Virus record (IMG/VR): IMGVR_UViG_3300042309_001504
Span: 32,001-96,000 of that record
Source: a virus
Length of the DNA: 64,000 nt
Reading direction: 5' to 3' (one strand)
Part shown: in pieces, positions 1 to 64,000 of the stretch
Layout of the letters: every line of letters begins with the position of its first letter
How positions within the stretch are numbered: position 1 is the first letter of the stretch
Made by a program: the position numbers and the translations under genes
Notes under the pieces: model-generated
The model's database searches: none
Told to the model about the DNA's origin: nothing
What the model saw: only the letters and a program-made list of their open reading frames with translations

Positions 1-567
1 ACATCGTCTAATATCACAGATTTTAACAGTTCTGTCAGTGGATTGTTACCAGTTAAAGATGTTAATGGTACTGGTTATGTTGTTGTCACAGACAGTCTTG
101 GAATCTACACAGTAAGCGTAACAGGGCTACAACCATCAGGATCTTATGCTGCTAGTGTTCATACTCATATATCCAGCGATATAACTAATTTCAACAGTGC
201 GGTTAGTGGATTATTACCATCAACTCCTTATATTTTTGCTTCTGGTGGTGGCACATTAACTAGTGGAACAGCAACATTTTCGATTACTAATAATTTAGTT
301 AGTGGAACAATTATACCACAATCTTTATCGTTTAAATTTGGACAATCAGTATACGATCTTTCTGTTAATGTCACAGGATTAGTACAACCAATTAGTATAA
401 CTGGAGTATCTGGAGTAGCACAGGTATATTATAATAATAATTTAATTCAGGGTAGTGTAATAACGAGTGGTTCTCCATCATCATTTGATGTGTCGGTAAC
501 TTATACCGGTATGGGATCAGGGGTAACAACCTCGATTGATTTATATGTGGTTGGTATAAAAGTATAG
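1..567 (+). CDS. Tail fibre-like protein, C-terminal part (runs off left edge)
   Basis: Frame is open from base 1 (TSSNITDFNSSVSGLLP). The motif recurs as HTHISSDITNFNSAVSGLLP, resembling the HTHxxSDITD phage tail repeat. Ser/Thr/Gly/Val-rich. Confidence 0.6.
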   Translation, partial: TSSNITDFNSSVSGLLPVKDVNGTGYVVVTDSLGIYTVSVTGLQPSGSYAASVHTHISSDITNFNSAVSGLLPSTPYIFASGGGTLTSGTATFSITNNLVSGTIIPQSLSFKFGQSVYDLSVNVTGLVQPISITGVSGVAQVYYNNNLIQGSVITSGSPSSFDVSVTYTGMGSGVTTSIDLYVVGIKV

Positions 568-589
568 TTGTTAGATAAAGGACTAGCCT

Positions 590-1999
590 ATGTTAACATT
601 AGGATCATTAACATTAGACCCGTCGCCGTTTGTATCATCTAGTTATGAATATAAATTATTAAACAATGGCAGAGTGGTAGGAGTAGTTAAAAAACTAACC
701 CTAAGTGGTTCGATAATAAAAGAATCAGCATCAGATCTTCTTCTTGAAGCCAAAAAAATCAACGAATGGTTTGGATTACAAGCTAATAGATATATTAATA
801 ATGTTACTATCAATGGTCAAGTATATAATTTTATTATTATTGATTCTGTTAGTATTGATAATAGTGATTGGGTAAACAAATTAACATATTCCATCCAATT
901 GACTGCTCCACCAGAGAGCACTCTTGTAATTCCTTCTAATGTTTTGAATCTATCATATAATGATTTTATTGAACAAATAGATATAAGTGAAACATTGGAG
1001 TTAGAATCAGATAAACAAGGAACATATTATATAGCTGCTAATGGTTTTAAAACCGTTAACGGAACAGTAAAATGGAGTTGTAAAATAGGAGTAACTTGTC
1101 GTAGATCATCAACAAACTCTGCTATTAAAAATGCTGAGAATGTTTTGAGAAGAATTATATTAACAACTCCTGATAGAAAAGAATTTGATGAATATAAATT
1201 ATGGAATAAATTTTTACAAACCAGATCCATAAATATGAATGCTAGTAATGGATCCATAGATTTTGATTGTTCTGTTGTTATGATACCAGATACAATTATA
1301 AATAATTGTCTAGTTTCTTTTAATGAGTCAAATAGTCATAATTATGTGGAAAATAGCCATACAAAATCTTTTAATATGGAAATAGAAGGATTGGTGCCTA
1401 TAAATTGGTCGGATATTATAAATATATCATCATCTTGTTTACCAGGTAAATATGATGCAGCATATCAATTTGCAAATAGTATCGTTGGTGCGTACAGAAG
1501 TCCAGATAGTTATCAATCCTTAGACTTAATTTTGCAAAAACTAAATTGTCCAATTTTTTGTAATACTTCTACGGATGCCTTTTGTTATTCTCCGAGAAAT
1601 TCCACAGTAACACACTCTATAGTTGATGGTTCTGTAGGATTAAATTTTGAATGGGGATCTGATCGCAATAACTGTAATAACAATGGTATTTCTGTGGAAA
1701 TAGAAGAAACGATGGCATCATATAATCAAAGCATTAAAGAATTTACAAGTTGGGCTATGCCATATACCATAATACAAAATCTTAATTGTACGAAAGCGCT
1801 GATAAAAAGTTTTCAAATTTCTGCACAAAGTAGATATCAGTGTCCTAATAGCTTAGTCAGATCAGAAGCAACGAATGCCGCATCGAATGTTTATAATTTA
1901 TTACCATCAGAAGGAGAGTGGTTTTTAGTTAAACATACATCTTCTGAAACTAATACTTCCTACACTATTAATATGGACTTTGTAAGAGTATGCCCATAG
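590..1999 (+). CDS. Putative virion/tail structural protein
   Basis: 469 aa with AAGGA RBS, in the structural operon. N-terminus is similar to the next gene (PSPFV..YE..G....KLTLSG.I). Confidence 0.55.
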   Translation: MLTLGSLTLDPSPFVSSSYEYKLLNNGRVVGVVKKLTLSGSIIKESASDLLLEAKKINEWFGLQANRYINNVTINGQVYNFIIIDSVSIDNSDWVNKLTYSIQLTAPPESTLVIPSNVLNLSYNDFIEQIDISETLELESDKQGTYYIAANGFKTVNGTVKWSCKIGVTCRRSSTNSAIKNAENVLRRIILTTPDRKEFDEYKLWNKFLQTRSINMNASNGSIDFDCSVVMIPDTIINNCLVSFNESNSHNYVENSHTKSFNMEIEGLVPINWSDIINISSSCLPGKYDAAYQFANSIVGAYRSPDSYQSLDLILQKLNCPIFCNTSTDAFCYSPRNSTVTHSIVDGSVGLNFEWGSDRNNCNNNGISVEIEETMASYNQSIKEFTSWAMPYTIIQNLNCTKALIKSFQISAQSRYQCPNSLVRSEATNAASNVYNLLPSEGEWFLVKHTSSETNTSYTINMDFVRVCP

Positions 2000-3441
2000 A
2001 TAATGCATTTTTATTAATTAACAATAGTGCCATTAGACCAGCGCCATCTATAACGATGGAATACGAAAAATTTATGTCTGGTGAGTATTTAATTGGTGGT
2101 ATATTAAAAATTAATTTAGAAGGACAAATTATTGGTAACAATTTGAATGATCTTAATAATAAAATTAAAAATATTGTTAATTATAGTGGTAAATGTCAAA
2201 CCATTAAAATATCGTGTGGCGCCACTAAATTAGTTGATGGTATAGGATTTGTTGGAGCAGTAAATGTTACACCATCTGACCAACCCTTTATGGTCAACTA
2301 TACCGCTACCATTGATGTTGGTATTAATAATGGTAAAAAAGTAATTGTTCCTGATGAAAGATTTTTATCTCTTTATGATGTTAATATTCCTGATAATCTG
2401 ATATTAGCATCCTATGATGAATCGTTGTCGTTATCTGGAGATGAATCTTTATCTAATACTGGTTTTTATGGTCAGTCTTTTACAAAAGCTAGTCTAAAAT
2501 TTAGTGGAAGTATTAGTATTCAGGCCCACAATCATATGTGTTCCAATAATACAAATTCTATATTAGATCAATTATATAGTATACTAAATAGTAGAGCAAA
2601 TAGATTATTAAGTTTAGATTCCACACTAATAGACTCCTATCCTTTATTGCAAAATTATTGTAATGGATCTTGGGAGGCTATCCATGACACTAAATCTTTG
2701 TCAATTAATAAATTAGATCATAAAATTGAATGGAAATTTGATTTATTTATAATCAGTGGAGAATGTCATCCAAAAGGCATAGTAAGTGTTAATATTACAG
2801 AAAGCACGGATCAAACTACCGGATTAAGTACTTTTAGTGCTAAGGGTAGTATCAAAGGATTAAATAATAGAACATCTTCTGTTATAGATCATAATATTAT
2901 GAATAATGATAAAATTAATAATGCTAGACAAATTTATGATGATATGGCTGCTACTGGGCCGTATATTGGTGGAGCATATGGTTACGAAATTTTTGGATGT
3001 TTTACTGCTGCTAATTTACCTCCTAACACATGCTATCAAAGAACATCTTCGCAATCTACTCAATCTACAAATAATGGCCAAATAGAGTTTGATTTTACAT
3101 ATTCTGATGTAGAATCTTGCCAACTTGGTGGAAATAATATAGAAATATCTATTGATGAAGAATATCCAACACAAAAATATATAGAACATATTATTCCTGG
3201 CAGAGGATCAGCACTAGTACAAATCAGTAATTCTGTTTCTGCTTATAAGGTTAATATAACAGCAAGTGGTAAATTAAATAGTTGCGATACAACACAAATG
3301 AATAATTTAGTTAGTTGTGTTTATGGACAATTTTTACAAACAATCAATAGTAGAGGCTTTAATCAATATTTATTAATTAAAGAAGATATTACTCTTGGTA
3401 AATACTCATATAAGATTACTAGAAGTTATATAGGTTGTTAG
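1990..3441 (+). CDS. Putative virion/tail structural protein, paralog of 590..1999
   Basis: 483 aa. N-terminus PAPSITMEYE..G..IGGILKINLEGQI; similar length and C-terminal pattern to the upstream gene. Confidence 0.55.
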   Translation: MPIDNAFLLINNSAIRPAPSITMEYEKFMSGEYLIGGILKINLEGQIIGNNLNDLNNKIKNIVNYSGKCQTIKISCGATKLVDGIGFVGAVNVTPSDQPFMVNYTATIDVGINNGKKVIVPDERFLSLYDVNIPDNLILASYDESLSLSGDESLSNTGFYGQSFTKASLKFSGSISIQAHNHMCSNNTNSILDQLYSILNSRANRLLSLDSTLIDSYPLLQNYCNGSWEAIHDTKSLSINKLDHKIEWKFDLFIISGECHPKGIVSVNITESTDQTTGLSTFSAKGSIKGLNNRTSSVIDHNIMNNDKINNARQIYDDMAATGPYIGGAYGYEIFGCFTAANLPPNTCYQRTSSQSTQSTNNGQIEFDFTYSDVESCQLGGNNIEISIDEEYPTQKYIEHIIPGRGSALVQISNSVSAYKVNITASGKLNSCDTTQMNNLVSCVYGQFLQTINSRGFNQYLLIKEDITLGKYSYKITRSYIGC

Positions 3442-5754
3442 ATGAATATAGATTATACTATTAATAATGTTTCTTGTAATGGAGGAGATGATGGATCTAT
3501 ATCTATAGATACTATCGTATTAACCTCTGGCGAATATAATATTTATGGCTTTAATTATACTATTGATTGGACAGATAATATTGATAATGAACAATTATTA
3601 AATAGTAATTTAATTGCTACATCTTTAAGTGCTGATACTTATGGTTTTAGATTATTTGGAAATAGTACCTATAGTTCTTGGACATATGTAAACGTTACTG
3701 AACCATTACCACTAACAATTAACAGTATAATTAAAAACAATAATCCATGTAATACAAATGCAACTATAACCGTTAATATTAGTGGTGGGACACCGCCATA
3801 TACAACAACATATGATATTTACTCTATAGTCGGTTCTGGTACTGAAGTTGTATTTTCTGGACTAAATATTGATCTTAGTTCTTTAATATCTGTTACTGAT
3901 ACAGAAGGATGTTCTGTAACTAGCGACAGCACAACGGATATAGTTTTTTCTAATACTACTATTGATTTTTTATCACAAAGTCCACCATTAATTTATGATG
4001 ATCATTTAGAATCTTTTACTTTTTCTATTACTGGATATGGTCCATTCAAAATATTAATATGGAATACTGATGATAATGGTAATAAAAATACTGTTGTTGA
4101 TACAATAGAATTTTTTGATACATCTTATCTCACTAGTATTAATAATAATATATTTACTTATGATATAGGATCAATTATTTATCCAGGATCATATATTTTT
4201 GATATTATTGATTCTAATAACTGTTCAATTACAACATCTGTTTTAAATGCCCAGAATAGTAATCCTTTAAGTGTGAACTTAACATCTACTAATAATAATC
4301 CTATAGATAATGGATTTTTTATAAATACATCAACTATTTTTGATACATTATTGATACCAATCAATCTAATTATTAATAATAATAATTTATTAAATTTTAT
4401 AAAACAACTTAATCTTAATGATAAAATTTTGATTAAAATAAATGATGTAGAATATTTACAAAAGGTAATTCTATTTAACAAAAATAAAAGTAATATTGAT
4501 AATAATTATTTAGATATTTTGCAATTAGCGCCATCTTTAGATTGGTGGTTTTTTAGCATACCAATAGCTATAGGATTTGATTATACTACTCTCACAAATA
4601 TTTTTACAGATAATATACGTTTAGTATATAATAATGAAGAATATACTATTATTCCCGAACTAGATAATGAATCATCAACCATTAAACTAATTAGAGGAGC
4701 ATTAATATCAACAGCATTTAATACTTCCCAATTTAGCAAAAATAATAAAGTAGGAGTTTATTCTTTAAGTGGATCAGAATATACACTAATACAAGAAATA
4801 GAATCCACCTATAATACATCCCTATATAATACTTATGTTGCCGGTTTAGTATATCATATTAATTTTATGGATAATAATATTATTAATAGTAATATAGATA
4901 TTTTTAATCCACAAATCGATGCTCCATCACTAGATAAACTATCCTATCAACAAAAGGTTAAGAATGCTTTGGCTTTCATAAACAATACAAATAATACCAC
5001 ATATATTGCTGCATCACAAAATTATCAAAACAATGGTGGAATAACCTTTAATATTACTGGTGGATATATAGATAATAATTATTCTATAGAATATAAATAT
5101 TGGAACGAAGAATCTAATAATTTACAAAATATTTATTTGAATAACAATCCTTTAACTCAAACAAGAGCATACGGATTAAAAGAAGGCGTATATATTGTTA
5201 AAATTACAGACAAATATAATAATAAAATTAAAATATTAAATAATATATCTTATGATAATCATTATAGTGAAGCATTAAATTATATATATAATATTTTTAA
5301 TACTACTCCATCAAATTTAAATTTTCAGTATGGAGATCTACTAATTCCAGTATATAGATTGGGTTCGTCATCTACCACACTTCAAAATAGTATAATAGGT
5401 ACTGATCCACCAATAATTCCACCAGTTCCTGATCCTATAATTTTAACAGAAGAAATTATACAAGTTAATGTTACTAATAATAGTATATATAATAATAGTT
5501 TAATAGTAACTATTAATCCAACTAATATTAGCGCACATATTAGTGGTCCTAATGGTTATAATAAGATATTTTCTAATAAAACACAATTTAATAATTTACC
5601 ACCAGGGGTATATTATATAAGTGGTAATGATAATGAATTAAGAAATAATTATTTATTTAACAAATTAACTAAAGTTTATGTTAGCAATAATTTACAGGAT
5701 AATATTAATATTATTTTTGATAGTTATTTAAATCAATATATTGTAGGAAATTAA
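3442..5754 (+). CDS. SprB-repeat-containing adhesin-like structural protein
   Basis: Motifs VSCNGGDDGSISI, ISGGTPPYT, VTDTEGCS, IIDSNNCS and NLPPGVY are typical of SprB repeats. Confidence 0.65.
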   Translation: MNIDYTINNVSCNGGDDGSISIDTIVLTSGEYNIYGFNYTIDWTDNIDNEQLLNSNLIATSLSADTYGFRLFGNSTYSSWTYVNVTEPLPLTINSIIKNNNPCNTNATITVNISGGTPPYTTTYDIYSIVGSGTEVVFSGLNIDLSSLISVTDTEGCSVTSDSTTDIVFSNTTIDFLSQSPPLIYDDHLESFTFSITGYGPFKILIWNTDDNGNKNTVVDTIEFFDTSYLTSINNNIFTYDIGSIIYPGSYIFDIIDSNNCSITTSVLNAQNSNPLSVNLTSTNNNPIDNGFFINTSTIFDTLLIPINLIINNNNLLNFIKQLNLNDKILIKINDVEYLQKVILFNKNKSNIDNNYLDILQLAPSLDWWFFSIPIAIGFDYTTLTNIFTDNIRLVYNNEEYTIIPELDNESSTIKLIRGALISTAFNTSQFSKNNKVGVYSLSGSEYTLIQEIESTYNTSLYNTYVAGLVYHINFMDNNIINSNIDIFNPQIDAPSLDKLSYQQKVKNALAFINNTNNTTYIAASQNYQNNGGITFNITGGYIDNNYSIEYKYWNEESNNLQNIYLNNNPLTQTRAYGLKEGVYIVKITDKYNNKIKILNNISYDNHYSEALNYIYNIFNTTPSNLNFQYGDLLIPVYRLGSSSTTLQNSIIGTDPPIIPPVPDPIILTEEIIQVNVTNNSIYNNSLIVTINPTNISAHISGPNGYNKIFSNKTQFNNLPPGVYYISGNDNELRNNYLFNKLTKVYVSNNLQDNINIIFDSYLNQYIVGN

Positions 5755-5758
5755 AATT

Positions 5759-8700
5759 ATGCCATGTCAAAATGTTTCCGCCACGATGGCACTATATGAT
5801 GCTATAACACAAGTCAATATCTTTGGTAATACTCCGATAGAAATTACTTCATTTACTTCTAATATAGGATTTAATAATCAAGAAAGTTCTGTTTCAATAG
5901 ATCTTGTCATTAATCAGTGTACAGTTGGAGGAATAGCGGATCTAAATACTGGATATGCGGTAAATTTTATATGCAATGGTTTTAGTTTTGGAGGCATAGT
6001 TAAAAGAATAGAATACTCCGAGAGTGATGCTGGTATCAAATATAAGATAGAGATTGGGGACACAAGAAAGTTATTAGACGGAGTACAACTACTATTAAGT
6101 GGATATTATTGTAATTTACAAGGTGGTAATTTTATCAATGTATTAAATTTAATAGAAGGAAGATCAGCTGGATCAGCATGTAGTGGACAACTATCTCCAG
6201 GATCATTACCATCAATCGGCAATTGCGCCTTTTATGGTTTAAGTGGAGCGGGAACTGGTCGAGGTATTTCGTATTTACAAGCTATAACGGCTATAGCAAA
6301 TAGTAATAGTCCAGTATTAACAACTGCTGGTACTAGTTTGTATATGAATTTAAGCCCTATAGTAGGTTTGGCAAGTACTATTCCATATGCTACCACAGAT
6401 GGCTCTAGTATGAGTTTGTTAGAAATGATTACAGCCATTTGTGATGAATCAGGATACGACTTTATAACAACGTTAGTTGGTAATATTATCAATTTTATAC
6501 CAATAAACAGAAGAACTAATCCTCAGTTTGGTCAAATTTCATCACTAATTAATTTAGCAAGATCTGGTGGAACTCTTATATCTGCTAGTCAGGGTTTGGA
6601 AGAAACCTATGAACCAACTAGTAAAATAGTAATAGGAGATAAGGTTCAATATTTAAAAACAGGGTCATCTTATTGGTCACCATCTTTTACCACAATGTTA
6701 TTGGGATACACTAACGATGGTTATCCTATTAGGGCCACACAACAGCAGCTCAATAGTGGAATAAATATAAATACAACCACACTAGCATCATCTTTTGCAT
6801 CAGTAGGCTATAATATAGCAAATTCTTTATCTATCAAAGAAAGTGAAATTTTATCTTTAGGAAGTTTATCATTCTGGAAAGCATATTCGTTAACTAATAC
6901 GGATAGTATTGGAGCATATATTGGTCGAACTTTGTTGGGAGAACAATGGGAAACGCTAACCACCCAAGCTATTAACTCATTACTAACAATAGCTGGACAA
7001 AATAAATTAGGAGAATACTCAGCTTTACAACAAGCAATAAATAGTGTGGTGAAATCAGCAACTATAGCAGCACTATTTGATGATGTTGCTTATAGATGGC
7101 TAAAATCTTTTGTTGATGAATATTATGGTAAGCAATGGTTAGTAAATATTAAATCTAGAGTATGTTATAATGCTCCATATGGTCTTTATGGCCCATCAAT
7201 ATCCGAAGGTGGATCAATATTAGTATCAGATGCTCCTTCTGATGGCGGATGGCCAGATAGCAGTAATATATTAGGATTGAATTATGGAACAGCAGATACT
7301 AGTTTATTTCAGTTAGATGATGGTCGCATAGGATCATTTATAGCTTTTAGAAGTAATATTATTGCTAATAAAACATGGAAAAATAACTCAATAGTTTATT
7401 ATCTTAATACTGGTTTATTAAGTGGTGAGTATATATCTAAAAATGGTTTTATATATATGCCATGTTCTATAGATAGTAAAATGTATAACGGTATTGATAA
7501 TAATGTTGAACTTTTAGTAAAAACACCATTTATTCCACTAAGTATTAGGCCCACAACATCAACTACTATTGCTAATGGATTGTATGCTTTAAGTGTTTTA
7601 GCAGGCGCTAACTTAACAAATATTCCACCAGATGCAAAAAGCGGTATTAATCCTACAATTTTTAATAATCTAAAAGATAATCCTGCGGCTGCTTCTTTTG
7701 ATGGTATTTGTTTACCAATGAAAAGTAATATGTATGTTTATGGTCCATATATGGGATCTAGTGGTCAGGTCGGAGGCACAATAGTTCAGGAGATGAATGA
7801 CTTAAATCCTTGGACATATGGCGGTGTTCAAAATATGAATTCTATTGGACAAGCATTAGCAAATAATGGATTTAAAGGACAAAATAAATCTGAAAGCGGA
7901 TCAATAACATTAGCAGAAGCACCAGCGTATTCTTTGGGGCCGGTAGCATCTTTAGGAGGTTTGGTTTTAGGAAGTGTTAGTACAAATTTTGGAGAGAGTG
8001 GAGTTACAACAACATATAATTTTCAAACGTTTACTCCTAAATTCGGTAATTATGCACAAGCATTGGCTAACAATGTAAAAAGAGGAGTTGAAAATCGTAA
8101 ACAAATATTCAAATATATCAAAGAATTTAATCAAAAAACAATTACCAGTATCAATAACGCTAGAACATCTGTTGTAAAAAGTACTTGGAATCTAAACAAT
8201 CCGATTAACAATACTCCAATAAATCAATCATCTAGTGCTTCACAAAATAGTCCTAATATACTATTATTTAGTAATTATATTTTAAGAGGAGACATAGACG
8301 TTCAAGCTAGTTCTGGTGGTGGAGGTGGTGGTTTTGGTTCTTTTGCTATAAATCCATTTTCGTGTGAACAAATTTGTGATGGAGTACAACCAATAGGTCT
8401 TTTGCCGGGAAATAGTGGTAGTAATAATAATAAGAGAATATATTCGTTATCTGGTTTTGAAAAAACAGATGCTATAGATCAATTTTTAGACGCTAATAGA
8501 TATTCTGCATATGCTATATCATCCACAGATGCAATTTTTGCACCAGTATCTTTACGAGGATCTGGTTCGTTACCAAGATTAATTCATACTAACGTTAATC
8601 AAAATATACCGTTAAGCAAATCAAGAGGCTGTATGCCACCAATATGGTTGGCTGGAAATATTATTGGGAATTTGCCCATCACACAATTATATCTCAATCC

Positions 8701-9757
8701 CATGCTATCATATGCTAATTTATCAGAGTGGGATGGCAGACGGGGATCTAGTAGTGTTGGTTTTACAATTAGTCATATTACATATGGTGATGATCCATCC
8801 ACACTATTCCAACTTGATGATACTGATAGACAATACCAATCAGACTTTAGATTTTCTGCATTAAAGGGACCGTTGGTATTACAAAGCTGGGGATATGATA
8901 CTAATGGTAAACCCATACCAAACAAAGCTGATAGTCCAGCAAATTGTGAAAATGGTAATTTTAATAAAACGGGTTTATATGATCAGTTTATGGGTAATTG
9001 GTTAGGTAATCCTAAAACATGGCCAGTTGGTCCTATTGATTTAAGATGGGATAGAGATCGAGGAGTTTGGGTCGCACCACCACCAGAAAAAATTGTTGTG
9101 GCACAATTATTGAGTGATTTAAATCCTGGTGGATCAGCACAGGCAGTATTATTAAATCCTGGCAGTGGAACAGGTTTATTTTTTAATCAATATGATGTTT
9201 ATGGTCCTAACGGAGAACATATAACAGGTAATATTAGTGATGCTCAAATAGTTGTTGGAGATTTTTTGGGTCGTAAATTATGTAAAGGTACAAGAATTTA
9301 TGCTTATCATTATGATGATGGTAAATATATTGCTTTAGAGGCTAGTATTGTTAATGAAGAAACTTGTGAATGTGATTGTGAAACACCAACGCCATCAACT
9401 ACAACACCCACCACAACCGAAACAACGCCTCCTACAACACCCCCAACAACACCCCCAACAACACCCCCAACAACACCCCCAACAACACCCCCAACAACAC
9501 CCCCAACTACGCCACCAACACCAACTACACCTCCTACAACGCCTCCAACTCCAACAACAACATATACGATTACTACAACGCCAACTACACCAACAACGCC
9601 ACCCACTACTCCGCCTACCACACCTCCTACAACGCCACCATGCGATGTTTGCGATTTGGTCGATTGTTTAAGTCAACTTGGCGGAGACGGAGTACTCGGT
9701 ATTTCTGGAGGATGTTTGAAAATTTATCCGTTGACTACATGTCCATCTGAAACTTAA
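5759..9757 (+). CDS. Large virion protein (tail hub/tip-like N-terminus) with C-terminal Pro/Thr stalk
   Basis: 1332 aa. The N-terminal beta pattern (FSFGGIVKRIEYSES..YKIEIGD.RKLL) resembles tail hub proteins. PPTT repeats are flanked by Cys clusters. Confidence 0.55.
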   Translation: MPCQNVSATMALYDAITQVNIFGNTPIEITSFTSNIGFNNQESSVSIDLVINQCTVGGIADLNTGYAVNFICNGFSFGGIVKRIEYSESDAGIKYKIEIGDTRKLLDGVQLLLSGYYCNLQGGNFINVLNLIEGRSAGSACSGQLSPGSLPSIGNCAFYGLSGAGTGRGISYLQAITAIANSNSPVLTTAGTSLYMNLSPIVGLASTIPYATTDGSSMSLLEMITAICDESGYDFITTLVGNIINFIPINRRTNPQFGQISSLINLARSGGTLISASQGLEETYEPTSKIVIGDKVQYLKTGSSYWSPSFTTMLLGYTNDGYPIRATQQQLNSGININTTTLASSFASVGYNIANSLSIKESEILSLGSLSFWKAYSLTNTDSIGAYIGRTLLGEQWETLTTQAINSLLTIAGQNKLGEYSALQQAINSVVKSATIAALFDDVAYRWLKSFVDEYYGKQWLVNIKSRVCYNAPYGLYGPSISEGGSILVSDAPSDGGWPDSSNILGLNYGTADTSLFQLDDGRIGSFIAFRSNIIANKTWKNNSIVYYLNTGLLSGEYISKNGFIYMPCSIDSKMYNGIDNNVELLVKTPFIPLSIRPTTSTTIANGLYALSVLAGANLTNIPPDAKSGINPTIFNNLKDNPAAASFDGICLPMKSNMYVYGPYMGSSGQVGGTIVQEMNDLNPWTYGGVQNMNSIGQALANNGFKGQNKSESGSITLAEAPAYSLGPVASLGGLVLGSVSTNFGESGVTTTYNFQTFTPKFGNYAQALANNVKRGVENRKQIFKYIKEFNQKTITSINNARTSVVKSTWNLNNPINNTPINQSSSASQNSPNILLFSNYILRGDIDVQASSGGGGGGFGSFAINPFSCEQICDGVQPIGLLPGNSGSNNNKRIYSLSGFEKTDAIDQFLDANRYSAYAISSTDAIFAPVSLRGSGSLPRLIHTNVNQNIPLSKSRGCMPPIWLAGNIIGNLPITQLYLNPMLSYANLSEWDGRRGSSSVGFTISHITYGDDPSTLFQLDDTDRQYQSDFRFSALKGPLVLQSWGYDTNGKPIPNKADSPANCENGNFNKTGLYDQFMGNWLGNPKTWPVGPIDLRWDRDRGVWVAPPPEKIVVAQLLSDLNPGGSAQAVLLNPGSGTGLFFNQYDVYGPNGEHITGNISDAQIVVGDFLGRKLCKGTRIYAYHYDDGKYIALEASIVNEETCECDCETPTPSTTTPTTTETTPPTTPPTTPPTTPPTTPPTTPPTTPPTTPPTPTTPPTTPPTPTTTYTITTTPTTPTTPPTTPPTTPPTTPPCDVCDLVDCLSQLGGDGVLGISGGCLKIYPLTTCPSET
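9434..9505 (+). repeat. Six perfect 12-bp tandem copies of ACAACACCCCCA (TTPP)
   Basis: Read directly. Lies within a longer degenerate Pro/Thr-coding tract at about 9380-9640. Confidence 0.95.
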
Positions 9758-9763
9758 TAATAT

Positions 9764-10390
9764 TTAAACGCAAATATCATTAATACAGGTTTTACCTTCT
9801 TCACAACCAGGTAATGGGTTGCTACACTCAGGATCATTTTCCGTGTCACAATAATAACAATTTGATCCGCATGGATTTGTGGCACATTGATTGTTGCAGC
9901 AATATCCTTGAATAGATGTAATTGTTGCATCACATTCTGGAGGTAAATCTAATCCTATAACATATTGATTCGCTTCTTCATAAGATTCAAATGGACCAGC
10001 ATCTCCAGTACATCCTGTATCTTCTGGATTTGTTGGTCCACAAGCACTATTACATGCGATTTCATCGGTATAGCAGTCATTTTCTGGTAAACATGTTTCA
10101 GTACATGTTCCTATAATACATTCGTCTCCATTACAAAAATAACACGGTGATGTGTTTCTATATACATCCACATACCAGTAGATACAATCCTCATTAAATT
10201 CACAAGGATAACCACTACTACTTCCTGATCCGCTACTACTTCCTGATCCGCTACCACTAGTTCCTGATCCACTTGATGATGCGCTACTACTAGATGGAGG
10301 TAAACAACAACAATCTCCAGGACCTAATACTAAACTATCTCCGAGAGAATATATTGCTCCTTCACCATCCCACAGTATTGCATCACTCAT
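9764..10390 (-). CDS. Cys-rich acidic protein with Ser/Gly linker
   Basis: 208 aa with a DCCC motif, SGSGSS linker and many Cys. Convergent with the structural operon. Confidence 0.7.
   Translation of the reverse strand: MSDAILWDGEGAIYSLGDSLVLGPGDCCCLPPSSSSASSSGSGTSGSGSGSSSGSGSSSGYPCEFNEDCIYWYVDVYRNTSPCYFCNGDECIIGTCTETCLPENDCYTDEIACNSACGPTNPEDTGCTGDAGPFESYEEANQYVIGLDLPPECDATITSIQGYCCNNQCATNPCGSNCYYCDTENDPECSNPLPGCEEGKTCINDICV
10211..10270 (-). repeat. Imperfect 18-bp tandem repeat encoding SGSGSS
   Basis: CTACTACTTCCTGATCCG units visible on the + strand. Confidence 0.8.
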
Positions 10391-10393
10391 TTA

Positions 10394-10720
10394 TCAATCT
10401 TTTTTGTTAGGATTCCACTTGTGCCAACCTTTGTTTGGTAACCAATTACCTTCGTCATCTTTTCTTTTTGGAAATAAAGTACCACCTTTTTTATGTTGCC
10501 CAAATGATAGTACGGCCCCACAATCAGAACATCTTATTTCATAATAATCATTACCATCAACATTACGAACAATAAATCTTAGATTTGAATTATTACATAG
10601 TCCGCATTTTTCTTCAGAAAAAATTTCTTGTATAACAGCAAGTTCTTTAAAAACCTCTTTCTGACCTTCTCCTTCTAATTCAAATTCTAACTTATCATTC
10701 ACTTTATATTTTAATTTCAT
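10394..10720 (-). CDS. Hypothetical zinc-ribbon protein
   Basis: CGLC...CSDC pairs; adjoins the upstream gene. Confidence 0.7.
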   Translation of the reverse strand: MKLKYKVNDKLEFELEGEGQKEVFKELAVIQEIFSEEKCGLCNNSNLRFIVRNVDGNDYYEIRCSDCGAVLSFGQHKKGGTLFPKRKDDEGNWLPNKGWHKWNPNKKD

Positions 10721-10722
10721 AA

Positions 10723-11433
10723 TCATGCCTCTTTCCAGTTGTCGTCGTAGCCTATTAGGTCTTGGGAAATATTATCAATATTTTGTTGATACTTTGATAA
10801 CTCTCTTATAATAGACACGGCCTGATCATGCATCAAGTTTTTAATATTTTCAGAATAACCTAATGATACTATTAATTTATTGGTATTAACATTTAATCTT
10901 TTGGACATAACATCAATAAAATTAATTTGATTGGAACTAATCCTATTAACATTGTCGCCAGAAGGATCATCTTCAATATTAGTGGCCAATTCTTCTGCCG
11001 CAACAACCTTTCTTAATCTTAATGCTCGTCTTAGTGCTCGTCCTTCTGCTCTTGTTTCGGCTACGGCCACAGGATGATTACGATATATCTTATCGCAGTT
11101 GCCCCAATAAACGTCCGCAGAGCCATCCACAGTCAGAGTATTTAAACCTTCTGGGTCTGGTTCAGATGGATTTAAACGATACGTTAACGAATGAACAACC
11201 GTTGCTCTTTTTTCGTTGTCTGGACTAGGAGATTGAGCAACTGTTGATGTTGATGATAATAGACGACATTTTAATGCTATTTCAAATATACGACGCAATC
11301 CATCTGTTGTTGGATTACCACTAATTTTTTCATCGTCAGATAATAATCCTAGCACATAGTCATTCCATTCCAGATCATTAGGTGTGACTGTTGGTAATTT
11401 TTCTTCTGTTGATTCTGTAGTTTTTTTAACCAT
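10723..11433 (-). CDS. Hypothetical protein, possible single-strand annealing protein
   Basis: HPVAVAETRAEGRALRRAL helix resembles Rad52/Sak-type annealing proteins; GGAG RBS. Function is inference. Confidence 0.4.
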   Translation of the reverse strand: MVKKTTESTEEKLPTVTPNDLEWNDYVLGLLSDDEKISGNPTTDGLRRIFEIALKCRLLSSTSTVAQSPSPDNEKRATVVHSLTYRLNPSEPDPEGLNTLTVDGSADVYWGNCDKIYRNHPVAVAETRAEGRALRRALRLRKVVAAEELATNIEDDPSGDNVNRISSNQINFIDVMSKRLNVNTNKLIVSLGYSENIKNLMHDQAVSIIRELSKYQQNIDNISQDLIGYDDNWKEA

Positions 11434-11435
11434 TT

Positions 11436-12227
11436 CTAATCTCCTATTTCTATAGTCCTTTGATTAATTGGCGGAAATTTAATTTGTATATTATCAAGAA
11501 TAGTTTTTAATTCCTGATATATTAGTAATGCTCTTGATTTAGAAAAGTCTTTGGTTTGTTTTATTCTGATTAATACCAATCCTTTTCCTATTATTAGTCC
11601 TGTTTTTTTGTTATCATATGATATGTTTCTATTCAACACATCATCTCCCCATACCGGAGCAAAGTGGGACGGTCCGTCCACCTCAATCGCTACATTCATG
11701 GTAGGCAGAAATATATCTATTTGCAACTTGGTATTAGCTAACAATTGCTCTTTGTGAAACTCTATTTTATGATTATCCTTAATCAAACATTGAGATATGA
11801 ATTTTTCTAATTTAGAACCATCCTTACTAGCTTGTCTTACTGCTTTATTAGCTTTTGTCAACATATTTTCTTTATCGTTTTTAGATTTTTTTTCCCAATT
11901 TTTTTTCGCCGTATTTTTACGATTTTCCAATTCATTATCTGATAATTGCTCCCAAGAGTGTACTAATGATACTCCAATTTTAGTTTTTGTATCGTCTGGT
12001 CTTGTTGTACCTTTAGTCGGATGTTTATGCACACCGGTGTTTAATGCATTCTTTTGAGCTTCGCTTTTATCTCTTAATGCTATACCAAATTTTATAGCAT
12101 CTCGTCTAATTTTATTAGCATATGTATTGTATTTATGTGCTATATTTTGCAGTGAATTATTGTTATTAATATATTCTTCAATTATAAGATCTTGTTTTTT
12201 TTGATCAGATAAATCATTGTAATTCAT
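11436..12227 (-). CDS. Vsr/DUF559-like PD-(D/E)XK endonuclease with N-terminal DNA-binding region (homing-endonuclease-like)
   Basis: IDIFLP..NVAIEVDGPSH...D..K..LVLIRIK motif; basic NUMOD-like linker (TRPDDTKTKIG). Confidence 0.65.
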   Translation of the reverse strand: MNYNDLSDQKKQDLIIEEYINNNNSLQNIAHKYNTYANKIRRDAIKFGIALRDKSEAQKNALNTGVHKHPTKGTTRPDDTKTKIGVSLVHSWEQLSDNELENRKNTAKKNWEKKSKNDKENMLTKANKAVRQASKDGSKLEKFISQCLIKDNHKIEFHKEQLLANTKLQIDIFLPTMNVAIEVDGPSHFAPVWGDDVLNRNISYDNKKTGLIIGKGLVLIRIKQTKDFSKSRALLIYQELKTILDNIQIKFPPINQRTIEIGD

Positions 12228-12621
12228 TACAAATATCCTTTAGCGAATTTATAAGAGAAATTTTAACATTTGGTATGGTGGATTTCATTTGATCAACTAT
12301 GATCGATGATTCTGGAGATTCATTATATATGAAATATTCGTGATAGTTATAAACTATTGGTAGATCATAACATTCTTTACTTCTTAATATAACTAATTTT
12401 GGATCGCTGTTTAAATAGTATGAATGAAAAATTGGTAAGAAAATATTTTCTTTTACCATACATTGATCAGAATAAATAGCATAAGTATATGACATATTAA
12501 AATTATTATTATTAATTTCATTTAATATCTCTTGATATGCTATATCCTTATAATTTTCTGATGTAAAAACACTAAAAGCTAACGCAATATGTTTTTTAGG
12601 ATTTGGTCTTTGAAACTGCAT
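12214..12621 (-). CDS. Hypothetical protein
   Basis: 135-aa ORF overlapping both neighbours. Confidence 0.55.
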   Translation of the reverse strand: MQFQRPNPKKHIALAFSVFTSENYKDIAYQEILNEINNNNFNMSYTYAIYSDQCMVKENIFLPIFHSYYLNSDPKLVILRSKECYDLPIVYNYHEYFIYNESPESSIIVDQMKSTIPNVKISLINSLKDICNELQ

Positions 12622-13330
12622 GATTTAATATCCTTTTAGATTTATTCAATGTTTTTAAATTATTAATAAAAATATAGTCTTTATCACTAAATTCCACAGG
12701 CTTAAATAAATGTCCTTGTTCTATAGTAGTATTTATAATTTCAAATGTGAACTTATTTATTGTCTTACTAATTGAAAAAGTATTTTGTATATGTTGTTTT
12801 GTTTCTTTATTCAAATAAACCATATCGGAATATTTGATATCTGTTAAATCGAAAAATATATTATTAATATAAGAGTCATTAACATAGCAGCCAAGATTAA
12901 TATTATCTATATATTTAGATTTTAATACTCCTACTAAATTATCATTATGAGTATTATGACATATTTTTTTAAGAACATTTTTATTATAAACACACCCATA
13001 ATTTATAAACAATATATCATCATAAAATGTATGATTTAAACAACTAACTAGTGCTCCTCCAAAATTAATATTTTGATTTGTCACACTATAATTATGCTTA
13101 ATAATCTTAACATGCTTGTTATGTTCGATTGATTTTGCCACCTTATTAGCATCAAAGTATAATGACAAAATAATCTCATAATTTTTACCATGAAAATAAT
13201 TCTGTATAGTTTCTATTTGATGATGCAATAATGGTTTTTTATTAATATTTATTAAACATTTTGATCCTAGTGATTTAATACCAGGATCAGGTAATGTACA
13301 TAATAGTATAATTGATATATTATTTCTCAT
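12596..13330 (-). CDS. Divergent sugar-phosphate nucleotidyltransferase-like protein
   Basis: SLGSKCLININKKPLLHHQIETI resembles the NTP-transferase N-terminus, but the GxGxR loop is degenerate. Confidence 0.5.
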   Translation of the reverse strand: MRNNISIILLCTLPDPGIKSLGSKCLININKKPLLHHQIETIQNYFHGKNYEIILSLYFDANKVAKSIEHNKHVKIIKHNYSVTNQNINFGGALVSCLNHTFYDDILFINYGCVYNKNVLKKICHNTHNDNLVGVLKSKYIDNINLGCYVNDSYINNIFFDLTDIKYSDMVYLNKETKQHIQNTFSISKTINKFTFEIINTTIEQGHLFKPVEFSDKDYIFINNLKTLNKSKRILNHAVSKTKS

Positions 13331-13770
13331 TATTTAAGTTCTAATTCTAGATAATATTCAAAACCATTAATATATTTTCTGGATAAACACCTAAATTCTT
13401 TTTGAGCATTTAAAATTATTGATCCTATAGAAGATAGAGTATGTATGTTAGTCTTACCACCAAATAATAAATATTTACTATCTATACTAATTACTCTATT
13501 AACCATATAAATACAAAACTGTTCTAGATCTATAGATTGAACGTGTAATTTTCCAGTATGAATCAATTTTGATGAAATATTTTGTATAATTGTATTGATT
13601 TCATTATCTTTGTGATAATCTAGTAAATCTGTTATAAATATTTCTTGGATACTTTTTTCTGGAATAGTATTTACATCTTCATATAAGACTAATTCGTATC
13701 CTGTTGGAACATTAGAAGTATCGAATAAGGATATAAAAATTTTATTCTTGTTGTTCTTTTGGGATTTCAT
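13330..13770 (-). CDS. Hypothetical protein, partial methyltransferase-like fold
   Basis: SIQEIFITDLLDY...KLIHTGKLHVQSID resembles the C-terminal half of class I methyltransferases; no SAM motif I. Confidence 0.4.
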   Translation of the reverse strand: MKSQKNNKNKIFISLFDTSNVPTGYELVLYEDVNTIPEKSIQEIFITDLLDYHKDNEINTIIQNISSKLIHTGKLHVQSIDLEQFCIYMVNRVISIDSKYLLFGGKTNIHTLSSIGSIILNAQKEFRCLSRKYINGFEYYLELELK

Positions 13771-14251
13771 AAGGCTTTTTATCTTTCATGTTAAACGGAA
13801 TTTTAGTAATTTGATACAAAAGATTTTTCCATTTTTCGATATTCTCATTATCTTTATGATTAAAATGTAATACTAAATTATGCATTCTGTTCCAAGAATT
13901 ATATATCTCGTTATTAATTGCTATTAGAAATATAGAGTTGGATTGGAAAGATATAATATCCTGACTTAAAAAAGATGGTTTTGTTTCATGGTCTATGACT
14001 AAAACAGGACAGTGAAAAAAATATGCCAAATCCATACACTTTTCTAATTGTGTGATCTTATTATTACAAATGATTAAATCTAGAGATAAGTGACCAAATA
14101 ATGAATCCTCAAAAGATAATAAATTACCATCGCCTATCACAAATTTTCTTAGAAAAAAATCAAAAGACTTATTTTCGCACGATCCCATAATAACATTAAG
14201 TGGAGTGTCGTATGTATTGGTATATCTTTTTATAATAGATGATATTAACAT
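13742..14251 (-). CDS. Hypothetical protein (possible GT-B N-terminal-like domain)
   Basis: 169 aa inside the glycosyltransferase cluster; DLIICN..CPVLVIDH pattern. Confidence 0.45.
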   Translation of the reverse strand: MLISSIIKRYTNTYDTPLNVIMGSCENKSFDFFLRKFVIGDGNLLSFEDSLFGHLSLDLIICNNKITQLEKCMDLAYFFHCPVLVIDHETKPSFLSQDIISFQSNSIFLIAINNEIYNSWNRMHNLVLHFNHKDNENIEKWKNLLYQITKIPFNMKDKKPYEIPKEQQE

Positions 14252-15351
14252 ATTAATTCATTAACTCTGCTGTATGAGAATTGATCTAAATCATATTGAT
14301 TATTAGTATTATATCTATTTAGCCAAGCTAATTTCATTTTATAGCATAAATCCTCATAGTCAACACTCATCCATTTGTGATCAATAGTATTATCAATAAA
14401 ACTTTTAGTATATGGATCATAAACATTACAAATATTAGCATTGACAGTATAAGATGAGCCCACTATTTCTGACGATCCAATATGCTTGTTAACAATAATA
14501 TCATTATTAAATAATGCAGATTCTAGAACAGAATATCCAAAATTTTCACCCATAGACACATCTACAAAACAATTTCCATTATAGTGCAATTTAAGAAGCT
14601 GGAAATATTCAAATTTGCCTATCATCATCTTGATATCTGGTGCGGATTCTTTGGATATTTTATTTGCATCATAAATTCTACTAACCTCATAATCTATTTC
14701 TTTGCATAAAATTTCATGATTATTATGAAGATGATGTGGCTTGGTTTTAACAATTAATTGAACATTATCGTCTTTACGAAAAGTATGAATATATGCAGAT
14801 ATTAATGATATAAAATTTTTACGATGTATAAAGTCACCTATCCCATAAAAAACATATGGATCTTTTTTTTGCAACCAATCATATTTTTGATATGAATTAT
14901 CTTTTAGGGATAGATCAATCAATTCTGGCACATATTTCACTTTGGTATCGCTGTTCAATACGATATCATTTAATACTCTATGATTAAGTTTAGAATTAAC
15001 TATAATCCTATCTACTAGATTAAATCTTGATCGTAATATCTTATGTAAATTTTGGGTATTAAATTGAAAGAGTCCGATATTCAGATCAAATCTAGAATCT
15101 TGTATATAATCGAAAGGATGACAATGCTGAATAAGAATATCGTATTTTTTTAAATAGTTATTTTCTAACGGTAGAATCTCTGAAGATATCTCATTTTCTG
15201 GATAAATATCACCTGTTGTGAATATTGGTGCTATACAAATATCGTGACCAGCATGATACAATGCACGAATATAATTCCTAGCGCTTTGTCCTGCTCCACT
15301 AAATTCTCTATATGGACCAATATATAATATTCTATGTTTATTGATTGGCAT
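14245..15351 (-). CDS. GT-B (family 4-like) glycosyltransferase
   Basis: FSGAGQSARNYIRAL, IGDFIHRKN and GENFGYSVLESA (EX7E motif). Confidence 0.85.
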   Translation of the reverse strand: MPINKHRILYIGPYREFSGAGQSARNYIRALYHAGHDICIAPIFTTGDIYPENEISSEILPLENNYLKKYDILIQHCHPFDYIQDSRFDLNIGLFQFNTQNLHKILRSRFNLVDRIIVNSKLNHRVLNDIVLNSDTKVKYVPELIDLSLKDNSYQKYDWLQKKDPYVFYGIGDFIHRKNFISLISAYIHTFRKDDNVQLIVKTKPHHLHNNHEILCKEIDYEVSRIYDANKISKESAPDIKMMIGKFEYFQLLKLHYNGNCFVDVSMGENFGYSVLESALFNNDIIVNKHIGSSEIVGSSYTVNANICNVYDPYTKSFIDNTIDHKWMSVDYEDLCYKMKLAWLNRYNTNNQYDLDQFSYSRVNELIC

Positions 15352-16948
15352 AGTTTATAAAATCATCGTTAAGCTGTACTTCTCCTGATCGAATCTTTTC
15401 GAAATAATTTTTGTTATTCATATAAGTTTCTAATGTTTTTACAGCATTTTCTTTAGTATAAACATTCATAACATTATTTCTGATTTCATAACCATCGTCT
15501 AAGTTTTTAATTATTTCTTGAATAAAATTTGTCTGCCATAAATATGGATCATTAATGACATCATAAACTAAAAATTTAATAAAATTTCTATTAGATAAAT
15601 TATTTGGAACCTTTTTCTCTGGATACATGACTAATGGATCATCCCAATTGTTTTTAGGTTCAATTTTATCAAATACTGTTTCTATTGTTGAAGCTGTTTT
15701 ATCCCAACTATAATGTTCTATAATTTTTGATCTTATATTTTGTTTAATTTTATCTTTGGTTTTATCATCTAATTCATAAAATCTATATAGAGTTTGTAAT
15801 AATTCGCTATCATTAGGAATTGCTCTCATAGCACCGGTTTCTAATTCTTTAAATAGAGCATACGAAATCTTGTATGCCTCCAACTTAGATGTAACCTCTG
15901 ACATAGCACTATAGTCAACAGAACATAATGGAATACCACATGATGCTGCTTCTAACTGTGGAATACCTAATCCTTCACATATAGCATATTGAACATATAT
16001 ATCAAACAAATTATATACATCAACCATTTGTTGATCAGATAGTCCATCGATAACATTTGGTATTATGCAACTATTAATAGTTTCACAGAATGGACAACTT
16101 CTTTTTGGTCCTTGAAATTTAGATACAAATACTTTTCTACATTTTTTACAGATATATGAAAATAGCGTATTATTATGCATATCATATTCTTGTAATAAAT
16201 CCGGAATATCCCATCCAGCATTTTCTGGATAGCTAGTATGCAAATACAAATAAATATTAGAATTTCTAGTATAAAGAATTAATTTCTTAACAACATCCAT
16301 AAGATTTGGAATAAGTTTTCTTTTTTGGTTTCTCATCACAGAACCGATAATAAAACCTTGTGGGCATAACATCTTTGCTCTGTGAAAAGATAGACCATAA
16401 TTAATTGGACAAAATCTATTGGTATCCACAGAATCAGCAACAGATGGTCCAACAGTAATATTTCTGTTACTATCTGCTAAATATTGTACAGCCCAATCTG
16501 TATGGGCTAACACCATATCGGCATTTTTAAAAACCTGTAACCACGCATTTTTTTGAGGTAAACTATCAACTGTTGGTGCAACAACCCAGTTATAGTATTT
16601 GCGTAGCGGAGATATTTCTTGAAATGACATCATCCAAAAATCTCTAATATCGAAAACAATATCTGGACGAAAATCTAAAACAGTTTTATCAAATCTCCAT
16701 TGTCCAAAAGCATTTATGGCATTAGCAGAATATGTGGTATGATCTTTATGATTTTTATCTACTGCGTTTGGATAAACTTTCCATGGAACATTTCGTGGCG
16801 ATTGACCAGTATTATAACAACTTAACTCAGCTAATTCATATTTATTTGTTTGATATAAACGACTTAGGATTTCTCTAGTATACAAACCAAATCCGGAATT
16901 AATAGAGTGTGATTCGGCACACATCAAAATTCTTTTTTTACGATTCAT
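15338..16948 (-). CDS. GT-B (family 4-like) glycosyltransferase with Zn-ribbon insertion
   Basis: SGFGLY, RNQKRK and EGLGIPQLEAASCGIP motifs; inserted CKKC...CPFC. Confidence 0.85.
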   Translation of the reverse strand: MNRKKRILMCAESHSINSGFGLYTREILSRLYQTNKYELAELSCYNTGQSPRNVPWKVYPNAVDKNHKDHTTYSANAINAFGQWRFDKTVLDFRPDIVFDIRDFWMMSFQEISPLRKYYNWVVAPTVDSLPQKNAWLQVFKNADMVLAHTDWAVQYLADSNRNITVGPSVADSVDTNRFCPINYGLSFHRAKMLCPQGFIIGSVMRNQKRKLIPNLMDVVKKLILYTRNSNIYLYLHTSYPENAGWDIPDLLQEYDMHNNTLFSYICKKCRKVFVSKFQGPKRSCPFCETINSCIIPNVIDGLSDQQMVDVYNLFDIYVQYAICEGLGIPQLEAASCGIPLCSVDYSAMSEVTSKLEAYKISYALFKELETGAMRAIPNDSELLQTLYRFYELDDKTKDKIKQNIRSKIIEHYSWDKTASTIETVFDKIEPKNNWDDPLVMYPEKKVPNNLSNRNFIKFLVYDVINDPYLWQTNFIQEIIKNLDDGYEIRNNVMNVYTKENAVKTLETYMNNKNYFEKIRSGEVQLNDDFINYANQ

Positions 16949-16973
16949 ATACTAGAGAATCCTGTCGTTATAT

Positions 16974-17351
16974 TCAGAATGCAACGTTTTCTAATTGCTT
17001 AGTTTCTTCTTCTGATCTTTTCTTCAACTTTGTGATTTTAGAAAAGTTATTAACTCTGATCTTTAGAGAATTATGCTTAACGCCGTCCTTCTCCCAGGTA
17101 TCGTTTCTTAAAGAACCCTCAACAAGAACCAAATCACCCTTCTTAAAAGATGAATGTATGGTCTCTGCTCCACTATCCCATGCTTCGCAAGGTATAAAAG
17201 ATGTAATCTTATCCTTTGTACCATTTGCCCTAGTAAACTCTCGTGAAGTTGCTACTGTAAAATTAACAACAGATGTTTGTTTTTCTCCGTTATTAATAAC
17301 TCTTAGTTCTGGATCACGAGTCAAATTGCCTCTAAGTATAACAATATTCAT
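16974..17351 (-). CDS. ssb: Single-stranded DNA-binding protein
   Basis: MNIVILRGNLTRDPELR and KKGDLVLVEGSL; C-terminal AF; AAGGAG RBS. Confidence 0.95.
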   Translation of the reverse strand: MNIVILRGNLTRDPELRVINNGEKQTSVVNFTVATSREFTRANGTKDKITSFIPCEAWDSGAETIHSSFKKGDLVLVEGSLRNDTWEKDGVKHNSLKIRVNNFSKITKLKKRSEEETKQLENVAF

Positions 17352-17393
17352 TTTACAAATCTCCTTGTTTAAAGTACCAAAACCAACAACTTT

Positions 17394-17421
17394 ATTGTAC
17401 CGAAAACCTGGGTTTTGTCAA
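17394..17421 (-). promoter_or_regulatory. Sigma70-type promoter for ssb
   Basis: TTGACA (17421-17416), 16-nt spacer, TACAAT (17399-17394). Confidence 0.75.
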
Positions 17422-19016
17422 GCTTTCGGTAGATACAACTTATCAACTATCAATCCATCTTTTGTTTTACTTTTGTTTCCCGACAGTATAACAACATTAC
17501 CAACAAACAAAGCATTTTTATATTTAGCATATTGGTCTGGAAAAAAGATTATTGAATCCAAGCAACCAGTATTATCAGAAGCGGTAATAAAAGACATTTC
17601 TGCTCCCGGTTTAGCTCCACTCTTTGTTTTTACAATATTTATATTTTCTATTTCACATGCTAATATCGCATTATTTACTGTAGGACTTTTAAAATCTCTA
17701 CAACTACAATTAGTCATATTGATATCATACATATCTATTTTTGAACAAGTAACTGAATATCCCAATAATGAATATTCTGTATCAGATAACCACTCTATAG
17801 TATCATCTAAACTATAAGGCGGTCTATTAATAGTCTGCATAAGATTTTGTATAATATCTTTACGTTTTACTGATAGTCTAGGCATTTTCATTAGTAGTAC
17901 AAACATATCATATAGAGAACCACAAATATTATTTGATATAAATTGTAATTCTTTGTCTGTTAATTCTGATAGTAATGTATATTCAAAAATTAATTTATTT
18001 CTAGATTTACCAAAATGATCAAATGCACCAACAGAGATTAATGCTTTGGATGCTGTGCTATTAATTTTTAGTAGAATTTTAATTAATATATCATACCACG
18101 ATGAGGTATTTAAATCCATATTATTTTGAGCTACTAAATTAGTCATTTTATCAAATACAGAATCTCCAACACCCTTTATGTCTGTTAAGCCAAAATAAAT
18201 AGATTTGTTTTTTAATATAAAATATTTATTCAGGAGTCTAAAATCAGGAGGTTTAACAGTTACATTCATCTCATTAGCATTTTGTATCAACTCTTTAATT
18301 TCTGCTTGAGGATCAATTTTATCTTTAGCAAATCTAAGATAGGAATTAAAAAATATTCTTGGAAAATGTGCCTTACAATATGCAGATAAATATGCATTAA
18401 TAGCATAACTTACAGCATGACTTTTATTAAAAGAATATCTTTGGCTTTTTTCAATCCAGTTAAAAATTTCTTCTGCTTGATTCTGACTAATTATTTTGGT
18501 TTCTAGACAACCATTTATAAATTTAGATTTAAGCTTAGACATTTCTTCTGGTTTTTTCTTACCAATAGCTTTTCTTAACATATCTGCTTCTTGCAAATCA
18601 AAACCAGCTAATTCTTTAGCTATTTCCATAGCCTGTTCTTGATAAACCATCTCTCCGTATGTATTAGATAATATCGGTTCAAGAGCATCGTGAAAATAAT
18701 CTACTGATTCTTCACCATTCTTTTTATCTATATAGTGATTGCTAACACTTTTCCCATCTCTAATTGCTTCTAAACAACCGGGCCTCATGATGCTAATTAG
18801 TGCTGCTAATTGCTCTATATTTGTTGGTTTGAGTTTTTTTGCCATTGTTTTACCAAGTCTGCTTTCTAATTGAAAACATCCTTTAGTATTACCATCAGAA
18901 ATTAAATTCCATGTTTTTGAACACGATAAATTTAATTTGCTAATATCTGGATTAAACTCAACACCATCATCGGTTCTATCGAACTGACAACCACAAGAAT
19001 ATTTTATATTTTTCAT
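17418..19016 (-). CDS. dnaE: DNA polymerase III alpha subunit, C-terminal half (fingers, HhH, OB)
   Basis: GNTKGCFQLES, MRPG, VYQEQ, LRKAIGKK, YSFNKSHAVSY and GLTDIKGVG motifs; OB-fold tail. Confidence 0.92.
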   Translation of the reverse strand: MKNIKYSCGCQFDRTDDGVEFNPDISKLNLSCSKTWNLISDGNTKGCFQLESRLGKTMAKKLKPTNIEQLAALISIMRPGCLEAIRDGKSVSNHYIDKKNGEESVDYFHDALEPILSNTYGEMVYQEQAMEIAKELAGFDLQEADMLRKAIGKKKPEEMSKLKSKFINGCLETKIISQNQAEEIFNWIEKSQRYSFNKSHAVSYAINAYLSAYCKAHFPRIFFNSYLRFAKDKIDPQAEIKELIQNANEMNVTVKPPDFRLLNKYFILKNKSIYFGLTDIKGVGDSVFDKMTNLVAQNNMDLNTSSWYDILIKILLKINSTASKALISVGAFDHFGKSRNKLIFEYTLLSELTDKELQFISNNICGSLYDMFVLLMKMPRLSVKRKDIIQNLMQTINRPPYSLDDTIEWLSDTEYSLLGYSVTCSKIDMYDINMTNCSCRDFKSPTVNNAILACEIENINIVKTKSGAKPGAEMSFITASDNTGCLDSIIFFPDQYAKYKNALFVGNVVILSGNKSKTKDGLIVDKLYLPKA

Positions 19017-19696
19017 TTAAATGAATTCTCAAAATTAACTTTTGGTGATAAATTACGATGTAATTTCAAAAAACGTATCAAAATATTAGCACAGTCCTTC
19101 ACATCCTTTAACGCATCATGTGCTCCAGATTTATCTATTCCTAGATAATCTCTAATATTATCTAATGAATAACTCTTAATTTTATCTATATTTTCAAACC
19201 AATAAAAAATTAAATTCATAATATCTAAAACGTCTCTTGGATAAAATATATTACTATAATTTTCTTTATTTGTATTTTTATATTTTTGGCTTAATCTATT
19301 AACTATAACAAGATCAAACCTATGTATATTGTATCCGGCAGCAATTGGTGCAGAAAATTCATTTTTCTTTGTTGATCTACAATGATACTTATCCAAGTAA
19401 TTGGTAAATTGTTTCCATGATTGTTCTTGCTTTGGATAAGTTTTCCATAGCTCTAGAATATCTGATTGAGAGCATCCTTTGACTTTAGCATGAAAATCTA
19501 GTATATCATTATCATATTGATGATCTATATTTTTTTCTAAAAGTTCTGGTCTTAGATTAATATTAAATTCTGAATCTTTTATAATTTCTAATTTAATTGG
19601 ATCAATCATAACACACGCTAATTGTACTGGACTACATTCGTGTGGATTTTTACCATCGGTCTCAAAATCAAATACGCATATTTTTTTATTAGCCAT
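19013..19696 (-). CDS. dnaQ: DEDDh 3'-5' exonuclease (Pol III epsilon-like)
   Basis: ExoI FDFETDG, ExoII GYNIHRFD, ExoIII HDALKD. Confidence 0.85.
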   Translation of the reverse strand: MANKKICVFDFETDGKNPHECSPVQLACVMIDPIKLEIIKDSEFNINLRPELLEKNIDHQYDNDILDFHAKVKGCSQSDILELWKTYPKQEQSWKQFTNYLDKYHCRSTKKNEFSAPIAAGYNIHRFDLVIVNRLSQKYKNTNKENYSNIFYPRDVLDIMNLIFYWFENIDKIKSYSLDNIRDYLGIDKSGAHDALKDVKDCANILIRFLKLHRNLSPKVNFENSFK

Positions 19697-19875
19697 TAAT
19701 TAATAACCTCTACTTGTTCCATAGGTTTGATCACAACATGTTCATTATTACTAAGCCTTATTGCATTATGCTTAACTTTGCAACAAGTTATTCTCTCTTC
19801 TTTGATTTTTTTATATTCTTCATTTGTTGCCAGTACTCTAAACTTCACATCTAATGGAATTTCATAAAATTTCAT
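19696..19875 (-). CDS. 59-aa hypothetical protein (not in ORF track)
   Basis: MKFYEIPLDVKFRVLATNEEYKKIKEERITCCKVKHNAIRLSNNEHVVIKPMEQVEVIN*. GGAG RBS; ATGA overlap with the dnaE-N stop and TAATG overlap with dnaQ. Confidence 0.8.
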   Translation of the reverse strand: MKFYEIPLDVKFRVLATNEEYKKIKEERITCCKVKHNAIRLSNNEHVVIKPMEQVEVIN

Positions 19876-21772
19876 AAACTATCTCCTATCTTTAGCGTGG
19901 AAGAAATATCCATAATTTTATCTAACATTGCTACACCCAATACATCAAACTTAATTATACCAATACTTTCTAAATCTTGCATTTCCATACCAGCAATCGG
20001 TTGTTTATTTTTAGTGTCATAAACCATAGGACAAATATTTTCTAGATCATTAGACGCTATAACAACTCCGGCAGCATGTTTTGATTGATTAGATTTAGTG
20101 CCTTCTAATCTAATAGCCTGTTCAAATCTTTTGGCAAGTGGTCCTTCTAAGGAATCATTTTCTCCTATATAACACCATTCTTTTAGATCTTTACTATTAT
20201 TTTCTAATGCCCACTGTATTATTGATGCTTCTCCATATTCTTCTTTCATTTCTTGAAGTTCATCAGCAATTTTAGCCTCGTCCGGTATAAATTTAGTAAT
20301 CTTATTCATCTCATCAAAAGATACATTTCCATATGCTCTCAAAACATCTTTTAATGCACCACGACCTTTCATCGTATTAAAAGTAATCATTTGTGATACT
20401 TTTTTGTGACCATATTTATTTTTTATATAATTTATAATATCTTCCCTTTTATTAATTGGCACATCGATATCGATATCTGGCATACTAATTCTATCCTTGG
20501 TATTTCTACCAGCATTATAAAATCTATCAAACATAAGATTATATTTAATAGGATCTATAGATGTTATTCCTAATAAATAAGAAACTAAACATCCAGCAGC
20601 ACTACCTCTTCCCGGACCCGGCAACCAGTTGTTATCTTTTACATAGTTAACAATATCGTTAACAATTAGAAAATAACTTGATAACCCGGCGCCTTGTAAA
20701 ACACCCAATTCATATTTTATTCTATCTGCATAAATATTTTCTTGCTCTTTAGTTATATTGCCAGATAGTTTTTGTTTCCATCCGTTTCTACATAATTGTC
20801 TAACATATTCATCATCCGAATCATATGATTTTGGATAATCAAATGGTGGAAGCATAGGCTTACTCATAATATCATACTCTTCACACATTGATGATGCGAA
20901 TAATGTGTTCTGGATCTCTTCTTCTGTATGAAGACTTTTCATTTCTTCAAAAGTAGGAATATGAAAATTATCAGATGTAAAAAAGCAACTCATACCAACA
21001 TCATCATCATTATCCAATTTTCTGTTAATTTCAGATAGTGTTGTTTTTAAATTATTACATAATAAAATTCTCTGATCAACAGCATCCTCTTTTCTACAAT
21101 AATGAGCATCAGGAGTACAGATTACTTTTATTCCAAATTTTTTACCAAGATCCCTAATATAAGAAGTTAGTGGTACTTGAATAGGTAAATTTTCTTGGTC
21201 TATTAGTTGAGATTCTAAAAATATATTTTCTCTACCAAAAACATCTATCAATTTATTTAGATGATTATTACTATTCTTATCACTATCTGAAGATATGTGA
21301 TCATTGTCAAGTATAGTATTAGCTAAAGATGATCCTAGATGACCAGTGATACAAAGCATATTTTTACTAATGATTGATCCTAAAGTATCTAGATCTAATC
21401 TTGGTTTCTTATAAAAATTATCTCCATAATTAGAAATAGAAATAACTTTTATCAAATCTTTCCATCCATTAAGATTTTTAGCTAGTATTAGCAAATGACT
21501 TAATTTACCATTTTCTTTGGTTTTTATAGATGCGTCTTGATCACAAACATATATTTCACAGCCTAAGATTGGTTTAATTCCTTTTTTATTCATTTCAGAA
21601 TAAAATTGTATAGCTCCAGAAATAGAACCATGATCTGTTAATGCGCAAGAAGTCGCACCTATTTCTAGACACCTATTAGCGATTTGATGTGGTTTAGACA
21701 ATCCATCCAATAACGAGTAATGAGTCGTTAGGAATGGACATGCAAAGGCACATAAGTCTTTGTCATATCCAT
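19872..21772 (-). CDS. dnaE: DNA polymerase III alpha subunit, N-terminal half (PHP + palm); 8-nt interruption at 21723-21730
   Basis: AAGGAG RBS, then MDMTKTYVPLHVHS*, resuming as HYSLLDGLSKP in another frame. ALTDHG, GCEIY, DAHY, GPGRGSAAG, MPDIDID, SKHAAG and KFDVLG present. Confidence 0.9.
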
Positions 21773-21799
21773 CTATTTGTCTCCTTTCTTTTCTTAAAA

Positions 21800-22843
21800 T
21801 TATTCAACGCTGCCCGGTGCTTTGTATGCCGATACAGTATAACCGGGAAAAGTGTATTCGTCAACAACAACATCCATTCCTTTAACATCTATATCGTGTT
21901 TAATCTGTTCACATTTGGTCATTATATTATTTTTAGCAACTGTTTGGTTGTCTCTGTATTCAGTAATGGTTGGTATATGAGTATTTTCAAAAGACGTTTT
22001 ACCAAAATGGCATAACTTATTGCACATCCATGTTTTATTGAGTCTAGGTTTAGTGGTTTTTTTAATAATTTCATATTTATCTTTTAGCATATTTTCTGTG
22101 CTTTTTAGGTCAGAATTATTAAAACATATAGAGTATGGACCACCATCATTAATAAAATAGATTGTTACAATAACATTATCTATATGAGGATATAATTGCT
22201 TTAATGCATAATGATAAATTTTAAGCTGAGGATCTTTTTCTAGCTTTTCCTGTGTCTTTTCTTGTCCTGTGGCCCAATCTAATCTACGACCAGTTTTCCA
22301 ATCTACAATTTCATATGTATTATCATCTATTTTAGTAATTAGATCTATCGTTCCCTTAATTGCTAAATTACCACTAATAGTTTCATCTTTTAATTTGAAA
22401 GAGTATTTAGACCATGGTTTTTTAATTTCTATATCAAACTTTTGTTCTGGACACACTATGATTCTATTTCTTGGATCAAACATTCCTCCATTATGAGATA
22501 TGGCCTTATATACCCAGCTATGACAATCTTTATAATCTTTAATTTCCCATGTATGATGGGAAAATTGTTTAGAATAATAATTATATACTTTTTCTATAAT
22601 AGTATTTAAATTATATTTATTAACATTAATATTACCAAGTATATCATCTTCAACAGTTTTTTCATCATTTTGAACTCCTTGTTGTATAACGGCTAGAATT
22701 TCTAAAACTTTATGAACTATCGTTCCTTTATCCGCCTTTTTATTAGACGGACCCCTCCATCCTAAAACATATTCGAAAAAATATTGCTGTTCGCACATAT
22801 TGTGCGTATTATAACTAGATGATCTAAAGTAAGTAATAATTAT
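21800..22843 (-). CDS. PD-(D/E)XK exonuclease (RecB/AddB/Cas4-like), probable ATA start
   Basis: GTIVH, E, GTIDL, IVDWKTG and QLKIY motifs. Frame extends 15 codons upstream of the first ATG to an ATA preceded by AAGGTG. Confidence 0.85.
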   Translation of the reverse strand: MIITYFRSSSYNTHNMCEQQYFFEYVLGWRGPSNKKADKGTIVHKVLEILAVIQQGVQNDEKTVEDDILGNINVNKYNLNTIIEKVYNYYSKQFSHHTWEIKDYKDCHSWVYKAISHNGGMFDPRNRIIVCPEQKFDIEIKKPWSKYSFKLKDETISGNLAIKGTIDLITKIDDNTYEIVDWKTGRRLDWATGQEKTQEKLEKDPQLKIYHYALKQLYPHIDNVIVTIYFINDGGPYSICFNNSDLKSTENMLKDKYEIIKKTTKPRLNKTWMCNKLCHFGKTSFENTHIPTITEYRDNQTVAKNNIMTKCEQIKHDIDVKGMDVVVDEYTFPGYTVSAYKAPGSVE

Positions 22844-23427
22844 GATATCACCTTATGTTGTGTGAGAAAATTGTATATTATTTTATTTTGTTCTCCAATA
22901 TTTAAATATCTATTATCAACTACAAGATCAAAATTATTCTGATTATATTTATTATCATCTAAAGCCATCTCACTTAAATGATCAGAATTGTATGGATTTC
23001 TAGTTAATTTAATAACAAGACCTCCAACTTCTTTTATTGCATCTACTTCATTAGGAAATCTACAATCAGCAATAATTGCGACAGTTGGTTTTTCTTGCTG
23101 TATTTTTCTGACAGTAGCACTAGACCATACATTCGTTTGCATCGCCCTAAACATATCTGTTCCAACCATTTGCATAACTTCTCTGGCCGTTAATTGTTTA
23201 TTATCCCAAAAACAGTTTACTAGTTCATTTTTTGATTCATCAGAACCATAACACTGATCATATGTTAATCCTAGTATATTTATACAAATATCTTGTTTTA
23301 GTGGATCAGCAAAATTATATATTTTTACATCTCCCAATAAGTTACCAGTAACTATATTGGCAACAAATTCTGAACAAGTTGTTTTGCCTGACTGTTTTCT
23401 GCCAGCGAAAGCAATAATTTTTGTCAT
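22840..23427 (-). CDS. Deoxynucleoside monophosphate kinase
   Basis: AGRKQSGKTT P-loop, FADPLK, REVMQMVGTD, DCRFPNE and HLSE motifs. Confidence 0.85.
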   Translation of the reverse strand: MTKIIAFAGRKQSGKTTCSEFVANIVTGNLLGDVKIYNFADPLKQDICINILGLTYDQCYGSDESKNELVNCFWDNKQLTAREVMQMVGTDMFRAMQTNVWSSATVRKIQQEKPTVAIIADCRFPNEVDAIKEVGGLVIKLTRNPYNSDHLSEMALDDNKYNQNNFDLVVDNRYLNIGEQNKIIYNFLTQHKVIS

Positions 23428-24599
23428 GTTATACTCTTTAAATACTCTTTAATTTGTTTGTTGATTTCATCACTTGTCATTTCGCCAATATCAGATTTAG
23501 ATATGGTTGGCGTATATATTTGATAGGTTTTTTGACATTTTTCAATAATGTTTTCTGCTGCTTTCTTACCAGCATCATCATTATCTGTTAAAATTACTAT
23601 TTTCATAGCGCCAGAACTATCTAATAGTAGTTTTTGTCTGTCGCTCATAGAAGAGCCAAAAATGGCTACGCTGTTATGTATATCGTTTTCCTCTAATCTC
23701 CATACGTTTCCAGGACTCTCTACTATAATTACAATATGGTCTTTTTTGATATATTCTTTTGAAAACCATAAATTATATAAATGATTTTGACACTTAAATC
23801 CATTACTATGTTTCCACTTGCTATATTTATAACCTTCTTCTTTGGAAGGACACGAATGGTTGTGGTCATGATGATATTTGCATTCGCCGCATTTTTCAAA
23901 TATTGAACGACCAGTACATCCAACAACATACTGCCCGGTAATGTCGTATACGGGCGCTACGACCCTATTAGACATTTCTTTATTTGGTCTGTCGCATAGA
24001 CCAACATCGTATTTAACCAGAACATCTGACGAATATCCACGATTTATGTAATATTGTGATGGTATTTTTAAATGACTACGAACAACATCTCTAGTTAAAC
24101 TAGGAACATTATCGGTATTGCTGTTATTATGTATCTTTTCTATAATTCTAGTAAAAGATTTTTTATCTTCAGTTTGATAATCAATTTTTATTTCTGCAAT
24201 ACTATTTCCTAAAAACTTTTCAGCAAAGTTTATTGCTTCATAGAAAGATGCGGTTTTATCTCCAGATTCACCCCATTTATATTTTCTATTAGAAATTATT
24301 CCTCTAATAAAACCTAAAATAGACTCCTTGAAAAATTTTTCACACCCATGAGTTCTGCATTTCCAATTACCTCTATAATTATCTCCCTCATGATAAATAT
24401 TTAATGCGGTTGGATTATCTCCACCATGAATAGGACAGGTCATAGAAATCATAGAACTATTTGTGTGTTTATAATCAATATTAAAATGAGATAATAAATC
24501 ATCTATCTTATCACATAATTGATCACAAATGATTTTTAGTTCTAATTGATTATATGAACGGTAGGGTTTCGTGGTCGTTCTCAATGTCAAATTCTTCAT
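23424..24599 (-). CDS. dnaG: DNA primase (Zn finger + TOPRIM); start uncertain
   Basis: CPIHGGDNP..WKC..HGC, VGCTGR, IIVESPGN and LTDNDDAG motifs. Confidence 0.85.
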   Translation of the reverse strand: MKNLTLRTTTKPYRSYNQLELKIICDQLCDKIDDLLSHFNIDYKHTNSSMISMTCPIHGGDNPTALNIYHEGDNYRGNWKCRTHGCEKFFKESILGFIRGIISNRKYKWGESGDKTASFYEAINFAEKFLGNSIAEIKIDYQTEDKKSFTRIIEKIHNNSNTDNVPSLTRDVVRSHLKIPSQYYINRGYSSDVLVKYDVGLCDRPNKEMSNRVVAPVYDITGQYVVGCTGRSIFEKCGECKYHHDHNHSCPSKEEGYKYSKWKHSNGFKCQNHLYNLWFSKEYIKKDHIVIIVESPGNVWRLEENDIHNSVAIFGSSMSDRQKLLLDSSGAMKIVILTDNDDAGKKAAENIIEKCQKTYQIYTPTISKSDIGEMTSDEINKQIKEYLKSIT

Positions 24600-26004
24600 C
24601 AGTATTATTAGTTCCATTAAGTAATTCTAATCTTGTTTTACCCTCAACAATTTTGGCACACCAACCCTTCATATAGCAGTTGATATAGTCATTGTCGTCC
24701 AATCCGCCGCCGTGTCTACTAATGAGTGGAACTAGTTTGCGATTACCGTTTGTTGGTCCATCTTCTGCAATTTCTTCATCACTTTTTCTTTTAAAGATTG
24801 TAAAGTTACTACACAACCAAATGATTCTATCTGAACCACTTGCTGTATCTGTACTTTCTTTTGATATTCCGTCTCTATTTAATTGTATAAAAGCCACAAC
24901 AGGAATTTTATATTGGGTAGCAAAATTATGCAATGACGTCATCATAAAACCCAATACCTGATATTCTTTCATATCCTGAGATATTCCGGCACTATCCATC
25001 AGCTTCAAATAATCATAAAAAATCACACAATCTTTGGCTGTACCATCTGGATTAAGTCCAACATCTTTAACCAGCCATCTTCTCATTATTGCTATTTGTT
25101 CTTCAAAACTTTTACCGGCAATAGATTTATAATAAAGTTTTGTTTCTAGTAAATCTTTAGCAGCTTTGGTGACTTTATTTTTAAGAGTTTCTGATTGATA
25201 AAATTTACCAGTTTCTATACTATTAATTTCTACTTCTGTCATCATAGCTAATATTCTATGAATATGGTCTTCTTTTGTCATTTCTGTATCTAAATTCAAT
25301 ACAGGAATTTTAAGCTTATTTGCTATATGAAAACCCATATTATCCGACAATAATGTTTTGCCTGTTTTTGGCCTTGCTGCTATAACATTGATTGTGCTTT
25401 TTCTTAATCCTCCACCTATAGACTGATCATATATCGGAAACCCGGTTGAAATACCAACTTGATCTATTGGATTATTTCCTAAATATTCTATATATTGATC
25501 TATTTCGTTACCAATAATTTCAGGATTATTATCTACTTGATCTATAGAATTAACAAAATTAAACACACTGTCTTCTGCTATACTAACTATACTATTTATG
25601 CTTTCTGTGCCAGAAATATTTTCTATTTTATTTTGTGCATGTTGAAGTTGTTGAGTTAGTAGTCTGGCTATTTCTAGCTTCTTAATTTTAGTCGCAAACT
25701 TCTTAACATTATTTTTTTCTACAGGAAAACTTAATATGGCTTTAAGATGTTGAATCTCGTCTTTATGAGATAAAATATGAGATAAACCAACCTCTTGAGA
25801 TGCTGATAAAATCGATGCTATATCAAGTTTGGTTTTAGGCTCTGACGATAAAATATGCTTTATACATTTATATAAATAAATATTGCTATCTATAGTAAAT
25901 GTTGACTCTGATATAATATCAGAAATTTCCACATATACTTCATCACCAAACAAACATATTCCGCTTAAAACAGCTCTTTCGGCCGCAGAGTCAGATAATA
26001 TCAT
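24550..26004 (-). CDS. dnaB: Replicative DnaB-like helicase
   Basis: GISTGF, AARPKTGKT, FYDYLKLM, QLNRDG and SRHG motifs; probable start MILSDSAAE at 26004. Confidence 0.92.
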   Translation of the reverse strand: MILSDSAAERAVLSGICLFGDEVYVEISDIISESTFTIDSNIYLYKCIKHILSSEPKTKLDIASILSASQEVGLSHILSHKDEIQHLKAILSFPVEKNNVKKFATKIKKLEIARLLTQQLQHAQNKIENISGTESINSIVSIAEDSVFNFVNSIDQVDNNPEIIGNEIDQYIEYLGNNPIDQVGISTGFPIYDQSIGGGLRKSTINVIAARPKTGKTLLSDNMGFHIANKLKIPVLNLDTEMTKEDHIHRILAMMTEVEINSIETGKFYQSETLKNKVTKAAKDLLETKLYYKSIAGKSFEEQIAIMRRWLVKDVGLNPDGTAKDCVIFYDYLKLMDSAGISQDMKEYQVLGFMMTSLHNFATQYKIPVVAFIQLNRDGISKESTDTASGSDRIIWLCSNFTIFKRKSDEEIAEDGPTNGNRKLVPLISRHGGGLDDNDYINCYMKGWCAKIVEGKTRLELLNGTNNTDEEFDIENDHETLPFI

Positions 26005-26008
26005 ATTT

Positions 26009-26359
26009 TCATCCTGCTGAAATGGAACACTTATTACACTTATATCTATCTGTTGATATAACCAACGATGGACTAACCTTATCTTGTTTACCACAAACCC
26101 TGCATTTTACAGAAACCAAATTTGTTTTTCTGGTTCTTGGCATAGGCGGTTTTTGTTGTAATCTTTGATCTATTTCTACGTCCTCTTTATGCATATTTTT
26201 TTCTGGCATATCAGAGAATTTATTATAGAAATTGCTCTTTTTAGTTTTTGTAGGGGTGGGTTCGTCCTCTACTTCAGTATTAGTTTCTGACGACTGATTG
26301 TCCAACATTAGTTGTAACATATCGATCATCTGTTGAATTTGTTTAGGAGATAGATCCAT
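26009..26359 (-). CDS. Hypothetical protein with C-terminal Zn ribbon
   Basis: CRVC...CNKC. Confidence 0.7.
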   Translation of the reverse strand: MDLSPKQIQQMIDMLQLMLDNQSSETNTEVEDEPTPTKTKKSNFYNKFSDMPEKNMHKEDVEIDQRLQQKPPMPRTRKTNLVSVKCRVCGKQDKVSPSLVISTDRYKCNKCSISAG

Positions 26360-26831
26360 GTTTTACCTTTGTTTTTAAAATGGATAAGAGAATATCAGAT
26401 AGATTTTTAATACTATTTGCTATATATTGTAATCTGTCGCTTCTTTGTTTGGCATATTTTTTGATCTTATTAAGAGCATTTGCTTTATCATTATGCTTTA
26501 TAGCCTGACTAGATTTTTCTATGTATCCATAGCCTTTATAATTATTGATATCATCGGCTATAGCTTCTTTAATATTTTCTTCTGACCAATTATATCTAGC
26601 TATTTCTCTATTAATAGATCTTTGTACATGAAAAGAAAACTGTCCAAGTCTATATGCGATTATGGAACAATCTTCTGGTGTTAACTTTTCAAGCTCATCT
26701 CTAGACATATACAAATATTTATTTAATTCTGATTCATCAAATTGATTTGGTACATAGGTACCCAAACCTAATTGATTCTCATATTCGTCTAGAACTTTAT
26801 CCCATTCACTAACTTGATCTTTGGTGTTCAT
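26343..26831 (-). CDS. Helical hypothetical protein, possible UvsY-like recombination mediator
   Basis: 162 aa with coiled-coil character, located near recA. Function is inference only. Confidence 0.35.
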   Translation of the reverse strand: MNTKDQVSEWDKVLDEYENQLGLGTYVPNQFDESELNKYLYMSRDELEKLTPEDCSIIAYRLGQFSFHVQRSINREIARYNWSEENIKEAIADDINNYKGYGYIEKSSQAIKHNDKANALNKIKKYAKQRSDRLQYIANSIKNLSDILLSILKTKVKHGSIS

Positions 26832-27229
26832 GTTTTAATAATTTCTTCCCAAGAGTCGATGTTATCATACGATAAAACTATATATTTAATATTATTATTT
26901 TCGCACCATTCTTTTTTATTCTCATCTCTTTTTTTATGTTTCATAAATCCTAATACGGAATTATGAAAAAATTTATTAAACTTAAAATGTTGTTCACCAT
27001 GAACTTCTACGCAAGTTTTTGTAAGAGGTAAATAAAAATCCATATATAGAGTTTCTGCTTTTCTTAATGGTATGGCTACTTCTTCTAAAATTTGTAGTGT
27101 AGGAAAACATTTATGTAATAGATCTCTTGCTTTAAGATGTAATGATGATTTATTTTGCATAGAACCATGGGAAATATTACCGATCAATTGCCAATGAACA
27201 GTATTATTATCTAAATCTTTTACTTGCAT
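26828..27229 (-). CDS. Vsr/DUF559-like endonuclease
   Basis: MDFYLP..CVEVHGEQHF...RDENKKEWC..NNIKYIVL. Confidence 0.75.
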   Translation of the reverse strand: MQVKDLDNNTVHWQLIGNISHGSMQNKSSLHLKARDLLHKCFPTLQILEEVAIPLRKAETLYMDFYLPLTKTCVEVHGEQHFKFNKFFHNSVLGFMKHKKRDENKKEWCENNNIKYIVLSYDNIDSWEEIIKT

Positions 27230-28239
27230 TTTAATCCCATAGTAGTTTTTATCTCATTCCATAAATCTTCGTACACTTTATTGTTATCTACTAAAAATTG
27301 TCTAGTTTTTTCTAAACCTTGAAATTTTGGTTTGTCTGGAGCACTTGTAAGAGTATACCATGCTCCGCCCTTGGATACAAGTCCCATATCAACAGCAAGA
27401 GTCAGTAATTCCATATATTTATCTATTCCTTGTCCATATCTTAAATAAGATGTTATTTTTCCTCCGGGTGGACCTAATGCTGAACATAATACTTGCCATT
27501 CGATTTCTTGTCCAATTTGAGGAGAATCGTCGGATAGATTCCATGCTTTGAAATAAGTTGCTTTTAATTTAATATCCGTTTGATATGCTATAGCCTGTCC
27601 ACTTTTTTCTTTCCATTCTACATATCCATTACCGGGATTACCCATCAAATGAGTTATACCTATAACAATATTTCTGTTCACAGGAATAACATTCGCAACT
27701 TTCCTACAAAATTTAGCTAATAATTTTGCCCCATCTGCTCTTTGCATTTTATTCATATCGCTTGTTATTTCTGCTTCTGTACACAATGCAGAATATGAGT
27801 CAATAATTAAAAGAGATCCTGGAATCTCATTAATAATTCTTTCTGCAATTTGTAAGTATTCTTCAGCATGTAATATTTTACCTGTTTGAGATCCAATCAC
27901 ATGAAATTTATCTAGATTTAATCCTGGTATTCCTTCCAAATCTCGTTTTTTCAATCGACCTTCAATATTTAGGTAGTACACATCCCTGCCATCTTTAAAA
28001 GAGCCGTAAGCATATTCTGGTTTTTGAGCATTTGCACAGAATGCTAAAGAAGTCGTGGTTTTTCCACACTTTGGTTGTCCGGTTAGAATTACGAATGATC
28101 CTTCCGGAATACCACCATTTAATACAACATCAAGAGATGGACTAATTGGTATAGTAATTAGATCTTTATCAACAACAGCATTTCCTGTTAGAATAACCTC
28201 AGAACCGAATGTTTTAGAAACATCTTCTTTAAGTCCCAT
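27220..28239 (-). CDS. recA: RecA/UvsX-like recombinase
   Basis: LDVVLNGGIPEG, Walker A GQPKCGKTT, Walker B LIIDS and KGGAWY. Confidence 0.9.
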   Translation of the reverse strand: MGLKEDVSKTFGSEVILTGNAVVDKDLITIPISPSLDVVLNGGIPEGSFVILTGQPKCGKTTTSLAFCANAQKPEYAYGSFKDGRDVYYLNIEGRLKKRDLEGIPGLNLDKFHVIGSQTGKILHAEEYLQIAERIINEIPGSLLIIDSYSALCTEAEITSDMNKMQRADGAKLLAKFCRKVANVIPVNRNIVIGITHLMGNPGNGYVEWKEKSGQAIAYQTDIKLKATYFKAWNLSDDSPQIGQEIEWQVLCSALGPPGGKITSYLRYGQGIDKYMELLTLAVDMGLVSKGGAWYTLTSAPDKPKFQGLEKTRQFLVDNNKVYEDLWNEIKTTMGLKCK

Positions 28240-28648
28240 TATCTAAGTCCCTTATTTTAGAAATAATATTTTTTGAAGTAGTAGATTGTCTAAAGTTAGT
28301 TTTTGGATTTCTGTCGATAGTTTTTGATAATTGAGTATTTTCTGATTCCAATTGCAACTTTTCGTATTCTATAATAGGCTTCAGATGGGGCGCTCTCAAT
28401 GAGTATATATTTTTAGATTTTGGATTAGATAAAGCTCTTACAACAGCTTTGTCTCCATATTGCTTAATCAACTTATTAGCCGATGCTATTTGATTTCTAA
28501 AAAATTTAGACCATTCATTATTCAGCCAAAATCTATAATGTAAATCCTTTTTTTCTATCAGAGCCTTTTTTTCACAGATTAACTCGGTAACATATTGAGC
28601 AGCAGAGACGGTTGTTTGAGAATACTTGGATGGATATTTATTTGCCAT
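28229..28648 (-). CDS. Hypothetical protein
   Basis: Probable start MANKYPSKY; basic protein. Confidence 0.65.
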   Translation of the reverse strand: MANKYPSKYSQTTVSAAQYVTELICEKKALIEKKDLHYRFWLNNEWSKFFRNQIASANKLIKQYGDKAVVRALSNPKSKNIYSLRAPHLKPIIEYEKLQLESENTQLSKTIDRNPKTNFRQSTTSKNIISKIRDLDNGT

Positions 28649-28979
28649 TTGGTCTATGAATAGAATTTTTTGCTGTACGGGAAACTGTTGGTGGTAAATT
28701 TTTCTTAAACTCATCATTAACCTGAGACGCTTCTTTTGTCATAATAGAAACAGACTTATTTCCTTTGACAGAAGTTTGTGATATCATCAAATCTTTAGAT
28801 GTAACCTTTGAGCTTTTAACATTGATATCCTTACTAGTATCTATTGATTGATTTTTTTCAACGAATCTTTTTACTGATTCAAAATCTAATTTAAGATCAT
28901 GTGATATTTCTTGTTCTGTTTTATTTTTTTCTAGCATATGCAAAATAGCATACTGTTCGATCTTGGATAATTTTTTCAT
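28638..28979 (-). CDS. Hypothetical protein with N-terminal HTH-like segment
   Basis: KTEQEISHDLKLDFESVKRFV. Confidence 0.55.
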   Translation of the reverse strand: MKKLSKIEQYAILHMLEKNKTEQEISHDLKLDFESVKRFVEKNQSIDTSKDINVKSSKVTSKDLMISQTSVKGNKSVSIMTKEASQVNDEFKKNLPPTVSRTAKNSIHRPNGK

Positions 28980-29359
28980 GTCATTTCCCTTTCTGCATTA
29001 TTTAACCATGCAATATTTTTAGATCTTAAAAAGTTTATATACATATCAAATACCTTTTGGGGTACTTGCTTAAAATCGTATTCTTTTTTTCCTGTTTTTG
29101 TTAAAAATTTTGTGTGTCTTCCTTCGCTGTATGCTCCTATGGGATTATAAATTCTCCCATAAAGACCTATCTTAATAAAATATTTAGTAGTATTTCCTAT
29201 AATCTTTTTAGCAAATACATCAGCTGTCTCTTTTTTTAGAATAGGATTACCTTCGTTATCAATAAGTTTATGTTTACCAAATATGGTATAATAAACATGA
29301 GTATCTTCAGAAACTTCATCGTTAGATACTTCTTGTTTTGGTTGATGTAAAAAAGTCAT
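28976..29359 (-). CDS. Hypothetical protein
   Basis: 127-aa ORF coupled to neighbours. Confidence 0.65.
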   Translation of the reverse strand: MTFLHQPKQEVSNDEVSEDTHVYYTIFGKHKLIDNEGNPILKKETADVFAKKIIGNTTKYFIKIGLYGRIYNPIGAYSEGRHTKFLTKTGKKEYDFKQVPQKVFDMYINFLRSKNIAWLNNAEREMT

Positions 29360-29360
29360 A

Positions 29361-29705
29361 TCATCTCCATTTTATTTTTTTAGGCTTGTTGATTCTCGAC
29401 ATTCCTTTAGGCAAAGGCTTTTGCGACTGCTCGTCCTTATAGTCATTATGTTTTTTACTTAGTTCATTTTTTTGATCGTCACTCATTCTATCTCTATTCC
29501 TATTTGCTAAATCTCCTATTGTTTTCAACTCTGAGTCGTGTTTAACAATAGATGAATTGATAGTAAGTAAATCATTTTCATAGTCTCTATCTGTCTTAGA
29601 TTTATTACATGATGGACATTTTGGATGAGCATTATAGTCTTTTATATAAGAAAATAGCTCAAAAGAATGATTACAAGAATTACAAATATATGAATATGTT
29701 GGCAT
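29361..29705 (-). CDS. FmdB-family zinc-ribbon protein
   Basis: MPTYSYICNSCNHSFE...CPSC. Confidence 0.8.
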   Translation of the reverse strand: MPTYSYICNSCNHSFELFSYIKDYNAHPKCPSCNKSKTDRDYENDLLTINSSIVKHDSELKTIGDLANRNRDRMSDDQKNELSKKHNDYKDEQSQKPLPKGMSRINKPKKIKWR

Positions 29706-29709
29706 AAAT

Positions 29710-30270
29710 TTAAAAAATATAATTAATCCATTCCTCGGGCAGATCATTCTTTATGATATCTAGTCTCCTAGTCACAGACAAGTATTTTTTGTGTTTAGAT
29801 GGGCTTGTTGGAATATTCATTAATTTCATATTGGCTTGTTCTGGTGTTCTATTTCCTTTTCTTCTGTTACATTCTGTACAGGCCAAAACTATATTTGTCC
29901 ATGTTGTAGGAGAATAATCATATGACCATTGAGATTTTGGTATAATATGATCATATGTCATTTGATTTTTATCTGATTTTTGACCACAATATTGACATTT
30001 ATAATTATCTCTTACAAATAAATTAGCACGAGAAAATTTAACAATACAATTATGTAAATTTAAATAATGTTTTACTCTTATTACAGCAGGAATATAAACC
30101 TTATAGTCTATACCAATTAAATAATCATCTTTATAATAGTTAACAATTTCTAGTGTTTGAGATAAATCATCTTTATATAGAAAACTAATAGCTTTTCTAT
30201 AATCTATAATTGACAAAGGAGTATAATCCGCATTCAATACTAGACACTGTTTATGTTTGGTTTGACTCAT
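29710..30270 (-). CDS. HNH endonuclease (McrA-like)
   Basis: LVLNADYTPL, RDNYKCQYCG, TYDHIIP and NIVLACTECNRRKG motifs. Confidence 0.9.
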   Translation of the reverse strand: MSQTKHKQCLVLNADYTPLSIIDYRKAISFLYKDDLSQTLEIVNYYKDDYLIGIDYKVYIPAVIRVKHYLNLHNCIVKFSRANLFVRDNYKCQYCGQKSDKNQMTYDHIIPKSQWSYDYSPTTWTNIVLACTECNRRKGNRTPEQANMKLMNIPTSPSKHKKYLSVTRRLDIIKNDLPEEWINYIF

Positions 30271-30979
30271 AAGATTCTATTTTCGACATTATATCTGCAA
30301 TTATAGGATTCCTAATAATATCGGAAGATTCTAAATAACTAAAACCTATATTATTTATATCTTGTAAAACCTGTGATATAATCTTATATCCACCTTGTAA
30401 ATTTCTAGCCAAGTCAGATTGTCTAATATCTCCAGTGATGACCATTTTACTGTTTTGTCCAATACGTGTCAACAACATTTTTAATTGATCATAGGTAGCA
30501 TTTTGACACTCGTCCGCAACAATAAATGAATCATGAAAACTTCTACCGCGCATTAATCCTAATGGCACAATTTCTATTTGATTATTAAGCTTTAATTTAT
30601 TGTAGTGTTGAATATGAATAAAATGATTTATTTCATCTAAAATAGGTAATAAATAAGGATGAATTTTTTCTTCTGCTGTACCCGGTAAATAACCAATTTT
30701 TTCACCAGCTTCTATAACTGGTCTAGTAATAATAATTTTTTTAATTTTTTGATCAGACAAATATTCTAATGCCATACCAATAGCAATATGTGTTTTACCA
30801 GTACCAGCAACACCTTGACAAAATGTAATCACATTTTCTGCAATAGTTCTTATATAATCCTTTTGATTACTTGTTTTAGGTTTTAAACGATTTTTAAAAT
30901 TAAAAGTAGTGTCGGGAGTTAATGCAACATTAGTTAAATCAATAGGTTTCTTATTCGATTTGTTATTTTTTTTTCTCAA
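30251..30979 (-). CDS. phoH: PhoH-family ATPase
   Basis: GVAGTGKT, IGYLPG, MRGRSF, DECQN, LTRIG and GDIRQSD motifs. Confidence 0.95.
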   Translation of the reverse strand: MRKKNNKSNKKPIDLTNVALTPDTTFNFKNRLKPKTSNQKDYIRTIAENVITFCQGVAGTGKTHIAIGMALEYLSDQKIKKIIITRPVIEAGEKIGYLPGTAEEKIHPYLLPILDEINHFIHIQHYNKLKLNNQIEIVPLGLMRGRSFHDSFIVADECQNATYDQLKMLLTRIGQNSKMVITGDIRQSDLARNLQGGYKIISQVLQDINNIGFSYLESSDIIRNPIIADIMSKIESYESNQT

Positions 30980-31003
30980 TGATATATCCCCATAAGGATG
31001 TGA

Positions 31004-33214
31004 TTAAATTAGACACGCGCCACCAGCACAACTAATTTCCTCAATCCCTACAGTATTGTCCTCTGTCTCCAACAACTGAGTATAGTCAACTTTCTTAAAA
31101 CTATGAAATAAATCACAGTATACTTTCCAATTATAAACATCTTTCATGCAGTATGTTAGTCTTTTAACATCTCCATCAAAATATTTACCAGCAAAATTTT
31201 TCATTTTGGTGATAAACATAAGTTTGGATTCGTGATCATCTTTGTTAGCTTGATTTAAGGTAACATAATCACATGCGGCCCATAAGTTTTTATTAAATGT
31301 ATTAAGAGCCAACTCTATAAGACCAGAACACCATAATGAAGCGTCTCCATATTCTTTTACTATTTCTCTGCTTGTATAAACAGTAGTAAATGGTGCTTGT
31401 GGATAGTCCTTATCTCCGCTTTGTGGAATTAGACTAATACCAGCAAAATATTTACGATTATTATAAATATATTCAGTAACCTCTTCCCATTCATCTGGTT
31501 TAACCGTTACAGTATTGCTAACATTATGACACAAATAGTCTTGCGTACATAAAGACCTGTTTTTACCAGAATGTACCCAATTTTTTTGAGTATCTTTTAC
31601 TATTGATAACATTTCCACAGCCGGTAATTGATTTTTTAATTTTGCACCATCTGGAACTTCTATTGGAAATTTGACCACTTCGTCTGTATTGTTTGCTGAC
31701 CAAACCGAACGCTCACAGGCTTGAGGGTTATAAGACTTAAAGTGTTGGTATGGTGCCTCTAAAACATTAGCCTGTACATGTCTTATATAGCGTTTAGCAT
31801 GATGTGGATGTATGCCAGATGATGTACCAAGCATACTACTACTGGTGCCTTCTGGTTTTAAGCAAGTTACTCTGGCGGCTTGATTAATACCAATTTTTTG
31901 AGATAATTCTTTATTGGTTTCTACAGCAATTTTGGCACCAGTTTTTAATACTTGCTCCGTTAATAATAAATCATGCTTTTCCATTATTCCTGTCATGGAA
32001 ACGCCTAATAGGGCTTCTCTTTCAAAGATTTGCTCACTGTTTTCACCAAGATATTCTAATTTGGTAAAACCAGCCTGTAATGTTCCTATGATTGCAGCGG
32101 CTTTGCATCGTTCATAAAAATCATTCTCATCGGTAATAGATGAACAATTAATTGTTGATAGATTGCATCCTTGCCAGCCAGACTCACCAGTTATTTCATT
32201 AACAGGCCACAAAGAAATTTCTACACATGGATTAAAAACCATTTCTGTAGAATCGCCCCAAATAAATCCTGGTTCGCCATATTCTTTAACCGATTGCATC
32301 AATTGAGAGAATTGTTCTAATGATGTTGAGTCTCTTAATAGTAGAGCAGAATTATTGCTTCGTGCTCTTTGTGGATTTTCAATATACCAATTACCTGTTT
32401 TGGCTTTTGTCATTTCATCATCATCTGGGCTAAATAATGCTAAACTAGCTGATCTTCTTACTCCACCACTTAGAACAGCATCGCTGCTGTGCATAACAAT
32501 ATCATAAGCATCAATTGGTTTTAATTTTTTTTGTCCATTAGCAACGCATCTATCTAATAGTGCTCTAACTTTTTCCAAGCCCTTTTGTAGTGGTTCAAAT
32601 CCTGGAGCCTTACCAACTCCAGAACTTAATTCTGATCCTTTGGGTCTGATATTCGAATAATCAAAAATAATATATTCATCTTGATATTTTTTAAATCTTG
32701 ATTCTGATGGTTTTGTAAAATACGAACTCAACAAAACACCAAGAGCATCAGCCCATCCCTCTATACTATCTTCTATTACATACTTGAGTCCTCTATTTGA
32801 ATCTTTTTGTTTTTGCGATAGCGCTGGTAGTTTTGCAACATGATGTTTTTGAACACTAAATCCTGTTCCGCTACCGCAAAGAAGCAACCAAAAACATTCT
32901 TGAAAGAATCTTAATCTGTCACAATAAGAAGCTGTACAATTGTATATTTTAGCATTACGTTTTAGAATTGGTTCGCCACCAAATTGTAAAGCCCTTTGTG
33001 ATCCAAGAACCTTTTTCTTATACATTATATCATAAGCCCAATCGATTTCTGCTTTGATATCTTTATCAGCATACTGTGTATGCATCATATTCTTAACTCT
33101 TTCAACCGCTTCTTTCCAAGTTTCTCTACGGTTTTCTTTTTCTAACCATCTAGCATATTTACTAACAAATGTATAAGATTGTAGTTCTTGTAGGGCTGAC
33201 ATTATTTTCTCCAT
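31004..33214 (-). CDS. nrdJ: Class II (adenosylcobalamin-dependent) ribonucleotide reductase
   Basis: RRETW, IYNC, GGVRRSA, RARSNNS, NPCVEI, CNL, KPEGT and C-terminal CAGGAC. Confidence 0.92.
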   Translation of the reverse strand: MEKIMSALQELQSYTFVSKYARWLEKENRRETWKEAVERVKNMMHTQYADKDIKAEIDWAYDIMYKKKVLGSQRALQFGGEPILKRNAKIYNCTASYCDRLRFFQECFWLLLCGSGTGFSVQKHHVAKLPALSQKQKDSNRGLKYVIEDSIEGWADALGVLLSSYFTKPSESRFKKYQDEYIIFDYSNIRPKGSELSSGVGKAPGFEPLQKGLEKVRALLDRCVANGQKKLKPIDAYDIVMHSSDAVLSGGVRRSASLALFSPDDDEMTKAKTGNWYIENPQRARSNNSALLLRDSTSLEQFSQLMQSVKEYGEPGFIWGDSTEMVFNPCVEISLWPVNEITGESGWQGCNLSTINCSSITDENDFYERCKAAAIIGTLQAGFTKLEYLGENSEQIFEREALLGVSMTGIMEKHDLLLTEQVLKTGAKIAVETNKELSQKIGINQAARVTCLKPEGTSSSMLGTSSGIHPHHAKRYIRHVQANVLEAPYQHFKSYNPQACERSVWSANNTDEVVKFPIEVPDGAKLKNQLPAVEMLSIVKDTQKNWVHSGKNRSLCTQDYLCHNVSNTVTVKPDEWEEVTEYIYNNRKYFAGISLIPQSGDKDYPQAPFTTVYTSREIVKEYGDASLWCSGLIELALNTFNKNLWAACDYVTLNQANKDDHESKLMFITKMKNFAGKYFDGDVKRLTYCMKDVYNWKVYCDLFHSFKKVDYTQLLETEDNTVGIEEISCAGGACLI

Positions 33215-33690
33215 TAATTTTGAATATTTTCTATTACACTATTTAGCCACTGTAAATTAGGTGTTACATAATATGTTTCCATTTTTGTGAGTTGAATAAA
33301 TTTGTTAAATATTAGTTTCTGGGTTTCATCTATTAGATATGATCCGTGTTTATTATGCATATAAACTGTCGATACTCCTTCTTGCCACAACGCCATTATA
33401 CAATCATTACAACATTGACCAGTAACATATGCTATACCATTTTCTGGTCTAATTAAACAATTCGACAAAGCATTTCGTTCAGCATGAATCATCCACGGAT
33501 ATTTTTCTGGTCTTGTGTTTGGTAAAATACTATCGTCAATACCTCTGGGAAATCCATTGTATCCTATACTAATAACTCTATTTTTTCTATCTGTTATTAT
33601 GCATCCGTGCTGCGTTTGAGTATCGTGACTTTTTTTAGATACAATGTGAGCTAGACCTATATAATAGGATATCCAATCGTCTGGTTTCAT
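33214..33690 (-). CDS. dCMP deaminase
   Basis: IGYNGFPRG, IHAERNA and CCNDC Zn motif; probable start MKPDDW. Confidence 0.9.
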   Translation of the reverse strand: MKPDDWISYYIGLAHIVSKKSHDTQTQHGCIITDRKNRVISIGYNGFPRGIDDSILPNTRPEKYPWMIHAERNALSNCLIRPENGIAYVTGQCCNDCIMALWQEGVSTVYMHNKHGSYLIDETQKLIFNKFIQLTKMETYYVTPNLQWLNSVIENIQN

Positions 33691-33721
33691 TCTGTAAATC
33701 AACTCCTTGTGCGTATAGACT

Positions 33722-33750
33722 ATATTACCACAATCGGTATTTACTGTCAA
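33722..33750 (-). promoter_or_regulatory. Sigma70-type promoter upstream of dCMP deaminase/nrdJ
   Basis: TTGACA, 17-nt spacer ending TGG, then TAATAT. Confidence 0.55.
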
Positions 33751-33759
33751 CACAACAAG

Positions 33760-33930
33760 TTATTCTTTACGAATTTTTGGTATACCGCCATTAGAAACAT
33801 ATATTCTGTATTGGTTAGACCCGTATCCTATTTTAAAGGCTGGGGTATTTTGAATATTAAAGTTTTGTGCCGATATAGTTTCATTCTCTAAATCTTGTAG
33901 TCTCTGTTCCCAAATTTCTTTGTTACTCAT
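33760..33930 (-). CDS. Small hypothetical protein
   Basis: AGGAG RBS; MSNKEIWEQRL. Confidence 0.5.
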   Translation of the reverse strand: MSNKEIWEQRLQDLENETISAQNFNIQNTPAFKIGYGSNQYRIYVSNGGIPKIRKE

Positions 33931-34807
33931 CATCTCTCCTTCCATAAAAATAGTTATAGATCTCTGTATGTAATTTAGGTTTATACGTTTGCCATTTATA
34001 TATATTATTATTGTCTAATGTAATATCTGCTGTAGCATCAAAATTATATTTTTTAGAAATTTCATTTCTTTGAACATATTTCCTATTAGAAAATGTACCA
34101 TGATATAAATGTTCTAGTGTTCCATTTATATATCCAATATCTCCCTTTACAAGCTCATAATCTTTGTATCTTGTTAATAAAAAATCTTTGCATGTTGATT
34201 TATTCATAGTTTCTAATATTGGATGATACCAATGGCCCATCCATGCTATTAATTGATAAAGATCGTTATTGCCAACAATGCATTTATCATATAATCCATT
34301 TGGTAAACAATCTCTTCTGAAGCCCCAACATAATCCGGGTTTGGGCCACAATCCTTTTCTAACTTCCATGTTATCAACATGATATTTTGCAAAACCTATT
34401 CCTAATCCATCCCTAGCATAAGTCGCTTCTTCGGGACGTACATGGTCTGGTGTTTTTTCATAAATGTATTCAAATAGTTGACAAACAGGTTTAGAATCTA
34501 ACATTTTTTCGGTTTCTTTATACCAATTTGAATTGTGAAATATAATGTCAGCATCAAGCCAAGCAATTTTATCAACATTATTTGGTAAATTTTCTATAGC
34601 AATATTTAGTAATCTTTCTTTTTGCCATAAAACATTATTTTTATTACCTCTAATATGTATAGCATCATCAATAAAAAAAGGTTGATTATCAAATGATAGT
34701 TCTACTGTAATTAATGGATATTGTAGATGCTTTCTAAATTGAGTATAGTTATCTCTAAATTTTTGATAACCTATTGGATTAAAATAGGAAGTTATACAAT
34801 ACAACAT
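33923..34807 (-). CDS. GT-A fold glycosyltransferase-like protein
   Basis: LWQKERLLNIA, WLDADI (DxD) and HLYHG motifs. Confidence 0.7.
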   Translation of the reverse strand: MLYCITSYFNPIGYQKFRDNYTQFRKHLQYPLITVELSFDNQPFFIDDAIHIRGNKNNVLWQKERLLNIAIENLPNNVDKIAWLDADIIFHNSNWYKETEKMLDSKPVCQLFEYIYEKTPDHVRPEEATYARDGLGIGFAKYHVDNMEVRKGLWPKPGLCWGFRRDCLPNGLYDKCIVGNNDLYQLIAWMGHWYHPILETMNKSTCKDFLLTRYKDYELVKGDIGYINGTLEHLYHGTFSNRKYVQRNEISKKYNFDATADITLDNNNIYKWQTYKPKLHTEIYNYFYGRRDDE

Positions 34808-35055
34808 TATTTTTCTGTTAATTTGCTATAAACCAACATAGAAATTACACTACCAACAATACCCATAAAAATACCTGTTGGTGATATTGCAGAATATGAT
34901 CCTAGCATATAGAGAATTGCTCCACCAACATAAGATCCGGCTACCCCCAATGCTATGGTTTGAAAAAATCCCATATTTTGTTCACCGGGTATAACTGCTT
35001 TTGCTATACTTCCAACAAAAATACCATACACAGCCCATACTAATAAACTAAACAT
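34807..35055 (-). CDS. GlsB/YeaQ/YmgE-family (transglycosylase-associated) membrane protein
   Basis: Three hydrophobic helices; IAKAVIPG..TIALGVAGSYVGG. Confidence 0.8.
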   Translation of the reverse strand: MFSLLVWAVYGIFVGSIAKAVIPGEQNMGFFQTIALGVAGSYVGGAILYMLGSYSAISPTGIFMGIVGSVISMLVYSKLTEK

Positions 35056-35437
35056 TGGTTGCCTCCAGAAGTGTTAAAGATTCGCTATCGGTTAATGTTT
35101 TTCCAACTTCCATGATGGCATTTTTTAAACTAACTCCGTATTGTTGATATTGTTTTTTGCTTAGGTGTTGTCTCAATATTCTGTTAAGTCTATAATTATT
35201 TAACCAATTATCTTTAACAGTCAAATTAACAATTGTGTGTCTAAGATCAAGAGCTTCTGTCATCTTATCATTTTTTCTTCTTTTACTTCTACACTCTTGA
35301 ATAACTCTTATAAGACTGAGGATAACACCTATTACAATAATAATAGTTATAGGATCAAAACCATGATTTTCATTTTTGATATTGGCTTTATTTATTACCT
35401 TTTGGGCAATAAGTTCAAGATTAGGATCTACTTGCAT
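35048..35437 (-). CDS. Single-TM hypothetical protein
   Basis: GFDPITIIIVIGVILSLI helix; probable start MQVDP. Confidence 0.65.
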   Translation of the reverse strand: MQVDPNLELIAQKVINKANIKNENHGFDPITIIIVIGVILSLIRVIQECRSKRRKNDKMTEALDLRHTIVNLTVKDNWLNNYRLNRILRQHLSKKQYQQYGVSLKNAIMEVGKTLTDSESLTLLEATNV

Positions 35438-35451
35438 ATTATATCTCTCTA

Positions 35452-35682
35452 TTAGGGTACACAATAACCACAGTCAACCATTTTAATACCATCACCACTC
35501 AGATATTTACCACTTCCTTTACATACTGGGCATTCTTTTCTTTTATACTTTTTATTTGCTTCATTACCTATATTTTTTACAATAGAACCAGCAAGAATAA
35601 CGGTTGCTGTTGAACCGCCATCATATTTACTAGATGAAAAAATTATAGATGCTATTAGGATCGATAAAATTATCTTATTCAT
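35452..35682 (-). CDS. Signal/TM protein with DnaJ-type Zn knuckle
   Basis: Hydrophobic N-terminus; CPVCKGSG...CGYC. Confidence 0.65.
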   Translation of the reverse strand: MNKIILSILIASIIFSSSKYDGGSTATVILAGSIVKNIGNEANKKYKRKECPVCKGSGKYLSGDGIKMVDCGYCVP

Positions 35683-35852
35683 TTTTTACCTCTTGGGAAC
35701 CATCTTTTTCTTTTATTTGGTGGCAAAGGTATGATTGGTGGTGGATTATCTATATCAATATTTGATGGTTTAAAAAGTTTAACCATGGATAAGATAAAAT
35801 TTAAAATAATAGAAATTAATCTATTCAGTGCTAATTTATCTAATAGTCTCAT
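35679..35852 (-). CDS. 57-aa membrane peptide with Pro/basic tail (not in ORF track)
   Basis: MRLLDKLALNRLISIILNFILSMVKLFKPSNIDIDNPPPIIPLPPNKRKRWFPRGKK*. GAGG RBS; ATGA overlap with the next gene. Confidence 0.75.
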   Translation of the reverse strand: MRLLDKLALNRLISIILNFILSMVKLFKPSNIDIDNPPPIIPLPPNKRKRWFPRGKK

Positions 35853-35861
35853 TAGTATACC

Positions 35862-36791
35862 TCATTGATCTAGATAATCAAAACCATAATTTGGTAATTT
35901 TTGCAATGGAAATCCATCAAAATCACTGAAGGCATAAGCCCCATTACCATCTAACATTCCTTGTGCAACATCTGATGTTATCAAAAATGATCCATCAGGA
36001 ATTGGACCCCAATCCGGATGACCACCATCATTCCATTTACCCCAACTATTTTGTACTAAAAATAATGGTTCATTTCCTGTATCATCACACGCTATCCATG
36101 CCATAGCATGAGCCCATGATCCTTGGGGCTTTGCGATTCCTTTCTTATCTCGTTTGCTGCTAAATCCATAACTACTACAAACACTAATACCATAGCCATT
36201 CGCTAAAGCATCTCTTGCTTCGTCTATCGTTTGAATTAAACTAACTGTTTTTACTTGGTGATCATTTGCTAGATCTATCACTTTATCTGGTAGACTACGA
36301 CCACCCCAACCGGCTCCTAATGATCCTTGATATTTACTAAGATCAACAACTCCTGGATAATTTTTTCTAACTAAAATACCACCATATTGACTAACAAATT
36401 GTGCTGCTCTGGAGCAACTCATACCTTGTCCACCATGACCTCTTGCTCCGTATATCGCTTCAGTGGCCCCTCTTGCTATCCAGCTTTCCCTATGTTTTTT
36501 TAAATCAATTTCAACAGCACGACTAACATCAACCGCATTACGTGTAGAGTGGCTTACACAATCTCCAGTAGTTTGTCTTTCATTATATGGATTCTTATCA
36601 AACTTTAATACGCTTTTATATGGTGTAGATAATTTACCTTTACCAGTACCACTTATTCTTTTTGCTCCATCACTAAAGTAAGCATATTTAGAATTCTCTA
36701 AAAGATTTTCAAATATGTGCTCTTCCCAAAGACATCCCTGAAAACCATCCTTATAAAGTTTTAATAATTGTTCAGGAGAATATTTTGCCAT
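35862..36791 (-). CDS. Papain-like (C1-family) cysteine peptidase
   Basis: Q..GDCVSH (oxyanion Gln, catalytic Cys), WAHAM (His) and QNSWG (Asn). Confidence 0.85.
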   Translation of the reverse strand: MAKYSPEQLLKLYKDGFQGCLWEEHIFENLLENSKYAYFSDGAKRISGTGKGKLSTPYKSVLKFDKNPYNERQTTGDCVSHSTRNAVDVSRAVEIDLKKHRESWIARGATEAIYGARGHGGQGMSCSRAAQFVSQYGGILVRKNYPGVVDLSKYQGSLGAGWGGRSLPDKVIDLANDHQVKTVSLIQTIDEARDALANGYGISVCSSYGFSSKRDKKGIAKPQGSWAHAMAWIACDDTGNEPLFLVQNSWGKWNDGGHPDWGPIPDGSFLITSDVAQGMLDGNGAYAFSDFDGFPLQKLPNYGFDYLDQ

Positions 36792-37297
36792 TATTTGCTA
36801 CCCTCATAACAGGCCCAGGCCAAACCATTAAAAGCTTCTACAGCCTTTTTTCTAAGTTCTGGATCTAGAGCAACATTATCGTCCCCTATATGTTGTACAA
36901 CAACATTTGTTGCTGCTTGGGTCAAATTAGTATATTTACCTTTAAGATCTAGATTATAAAAAGCACCAGCTATTCTATTAGCTTCTCTAATCTCATCGGT
37001 ATTTTTAATTACTTCATTATCACCGTCTAGTTCTATTAGTCTAGCCAAGTCAGAGAATAGACTACTTAATTTAACGCCATCAACAGTCCTATCCGAACTG
37101 CCAGACTTTAAAATTTCAGTAACCTTTTCACAATTATCTTTTAATGATGGATCCAATGGAACTAACACTGATGGAGTATGATTTATAGGATTTGTATTAG
37201 TATTATTTTTAATAAACGGTACTAGTAAACCATAACATAATAATAGTGCTCCTATAATTAAGACTACTATATTAGTATTGATATTTTTCGTATTCAT
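36791..37297 (-). CDS. Membrane-anchored hypothetical protein
   Basis: N-terminal TM helix IVVLIIGALLLCYGLLV. Confidence 0.65.
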   Translation of the reverse strand: MNTKNINTNIVVLIIGALLLCYGLLVPFIKNNTNTNPINHTPSVLVPLDPSLKDNCEKVTEILKSGSSDRTVDGVKLSSLFSDLARLIELDGDNEVIKNTDEIREANRIAGAFYNLDLKGKYTNLTQAATNVVVQHIGDDNVALDPELRKKAVEAFNGLAWACYEGSK

Positions 37298-37644
37298 TTT
37301 GACTCCTGTCCACAAGCATTAGGACTAAGATGTGGAAAAGCACTATCTAAAACTTCAACCGCTTTTGGACATCCCATTTTATCTGCTAAATCTCTAGTGT
37401 TTTTCCAACTACTAATAAGATCCAAAAAATGATTATCATTGGTTTTACTAATAGTGGCAACAGTTGATGATTCTCTTTTTACTTTATTCAGGACTCCTCC
37501 TAACAAACCGGATACATAATTTTGTACAGGAGAAAGCTTGTCTTTAAATAGAACAAATAATATTAGTGCAGCACCACCATAAACCATAAGATCTGTTCCT
37601 GACAATCTACTACTAAATTCTTGAAAACTTTCAGTAAAATTCAT
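37294..37644 (-). CDS. Single-TM hypothetical protein
   Basis: LMVYGGAALILFVLF helix; GAGG RBS. Confidence 0.65.
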   Translation of the reverse strand: MNFTESFQEFSSRLSGTDLMVYGGAALILFVLFKDKLSPVQNYVSGLLGGVLNKVKRESSTVATISKTNDNHFLDLISSWKNTRDLADKMGCPKAVEVLDSAFPHLSPNACGQESK

Positions 37645-37654
37645 AACTTATACC

Positions 37655-38083
37655 TCATATTGGAAACATTCCTTGATATTGTAATTTTTGTTTAAAAACG
37701 CCCACATCCTTGAATACCTTGACCATACTATCTATAGTAGAACCAACCAAAATCATGATAAAGGTTTTGATATACTTATGTAGATACGATTCTAGAATTT
37801 GTGGTATAAATGGAACATCCACAACTACAAAAATATTATCATAAAAATCAGATATTATATTCATTGCTATTTGTTTTTTTTCTGGTCCAGAAAGATCATT
37901 ACCTATTATTTCAATTATTTGAATAGTTGTTGCTATTAGAATTTGCAATATTTTCCATACTTGCTCTAATGTGAATCTTTTGATTTCTTGATAAGAATTT
38001 TTAGTTGCGTTTAGTAGTTTTTCTACTTCTTTTAGAATTAGTTCTTGGCTTGTTGGTTTTACTAGATTTTCTTGATTTATCAT
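37655..38083 (-). CDS. Hypothetical amphipathic protein
   Basis: LSGPEKKQIAM...VDVPFIP; holin-like character is possible. Confidence 0.55.
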   Translation of the reverse strand: MINQENLVKPTSQELILKEVEKLLNATKNSYQEIKRFTLEQVWKILQILIATTIQIIEIIGNDLSGPEKKQIAMNIISDFYDNIFVVVDVPFIPQILESYLHKYIKTFIMILVGSTIDSMVKVFKDVGVFKQKLQYQGMFPI

Positions 38084-38339
38084 CTTTTGCCTCTTCTTTT
38101 ACAGTTGTTACATTTTCTACTACTTCTGTTTTAATATTTTTTCTGCTATTAATATATTTATATAATATTACAAATTGACCACCAATTAGAATACAACTTT
38201 CTACAGCATGACTAACAACACTAATAAGTTCTTCTTTATTAGTATGATCATTAATAATACCAGTTAGATATAATCCACTAAAAATAAAACTAACTAATGT
38301 AAACCAAAATTCACTTGTACGATATCCAGGTTTGATCAT
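38001..38339 (-). CDS. Putative holin-like membrane protein
   Basis: KPGYRTSEFW N-terminus, two TM helices and a highly basic C-tail; GGAGG RBS. Confidence 0.55.
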   Translation of the reverse strand: MIKPGYRTSEFWFTLVSFIFSGLYLTGIINDHTNKEELISVVSHAVESCILIGGQFVILYKYINSRKNIKTEVVENVTTVKEEAKDDKSRKSSKTNKPRTNSKRSRKTTKRN

Positions 38340-38360
38340 AATTTACCTCCAAAGGTTATT

Positions 38361-38372
38361 TTAATATACACC
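38361..38372 (-). promoter_or_regulatory. GTGTATRYTA motif, candidate late promoter
   Basis: GGTGTATATTAA; the same motif lies upstream of two other nearby genes. Confidence 0.55.
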
Positions 38373-38385
38373 AAAATAGTTTTCA

Positions 38386-38853
38386 CTAATAATATCGATC
38401 CTGATTAGCCACACACCATTTTATACCATCAAAAGGACTTGTCCATGATGCATCCCATGGATAATGAGGACCATCAGATGATTGTGCTATTACTGTTGAT
38501 AAATTTTTATATTTCCAAACATTGTCTTCGTATATAACAACCTCATCACCATAAAAATATGTTTGATACGGAGGACCGAATCCTGTAGGATCTCCGCCAC
38601 AACCTGTGCCACTAGCATCCAAACATCTAGTACCATATTCCCAACCTATCATGATAATACCAGCATGAGAATGAGAGCATGTTACAGAAAAGTAGTATAC
38701 TCTATCGTCAAATCGATTTTCATATAAATCTATATCTTCTATTTGTACTATATCAGATTGATCGCTATTATAGGCTATAATGTTATGAGAATATATTACA
38801 ATATTACCATTATTAATTTCATTAGATGAAATAGCTTTTGAAATATCCGACAT
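38386..38853 (-). CDS. Hypothetical protein (N-terminus paralogous to 38853..39047)
   Basis: DI..A....I.NG..V.Y and Y.NRFDD..YY motifs shared. Confidence 0.6.
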   Translation of the reverse strand: MSDISKAISSNEINNGNIVIYSHNIIAYNSDQSDIVQIEDIDLYENRFDDRVYYFSVTCSHSHAGIIMIGWEYGTRCLDASGTGCGGDPTGFGPPYQTYFYGDEVVIYEDNVWKYKNLSTVIAQSSDGPHYPWDASWTSPFDGIKWCVANQDRYY

Positions 38854-39047
38854 TACGCACCATAATAGTAGCTTGGATCATCAAACCTATTATCATATTT
38901 GTCTTCAATATCTCCAATAGCTGGAGTATTAATAACATAAGTATTTAATTTATCTTTATCTGTTGGACCGGTAACTTTTGTATAAACAACTAGTGTGCCA
39001 TTTTTAATTGGTTCGGCATCATCTGCTAATTTAATATCGTTTGCCAT
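38853..39047 (-). CDS. 64-aa hypothetical protein
   Basis: TAATG-coupled to its paralog. Confidence 0.65.
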   Translation of the reverse strand: MANDIKLADDAEPIKNGTLVVYTKVTGPTDKDKLNTYVINTPAIGDIEDKYDNRFDDPSYYYGA

Positions 39048-39048
39048 A

Positions 39049-39369
39049 TTATGCCCTTTCTATTCTTTCTTCTAAGGCTTCTAATGTTTTGCCAAGTGTG
39101 ACTAATTGAATTTTTAATTCGTTCATAACTTCGGTATTTCGTTGTAATGCGCTAGCAAATGCCGCTTGACTTTCTTTGTTTGCTGCTAATCTTTCCATAA
39201 TAAATTGACGATCTTGAGAATACGGACTTTGAGTTTCTATCATGTGTAAAACATCACTTTTTGTTGCCATATTTTTTCCTACAGTCACCCAAAATCCTAT
39301 AAGAGTAACAACTATTCCAAAACTTGTGGTGGCTAATACTTGCCAAAAGTTTATTATGTTTTCGCTCAT
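39049..39369 (-). CDS. TM plus coiled-coil protein
   Basis: N-terminal TM helix and C-terminal heptads; AAGGAG RBS. Confidence 0.7.
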   Translation of the reverse strand: MSENIINFWQVLATTSFGIVVTLIGFWVTVGKNMATKSDVLHMIETQSPYSQDRQFIMERLAANKESQAAFASALQRNTEVMNELKIQLVTLGKTLEALEERIERA

Positions 39370-39389
39370 ATTATTCTCCTTTACAAAAT

Positions 39390-39401
39390 ATAATATACAC
39401 T
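39390..39401 (-). promoter_or_regulatory. GTGTATRYTA motif, candidate late promoter
   Basis: AGTGTATATTAT, immediately downstream of the terminator. Confidence 0.55.
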
Positions 39402-39440
39402 AAATAAAAAACCAACTATGAAAACATAGCTGGTTTTTAT
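39402..39440 (-). terminator. Rho-independent terminator
   Basis: Minus strand CCAGCTATG-TTTT-CATAGTTGG followed by TTTTTT; the G-U pair favours the minus strand. Confidence 0.85.
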
Positions 39441-39473
39441 TGGATAGAAAACATAGATTTAAAAATTTAATTA

Positions 39474-40049
39474 TCAGCCGGTTTTTGGCTTATAATCATT
39501 GTTTGTAACAGGTAGTAAAGCCCCGCCTTTGTAAGTTAATTGACCGGGTGCTGAACGTGTTGGATTAGCAGCATTATCTGTTGCTAAAGTATCAACAGCG
39601 ACAACAGGAAAGCCAGCATCAAATTCACCAGTATACTCATTGTATTTGCCTGCTCTAATAGCAGCAGTATATCTGCGTGTTCTTAATGTTTCAAGTTTAT
39701 GAATACTACGAACATTAGCTGGAACAGCAGCACCACTGAGTAACACAGTATTACTAACGCCAGATAAACTATCTGTTAGTCTTTTTGCAACGGGCGATTG
39801 ATTGTTGTATGCAAAAGTACCAGCAGATAATGCTTCGTCTGCCCAATCATTATCTAATACTGTTGATCCAAAAACTGTTTCGTTGGTTCTGTACACATCA
39901 ACATTGTCTAATAAATTTGATGCTACTGTGCCACCTCTTGTAACAGCACCGCCGTTACCACCAGCACCACTACCAGTTGCATTTGGCGGAACTGTATCGT
40001 AATCGGTGCCATCGGATGCTTTAGCAGCTACTATTTGTGAAATAGCCAT
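39474..40049 (-). CDS. Probable abundant virion protein
   Basis: Ala/Gly/Thr-rich; has its own candidate promoter, GGAG RBS and terminator. Confidence 0.55.
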   Translation of the reverse strand: MAISQIVAAKASDGTDYDTVPPNATGSGAGGNGGAVTRGGTVASNLLDNVDVYRTNETVFGSTVLDNDWADEALSAGTFAYNNQSPVAKRLTDSLSGVSNTVLLSGAAVPANVRSIHKLETLRTRRYTAAIRAGKYNEYTGEFDAGFPVVAVDTLATDNAANPTRSAPGQLTYKGGALLPVTNNDYKPKTG

Positions 40050-40083
40050 TTTTATCTCCACATAAGGTTATAAGGAAGTTATA

Positions 40084-40095
40084 TTAGCATACACA
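40084..40095 (-). promoter_or_regulatory. GTGTATRYTA motif, candidate late promoter
   Basis: TGTGTATGCTAA in the intergenic gap. Confidence 0.5.
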
Positions 40096-40118
40096 ATTTT
40101 GTAATAAAAAACAAAAAT

Positions 40119-40568
40119 TTACCCAAAAACAGTTTCCCAGGCTGTTTTTAAAGAGGAGATTTGGTTATTACTATCATTATATTTTAATATATCACACCAT
40201 ATTTGATTATTTTTGATGGGTATAGCTTTATTGATTTTTAGCGCATCGTCTGCGTATAAAATCATTAATAGTGGATTTATATTGATAATCTTTGATTGAT
40301 TAATAGATCCTAGGTCATTAACAAATGATTGATCATATGTTTCATGAGATATAAATAATCTATGATATGATAGATTTTTAACATAATCTAAAATACAATA
40401 TAAATTTAAAAACATATGGTCATATAATGATCCATTTGGTTGTTCTAAGATATGATCAATAATTCTGAGATCCACTAACTCTGTCTTAATACATGATATA
40501 TGAATTATATTTTTATATGTGTTATTATATCCAGAGGTTAGAATTATTCTATAATCACTTTGATTCAT
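40119..40568 (-). CDS. Hypothetical protein
   Basis: 149-aa ORF overlapping the upstream gene. Confidence 0.5.
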   Translation of the reverse strand: MNQSDYRIILTSGYNNTYKNIIHISCIKTELVDLRIIDHILEQPNGSLYDHMFLNLYCILDYVKNLSYHRLFISHETYDQSFVNDLGSINQSKIININPLLMILYADDALKINKAIPIKNNQIWCDILKYNDSNNQISSLKTAWETVFG

Positions 40569-41367
40569 ATTTTATATTAGTAAATATTTGATTATCTGCT
40601 AATTCATAAACATATTCTTTATATGAATTATTTAGAAACCAATTGATAATTAGTTCTTTGTCTGTAATTTGATTTACAATTCCATGAGTATTATTACTAA
40701 TATTAAAAACTTTATTATATTTTTTATATATGAAGATATATGAACTCTGTAAAGAACCACCAGATGTTTCTTCTATCCAAACTAAATTAAAATCTTTGGT
40801 AAAGATACTATATTTATTATCTTGTGTGCTTCTTGTATTATATGTAATCAAATGATTATTAGTATAAAAGGTGTTATTCGTAATAGATTCTATTAAAGAT
40901 TTTTTTGTTAAGAATATTTGTTTAATTTTTGAATTTTGAATAAAATTATTATTAATATCTATCTCATATATTGGTTTAACATTAACATAATCTATAGATT
41001 GATTGACTAAATGGTCTATTGTGTTTTTAGCATATAGCGGAAGATATATGTTATTGCCGCTAATAGGGGCATAAAAATTAAAATTAATTAACTTATATTC
41101 TTTTACTAATTCAATGTGATCTGATAAAACTGATGTATTGATTATAAACAATTTTTTATTATTGATATAGTCTATAAAATAGTTTTCTAATAAAAATAAT
41201 AGTTTTTGATGAATATTATTATGTTCGGTATGATTTTCTAAATTAAAAAACACAACACAGTAAGGATCAATATCTTTTTGAGCAAAAATTGAGAATATAG
41301 TTTTTATAAATAAATTTGGTTGCTCTCCATTATTTTTTAATATAAACAATACTTTATTTGCTGTCAT
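40555..41367 (-). CDS. Hypothetical protein (possibly degenerate GT-A-like)
   Basis: 270 aa, Asn/Ile-rich; KTIFSIFAQ segment resembles GT2 N-termini. Confidence 0.45.
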   Translation of the reverse strand: MTANKVLFILKNNGEQPNLFIKTIFSIFAQKDIDPYCVVFFNLENHTEHNNIHQKLLFLLENYFIDYINNKKLFIINTSVLSDHIELVKEYKLINFNFYAPISGNNIYLPLYAKNTIDHLVNQSIDYVNVKPIYEIDINNNFIQNSKIKQIFLTKKSLIESITNNTFYTNNHLITYNTRSTQDNKYSIFTKDFNLVWIEETSGGSLQSSYIFIYKKYNKVFNISNNTHGIVNQITDKELIINWFLNNSYKEYVYELADNQIFTNIKYESK

Positions 41368-42667
41368 AATAATCTATGGAATCTATATTAATTTTTTGTC
41401 CATATCCTTGATTTTTATAGTATGGTATAATTACACAATGATGAGGTAATTTTTCTATTCCAATATTTTTTGTCCATACCAAATTATTTTTAATAATATA
41501 TACAATATCATCATTTTTAAGATCGGCTCTATATAACAGTTTATTCATATTATCTTCTATACACAAAGTAATAAATTCAATATTAGGATTTATATATGAT
41601 AGGAATGATTGATCAAATTGAATATTTATTCTTTTTTTTAGTAATAGATTCGATTTGAATTCTTCTTCGGACATTATGTATGCAAAAGGACTGTCATTTC
41701 TAGAATTAAAAGTATACTTATGAATATCTTTTGTTGCAAAATTAACCCCACTATATAGCTCATATTCATGTAAACTTCTTTTTGAACCCAATCCATATTG
41801 GCCAAAATTGATATTATTTTTTTCCATACCCAAAAGTTTTCTAACTCTTTCTTTAGCTTTAGATCCTCTTTGTTCCGCACTAATAACGAATCCATTACCG
41901 TTTTGATGATTATCCCAGTGTTTATGCTCTTGTGGTCTTAAATAAAAATGCCAAACTATAGGAAATAGAGGATGGAAAAAATCATAACCATGAGTATATG
42001 CCCTAGCACTTAAAGATATTTCCTCTCCCCTAAAATAAAGATTAGGATCATATATACATTCTTTACAAAATTTTCCTAATGTAAATATAAAATGCCCAGA
42101 TAAAAATCTAGCTGGAATTGTTGTTTGACCAATAGATTGTAGCATTGACGATTGTCTAACTACTAAGGGTCTAAAAATTAGATCTCCATCTTCTGTAAAA
42201 GTATCAAAAGAATTAATCTGAATACATCCAGGATCACAAGTATTATCTAGTCTATATCCCGGACCATATCCACCAATAATTGGTTTATCAAATCCTTCGC
42301 TATGCTTTTTTTCCATCATATCTATTAAGATAGAATCCCATTGCTCAACAAACCTATGATGAGAATCTAGTTGTAAATAATAGCATTGATCATTAAATAA
42401 TTTTTGCTGTATGTTGTATCTTGCCCAACATGTACCTTGACTATCTCTCCAATCATGGAAATCAATAGATAAATTGATATTATATTCTTTTTTAAGATGT
42501 TTTAATTTATATAGCTGTTCTTTAGTGTCCTGTAAACATATACCAAAATGTAATTTAGACTTTTTATCACTTTTTTTATAACAGTCTATAATTGATGGTA
42601 TAAGTTCTGGATCTCTGTATGATGCTATACTAATAAAAATAGTATTATTGGATTTTGTCTGTTTCAT
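41354..42667 (-). CDS. GT60-family polypeptide alpha-GlcNAc transferase-like protein
   Basis: TIFISIASYRDPEL, GTCWAR, YYLQLDSHHRF (DxH), YDPNLYFRGEEI and RAYTHGYD motifs. Confidence 0.8.
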   Translation of the reverse strand: MKQTKSNNTIFISIASYRDPELIPSIIDCYKKSDKKSKLHFGICLQDTKEQLYKLKHLKKEYNINLSIDFHDWRDSQGTCWARYNIQQKLFNDQCYYLQLDSHHRFVEQWDSILIDMMEKKHSEGFDKPIIGGYGPGYRLDNTCDPGCIQINSFDTFTEDGDLIFRPLVVRQSSMLQSIGQTTIPARFLSGHFIFTLGKFCKECIYDPNLYFRGEEISLSARAYTHGYDFFHPLFPIVWHFYLRPQEHKHWDNHQNGNGFVISAEQRGSKAKERVRKLLGMEKNNINFGQYGLGSKRSLHEYELYSGVNFATKDIHKYTFNSRNDSPFAYIMSEEEFKSNLLLKKRINIQFDQSFLSYINPNIEFITLCIEDNMNKLLYRADLKNDDIVYIIKNNLVWTKNIGIEKLPHHCVIIPYYKNQGYGQKINIDSIDYYDSK

Positions 42668-43301
42668 AAAACATTTTTAATGCATTTAAATTTTTAAATC
42701 TTATACCATGAATTTTATTTTTTAATAAATCTATTATATGTGTTTTTAACCAGATATCAGCAGTAGAAATACATTTTATATTGGTTTTATTATTTAGATA
42801 AACACAAGCAATCATATTATCGCTAATATTATCTAACATATAGCCAGTTGAAGGATAAACCCTTTTAATATTTAAGTTAAATAATATTTCAGCAATTTTA
42901 CTTAAAAAGATATAATCAAACTTTCTATATTCCAAAATATAATTTATTTCTACATTATTAGATAAGCATAAATCATAATTCATTCGTATATCTTCTCTAA
43001 ACTTATCATATTTTTTATTTATTAATAAGAGTGTTGGCAGCACCATATCTATTTTTTGTGCTCCATTTTTTATAGCATTTTCTATCTCGTTCCTACGACT
43101 AGAATAATCCAAAATTCCTAATGGGTAATCTATTGGACAGCATATTTTAGTATTACTTTCACCTATAATTTTTTTAGCTAATTTAGTATAGTATGGCAAT
43201 ACTGATATATAATCTAAGTTATATTCTTTGATAAGATTTAATATATTTTTAATATCTATATCTTTAGTATCTACATCATGAAGTGCGAATTCTAGTAGCA
43301 T
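42645..43301 (-). CDS. Deoxyribose-phosphate aldolase (DeoC)-like protein, catalytic Lys apparently lost
   Basis: PIDYPLG, E...AIKNGAQKIDMV and YILE motifs; KTSTG appears as YPSTG. Confidence 0.7.
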   Translation of the reverse strand: MLLEFALHDVDTKDIDIKNILNLIKEYNLDYISVLPYYTKLAKKIIGESNTKICCPIDYPLGILDYSSRRNEIENAIKNGAQKIDMVLPTLLLINKKYDKFREDIRMNYDLCLSNNVEINYILEYRKFDYIFLSKIAEILFNLNIKRVYPSTGYMLDNISDNMIACVYLNNKTNIKCISTADIWLKTHIIDLLKNKIHGIRFKNLNALKMFYETDKIQ

Positions 43302-43971
43302 TTTTTTTACGCTTATGTTTTAGGCTATCTACAGTAGGATATTCTTTTGAACCCAAAACACCATCAGCAAAACCATAATATATCGCTTCTGCTGCATCAA
43401 GTATCCAATCGGACTTATTTGCTAATTGAGATAGAATATGTTTTTTTATCATCATTTTTTTCCAATTCTTTTCTTCTGCTATGGGACTATCCAAGCATTT
43501 TTCCGTAAAAATATCTATCATTTTATCTGTTTCTTTTGCACTCCATTCAAGACTACTCATTGCTGCTTTATGTTCATTATCTATACTAAGAGATCCATAA
43601 TGAATTAGAACATGCGTATTAGGCATAAGAATTCTTTTATGAGCAGCTTGTAATAATACGCTACTAGCTGACTCTACTTTAGAGTATGCTAATATTGTTA
43701 TAGGACTTTGGCTAAATCGAATAGTATCGAACATTCCCAAACAATCCTCCCATACTCCACCAGGTAAATGCATATGTATTAATATTGGATCGTTTGATAT
43801 AAGATTTAAATATCTAATATTTTTTTCCAATCTACAGGCTGCTCTAAAATCTGTACCAGACTCCTCATCGCTATCTAATGAAGAATGTAAATATATTTCT
43901 CTATTCATAACATCAATATTAAAATCATGTAATATCTGTATATAGTTTTCGTTATTTATATTTGTATTCAT
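43276..43971 (-). CDS. clpP: ClpP-like protease
   Basis: REIYL, PGG, ESASS (Ser), LIHYG (His) and DWILDAAEAIYYGFAD (Asp). Confidence 0.85.
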   Translation of the reverse strand: MNTNINNENYIQILHDFNIDVMNREIYLHSSLDSDEESGTDFRAACRLEKNIRYLNLISNDPILIHMHLPGGVWEDCLGMFDTIRFSQSPITILAYSKVESASSVLLQAAHKRILMPNTHVLIHYGSLSIDNEHKAAMSSLEWSAKETDKMIDIFTEKCLDSPIAEEKNWKKMMIKKHILSQLANKSDWILDAAEAIYYGFADGVLGSKEYPTVDSLKHKRKKNATRIRTS

Positions 43972-44365
43972 TTATATAATCATATAATTTATTATTGATT
44001 AGACGCATAACACTAGAATCAGAAAATACTTTACCAATACCTATTCTGAACCTATATCTTGTAAAAACATCCAAAGTTTCTACTCCGTCTGTAGACTCTA
44101 TAATATTTGCTATTGATGCAGAAATTGAGAAGTTGGTGTGGCCTATCCAAAGATTAAAATTTTTCAAACATATATTTGCTGAATTATATGGTAGTATCCC
44201 CATAGGAGTAAGCATAACCAATTGTTTAGATATATCATTAGTAGAAGTATGATTATCATCATCCGATAAATCATCCTCAAATGTATCATCATTATCTTCT
44301 TGACTATCTAATTCATCAATAATTTCATCCTGCCATTTTTGCCATATTATCGCTGGATCTTCCAT
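43952..44365 (-). CDS. Acidic hypothetical protein
   Basis: Asp-rich N-terminus; FNLWIGHTNF..GVETL..TRYRFRIGIG. Confidence 0.65.
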   Translation of the reverse strand: MEDPAIIWQKWQDEIIDELDSQEDNDDTFEDDLSDDDNHTSTNDISKQLVMLTPMGILPYNSANICLKNFNLWIGHTNFSISASIANIIESTDGVETLDVFTRYRFRIGIGKVFSDSSVMRLINNKLYDYINEYKYK

Positions 44366-44380
44366 AATTAAATTTACCTT

Positions 44381-44800
44381 TTATTTAGTATTATAATACT
44401 TGGAAAACACTTCTATGGGTCTTATTAATGGCGCATTAAGATGTTTTTCTTTTGCTTGATTTTCTTTTTCTTTTTCTAAGATTGTCCAATATTTAATAAT
44501 ATCATTACTAAATTGAGTATATTCTTTATTAGATCCAATATCTTCTATAATAAGCTTTGCTATATTGTATGTCACATGTTCGGAATTAATAGTATTTAAA
44601 AAATATGCAATTTTTTCAGTATATAAATTATATTTTTCAATAGAATTTATTTCTAAATTATCAAATTCAATAAAAACATCCATATCAAAATCATTAGATA
44701 AAGATAATTCTATTTTACAAATTTTATTGTTGATTGTTTTTTGTGGTATAGTATTATTTTTATTAAAAAATTTATTATACCAATGTTTTATTGATAACAT
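44381..44800 (-). CDS. Hypothetical protein
   Basis: 139-aa ORF in the operon. Confidence 0.55.
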   Translation of the reverse strand: MLSIKHWYNKFFNKNNTIPQKTINNKICKIELSLSNDFDMDVFIEFDNLEINSIEKYNLYTEKIAYFLNTINSEHVTYNIAKLIIEDIGSNKEYTQFSNDIIKYWTILEKEKENQAKEKHLNAPLIRPIEVFSKYYNTK

Positions 44801-45203
44801 GATCTATTAATAAATTAAGATTTTTATCTCTAGTAAATCCAACAATATCAGAATCATAAATTAGTTTTATCCAATGTGTATTTTTTGTATTATTTTTTTC
44901 CATAATACCACCACAAGTAATCAATAATATATTATTTTTATCATAATTATTAATGATAGATTCCAAATAATTAATCGAAAAACTATTTTGCAAGCATATT
45001 ACATCTATATCGCATTCTTCATTAAATTGAAACGATGATGTATCAAAAAAATGACGAACATGATATCTAATTTCATCGTCTAAATATGCGATATTATCTA
45101 TTTTCAGAAACGGAAGTTTAATTTGTGAGGGATCTGTTGATAAACAGTATGTATTATTTCCATCTGAAGTTAATATAATAAATAGACTATAAATCGAAGT
45201 CAT
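44775..45203 (-). CDS. Hypothetical protein
   Basis: 142 aa; ATGA overlap with the sigma gene. Confidence 0.55.
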   Translation of the reverse strand: MTSIYSLFIILTSDGNNTYCLSTDPSQIKLPFLKIDNIAYLDDEIRYHVRHFFDTSSFQFNEECDIDVICLQNSFSINYLESIINNYDKNNILLITCGGIMEKNNTKNTHWIKLIYDSDIVGFTRDKNLNLLIDHVINKTLV

Positions 45204-45778
45204 GTTAATATTTCTCTTAATTTTTTAATACTGTTTTTTATGGTTTGCCTAACGGCCTCCCTTGTTATATTAAAATGATCTCCAATTTCTTGTAATGTAT
45301 AATCTTCTATATAATACATTCTTAATTGTTGTTTTTGTCTATCGTTTAGTATGTTAGAATTAAAGATCATTTCAACTAATTCATTAGTTAGTTCAAGATT
45401 TTCATCATTAATAATATTATCTAATGGCTGAATTTCTGATTCATCAATAATTAGCTTATCGTAAGTATTATCGTCTTCTTTTATATAATTATCTATAGAT
45501 AATAATGATCTACCTTTTCCTTTTTTAGTTAAATATGTTTGTATCGCCCATATAGCACACTGATTACGATAAGAATAACGCGTTTTTTTCTTTCCTGTTA
45601 TTTTTCCAACTCTATCATTATCATATTTCCAATCGGCTACCATAATAGCATGAGCAACATCAGCAACAACATCTTCGTTCTTTAACATATTTTTTGCCGA
45701 TGCTTTTCCGAACTTGCTAATAATTTTTTTAGCCAAATTAAGATATGAAGACAGATTATCATACTGAACTGTTTGCAT
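45200..45778 (-). CDS. Sigma70-family RNA polymerase sigma factor-like protein
   Basis: Region-2-like helix (LAKKII...DVAHAIMVADWKYD) and region-4 HTH YTLQEIGDHFNITREAVRQ. Confidence 0.8.
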   Translation of the reverse strand: MQTVQYDNLSSYLNLAKKIISKFGKASAKNMLKNEDVVADVAHAIMVADWKYDNDRVGKITGKKKTRYSYRNQCAIWAIQTYLTKKGKGRSLLSIDNYIKEDDNTYDKLIIDESEIQPLDNIINDENLELTNELVEMIFNSNILNDRQKQQLRMYYIEDYTLQEIGDHFNITREAVRQTIKNSIKKLREILT

Positions 45779-45795
45779 TATTGTCCTTTCAAAAA

Positions 45796-45823
45796 ATCCT
45801 AGGTAATTATTTTATTTAGTCAA
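45796..45823 (-). promoter_or_regulatory. Sigma70-type promoter for the phage sigma gene
   Basis: TTGACT, 16-nt spacer, TAGGAT, followed by an AAGGA RBS. Confidence 0.6.
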
Positions 45824-46303
45824 TTTTTTCCATTGTTTTGGATCTGGACGATCAGGATCTCCGGGTTTAGCTGGTTTATATTTTTTGCCTTCTCTTTCTT
45901 TTTTTCTACGAATATTTTCCCATAATCCCGGAAGATTCTTGGACGCCTCTGCTCCTTCTGTATCGGTTTCACTCTCTCCAAACATGAGAAAATTGTGAAT
46001 AGTCAATACATAATCCTCTGTGACAGCAATTTTACCCTGTAACCAGCTTTCTGTCAATCTATCTTTTACATCGCCTCGTTCTACTGCATCAACAACCGCT
46101 TGAGCATGTTGTGCTATAGATTTTAATGAGCCAAGACTCATTTGATAATAATCATATTTATATTCCATCAGTTCCATTTCTGGGCTTTCTTTTTCCATCT
46201 CTTCTACTTCAGTAAAATCCATATCTTCTGCTTTATTATTTTTGATACCAAGTTTATCTATTATTTGATCTTGAATACTATTAAGTAATTTTTTATAATT
46301 CAT
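45812..46303 (-). CDS. Hypothetical protein, acidic core and basic tail
   Basis: ESWLQGKIAVTEDY; C-terminal GLWENIRRKK..KPGDPDRP; AAGGA RBS. Confidence 0.7.
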   Translation of the reverse strand: MNYKKLLNSIQDQIIDKLGIKNNKAEDMDFTEVEEMEKESPEMELMEYKYDYYQMSLGSLKSIAQHAQAVVDAVERGDVKDRLTESWLQGKIAVTEDYVLTIHNFLMFGESETDTEGAEASKNLPGLWENIRRKKEREGKKYKPAKPGDPDRPDPKQWKKLTK

Positions 46304-46316
46304 ATTACATTCCTTT

Positions 46317-46949
46317 TTATAATTTTTGAAAATATGCGTGATATACATTACTAAACGTAGGCTTGATACAAAAAGTATTAAGTTTTTCTTTTTTATCTGC
46401 TAAAAATTCATTTGTCGCTTGTTTTGCTCCAGGAAACTGATTATAATCATAATCATCTATAACACATATCGCCCCGCTAACTAATCTTGGATATATATGT
46501 TCTAAAGGAATTTTTATAGAATCATAAAGATCCCCATCTAGATGAGCATAACAAATTTTATTTGGTAAATTAGTTGGAATAGTTTCATTAAACCATCCAG
46601 CAAATATTTGCTTCTTAATATTAAAAATAGATAAATTATTAATTAAGATATCTTGTGTGGTCGCAAAATCTCCACGTTTATGAACTGTTGTGTGAGGCTG
46701 GTCGTTTTCATGAAATTCTGGTAGTCCACTAAAAGAGTCATATAAATATAGTGTTTTATCTACACCACAGTCTTCTAAAACAGCAGCCAATATTTGTGTT
46801 GAATTACCAACAAAACATCCACATTCTACTATATCTCCATCAATATTCTTATCTAAAACACGAGATAGTAAATGATAGTGATTTAATTTTCTAATAGGAC
46901 ACATTATACCAGTATTTTTAGCTAAAATGTTTGTAATTTTATTATTCAT
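46317..46949 (-). CDS. TylF/MycF-family O-methyltransferase
   Basis: GDIVECG, YDSFSGLP, GWFNETIP, HLDGDLYDS and IDDY motifs. Confidence 0.9.
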   Translation of the reverse strand: MNNKITNILAKNTGIMCPIRKLNHYHLLSRVLDKNIDGDIVECGCFVGNSTQILAAVLEDCGVDKTLYLYDSFSGLPEFHENDQPHTTVHKRGDFATTQDILINNLSIFNIKKQIFAGWFNETIPTNLPNKICYAHLDGDLYDSIKIPLEHIYPRLVSGAICVIDDYDYNQFPGAKQATNEFLADKKEKLNTFCIKPTFSNVYHAYFQKL

Positions 46950-47125
46950 TCTTTTGTATCCGATAATGGTCCACCAGTTATCCAAGCATCACACGTTCTG
47001 TCTTTTGCGCACTTAAAATCAAACGATTCTTTTAGAAGTTCTATTACTTGATTAGTAGAATATCCTTCAACTTGTTGAGCTTGAGCCTTTATTTGATTTT
47101 CAATTAATTCTTTGATCGTTTTCAT
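46946..47125 (-). CDS. 59-aa ORF, possible deletion remnant
   Basis: GGAG RBS; helical N-part joined to FDFKCAKDRTCDAWITGGP. Confidence 0.55.
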   Translation of the reverse strand: MKTIKELIENQIKAQAQQVEGYSTNQVIELLKESFDFKCAKDRTCDAWITGGPLSDTKE

Positions 47126-47141
47126 AATATCTCCATTTAAT

Positions 47142-47666
47142 TTACCAGCTTTTACAAGCCCAATATCTTGCTTTCCATTTTGGCCCAGGATTATCACAAT
47201 TATGTCTTGCTCTAAAACTTTTACGACGCTCAGGAATGTTCTTTTTAATTTTCATATTAGGATCACCGAAATTTACTTTTACAACATTACCTTTATCGTT
47301 TTTAACATAAACACTAAATTTTTTAGGACCATCTGGTGTTCGGAATGGTTTGTTTAGTGTTACTTTTCTTCCTCCTTTTTCAGCAGCGATAGCTATTCCA
47401 TCTTCTGAATATATAGTAATATCTGCTGCTAGATCAACCTCGAATACAAATTCATCCCAATCATCATCCCAAGAACAATTAGATGCTAAAAGATTATATT
47501 GAACTTCTTCTAAAATATTAAAATCACCTTTTGTTCTTGTTTGACCCAAACATATTGCTACTCTTTGTTTTGTGTCAGGATATTCCTTTTTCATGGTTTC
47601 GTTACCCATGCAACGAGAAACGAAGGTGTCTTTTGGTTCTCCTTGTTTGCGATTAGGAATTGGCAT
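47142..47666 (-). CDS. Two-domain hypothetical phage protein
   Basis: MPIP..FVSRCM..QRVAIC domain plus a basic KKFSVYV..VNFGDP..RRKSFRARH..YWAC domain. Confidence 0.75.
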   Translation of the reverse strand: MPIPNRKQGEPKDTFVSRCMGNETMKKEYPDTKQRVAICLGQTRTKGDFNILEEVQYNLLASNCSWDDDWDEFVFEVDLAADITIYSEDGIAIAAEKGGRKVTLNKPFRTPDGPKKFSVYVKNDKGNVVKVNFGDPNMKIKKNIPERRKSFRARHNCDNPGPKWKARYWACKSW

Positions 47667-48735
47667 ATAAACTATCTCCTATAATTTTGGCAGTATTTTG
47701 CCAAGTATACGATTTTGAGGTTTCTAATCCTTTGGGATTATTTCTAATATCTTTGGAATACACCAATCTCATGTACTCGACCATTTGTTCAATTTGTTTT
47801 TTACCTAAAAATGCCCATTCTCCATTTCCAGTAAAAAATTTATCGTCTTTAGCAGCACATAATTGATCGATATCTATTAGATAACTATTTTCTGCGGTAC
47901 AGTATTCTGTATGGGCGGAATAGTTTGTAGTTATAATTGGCTTATTCATAGCCATAACTTCTAATATTTCATTATTCCATCCTTCTGCTCTTGCTGGAAA
48001 AATACCACAATCTGATAAATTAATAATTTGAGCTAAATCTTGATGTGTTTTTTGTCTAGGCAATATTTTTATTTTTGAACCAAGTTTACTCTGAGTATAT
48101 AAATTTTCCCAAATTTTTATTTCTGCACTAGATAGAAAAAAATTATGATTTAACATCCATAGTTCAACATTATCTGTTTCATTAAATGCTGCATTAAACG
48201 CTTCTACTAAAATATCATGTCCTTTTCTTATTTCCCATTTACCAATATTAATAAATACATATTTATTTGGGTCTTTGTTTGTTGATAGTGTGCTTTTAAA
48301 AATTTCACTATTTACGGCTAATGGACTCACAACTATAGGAATAGTAATATTATTATTTTCTAATACTGTTTTTCCCCATTTACTAGCCACAAACACAACA
48401 TCCAGATTATTAATCATATTGATTTCTTGTTTATTTAATTTATTTAATTCAAAAAATATTAATGATCCATATTTACCGCTTCCAATTCTATGAGCTAGAT
48501 CATATTGGTGCCATATTTTTAAACATGGATTATTTTTATCCCAATTAGTGGATGTGTCCTGTAGCATTCTAATTATTTCTTGTCTATCATTTTCTGAATC
48601 TACATCAGCATTACCTATTGGAAATAAATGAATATTGTATCCGTTTTGTTGTAGTCCGCGAAAAATATTATATGAAGATATGCCATATCCTGTACTACTA
48701 GTGATTGGACAGTGCAAATTTATTGTTTTATTCAT
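47653..48735 (-). CDS. GT-B (family 4-like) glycosyltransferase
   Basis: TGYG, IGKWEIRKGHD and RAEGWNNEILEVMAM motifs. Confidence 0.9.
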   Translation of the reverse strand: MNKTINLHCPITSSTGYGISSYNIFRGLQQNGYNIHLFPIGNADVDSENDRQEIIRMLQDTSTNWDKNNPCLKIWHQYDLAHRIGSGKYGSLIFFELNKLNKQEINMINNLDVVFVASKWGKTVLENNNITIPIVVSPLAVNSEIFKSTLSTNKDPNKYVFINIGKWEIRKGHDILVEAFNAAFNETDNVELWMLNHNFFLSSAEIKIWENLYTQSKLGSKIKILPRQKTHQDLAQIINLSDCGIFPARAEGWNNEILEVMAMNKPIITTNYSAHTEYCTAENSYLIDIDQLCAAKDDKFFTGNGEWAFLGKKQIEQMVEYMRLVYSKDIRNNPKGLETSKSYTWQNTAKIIGDSLYANS

Positions 48736-49868
48736 TTTTCGTATATCCTATTATGAGTATTATTAACCAGTATAAATGTTGTTTTCTTGCCAAAATCTTT
48801 TATAGATTCGGCTCCGATATAAGTACATGCACTTCGTAATCCTCCTAAAATATCTTTTATTGTATCTTCTGTGCTACCTTTATATGGAATTGTGACACAT
48901 CTGCCTTCGCTGGTTCGATAGTCTGCTACGCCACCATTATGTTTATTCATAGCCTCTTTACTGCTCATACCGTAAAACTTCAAAGATTTTTTCCTTTTTT
49001 CTGGTGGATGATAGCCAGGATCATTTGCTTGCCACCATTCCTGAATCACTTTTCTATTATTCCCTATTATAGCACAACGATATTCATATTCCCATTCTCC
49101 TTCGCAACAGTCTGTACCAGCAAGCATACTGCCAAGCATAACAAAATCGCTGTTGGCACCAAATGCTTTACAAATATCTCCAACAATTTTACATCCTCCA
49201 TCACTACACACATGACCTCCCAATCCATGAGCAGCATCGGCACATTCCATGATAGCGCTCAGTTGAGGATATCCTACACCGGTTTTTAATCTGGTGGTAC
49301 ACACACTACCCGAACCTATACCAACCTTCACTATATCTGCACCACCATGTAATAATAATTCCTCTACCATTTCTGGCGTTACGACATTACCGGCCATAAT
49401 AATTGATTCTGGATATTGATTCCTGATATGATGTACGGCTTTCACAAACTTTTCGCTATATCCATTAGCAACATCAATACAAAAATTTGGTGGTTTAAAA
49501 CCTAAATTTTGCAAACCAAAACAGACTTGATTTAATTTGTCAAGATCAACTTTATTAATGCCTGTGGAGTAAAATATATAATCTCGATTGGATAAACTAA
49601 TAAAATATTTTATAAATTCTTCTACAGAATAATGTTTATGTAAACATGTGATACACTGTGATTCATTTAGTTTATTTGCCATATCAAATGAACCAGTTGT
49701 ATCCATATTGGCTGCACATATTGGAATACATGATAATGATCTTGTAGAATGTAAAAATTTAAAAGATCTAATTAATGATACATCTGATCGACTTCCAAGT
49801 TTTGATCTTTTGGGCCTAATTAGCACATCATCAAAATCTAATTTGGTGTCATTGATAATTTTTTGCAT
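48732..49868 (-). CDS. guaC: GMP reductase
   Basis: LDFDDVLIRPKRS, AANMDT, IDVANGYS, KVGIGSGSVCTTR, SDGGC, FYGMSS and GGLRSACTY motifs. Confidence 0.95.
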   Translation of the reverse strand: MQKIINDTKLDFDDVLIRPKRSKLGSRSDVSLIRSFKFLHSTRSLSCIPICAANMDTTGSFDMANKLNESQCITCLHKHYSVEEFIKYFISLSNRDYIFYSTGINKVDLDKLNQVCFGLQNLGFKPPNFCIDVANGYSEKFVKAVHHIRNQYPESIIMAGNVVTPEMVEELLLHGGADIVKVGIGSGSVCTTRLKTGVGYPQLSAIMECADAAHGLGGHVCSDGGCKIVGDICKAFGANSDFVMLGSMLAGTDCCEGEWEYEYRCAIIGNNRKVIQEWWQANDPGYHPPEKRKKSLKFYGMSSKEAMNKHNGGVADYRTSEGRCVTIPYKGSTEDTIKDILGGLRSACTYIGAESIKDFGKKTTFILVNNTHNRIYEK

Positions 49869-49870
49869 AT

Positions 49871-50401
49871 CTAAATTATACCGAGATCCTTTCTAATATT
49901 TTTAATTTTCGAAACATTGAAATTAATATAAATTGACGTTAATGATGTTTGATTTATTGGATAGGATATATCTTGATATTGTTGATTTAATAGTATAAAC
50001 TGTCCATAATCTATATTAACTGGTTTGAAACCATCTTGATTAAACCAAAATGTATTAGTGTCAAACATTGGTGTTATTGGTAATATAACAGTCAACTGAT
50101 CATTATCTATGTTCTGATTAGAATATATATTTTTTATTCGATTTTTAGGAGTATTGATATAAATTTTTGGTATAATAGTAAAATATATTCTACGAACAGT
50201 AATAATTGGTTTTATAATATTTTTAATAAATTGTTTATAAAGATACGCAAAAGATGAACAGTAATAACTATTTAATAGATCAATATTTTGAGTCATATGT
50301 ATATATGGTAAAATATTTTCTTGTATACCAATATTATTAGATAAGGTTGTTGCAAAAGGGAAAGTGTCTGTACTATAGTGGAAAATATTATTCGCTATCA
50401 T
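49871..50401 (-). CDS. Hypothetical protein, degenerate 2OG-Fe(II) oxygenase-like fold
   Basis: LPITPMFDTNTFW..PVNIDYGQF..NQTSLTSIYINF pattern without HxD..H ligands. Confidence 0.4.
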   Translation of the reverse strand: MIANNIFHYSTDTFPFATTLSNNIGIQENILPYIHMTQNIDLLNSYYCSSFAYLYKQFIKNIIKPIITVRRIYFTIIPKIYINTPKNRIKNIYSNQNIDNDQLTVILPITPMFDTNTFWFNQDGFKPVNIDYGQFILLNQQYQDISYPINQTSLTSIYINFNVSKIKNIRKDLGII

Positions 50402-51479
50402 TAATAAAATTTAATCCAATAATTTTCTTGATTGCTGTGAGCCACATATATTCATATAAGATATTATCAGATATGTTATGTATATTTGAGTTTACCTTAT
50501 GAAAAAATCCAGAAATAGTTTCGGCATGGAATAGATGCTCACTTCCTAAATACATAACCTTTTTATTGTTTGAGATATATCTTAAACATAAGTCAATATC
50601 TTGCATTGTATGAGACATACTAATATTTAGACCACCAACATCAATAAAATCTTTAATATTTGTAATATGTATAGCACCAGTTACTGAATGTGTTGCCGTA
50701 TCCTGAGATGCTAAAAATGTATTATTTTCATCAAATCTATATGCGTGAAAAGGTTTCAAACAATGAGATTTAGGTTTTATATAGGATTGATGCGGTAGAA
50801 AAACCATTCCTCCATGCTGAATAGTTAAAAAATATTTACTAATTTGTCCTATGATATGATTATAGTTACCACACGCCATAGAATAGTCTTGTTCACTTGG
50901 ATAAATTAATTTTGACCCAGATAAATTAGAATTATATTTTGAATGCTTTTCTAATAAATTATTCAAAGTATCTGGTGTAGACGGCCATAAATCATTATTC
51001 CAAAAAATAACATTATTTTTTTGATACTTAATAGCATAAGTAACTGCAAAATTATTCAGATTTGAATAATGAAAAATATTTTGATTATTATTAATTTTTA
51101 AATATGATGTATTATATTTTTGAGCTAGTTCTAAAATAGAATCATCTTTTGATCTATCATCAACAATTAGAACATCTGCTAATTCAAATACATTGTTAAT
51201 TAATAATTTATTCAGAGTATAATTTAATAAATCTCCCAAATCTTTTGTACATATAACTACGATATTCTTTTTATGTGTAGTAAAACAAGAATTTTTTAAT
51301 TCTATATTATAGACTATATTTAGTGGATTAATATTTATTTGATTATTTGTTATGGATGCAAATGCTGAAGAAATTTCAATAGAATTTTTTTTATATGTAT
51401 CAAAATTAAAATGGTTTAGACACAAATCAAATGGAAAATTTATATATTTAGTAGGAATCATATTTGAAAAAAATACCAT
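50388..51479 (-). CDS. GT2-like glycosyltransferase
   Basis: IVDDRSKD, FWNND, KLIYP, IQHGG, VTGA and QDIDLCLR motifs. Confidence 0.8.
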   Translation of the reverse strand: MVFFSNMIPTKYINFPFDLCLNHFNFDTYKKNSIEISSAFASITNNQININPLNIVYNIELKNSCFTTHKKNIVVICTKDLGDLLNYTLNKLLINNVFELADVLIVDDRSKDDSILELAQKYNTSYLKINNNQNIFHYSNLNNFAVTYAIKYQKNNVIFWNNDLWPSTPDTLNNLLEKHSKYNSNLSGSKLIYPSEQDYSMACGNYNHIIGQISKYFLTIQHGGMVFLPHQSYIKPKSHCLKPFHAYRFDENNTFLASQDTATHSVTGAIHITNIKDFIDVGGLNISMSHTMQDIDLCLRYISNNKKVMYLGSEHLFHAETISGFFHKVNSNIHNISDNILYEYMWLTAIKKIIGLNFINDSE

Positions 51480-51988
51480 CTGTTATAGGAATCAAAACTA
51501 TCACTAATGTTTACGTGTTCCAAATAGTTTATTACTTCATGCCATTCAGAAAAAATCATTTGATGAGGAATGGTTCCAAATAACCAATCTGGCGTTTCAC
51601 TTTTACCTTGTGCTATTCTCATAACTATTGGTTTTTTTTGACGATTGGCTAAAAAGATTTCTTCCATAGTACCACAAGGATATATGTCTAGATCTAAATT
51701 CACAATTAAAAAATCACTAATATCAACCATTCTTAAATCGACATTTCTGATTTCTTTCATGACTGCCGTTAAGGCATCATAATTTTTTAGAGATTTTAAT
51801 TTTTGTTTATATTTTCTCGAATCCTCATCTTCTTTTGCTATATTTATTGGCTTAGAAATAGGATTTAATACACTAACGCCCATTTTTGTAAGTATAGGAG
51901 TTAATTGTGTTCTCCATGTTTGACCATTGTTCGGACAACGATCCATTGGACCAGCAAGATATACTCTCTGATTTAATAGTCTATTCAT
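51458..51988 (-). CDS. Nucleoside 2-deoxyribosyltransferase/nucleotide hydrolase-like protein
   Basis: VYLAGPM, NP, DLRMVDISD and GTMEE motifs. Confidence 0.75.
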   Translation of the reverse strand: MNRLLNQRVYLAGPMDRCPNNGQTWRTQLTPILTKMGVSVLNPISKPINIAKEDEDSRKYKQKLKSLKNYDALTAVMKEIRNVDLRMVDISDFLIVNLDLDIYPCGTMEEIFLANRQKKPIVMRIAQGKSETPDWLFGTIPHQMIFSEWHEVINYLEHVNISDSFDSYNRWYFFQI

Positions 51989-51991
51989 ATT

Positions 51992-52066
51992 TTAATTTAA
52001 TAATGATTTATATATTTGATAAAGTACTGTAACTATTATGATAAGACCAAAATTAATTTCTTCCAT
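51992..52066 (-). CDS. 24-aa hydrophobic small ORF
   Basis: MEEINFGLIIIVTVLYQIYKSLLN* fills the intergenic gap almost exactly. Confidence 0.4.
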   Translation of the reverse strand: MEEINFGLIIIVTVLYQIYKSLLN

Positions 52067-52067
52067 T

Positions 52068-52766
52068 TTAATTTATATTTAAGCATCCTTCTTTGCTTTG
52101 AGTCGTTGAACCAAATGCATGATTATGATTTACTATATCATCTTTAAGGGCTAAGATATTTATCTTGTCTTGATTTCTAGAAATAGTACTATCTATTTGT
52201 ATTGATAATGGAAAAACATAATCTAAAATTTTTTGTGCTCCTTCTGGAGTAACTATCATTCCAAATGTACCAAACATAAAACCTCCTGGCTTGCATAATC
52301 TATTAGTTATTAGGTTTGATTTGTTAAGAGAAGAGAGTTTATGTAATCCCAGATACAGGATATCATATGGTATATTATTAATTAGTATTTCGTCAAGAAC
52401 TAATTTTAGCATATCATCGAAGTTATTATTTATGGTAATGTCGTCTTCAAAAATTAAAAATGGTTTGTCAGCTAAACTACATTCTTTATAAATCAAATAA
52501 TGAGACAATGCACAACCTAATGAGCCATAGGTTAATGAAACACCATAATGTTTTTGTGTTTTTTGAGATACGTCTTCTTTTCCTATGGATGTTATAATCT
52601 TTGGATTAATTAATCTAATATCTATATTTTGACCAACAACTGCTTCAAATTTTTCTAAACAATTTTTTAGATTAGACCTCTTAAATATTTTTAATATATG
52701 AGACTGCCTGCCAATACTATTTGGCATAGAAATATAATAAACTTTGTCAAAATAAGAACACAACAT
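52068..52766 (-). CDS. GT25-family glycosyltransferase
   Basis: VYYIS..R, FEAVVG, GSLGCALSH, LIFEDD and GAQKIL..ID motifs. Confidence 0.85.
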   Translation of the reverse strand: MLCSYFDKVYYISMPNSIGRQSHILKIFKRSNLKNCLEKFEAVVGQNIDIRLINPKIITSIGKEDVSQKTQKHYGVSLTYGSLGCALSHYLIYKECSLADKPFLIFEDDITINNNFDDMLKLVLDEILINNIPYDILYLGLHKLSSLNKSNLITNRLCKPGGFMFGTFGMIVTPEGAQKILDYVFPLSIQIDSTISRNQDKINILALKDDIVNHNHAFGSTTQSKEGCLNIN

Positions 52767-52767
52767 T

Positions 52768-53064
52768 TTATGTTAATGCGTTATACTCAGATATAATATC
52801 AAAAACATTTTTACGAATATTAATTCTTTCTTCTGTCGTATATCCTATATCGAACATAGAAGATTTGTCTTTATCTATATTAAATCCGTAATATATCTTT
52901 TCGCATATAGTATCTATTGTTTTAGCATCTATTTTTTTCTTTGTAAAAGAAGACATTAATTGTGTTAAAAGTTGAGACGCTGTTTTATCATTATAAATAT
53001 TACAGCATCTTAGTCTTAACCAATTTAAATGTCTTAATATTTTAGTATTATCAATGCGATCCAT
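52768..53064 (-). CDS. Hypothetical protein
   Basis: Probable start MDRID. Confidence 0.55.
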   Translation of the reverse strand: MDRIDNTKILRHLNWLRLRCCNIYNDKTASQLLTQLMSSFTKKKIDAKTIDTICEKIYYGFNIDKDKSSMFDIGYTTEERINIRKNVFDIISEYNALT

Positions 53065-53611
53065 AATAAACTTGAACGTTATAGTTAGCCCACGCATCCT
53101 CTATGAGTTTTTCTATAAAATTCCATTCTCCTCCAGATTTGCCACAACCAAATTTAGTAGTAATAATATTTATATCATCCAACTCATTTTTTCTATTCTT
53201 ATTTAAGTATGAGCATACTGATTCCATAGTTTTTGACAAAGCTATATAGTCTAACGATCTATAATTTTTAGAATGTTTTTTACATATCATATTTGCAAAA
53301 ATAATTTTACCAAAATTTTTACCATTAACATTTGGTATTTCTACAAACTGAACTGTTCCATAATTTTTAGGACCACTAAGACAATACATATCTAGATTTA
53401 TTTTGAGCTGTGGTAATAGGTCAAAAATAGTATGAGCAAATTTAGAATCATCTCTGGAATCTAGACTATAGCATTCTGGAATTAAAAAATTAGAAGTAAC
53501 AGATGATCTATTATTAATTGTAGTATCAATAACTGATACTATATCTCCCTTAATATAAGATATATTTTTGGGTTTTGATAGATGATATTTTTTATACAAT
53601 GGCGTTGTCAT
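53051..53611 (-). CDS. Macro-domain-like protein (divergent)
   Basis: YIKGDI, IFANMI and KFGCGKSGGEWNFIEKLIE motifs; GGAGG RBS. Confidence 0.65.
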   Translation of the reverse strand: MTTPLYKKYHLSKPKNISYIKGDIVSVIDTTINNRSSVTSNFLIPECYSLDSRDDSKFAHTIFDLLPQLKINLDMYCLSGPKNYGTVQFVEIPNVNGKNFGKIIFANMICKKHSKNYRSLDYIALSKTMESVCSYLNKNRKNELDDINIITTKFGCGKSGGEWNFIEKLIEDAWANYNVQVYYGSH

Positions 53612-53628
53612 GTGTCCTCCATGAAACT

Positions 53629-53656
53629 ATTGTATAGCCTAATCGTCTCAGGTCAA
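53629..53656 (-). promoter_or_regulatory. Sigma70-type promoter for the macro-domain gene
   Basis: TTGACC, 16-nt spacer, TACAAT. Confidence 0.7.
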
Positions 53657-54310
53657 TACCGAATATGCTTGTAGGAATTCTTCATAACTGTTGAATGGTT
53701 GATATCCTAATAGATTTTCGGTAGTCCAATCTATATTATCATTAATAGTATTGAACACATCTTCATTGATAGACAAAAAATGATTTTTAGGTCTTTTAAA
53801 CATTATCTTGTGTGGATAAGATACTATATGAAATTGTGATGATATATTATGTTTGATATAAATTGTATTTTTGAGACTTAAAAAATTTTCAAATTGTAGT
53901 AGATATTTTTGATAAAATCTTAAATCATATAAATATTTTAGTTTATTGGATCTTAGTTCAAAAATATTTTTGTATCTTTGTCCATTATTCCAATTTCTGT
54001 CTTCATAAATTTCATTATTTGTAAATTCTATTTTTGACCACCACTCATGTAATAAAAATTGTTTTAAATCTTTGTATGCAAAACCACAATGATGAGGTCT
54101 TTTGAATATTGCTACAAGCCAATCGTAAGGATTTCTTGTTATACAAAAAAATATTGTATCGTCTATGCTCTGATCTTCTAGATGTAATGGCGTAAAAAAA
54201 TGTTTATGTCCAAACTGTTCAGTATATGGTAAATTAAAACTTTGAGTAATAAAATTCTGTAAAAAGTTTGTTCCAGTATGTCTTTCGCCATATATAGTAA
54301 ATTGATTCAT
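53648..54310 (-). CDS. Sulfotransferase-like protein
   Basis: GERHTGTNFL (5'-PSB-like loop), KH and RNPYDWL motifs. Confidence 0.65.
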   Translation of the reverse strand: MNQFTIYGERHTGTNFLQNFITQSFNLPYTEQFGHKHFFTPLHLEDQSIDDTIFFCITRNPYDWLVAIFKRPHHCGFAYKDLKQFLLHEWWSKIEFTNNEIYEDRNWNNGQRYKNIFELRSNKLKYLYDLRFYQKYLLQFENFLSLKNTIYIKHNISSQFHIVSYPHKIMFKRPKNHFLSINEDVFNTINDNIDWTTENLLGYQPFNSYEEFLQAYSVLT

Positions 54311-54329
54311 AATATAACTTAATATTATT

Positions 54330-54554
54330 TTACCATTTATTTAAAGGACATTTTTGATCAAGCCAAGCTAATTTATTCATAAATATTTTTTTATTATTAA
54401 TATTACACCCACATTCTAAACATTGATTATTATGATATTTTGGACATTCTATACAAATATTATATCTAATATTAATTTGTTCTTGATTGGCTTTGGGCAT
54501 ACCGTATCCGATATGAAAAATTAAAGCTTTAATAAAATTAATTATTTGTTTCAT
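54330..54554 (-). CDS. Small Cys-rich protein
   Basis: RYNICIECP..QCLECGC..CPLNKW. Confidence 0.7.
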   Translation of the reverse strand: MKQIINFIKALIFHIGYGMPKANQEQINIRYNICIECPKYHNNQCLECGCNINNKKIFMNKLAWLDQKCPLNKW

Positions 54555-54771
54555 TTTTAATTTCAACTAATAGATTTTGTTCATTTTGATAAAAAATAAA
54601 AATTTGATCTACCATAGTATCATTATCTAACCATATAATATGTCCATTATTTAAATTAATACATAGTCTTTTGATATCATCTTTAGATTTTTTATAATCA
54701 CTAGAAATTATATAACATAATTTATTATATAAAAATTTATTTCCATTTTGTAATTCTTCTAAATATTTCAT
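54538..54771 (-). CDS. Small hypothetical protein
   Basis: MKYLEELQNGNKF...CINLNNG; ATGA coupling. Confidence 0.65.
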   Translation of the reverse strand: MKYLEELQNGNKFLYNKLCYIISSDYKKSKDDIKRLCINLNNGHIIWLDNDTMVDQIFIFYQNEQNLLVEIKNETNN

Positions 54772-55520
54772 TTTATTCCCCATTTTTTATATCCCAATAA
54801 ATCCCATTTGTTTAATAAATACTTTTCCGGTAATACTAGGTCGTATCTGTATCTATTGTATATAGAAGATTCTTTATAGTCTTTTTTAATAGATTCTATC
54901 ATTAATTTTTTATATGATGCAATAGAAACATTTTCCTGTTTACAGGATAAAAAAAAATCAACATGTTCGTGTCCGATTTTAATATTATTATCCCATTTGG
55001 GTATTTTATTTTTTTTAGCTAAAAAATGATTTAGGACAGCATCGCAACCAAATATATCTCCATATGTATAATTTGACTGATAGCACGAAAGTATTCCGTT
55101 TGATATAGATATTTCATACGGTGGATTTGGACCAATAATATCGTAGTCAGACCTGCATAGTATATTATACATTTGTTTTAATATATTTGGATTTGGTGGC
55201 ATATTGTCATCATCTGCTAAAAAAATATATTCAGTATTAGCTTCTAATATCGCAATATTTCTACCATAACTAAGTCCAACTATTTTATCTAAATATATAT
55301 ATTTAATGTTTTCTGTTAGTGATAGATTTGAATTTTTATGTTTTATTGGAGTATCATCAACCAAAATAATATTAATATTTGGATAATAAAGATTCCAAGT
55401 ATTGATAATCTTTTGACAACATTCATATCTAATAAATGTTTTTAATAATATTGTAATATTACTATACCAAAATGGATATTCATTAAAAATTTCATCCCAT
55501 GAATTTTGCATATTGTTCAT
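54768..55520 (-). CDS. GT2-like glycosyltransferase (B4GALNT-like motifs)
   Basis: LKTFIR, LVDD, GLSYGRN, YIFLADDD, WD..IKIGHEHVDFF and YNRYR motifs. Confidence 0.8.
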   Translation of the reverse strand: MNNMQNSWDEIFNEYPFWYSNITILLKTFIRYECCQKIINTWNLYYPNINIILVDDTPIKHKNSNLSLTENIKYIYLDKIVGLSYGRNIAILEANTEYIFLADDDNMPPNPNILKQMYNILCRSDYDIIGPNPPYEISISNGILSCYQSNYTYGDIFGCDAVLNHFLAKKNKIPKWDNNIKIGHEHVDFFLSCKQENVSIASYKKLMIESIKKDYKESSIYNRYRYDLVLPEKYLLNKWDLLGYKKWGIK

Positions 55521-56186
55521 TTATAAGAATAGTCCTAAGGATAATGTTTGCATTTTAGTATTAATATATAAATCATAATCTTGTTTATATAATGTTTTAA
55601 TTTTATCTATATTATTTTTATATAAATCTTTTTTAGAAAAAATATATTTTGATGATCCGCTTTTATAGCTGTTATTTAACATAAAATTTAAATTATATTT
55701 ATCGAATAGTTTATTAGATTGTTCAATAAAATTATCAAAACATAATATATGAATATTATTTACATATTTTTTATTTATATAGTGATGTTGGTGTCCATAT
55801 TGTCCAATAAATTTTGGTTTAATTTTATCTAATAAAATTGATATATTTTTATTAAAAGATTCTATATTATCATTATATCTATTATTGATTCCGTCATAAT
55901 TGGCAAATGGCATATAGTATGTGCTTATAAATCTATCTAGTGGATTTCTAATAATTAAAAAAAAATTATAAGAATTCCATAAATTTGGATCATCTTTTAA
56001 TAATAGATGCCATCTTGCTAGTTTGCTATTCTCACCATATAAACATGAATATTTTGGATTTATATTTTTATGATACCATTTATCAAATCTGCCCCAATAT
56101 ATATTATTTTTTTGAGCAATATCTTCTATTGTTGTGCCGCCTGTTCTTGGAATATGAATAAATTTTAATTTTTTATCGTAAAGCAT
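55521..56186 (-). CDS. Sulfotransferase family 2 protein
   Basis: FIHIPRTGGTTIE, RNPLDRFISTY and LYKQDY motifs. Confidence 0.85.
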   Translation of the reverse strand: MLYDKKLKFIHIPRTGGTTIEDIAQKNNIYWGRFDKWYHKNINPKYSCLYGENSKLARWHLLLKDDPNLWNSYNFFLIIRNPLDRFISTYYMPFANYDGINNRYNDNIESFNKNISILLDKIKPKFIGQYGHQHHYINKKYVNNIHILCFDNFIEQSNKLFDKYNLNFMLNNSYKSGSSKYIFSKKDLYKNNIDKIKTLYKQDYDLYINTKMQTLSLGLFL

Positions 56187-56730
56187 TATATGTGGATAAT
56201 ATTTTAGGAATATATATAGGATTACTACTTAATGCATAACAGTTGGTAGCAAAATATCCATCAGCATTATATTTGTCTATATCAAATTTTATATTTTTAC
56301 AAATATTTTGTTTAACTATAAAGTTATGACTATCTATATAGTTAACTTGAATATTAGATCCAACCAATCGTAATGTATTATCTTTATTTGCTTGGTCAAA
56401 TGATATAAAATCATGTTCTGATGACAGCAGTATATCTGCTATATTTTCCCATAAATTTGGATGTATGATAGTATCATCATCGTTGAAATATATATATCCA
56501 GTATCTATAATATCAAGTGCAAAATTTCTTTGTGCATGGCCTACTACGCTACCATTTTGGGTATATGCATATGTTTTACATTTTTTAGGAATACAATAAT
56601 CTGTAGGAATTTTTTCTCTATCAAAAACTACAATCCATTCATAATATTTGTCTGGAATATTTATTGATTGTTCAATTAATTTTAGATTTTGTGGCCTATT
56701 ACAAGGAGTAATAATATTTAATAATGTCAT
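56173..56730 (-). CDS. GT2-like glycosyltransferase
   Basis: IITPCNR, GHAQRNFAL, YFNDDD and ADG motifs. Confidence 0.75.
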   Translation of the reverse strand: MTLLNIITPCNRPQNLKLIEQSINIPDKYYEWIVVFDREKIPTDYCIPKKCKTYAYTQNGSVVGHAQRNFALDIIDTGYIYFNDDDTIIHPNLWENIADILLSSEHDFISFDQANKDNTLRLVGSNIQVNYIDSHNFIVKQNICKNIKFDIDKYNADGYFATNCYALSSNPIYIPKILSTYNALR

Positions 56731-57278
56731 TGTACTATTAACCAACTAGAGTCAGTAAAAACCTTATCTGGCTTTTTATATTCATCGACAGCTTTTATCA
56801 CATCCGGATGATGGTTATCATAATCATGTCCACATAAAAAATAATTATTATTTAATAATTGCTTATAATTATTTATATCCTTTTTAACCTGTTCATATGT
56901 ATGAAGACCGTCTATATAAACCATTAATATTGGAGGTGCATTTAACATTAAATTATATATTTTATCAATAGCATTATCAGACGTATCTCTAATATGTATT
57001 ATATTATTAAAAGATTGTATATTTTCTATAAATTTAGTATATACATAATCTAAAGAAGCAAAACCACAAGTAGGATCTTTTGGATCATAGTCATTTATAA
57101 ATGGATCTATAGAGAATACTGTGTGAAAATATTGTGCAAAGAATGTGGTAGATTGGCCTGTGTATGATCCTATCTCTATCATAGAAAAATTATTTAAGTC
57201 GAAATTTTTAGATATATAATCTATTAAATCTGATAGACCATTATAATTTGGTCTCATATCGTATAAATTTTTATTCAT
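56727..57278 (-). CDS. Class I SAM methyltransferase (Methyltransf_24-like)
   Basis: IEIGSYTGQST, IDPF, YIDGLHTYEQV and GHDY motifs. Confidence 0.85.
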   Translation of the reverse strand: MNKNLYDMRPNYNGLSDLIDYISKNFDLNNFSMIEIGSYTGQSTTFFAQYFHTVFSIDPFINDYDPKDPTCGFASLDYVYTKFIENIQSFNNIIHIRDTSDNAIDKIYNLMLNAPPILMVYIDGLHTYEQVKKDINNYKQLLNNNYFLCGHDYDNHHPDVIKAVDEYKKPDKVFTDSSWLIVQ

Positions 57279-57801
57279 ATTTTTGAAAAATTCCTATACT
57301 ATCTTGCCAATTATCATCGGGCGGATAATAAGATTTATCTATATAGCTTTCTATAAGATTAATTTTATATCCATTAATGTTTGCCCAATTACATAAAGAT
57401 CTCCATGAATCTGGATAAAATCTCCAACTATCACTAGGACACTTTTGTGGATGATAAGGACCAGAACTTGGGGCACATATATAGATATATCCTTGAGGTT
57501 TAATTACTCTACAAATTTCTAAAAAGGTTACCCAAAAAAACTCATCGTGTTCAAAACAAGAGGATGATACAACCACATCGAAAGAATTATTGTCAACTGG
57601 TATTTTATGAGATGTTCCAACAATATCAACATTTGGTCCATGCTGAACGTCCAATCCTATGTAATTATGATAAGCAAATATAGATTTAAGAGATCCATTT
57701 CCTCCGTCCCAAGATCCTATATCTAATATTTTTTTTATAACATCAGATTTACAATATTTATCATAAAATAACTTAGCGTTGATATATGCAGATTTATGCA
57801 T
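57271..57801 (-). CDS. Class I SAM methyltransferase (Methyltransf_11-like)
   Basis: ILDIGS, GLD..GPNVD, FDVVVSSSCFEH, RVIKPQG and DSWRF motifs. Confidence 0.85.
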   Translation of the reverse strand: MHKSAYINAKLFYDKYCKSDVIKKILDIGSWDGGNGSLKSIFAYHNYIGLDVQHGPNVDIVGTSHKIPVDNNSFDVVVSSSCFEHDEFFWVTFLEICRVIKPQGYIYICAPSSGPYHPQKCPSDSWRFYPDSWRSLCNWANINGYKINLIESYIDKSYYPPDDNWQDSIGIFQKYE

Positions 57802-57988
57802 GATTATCTGATTCCCAATCATCCCACAATTCTTCTTCTCTCATTCTACTCTTTTTTTGTTTAAACTCTTTAGAATAAAATTTTCTAGCTTCAATATTAT
57901 CATCAACATCTTTTCTATCTCTGGATTTATTTTGCAAATTTTTGCGTCTCAAATTCTTTTTATCATTATCAGGTGCAAAGTCCGACAT
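57794..57988 (-). CDS. 64-aa charged hypothetical protein
   Basis: AGGAG RBS before MSDFAPD; has its own candidate promoter. Confidence 0.65.
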   Translation of the reverse strand: MSDFAPDNDKKNLRRKNLQNKSRDRKDVDDNIEARKFYSKEFKQKKSRMREEELWDDWESDNHA

Positions 57989-58016
57989 ATTTTCTCCTAT
58001 TAGGCTGGTTTCATTT

Positions 58017-58044
58017 ATGATAACATCTGATACAAAATGGTCAA
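58017..58044 (-). promoter_or_regulatory. Sigma70-type promoter
   Basis: TTGACC, 16-nt spacer, TATCAT. Confidence 0.6.
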
Positions 58045-58122
58045 GATGACATATAAAAATTTTTAAACTTGACAAATGTCATAATTAAGATTATGTATTA
58101 TGCATGGGGTATGTTAATATTT

Positions 58123-59127
58123 TTAAAGCACTAAAGCTGCTATTAAGCATCCTTTGGATACAGCGTGTAAAGGATCATCTGATTGCTTTACTTCTTTTAC
58201 TGACAATGGAAATCCATTCTCTACTAGTTTTTTAGCAAATACTTCTTTGAATCCTTTTGCTTGCGAGGTTCCACCCGCTATGACTATTGTTAGTGGTGTT
58301 TTAAATTTAGGTAAACTTTTACTTTCTTTTAAAGCTACTGTTAATTGTTTTGTAGTATAATCTATTAGTCTTTCATAATAGGAAGATACTGCTGCTAAAA
58401 TTGGATTATCATTATTTTTTCCAACAGTAAAATCACCATTTTCTTTTTCTGTTTGAACTACACCATCTGTTTCATTAACAGCAATAGCAGACATATGATC
58501 TATCCAATCTCCAGACTTGGTGGTTGAAAATGTTAAAACGGGTTCTCCATTCAACATAATACAAACATTTACCATTCCAGCACCCCAAGATAAACCAATG
58601 CCCGTATAATTATCATTTTCTAATTCTGCATAACATAATGCTTGGGCTTCATTAATAGATCTTGGATTATAACCACAATCTTTTAAAACTGTTTTTATAA
58701 CATCCTCATGATAACTAACATCAAAATCTTCATCTTCTTGATCTATAGGTTGAGATGGAACACAAAAAACTATTTTTTCATTTTCTGCTTCTGGTTTTCC
58801 AACAACCTCTTTTAATATAAACGATAATATTCTTTTTGAATCTTTTTCTTTTGGAGATACTATACCTCTATACATTGGTCTTTTGGCGCTTTCATTTTTT
58901 TCTAATGCTTTATCAATAGCATCTTGTCCTAAAACAATAAAAGATCCATCTTTATCTTTAACAAAAATTTTACCAGATAATCCTTTTTCTATCATCTTAT
59001 TGGCAATAATATTTGTTGGCTCAATAATATAAAAAGCGTCTCTAAAATCTTTATAAGCTATAGAATCATGAGCTACTTTTTTTGATAAGACTATAAAACT
59101 TGTACCAACATCTAAACCTTTAGCCAT
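58123..59127 (-). CDS. Actin-like ATPase (MreB/MamK/ParM superfamily)
   Basis: Phosphate-1 GLDVGTS, RPMYRGIV, connect-1 INEAQA, phosphate-2 SWGAGMVN, adenosine IAGGTS and connect-2 PLHAVSKG. Confidence 0.85.
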   Translation of the reverse strand: MAKGLDVGTSFIVLSKKVAHDSIAYKDFRDAFYIIEPTNIIANKMIEKGLSGKIFVKDKDGSFIVLGQDAIDKALEKNESAKRPMYRGIVSPKEKDSKRILSFILKEVVGKPEAENEKIVFCVPSQPIDQEDEDFDVSYHEDVIKTVLKDCGYNPRSINEAQALCYAELENDNYTGIGLSWGAGMVNVCIMLNGEPVLTFSTTKSGDWIDHMSAIAVNETDGVVQTEKENGDFTVGKNNDNPILAAVSSYYERLIDYTTKQLTVALKESKSLPKFKTPLTIVIAGGTSQAKGFKEVFAKKLVENGFPLSVKEVKQSDDPLHAVSKGCLIAALVL

Positions 59128-59128
59128 T

Positions 59129-59476
59129 TTATTTTCCTTTAATTAAAGAGGATAACTTATCTACTGATTGATCAATATTATCATTAATCTCGATACTATT
59201 TGCTATATTGTCGTATTTTTTCTCCATATCCGAAGTATCAATATTTGCAATAAATTTACTATCATCAATAGTAACCTTTTGCATTTTTTCAATAATATTC
59301 TGATGATTTTTTATATTTTTTGAACCAACAGAATCATTAGATAACAATATATTATTATATTTTACACCACTTTTTTTGCCTATTATCCAACCCAATAAAA
59401 ATATGCTAATGTAGCACGTTAGTAATAAAAAAGATAATAGGACATCTGGATCGATATATGTTGATATGTTCGGCAT
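59129..59476 (-). CDS. Single-TM protein coupled to the actin-like gene
   Basis: N-terminal TM helix; stop lies 1 nt before the actin ATG. Confidence 0.65.
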   Translation of the reverse strand: MPNISTYIDPDVLLSFLLLTCYISIFLLGWIIGKKSGVKYNNILLSNDSVGSKNIKNHQNIIEKMQKVTIDDSKFIANIDTSDMEKKYDNIANSIEINDNIDQSVDKLSSLIKGK

Positions 59477-59517
59477 GTTTTTTACTATAATCTGTAGTAA
59501 TCAAATAGGAATAACTT

Positions 59518-59859
59518 ATGAAATACGGTAAAGTATGGGGTATCACCCAACAATTATTTAATAAGAATAATGTTGCTATACACAGAATAACTATTAATAA
59601 AGGATCATCTTGTTCAGAACATTATCATGATTATAAATATAATATGTTCTATATTGAAAAAGGCAAATTACTTATTAAGCATTGGCAAACTGACTATGAT
59701 CTTGTTGATGAAACCATTTTGGAAGATGGAGAAAGTTCCACTATTCCTCCAAAACATTTTCATCAATTTATTGCTCTTGAAGACACTATAGCATACGAAA
59801 TATATTATGTTGAATTATCGGATAATGATATTAATAGAAAAACATGTGGTAAAAAATGA
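59518..59859 (+). CDS. Cupin-domain protein (sugar isomerase-like)
   Basis: KVWG, CSEHYH and IPPKHFHQF motifs. Confidence 0.8.
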   Translation: MKYGKVWGITQQLFNKNNVAIHRITINKGSSCSEHYHDYKYNMFYIEKGKLLIKHWQTDYDLVDETILEDGESSTIPPKHFHQFIALEDTIAYEIYYVELSDNDINRKTCGKK

Positions 59860-60956
59860 GATACGTATTAATTGCTAATAATAAAAAATTAAATAGCGAA
59901 TTTATCAATAAAATTCAACTAGATGCTAAAAATGATATATTAATATTTTTTAATTATATGTGGCCATATTTTACTTTTGAAAAATTAAGAAATCATCCTA
60001 GAAAATTTTATATAGGAAGACAAAGACCAGTAAAAGAAGAAACAAAACATATTCCATATGCTGGAATAGATTTGGTGAAAGAACACGAAAATGAATTTGA
60101 GAAAATTTTTTTTCATACTTGTCCGGATCATATGAAAAAATCAGAAAATTATGATATGCTAAAAAATGCTGTAGATAGTTTTAATTTTGATCCTAATAAA
60201 TTAGATTGTTTAGAACCTATCTCTAATGGTATTAGAAAAGATATAGGATATCCAAAAGGTAAAAATATGAGTTCTGGTATTATAGCATATGAATATGTAA
60301 AGAGAATAAAAGAACCACATGATGATATTTTATTAGTTGGTTTTACATCGGAATTAGCAAAAAAATTTCATAATGATGATTGGGAATCTAATTATTTTAG
60401 ATCTCAAATAAAAAGAAACATTTGTAAAAGTATAGGATGTTATGATACTGAACAAAAAAAATATATGTATATATATGATAAATTAAAATGGGGATCCTAT
60501 CTAAAAGGAAATCATGGAGATAAGGCAATAGATATTGTTAAATCTTTTAATCCTAAATCTATTATTGATATTGGTTGTGGACCAAATTTATTTTGTAAAC
60601 AAACTATAGGCGACTACTGTGAATGTGTTGGGGTTGATTTTGCTGGTAATTTTTTTGATTTATATAGTGATATTTGTGTTGGTCTTGATACTATTAGTGA
60701 TAAACAATTTGATCTAGTAACAGCATTTGATGTTATGGAACATCTACTACCATCGTGCATACATCATGCTTTAAGAGAAATGAAAAGAATATCTAATAGT
60801 TTTATTTTTAAAATAGACTATCATCAAAGTATAAAAATCGTTATGGGTTCTACATTACATCCAACAGTTAAACCTAAAAAATGGTGGAAAGAAGAAATAT
60901 CAGAATATTGTTCTAGTATTGATGAATCCAAAGGCTATCTGTATGGCAAATGGTAG
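59856..60956 (+). CDS. Fusion: unknown (GT-like) N-domain plus class I methyltransferase
   Basis: N-domain has ..SSGIIA..LVGF..H; C-domain has IDIGCG and FDLVTAFDVMEH. Confidence 0.75.
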   Translation: MRYVLIANNKKLNSEFINKIQLDAKNDILIFFNYMWPYFTFEKLRNHPRKFYIGRQRPVKEETKHIPYAGIDLVKEHENEFEKIFFHTCPDHMKKSENYDMLKNAVDSFNFDPNKLDCLEPISNGIRKDIGYPKGKNMSSGIIAYEYVKRIKEPHDDILLVGFTSELAKKFHNDDWESNYFRSQIKRNICKSIGCYDTEQKKYMYIYDKLKWGSYLKGNHGDKAIDIVKSFNPKSIIDIGCGPNLFCKQTIGDYCECVGVDFAGNFFDLYSDICVGLDTISDKQFDLVTAFDVMEHLLPSCIHHALREMKRISNSFIFKIDYHQSIKIVMGSTLHPTVKPKKWWKEEISEYCSSIDESKGYLYGKW

Positions 60957-61950
60957 AAAAAAAACGGCCGTTTTATCAAGATACAAAGAAAAAAACAAAA
61001 GTTGGCATCATCTTTTACAACAATATGGTTATGAAACCATTGTTTTTAATAAATTTGATGGCGATAATTTATTGCCTAATGTTGGAAGAGAAGGCCATAC
61101 ATATTTATATTATATAGTAAACAATTATCATCATCTTCCTCATGAAATACTATTTACTCAATATGATCCAAGAGATCACTTTAAAAATAACACTGTAACT
61201 AATAATGTTAAATATAATGTTAATATACAAGAATTTTTAAATCAATTTTTATATAATTTTATATCTATAAGACCAATCGATTTTGATTCGATTGTAAGAG
61301 ATAGAAATATCGATTGGATTCAATATTGTAAAACAATTTTTGAGTTATTTGATGATAAACAAATTAATCGTTTGTTATGTTGTGGGGCAAATCTCAATGG
61401 AGTATTTCGTGTTAGTAGAAGAGCAATTTTAAATAGACCACTATCTTTTTATACTAGATGTTTAGAATTATTAAGCAACGAAGTTGATCCCGAGGCCGGA
61501 TATTTTTTTGAAAGAATATGGAAGTTTATTTTTACATCCTATGGTTGCAATAATAATAAATATATTTATTTTAATAATGAATATTTTTTATTTGGCACTG
61601 ACTATGGATTAGATAATCATTGGCATCCAAATTCAAATCCAATATCTAGTAATTTTTCTGGCAATATTATTTCTGATAGAAAATGGAAAGACAATGCATA
61701 TGGACATATCTTTTTACATGAATCTGGACTAATCATGTCTAATTATTTAAGCACCAATTTATATAGTAGCCCTCATGAGGCATATTGGAGTATAGATGAT
61801 GATGATCGTCTTAGATTTTATAATTTATATGGTGGCATAACATCTATTTTTGATTTAAAGGATATATCTTGGCCTTTGAAAGGTAATATGTATCAAGGAA
61901 CTAAAAAAATAATAAATTTTCACTGGCTTAAAAAGAAAATGTTCATGTAA
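60943..61950 (+). CDS. DUF3431-like protein
   Basis: SRYKE, LPNVGREGHTYLYYIVNNY, FRVSR and FFERIW motifs. Confidence 0.75.
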   Translation: MANGRKKTAVLSRYKEKNKSWHHLLQQYGYETIVFNKFDGDNLLPNVGREGHTYLYYIVNNYHHLPHEILFTQYDPRDHFKNNTVTNNVKYNVNIQEFLNQFLYNFISIRPIDFDSIVRDRNIDWIQYCKTIFELFDDKQINRLLCCGANLNGVFRVSRRAILNRPLSFYTRCLELLSNEVDPEAGYFFERIWKFIFTSYGCNNNKYIYFNNEYFLFGTDYGLDNHWHPNSNPISSNFSGNIISDRKWKDNAYGHIFLHESGLIMSNYLSTNLYSSPHEAYWSIDDDDRLRFYNLYGGITSIFDLKDISWPLKGNMYQGTKKIINFHWLKKKMFM

Positions 61951-63034
61951 ATATTTTTTCAATTTTATTTAGTGCGGAACCTATTACTTGATGCATATCA
62001 TAATACCTATATTCTGCTAATCTACCACCAAAAATATATTTAGTATTTTGACTACTTAATTTATAATATTTATCGTATATTACATTATTTTGTTGAGTAT
62101 TAATTGGATAGTATGGAATTTTGTTATGATTCCATTCATCTGGATATTCTTTTGTTATTATCGTTTGATCCTGATTACCAAATTCAAAATGTTTATGTTC
62201 TATGATTCTAGTATATGGAATATTAATATCGGTATAATTAATAAGAGCATTACCTTGATAATCTTTAATATCTAGTACTTCATGTTCAAATTTTAATGTT
62301 CTATAGTTAAGAATACCATGATAGTAATCATAAAACTCGTCTATTTTACCAGTATAAACTATATATTTTGCTTTATTGTCCCAATAATCCCTATTATCGA
62401 AATAATCCACACCAAGTTCAATATCTGCTCCGTTTAACATATTTTGAATCATGATTGTATAACCATTAACTGGTATTCCTTGATATTTATCATTAAAATA
62501 ATTATCATCAAATGTTAATCTTATAGGTAGTCTTTTAATAATATCAGAAGGTAATTCTTTTGGATGTAATTTCCATTGTTTAGTCGTATATCCTTTAATA
62601 AAAATGTTATATATTTCTTCACCAACTTGAGATAGTATCCATTCTTCTAAATTTTTTGGATTATCATTTACAATTCTTTTGTGTTTTAATATATCTTCTG
62701 CCTCTATAGGATCTTTAACTCCCCACAATTGATATAATGTAAATAAATTAATAGGAAAAGAAAATAATTTATTTTTATAATTAACTTTTGGTCTATTCAC
62801 ATAATGATTAAATTCTGTAAATTGATTGACATAATCCCAGATTTTTTTACTATTAGTATGAAATATATGTGGTCCATAAACATGAATATTGATATCATTT
62901 CTTTTTTCAGTATAGCAGTTACCACCGATATGATTTCTTTTATCAATAATCAATACTTTTTTATTTCTTTTTATACATTCATGTGCAAATACAGAACTAT
63001 ATATTCCACAACCAACCATTAAATAATCATACAT
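61943..63034 (-). CDS. glf: UDP-galactopyranose mutase
   Basis: HIGGNCY, HVYGPHIFHT, GYTTKQW, YQGIP, YTRIIEHKHF, PYYP and GRLAEYRYYDMHQ motifs. Confidence 0.97.
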   Translation of the reverse strand: MYDYLMVGCGIYSSVFAHECIKRNKKVLIIDKRNHIGGNCYTEKRNDINIHVYGPHIFHTNSKKIWDYVNQFTEFNHYVNRPKVNYKNKLFSFPINLFTLYQLWGVKDPIEAEDILKHKRIVNDNPKNLEEWILSQVGEEIYNIFIKGYTTKQWKLHPKELPSDIIKRLPIRLTFDDNYFNDKYQGIPVNGYTIMIQNMLNGADIELGVDYFDNRDYWDNKAKYIVYTGKIDEFYDYYHGILNYRTLKFEHEVLDIKDYQGNALINYTDINIPYTRIIEHKHFEFGNQDQTIITKEYPDEWNHNKIPYYPINTQQNNVIYDKYYKLSSQNTKYIFGGRLAEYRYYDMHQVIGSALNKIEKIFT

Positions 63035-63045
63035 TTTAATATCCT

Positions 63046-63990
63046 ATGACAAAAGTTGCTATATTATCACGCTATAAAGAGACAGATACCACATGGTATA
63101 ATATACTAAAAAATGAGTATGACAATGTTATTATTTTTAATAAATTTAATGGAAAAAATTTACTACCAAATGTTGGACGAGAAGGACACACATATTTATA
63201 TTATATAGTAAATAATTATGATAATTTGCCTGATGAAATGTTATTTAGCCAATACGATCCTACAGATCATTTTCATCGAAAAAATATTCATGAATATAGA
63301 GATATAAATCATATGAATTTTTTCTTAAAAAGTTCAATTTTAGATTTTATTTGTATTAATGCAAAAGATTATGATGTTTTTGTAAGAAAACGACCTGTAG
63401 ATTGGATTAAATATTATAACTTATTATACAATAATAATATAGACTTTAATCATGTGGTTTCAATTGGTGCTTGTTTGAATGGAGTATTTAGAGTAACAAA
63501 ACAATCTGTACTTAGACATAGTAAAGATTTCTATGATAGAGCATTGTCTATGCTATCGAAAGATAGACATCCAACAGAAGGATATTTTTTTGAAAGAGCA
63601 TGGAAATATATTTTTACTAATTATGGTAATTGTCCAGAAAAATATTCTTATTTATTAGATAGTGTGTGGTTATTTGGAAATGATATTATACAGAGTGTTC
63701 ATAAAACAAGAAGAGATGAAGCTTATGGTCATTTAAAATTATATAGTGATGGTTTAATTGGTGGAAAAAACTTTAGTAGTTTATATGGAAATAGTAATGA
63801 ACATTACTGGACAGTATATGAGGATAAATTCTATATTTTATCTGCTGAATCAGCCATAACATCTTGTTTTGTATTACCAGAGAATATAGATAATGTATCG
63901 CAGATTTTAGGAGACTATTACAGTCAGGATGGTATCTTAAATAATTTTTTCTTTTTAAGAAAACCCATGTGGTCATACTATTTTAAATAG
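63046..63990 (+). CDS. DUF3431-like protein, paralog of 60943..61950
   Basis: Identical LLPNVGREGHTYLYYIVNNY; also LNGVFRV, EGYFFER.WK and AYGH. Confidence 0.75.
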   Translation: MTKVAILSRYKETDTTWYNILKNEYDNVIIFNKFNGKNLLPNVGREGHTYLYYIVNNYDNLPDEMLFSQYDPTDHFHRKNIHEYRDINHMNFFLKSSILDFICINAKDYDVFVRKRPVDWIKYYNLLYNNNIDFNHVVSIGACLNGVFRVTKQSVLRHSKDFYDRALSMLSKDRHPTEGYFFERAWKYIFTNYGNCPEKYSYLLDSVWLFGNDIIQSVHKTRRDEAYGHLKLYSDGLIGGKNFSSLYGNSNEHYWTVYEDKFYILSAESAITSCFVLPENIDNVSQILGDYYSQDGILNNFFFLRKPMWSYYFK

Positions 63991-64000
63991 TCATCAATCC

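Follow-up and report, generated by a model that had tools for sequence, protein, structure and literature searches.

A stop-first gap in the PHP motif of a phage dnaE gene: a candidate for programmed translational bypass

Translational bypass is a very rare mode of gene reading, and proven programmed bypassing rests essentially on one system, gene 60 of bacteriophage T4 and its homologues. In gene 60, a 50-nt translational bypass lies within a MobA HNH homing-endonuclease element, and the accessible part of the preprint that treats the homologues also reports latitude in P-site re-pairing (Manning and Atkins, bioRxiv 10.1101/2022.08.31.505936). In E. coli, stop-hopping is known as a low-level event in which a peptidyl-tRNA re-pairs with a matching codon a few bases past the stop (PMC6815119; bioRxiv 10.1101/2022.08.31.505936). 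For the terminase genes of Streptomyces phage Hau3 and of prophages, the accessible part of another article presents a candidate bypass of 10-nt (and 7-nt) blocks that follow UUA codons (PMC10732093), and the gene 60 preprint mentions, in the same part, the bypass elements of yeast mitochondria known as byps (bioRxiv 10.1101/2022.08.31.505936).

Here we describe a gap in the replicase gene of an uncultured lake phage, a member of a widespread group of lake phages, and compare it with these systems; literature searches found no paper describing a bypass cassette in dnaE. The window analysed is a stretch of 64,000 nt (positions 32,001 to 96,000 of IMG/VR virus record IMGVR_UViG_3300042309_001504), and all features below lie on its minus strand.

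The interrupted 5′ end of dnaE

A Shine-Dalgarno (SD) sequence, AAGGAG (21786-21781), is followed after 8 nt by an ATG (21772-21770) that opens a leader of 14 codons, MDMTKTYVPLHVHS (21772-21731), which supplies the PHP domain with its first strand and its HxH. The leader runs to a TCC codon (Ser14, 21733-21731), the proposed take-off codon, and the next triplet in frame is TAA (21730-21728), followed by CGACT down to 21723. The 8 nt TAACGACT (21730-21723) form the coding gap, the last triplet of which, ACT (21725-21723), is the proposed landing triplet. From 21722 on, dnaE resumes as CAT TAC TCG TTA TTG GAT GGA, where the resume codon CAT (21722-21720) encodes the His of HYSLLDG, and part N of the dnaE body (19872-21722; PHP and Pol III alpha NTPase/palm) stays open for 616 codons after the gap. 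Skipping 21730-21723 joins PLHVHS to HYSLLDG, which is the motif of the uninterrupted relatives. The SD, ATG, leader, stop and 8-nt insert are exactly as given in a preliminary description of this DNA, and direct reading of the sequence also bears out its observation that the insert and the downstream ACTCGTTA are reverse complements at 7/8 positions.

The downstream dnaE frame is offset by 8 nt relative to that of the leader and has no ATG, GTG or TTG earlier than the TTG at 21710. Stop-codon readthrough was considered and rejected, since with this offset the downstream part is not in the frame of the stop.

The 8-nt gap is real DNA and not an assembly slip, a caveat that the preliminary description had raised, because the same 8 nt are carried by three other viral contigs and by all the lake runs considered. 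The identical gap stretch is found in three further IMG/VR contigs, each from another sample, and in public lake runs from 2016 to 2022 the contigs of 4/4 span 21500-21950 without insertions or deletions, three of them differing by one or two SNPs elsewhere; the support from the lake runs comes from assembled contigs and not from raw reads, so that rare variants may be hidden.

The gene is the sole Pol III alpha match in the 122-kb record, in which no family A or B polymerase was found, and the gap-bearing dnaE is the only replicative polymerase gene found there. The tRNA genes of the genome are limited to tRNA-Leu(CAA), beside a tmRNA, and neither a tRNA(Ser) nor a suppressor tRNA was found in the genome. 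The gene upstream of dnaE in the window is a core PD-(D/E)XK nuclease. Among 50,697 phage records, nothing meaningful matched 21400-21900 or the cassette of one relative at the DNA level, and in a protein search against the same records the best relative had less than 35% identity; the dnaE-cassette family therefore has no cultured system, all its members being uncultured phages.

A conserved cassette with a covarying hairpin

Pattern scans of viral contigs gave 66 matches, of which 58 were stop-first, and further ones came from a third scan. When these were pooled with the homology sets, the total was 51 distinct cassettes from viral contigs, where the counts are of distinct sequences and not of independent events. 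The scan patterns required HxH-S upstream and x-[YF]-S-L-L-D-G downstream, so these features are partly there by construction, and only the 15 cassettes chosen by homology and the leader codons are free of this bias. The protein-homology set, which comprises the best 80 of 593 relatives, contains 15 cassettes beside 65 uninterrupted genes, and in 15/15 of these cassettes the stop follows immediately after the Ser codon. A scan of genome contigs gave at least 120 matches; stop-first cases were 0 among the matches listed, and 113 of the 120 listed are the in-frame HxHxHxH of cellular DnaE.

The preliminary description had proposed that related dnaE 5′ ends be inspected for a conserved stop, a frame-breaking insert and compensatory pairing, and all three are present among them. 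The gap, of 6, 7, 8, 9, 10, 11 or 12 nt, falls at exactly the same codon boundary in all 51 cassettes, which represent many diverged lineages, and its first triplet is a stop in 51/51 (TAA 28, TAG 20, TGA 3), directly after a take-off codon that is TCY, TCG or TCA in every case (51/51). Gap length modulo 3 is 0, 1 and 2 in 14, 17 and 20 of the 51 cassettes, respectively. The landing triplet, just before the resume codon, is UCN (Ser) in 34/51, NCY in 15/51 and another triplet in 2/51; its central base is C in 49/51, the exceptions being UUU and UGA. Where the take-off codon is UCG, the landing triplet switches to UCG as well, and no earlier UCN triplet occurs within the gap (0/43 gaps). The resume codon is CAY in 38 cassettes, AUG in 11 and GAA in 2. 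As the preliminary description had rightly cautioned, the window has no matched take-off and landing pair (TCC/ACT), while most relatives do (UCN in 34/51); the landing triplet is non-cognate in 17/51 cassettes, window included. The window's ACU is found in 9/51, each time with UCC at take-off, and this landing form arose in at least four lineages. The least structured relatives read simply UCU UAA UCU (L070) and UCG UAAA UCG (L087). In L033, which the tree places closest to this phage among the cassette-bearing relatives (SH-aLRT 95%), the gap is in frame, measures 9 nt and starts with UGA.

The leader is three residues longer than its equivalent in the uninterrupted relatives, in which, instead of the cassette SD, the start codon overlaps the stop codon of the gene upstream. 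In one uninterrupted relative, the stretch that corresponds to the leader aligns with the solved Pol III alpha 2hpi from residue 7 on. The first in-frame start makes the leader exactly 14 codons long in 29/40 cassettes, and in the remaining 11/40 an in-frame start lies 13-15 codons upstream. Across the 51 cassettes the leader codons vary synonymously, with Leu kept in 51/51 (by five codons), Pro in 50/51 and Tyr in 51/51, residues that no search pattern required. Cassette leaders begin M-[DG]-[VM], and the conserved part of the leader coincides with the PHP motif, so that a role as a nascent-peptide signal in the exit tunnel is inseparable from the need of the enzyme. Beyond the gap, the dnaE body is open for about 600 codons in 34 deeply diverged cassette lineages. 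These results show that both flanks of the gap are under purifying selection and that the cassette is conserved; the SD, the three added residues at the N-terminus, the PLHVHS encoded anew and the gap make up a 5′ module that forms one cassette.

The hairpin with the stop inside its stem, which the preliminary description had drawn, is confirmed by folding and by covariation. In the window it has a stability of -15.1 kcal/mol (z = -3.71), and 0/200 shuffles were as stable. Its outer helix pairs GUCCAUUC (21739-21732; the Val-His codons and the first two bases of the take-off codon) with GGAUGGAU (21708-21701; inside the Leu-Asp-Gly-Leu codons). The inner helix pairs UAACGA (21730-21725; the stop plus the next 3 nt, the last of which opens the landing triplet) with UCGUUA (21716-21711; Ser-Leu codons). 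The inner helix begins at the stop codon, the landing triplet is positioned on its loop side and the resume codon lies in the apical loop.

A common fold is found in 38/40 cassettes, and all eight pairs of the outer helix can form in 36/40 cassettes vs 0/54 uninterrupted 5′ ends. For the inner helix, pairing with its own partner gives a mean of 6.76 bp vs 5.33 ± 0.18 bp when partners are swapped, and 0/2000 swaps match the true value. Compensatory pair types are seen at synonymous third positions, both of Ser (U-A 24, A-U 4, C-G 3, G.U 4) and of Tyr (A-U 11, G-C 13), and the G.U pairs favour a structure at the RNA level on the sense strand. RNAalifold, run on a MAFFT alignment, recovered the outer helix only; the inner helix uses two registers and alignment gaps are misplaced, and pairs were counted by codon-anchored position, a fixed-register count understating this helix. 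The two-helix hairpin covaries across the cassettes.

How the gap may be crossed

Taking into consideration that: (i) the gaps fall into all three phases, (ii) the stop always comes first and (iii) the hairpin covaries; we regard programmed translational bypass, as a short analogue of that in T4 gene 60, as the probable reading of these sequences. The preliminary description had left a choice between an 8-nt hop, a -1 shift and RNA processing; the three features favour the hop, whereas a -1 shift common to the family falls away, since gap lengths in all three phases disfavour any single frameshift as the common mechanism. We infer the hop itself, its efficiency and the role of the hairpin. Ribosomes would start at the ATG at 21772 behind the strong SD and read 14 codons to Ser (UCC); when UAA reaches the A site, a fraction of them would keep the peptidyl-tRNA(Ser) without termination, slide over 8 nt until ACU settles in the P site and resume reading at CAU. 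The product would have an uninterrupted PHP motif (...PLHVHS-HYSLLDG), like that of the gap-less relatives, and TYVPLHVHSHYSLLDGLSK is the junction peptide expected from an exact 8-nt hop. The likely stimulators are the slowly decoded stop and the two-helix mRNA hairpin, in which the 5′ arms would hold the take-off codon and the stop, and the apical loop the landing triplet and the resume codon. As the device sits in the only replicase gene, it would have to be efficient enough for replication.

ACU can pair with tRNA(Ser, GGA) at only 2 of 3 positions. Moreover, the landing site is inside the apical loop, and take-off presupposes that the 5′ arm of the hairpin has been unwound; landing within the loop of a hairpin opened beforehand is not accounted for by the gene 60 model. 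A tentative version of the bypass, one that we consider possible but doubtful, is a structure-guided micro-hop, in which the hairpin would set the landing by displaying the resume codon in its apical loop, in place of tRNA re-pairing to a matched codon; such a mechanism would differ from that of gene 60. At its first base, the landing triplet tracks its helix partner (U-A, G-C, A-U) and not the tRNA, and ACU and GCY occur as landing triplets beside UCN. A micro-hop would explain this tracking, how ACU and GCY can serve like UCN and why ACU had at least four origins. Take-off at the preceding His with landing on CAY was also considered and rejected: Ser-His would then be missing from the invariant motif, the stop would have no explanation, and the 13 cassettes with AUG or GAA as resume codon could not be accommodated.

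An alternative to a bypass is termination with reinitiation. If ribosomes terminated at UAA, freeing the leader, and restarted nearby (at TTG 21710, or at AUG in M-type relatives), a two-piece enzyme would result, either devoid of the first PHP strand or with the leader peptide bound non-covalently. We judge this unlikely, even though the stop is always the first gap triplet, as in translational coupling, the resume codon is AUG in 11/51 cassettes with a GGUGGG-like purine run before it, and proteins split by Mob endonucleases can work as complexes according to the accessible part of the gene 60 preprint (bioRxiv 10.1101/2022.08.31.505936). Neither CAY (38/51) nor GAA (2/51) is a start codon, and since the first start codon in the window comes 12 nt on, His-Tyr-Ser-Leu would be lost, while these codons are in frame in 15/15 cassettes of the unbiased set and some cassettes have CTG or CTT in place of the TTG. 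In addition, the leader preserves under purifying selection the exact PHP strand that forms the N-terminal end of the solved Pol III alpha, and to our knowledge there is no precedent for a free 14-mer that completes a barrel. Removal of the gap from the mRNA, as a micro-intron or by editing, would require an enzyme that recognises the hairpin, excises 6-12 nt and religates the message. The conserved and covarying hairpin, the free gap length expected of an excised element and the sometimes non-cognate landing triplet agree with it; however, the gap is just 8 nt, an Rfam scan of 21300-22100 matched no family at E up to 1, and the cut sites would be asymmetric, one between the helices and the other in the loop. 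Nor would removal need a stop first (51/51), UCN last (34/51) or a gap free of UCN (0/43). We know of no splicing of 6-12 nt in bacteria or phages and hold this route to be very unlikely.

A programmed -1 frameshift confined to this phage, where UCC-bound tRNA(Ser) would move back onto UUC at U-UCC-UAA and give HVHS-LTT-HYS, appears less credible still. Slippage in the P site with a stop in the A site is established for prfB. An A-site stop favours such slippage, 8 nt equal 3n+2, so that a -1 shift restores the frame, and the anticodon could pair with UUC at 2 of 3 positions plus one G.U. On the other hand, CAU UCC UAA lacks a slippery heptamer of the form X XXY YYZ; in 31/51 cassettes, the nearest cassette-bearing relative L033 with its in-frame gap of 9 nt among them, the gap length is beyond repair by a -1 shift; and such a shift would move the metal-binding HxH three residues further from the Asp of the motif, a spacing that is identical in 54/54 distinct uninterrupted 5′ ends matching the motif search. 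The remaining explanations are that the gene is dead, that a template switch produced the insert by mutation or that the assembly is at fault. The insert is indeed an inverted near-copy of the adjoining sequence, as would come from a snap-back replication error; nevertheless, the identical gap recurs in the three other contigs and 4/4 runs, SNP-distinct strains included, the 51 diverged cassettes show compensatory changes and keep bodies of about 600 codons intact, and beside dnaE no replicative polymerase gene was found in the record. As far as sequence data allow, these explanations can be taken as refuted already.

Relation to described bypass systems and to homing endonucleases

The proposed bypass in dnaE resembles gene 60, as the preprint describes it (bioRxiv 10.1101/2022.08.31.505936), in several respects: the gap interrupts a conserved motif that binds metal, in a replication protein essential to the phage; the stop comes immediately 3′ of the take-off codon, inside the 5′ arm of a stem-loop; one tRNA can usually read both the take-off and the landing triplet; and the gap lacks premature landing triplets. 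In both, the cassette supplies its own N-terminal extension and encodes the host motif anew, the endonuclease ORF runs into the start of the gene downstream (by 11 nt in the dnaE relatives and 8-32 nt there), and the cassette outlasts loss of the endonuclease. The two differ in that a topoisomerase Toprim is interrupted there and the dnaE PHP motif here, with no sequence relation detected, in the gap length (50 nt, or 20 nt in one clade, against 6-12 nt) and in the landing triplet and resume codon, which in dnaE lie in the hairpin loop and not far beyond the hairpin. Furthermore, take-off in dnaE comes after 14 codons only, when the nascent chain cannot fill the exit tunnel, and the dnaE take-off codon forms part of a second, outer helix. 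The landing triplet of dnaE is non-cognate in 17/51 cassettes, the window among them.

The gaps of yeast mitochondrial byps measure 27-55 nt. They are thus longer than those in dnaE, belong to a mitochondrial translation system and are spread over many genes, whereas many natural copies and tolerance of mismatches between take-off and landing are common to both, to the extent that byps are covered in the gene 60 preprint. With E. coli stop-hopping, as the available portions of its sources present it, the dnaE device has in common the short distance, the stop in the A site and re-pairing by the P-site tRNA, and L070 and L087 have exactly such a form; there, however, hopping is unprogrammed and inefficient, while the dnaE device is fixed in the only replicase gene and has a conserved structure. 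The Hau3 case likewise concerns short non-coding blocks in an essential phage gene whose joined flanks give the conserved protein, with a gap that opens with a slowly decoded codon and with a stem-loop and an SD as proposed stimulators, and it is likewise unproven. It differs in that a rare sense codon and not a stop opens the gap, in its occurrence in 3/100 terminase genes and in that no link to a homing endonuclease is reported in the accessible part of the article (PMC10732093).

Such a link is seen in some dnaE relatives. An HNH gene lies directly upstream in L033/L257, L034, L055, L066 and L243, with an 11-nt overlap with the dnaE start, and a 50-residue HNH remnant is found in L214. In the 122-kb record of this phage no HNH homologue was found, and its cassette is probably a remnant that lost the endonuclease; we infer that the cassette originated through HNH homing. 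The association in relatives points to a selfish-element scar, or to a shield for the endonuclease target site, and nothing in these results supports the view, raised in the preliminary description, that the gap acts as a replicase switch.

The dnaE cassette is a second, unrelated and much smaller candidate bypass device. Its about 50 natural variants, which differ in the strength of the helices, the landing triplet, the stop used and the gap length (6-12 nt), amount to a ready mutational series. Should the hop be true, this would be a minimal system for asking what triggers ribosome take-off and where landing occurs, gene callers would systematically truncate such polymerases, and the cassette of the window would work with neither an endonuclease nor a cognate landing codon. 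It would also extend the idea that homing endonucleases carry bypass cassettes to invade invariant motifs; were the landing set by the hairpin, a mobile cassette would let an HNH endonuclease split an invariant catalytic motif harmlessly.

The 5' end of dnaE and its 8 additional nucleotides

The SD sequence AAGGAG (21786-21781, minus strand) lies 8 nt ahead of ATG 21772, which opens a leader of 14 codons, MDMTKTYVPLHVHS, read from the sequence up to the Ser codon TCC (21733-21731). The stop codon TAA (21730-21728) stands directly 3' of TCC, and the body of dnaE, a 616-codon frame that opens with HYSLLDG and encodes a PHP domain and a Pol III alpha NTPase domain, runs on the same strand from 21722, 8 bases past TCC; no ATG, GTG or TTG was found in this frame upstream of TTG 21710. 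On re-reading, the preliminary description of these elements (SD, ATG, 14 codons, TAA and 8-nt offset) was right in all details.

The 8 nt are real DNA. The window (bases 32001-96000) comes from an uncultured viral record of 122 kb (CheckV completeness 88%). Public runs with this stretch are lake-water metagenomes, and the insert, for which an assembly error had been considered, is present in environmental DNA. Three other IMG/VR contigs from different samples have an identical stretch with the 8 nt, and in the lake runs (2016-2022) contigs of four out of four cover 21500-21950 and keep the 8 nt with no insertion or deletion, although this comparison is of assemblies and not of raw reads, where minor variants could be hidden. 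In three of the four contig sets, 1-2 SNPs fall outside the 8 nt.

Pol III alpha is matched in the record by this gene alone, and polymerases of families A and B were not found; the record being incomplete, the sole-polymerase status of dnaE falls short of proof. The gene is split without inteins (17418-21772, minus strand) in two: part N holds PHP and palm, part C fingers, HhH and OB. Between the parts lie a 59-codon ORF and a gene for a DnaQ-like RNase_T exonuclease; this order is common to 21 of the 22 relatives with enough flank, L021 being cut by the contig end. Elsewhere in the phage record, outside the window, are genes for a tmRNA with the tag GTNQLALAA and a tRNA-Leu(CAA) (G000:C1:112443-112793 and 104033-104117); the record has none for a tRNA-Ser.

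Recurrence of the insert and rules of the gap

Among 25 close loci on other contigs, three are the same as the window and 21 are uninterrupted, reading M-K-N-Y-I-P-L-H-V-H-S-H-Y-S from a start that overlaps the stop of the upstream gene; the remaining locus, L019, is interrupted by 11 nt at the window's codon boundary (TCT TAG GTGGG TCT CAC). Viral contigs were scanned with a pattern that required only HxH-S, 5-35 more bases and H-[YF]-S-L-L-D-G. Together with a GAC variant it gave 66 matches, 58 with a stop-first insert and eight without, these being mostly in-frame HxHxHxH and one apparently unrelated; a third pattern, with the resume codon freed, added forms resuming at ATG or GAA. No stop-first insert was found with the first pattern among the at least 120 matches listed for cellular genomes. 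In cellular DnaE of Planctomycetota and Patescibacteria (genome loci L093 onwards) an in-frame HxHxHxH-YSLLDG is frequent and exceeds the phage motif by two residues; in-frame HxHxHxH explains 113 of the 120 cellular matches listed.

Since the patterns impose some features, a second set was drawn by protein homology to the gene body alone. The best 80 of 593 relatives comprised 65 uninterrupted genes and 15 with the cassette, and in 15/15 of the latter the stop directly follows the Ser codon and x-[YF]-S-L-L-D-G is in frame past the gap. Pattern scans and homology sets together yielded 51 distinct cassettes.

In these 51 cassettes the gap measures 6, 7, 8, 9, 10, 11 or 12 nt (1, 2, 3, 11, 15, 17 and 2 cases, respectively), and its length modulo 3 is 0, 1 or 2 in 14, 17 and 20; lengths in all phases argue against one frameshift or readthrough mechanism. 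The gap opens with TAA (28), TAG (20) or TGA (3), and the take-off codon preceding it is Ser in 51/51 (TCT 32, TCC 17, TCG 1, TCA 1). The landing triplet, the last of the gap, is UCN in 34, ACU in nine, GCY in six, and UUU and UGA in one each, so that the central C is retained in 49/51. The TCG take-off is paired with a TCG landing triplet, and no earlier UCN triplet was found inside 43 gaps (297 interior positions). The resume codon is CAY (38), ATG (11) or GAA (2), and uninterrupted relatives have His or Met at this position, as in the cassettes resuming at CAY or ATG.

A hairpin around the stop and the weighing of mechanisms

Three leader positions that none of the search patterns required are nearly invariant: Tyr in 51/51 (two codons), Pro in 50/51 (three codons) and Leu in 51/51 (five codons). 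The leader-equivalent stretch of an uninterrupted relative aligns with PDB 2hpi, the Pol III alpha of Thermus aquaticus, from residue 7 onwards, right where the PHP fold begins. The body is open for ~600 codons in all 34 cassette lineages entered in the tree, which excluded six cassettes with <300 residues available each. Leader peptide and body, both conserved, thus act like segments of a single functional enzyme.

The stop had been proposed to lie inside a stem, and the computed fold of the window cassette bears this out, with a two-helix hairpin of -15.1 kcal/mol (z = -3.71) that 0/200 shuffles equalled. On the minus strand, the outer helix joins GUCCAUUC with GGAUGGAU and takes in positions 1 and 2 of the take-off codon; the inner helix joins UAACGA with UCGUUA, stop codon to Ser-Leu codons, and the predicted apical loop of 8 nt holds the resume and Tyr codons together with CU of the landing triplet. 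Of 40 cassettes, 38 have this architecture as their minimum-free-energy fold. For the inner helix, mean pairing is 6.76 bp with the native partner strand versus 5.33 ± 0.18 bp with swapped partners, and 0/2000 swaps matched the observed mean. Counted by codon-anchored position, third-position pairs are U-A 24, A-U 4, C-G 3 and G.U/U.G 4 for Ser, A-U 11 and G-C 13 for Tyr, and A-U 24, U-A 10, G-C 1 and C-G 1 for Leu. Judged from these counts, the pair-type changes at synonymous sites are compensatory, and the G.U pairs point to RNA of the sense strand. The outer helix is complete (8/8) in 36/40 cassettes, whereas each of the 54 distinct uninterrupted 5' ends forms only 3-7 of its 8 pairs; being full only in cassettes, it is a property of the cassette and not of the coding sequence.

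These results show a real, conserved and selected recoding cassette; the population and comparative data rule out both an artefact and a dead gene. Termination at the stop followed by reinitiation is contradicted by resume codons that are not start codons and by His-Tyr-Ser being kept in frame past the gap. The preliminary description had left a ribosomal hop, a -1 shift and RNA processing side by side. A -1 frameshift could mend gaps in the window's phase alone, and excision of the gap from the RNA, for which no machinery is known, would need neither a stop nor a Ser-like triplet. The hop is the best supported of the three, and the recoding, as read from the sequences, is most likely a short programmed ribosomal bypass.

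In such a bypass, peptidyl-tRNA(Ser) on UCC would pause at the stop and slide 8 nt, ACU would then occupy the P site, and decoding would restart at CAU to give HVHS-HYS. The hop does not account for ACU, a non-cognate landing triplet. ACU landing is seen in four or more lineages, each time with UCC take-off (9/9; the remaining 42 cassettes include 8 with UCC). Most cassettes have the landing triplet's first base paired in the inner helix, so this base may be set by the helix and not by the tRNA; in the two least structured cassettes, UCU UAA UCU and UCG UAAA UCG, the codons are perfectly matched, which suggests a trade-off between structure and codon match. Landing in the loop of a hairpin whose 5' arm was just unwound is at odds with the gene 60 picture. 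By first in-frame start, the leader has exactly 14 codons in 29/40 cassettes and 13-15 in the others, and we speculate, prompted by PMC6815119, that the strong SD and near-fixed leader could let a trailing ribosome load behind the paused one.

Distribution, neighbouring genes and origin

In a tree of 55 rows the cassette lineages are deep and paraphyletic, with uninterrupted clades nested among them; cassette presence requires at least four changes, and starred branches force two of these. Between L019 and its sister L013, which lacks the gap, there are two discrete blocks of difference, one of SD, start and three extra codons and the other the gap, so the 5' module was gained or lost as one unit. 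L029, whose very divergent dnaE has a long branch, has a DNA methylase gene (N6_N4_Mtase, L029:1476-2180), not PD-(D/E)XK, adjoining its 12-nt cassette.

A core PD-(D/E)XK nuclease gene precedes most cassettes, the window's included. In L033/L257, L034, L055, L066 and L243, a ~240-codon gene lies between it and dnaE, with an 11-nt overlap at the dnaE start and matches to the HNH endonuclease families phrog_3322 (E 7e-23 to 2e-21) and phrog_374, with no Pfam match; L214 has a 50-residue HNH remnant only. Of the cassette relatives in the tree, L033 stands nearest to the window, and in the window's 122-kb record no HNH gene of this type was found. In L082 the upstream PD-(D/E)XK gene (L082:1340-3325) has a ~300-residue insertion with a LAGLIDADG domain, intein-like in appearance. 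Extra DNA of ~1 kb between the exonuclease gene and part C (L009/L010, ~5736-6762) and a stretched match to part N (L024, 3001-5329) suggest that the replicase module has taken up additional mobile inserts.

For MobA and gene 60 of phage T4, the preprint of Manning and Atkins (bioRxiv 10.1101/2022.08.31.505936) describes an endonuclease, an N-terminal extension overlapping its ORF, a re-encoded host motif and a bypass cassette, with a cassette that outlives the endonuclease and an insert that shields DNA from cleavage. The dnaE cassette with its upstream HNH gene matches this architecture as described there, and by analogy we infer that the same logic of cassette persistence and protection from cleavage would hold for it. 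L239 has an uninterrupted dnaE (MNYIPLHCHSMLS) with the end of an HNH homologue (L239:7-231) just ahead of it and a second HNH match, the weaker of the two, downstream (L239:2277-2780); HNH beside a gap-less dnaE indicates that the endonuclease is not strictly tied to the gap. Remoter HNH homologues (27-38% identity) lie elsewhere around dnaE in the cassette-bearing L048:99-650, L285:3402-3953, L074:3136-3510 and L068:4852-5523.

Full-text literature searches found no bypass described for dnaE or for a PHP motif. The nearest published cases are the gene 60 preprint and a candidate bypass of short blocks in a Streptomyces phage terminase gene (PMC10732093). Bypass is a known but very rare kind of recoding, of which the dnaE cassette is most likely a new form.
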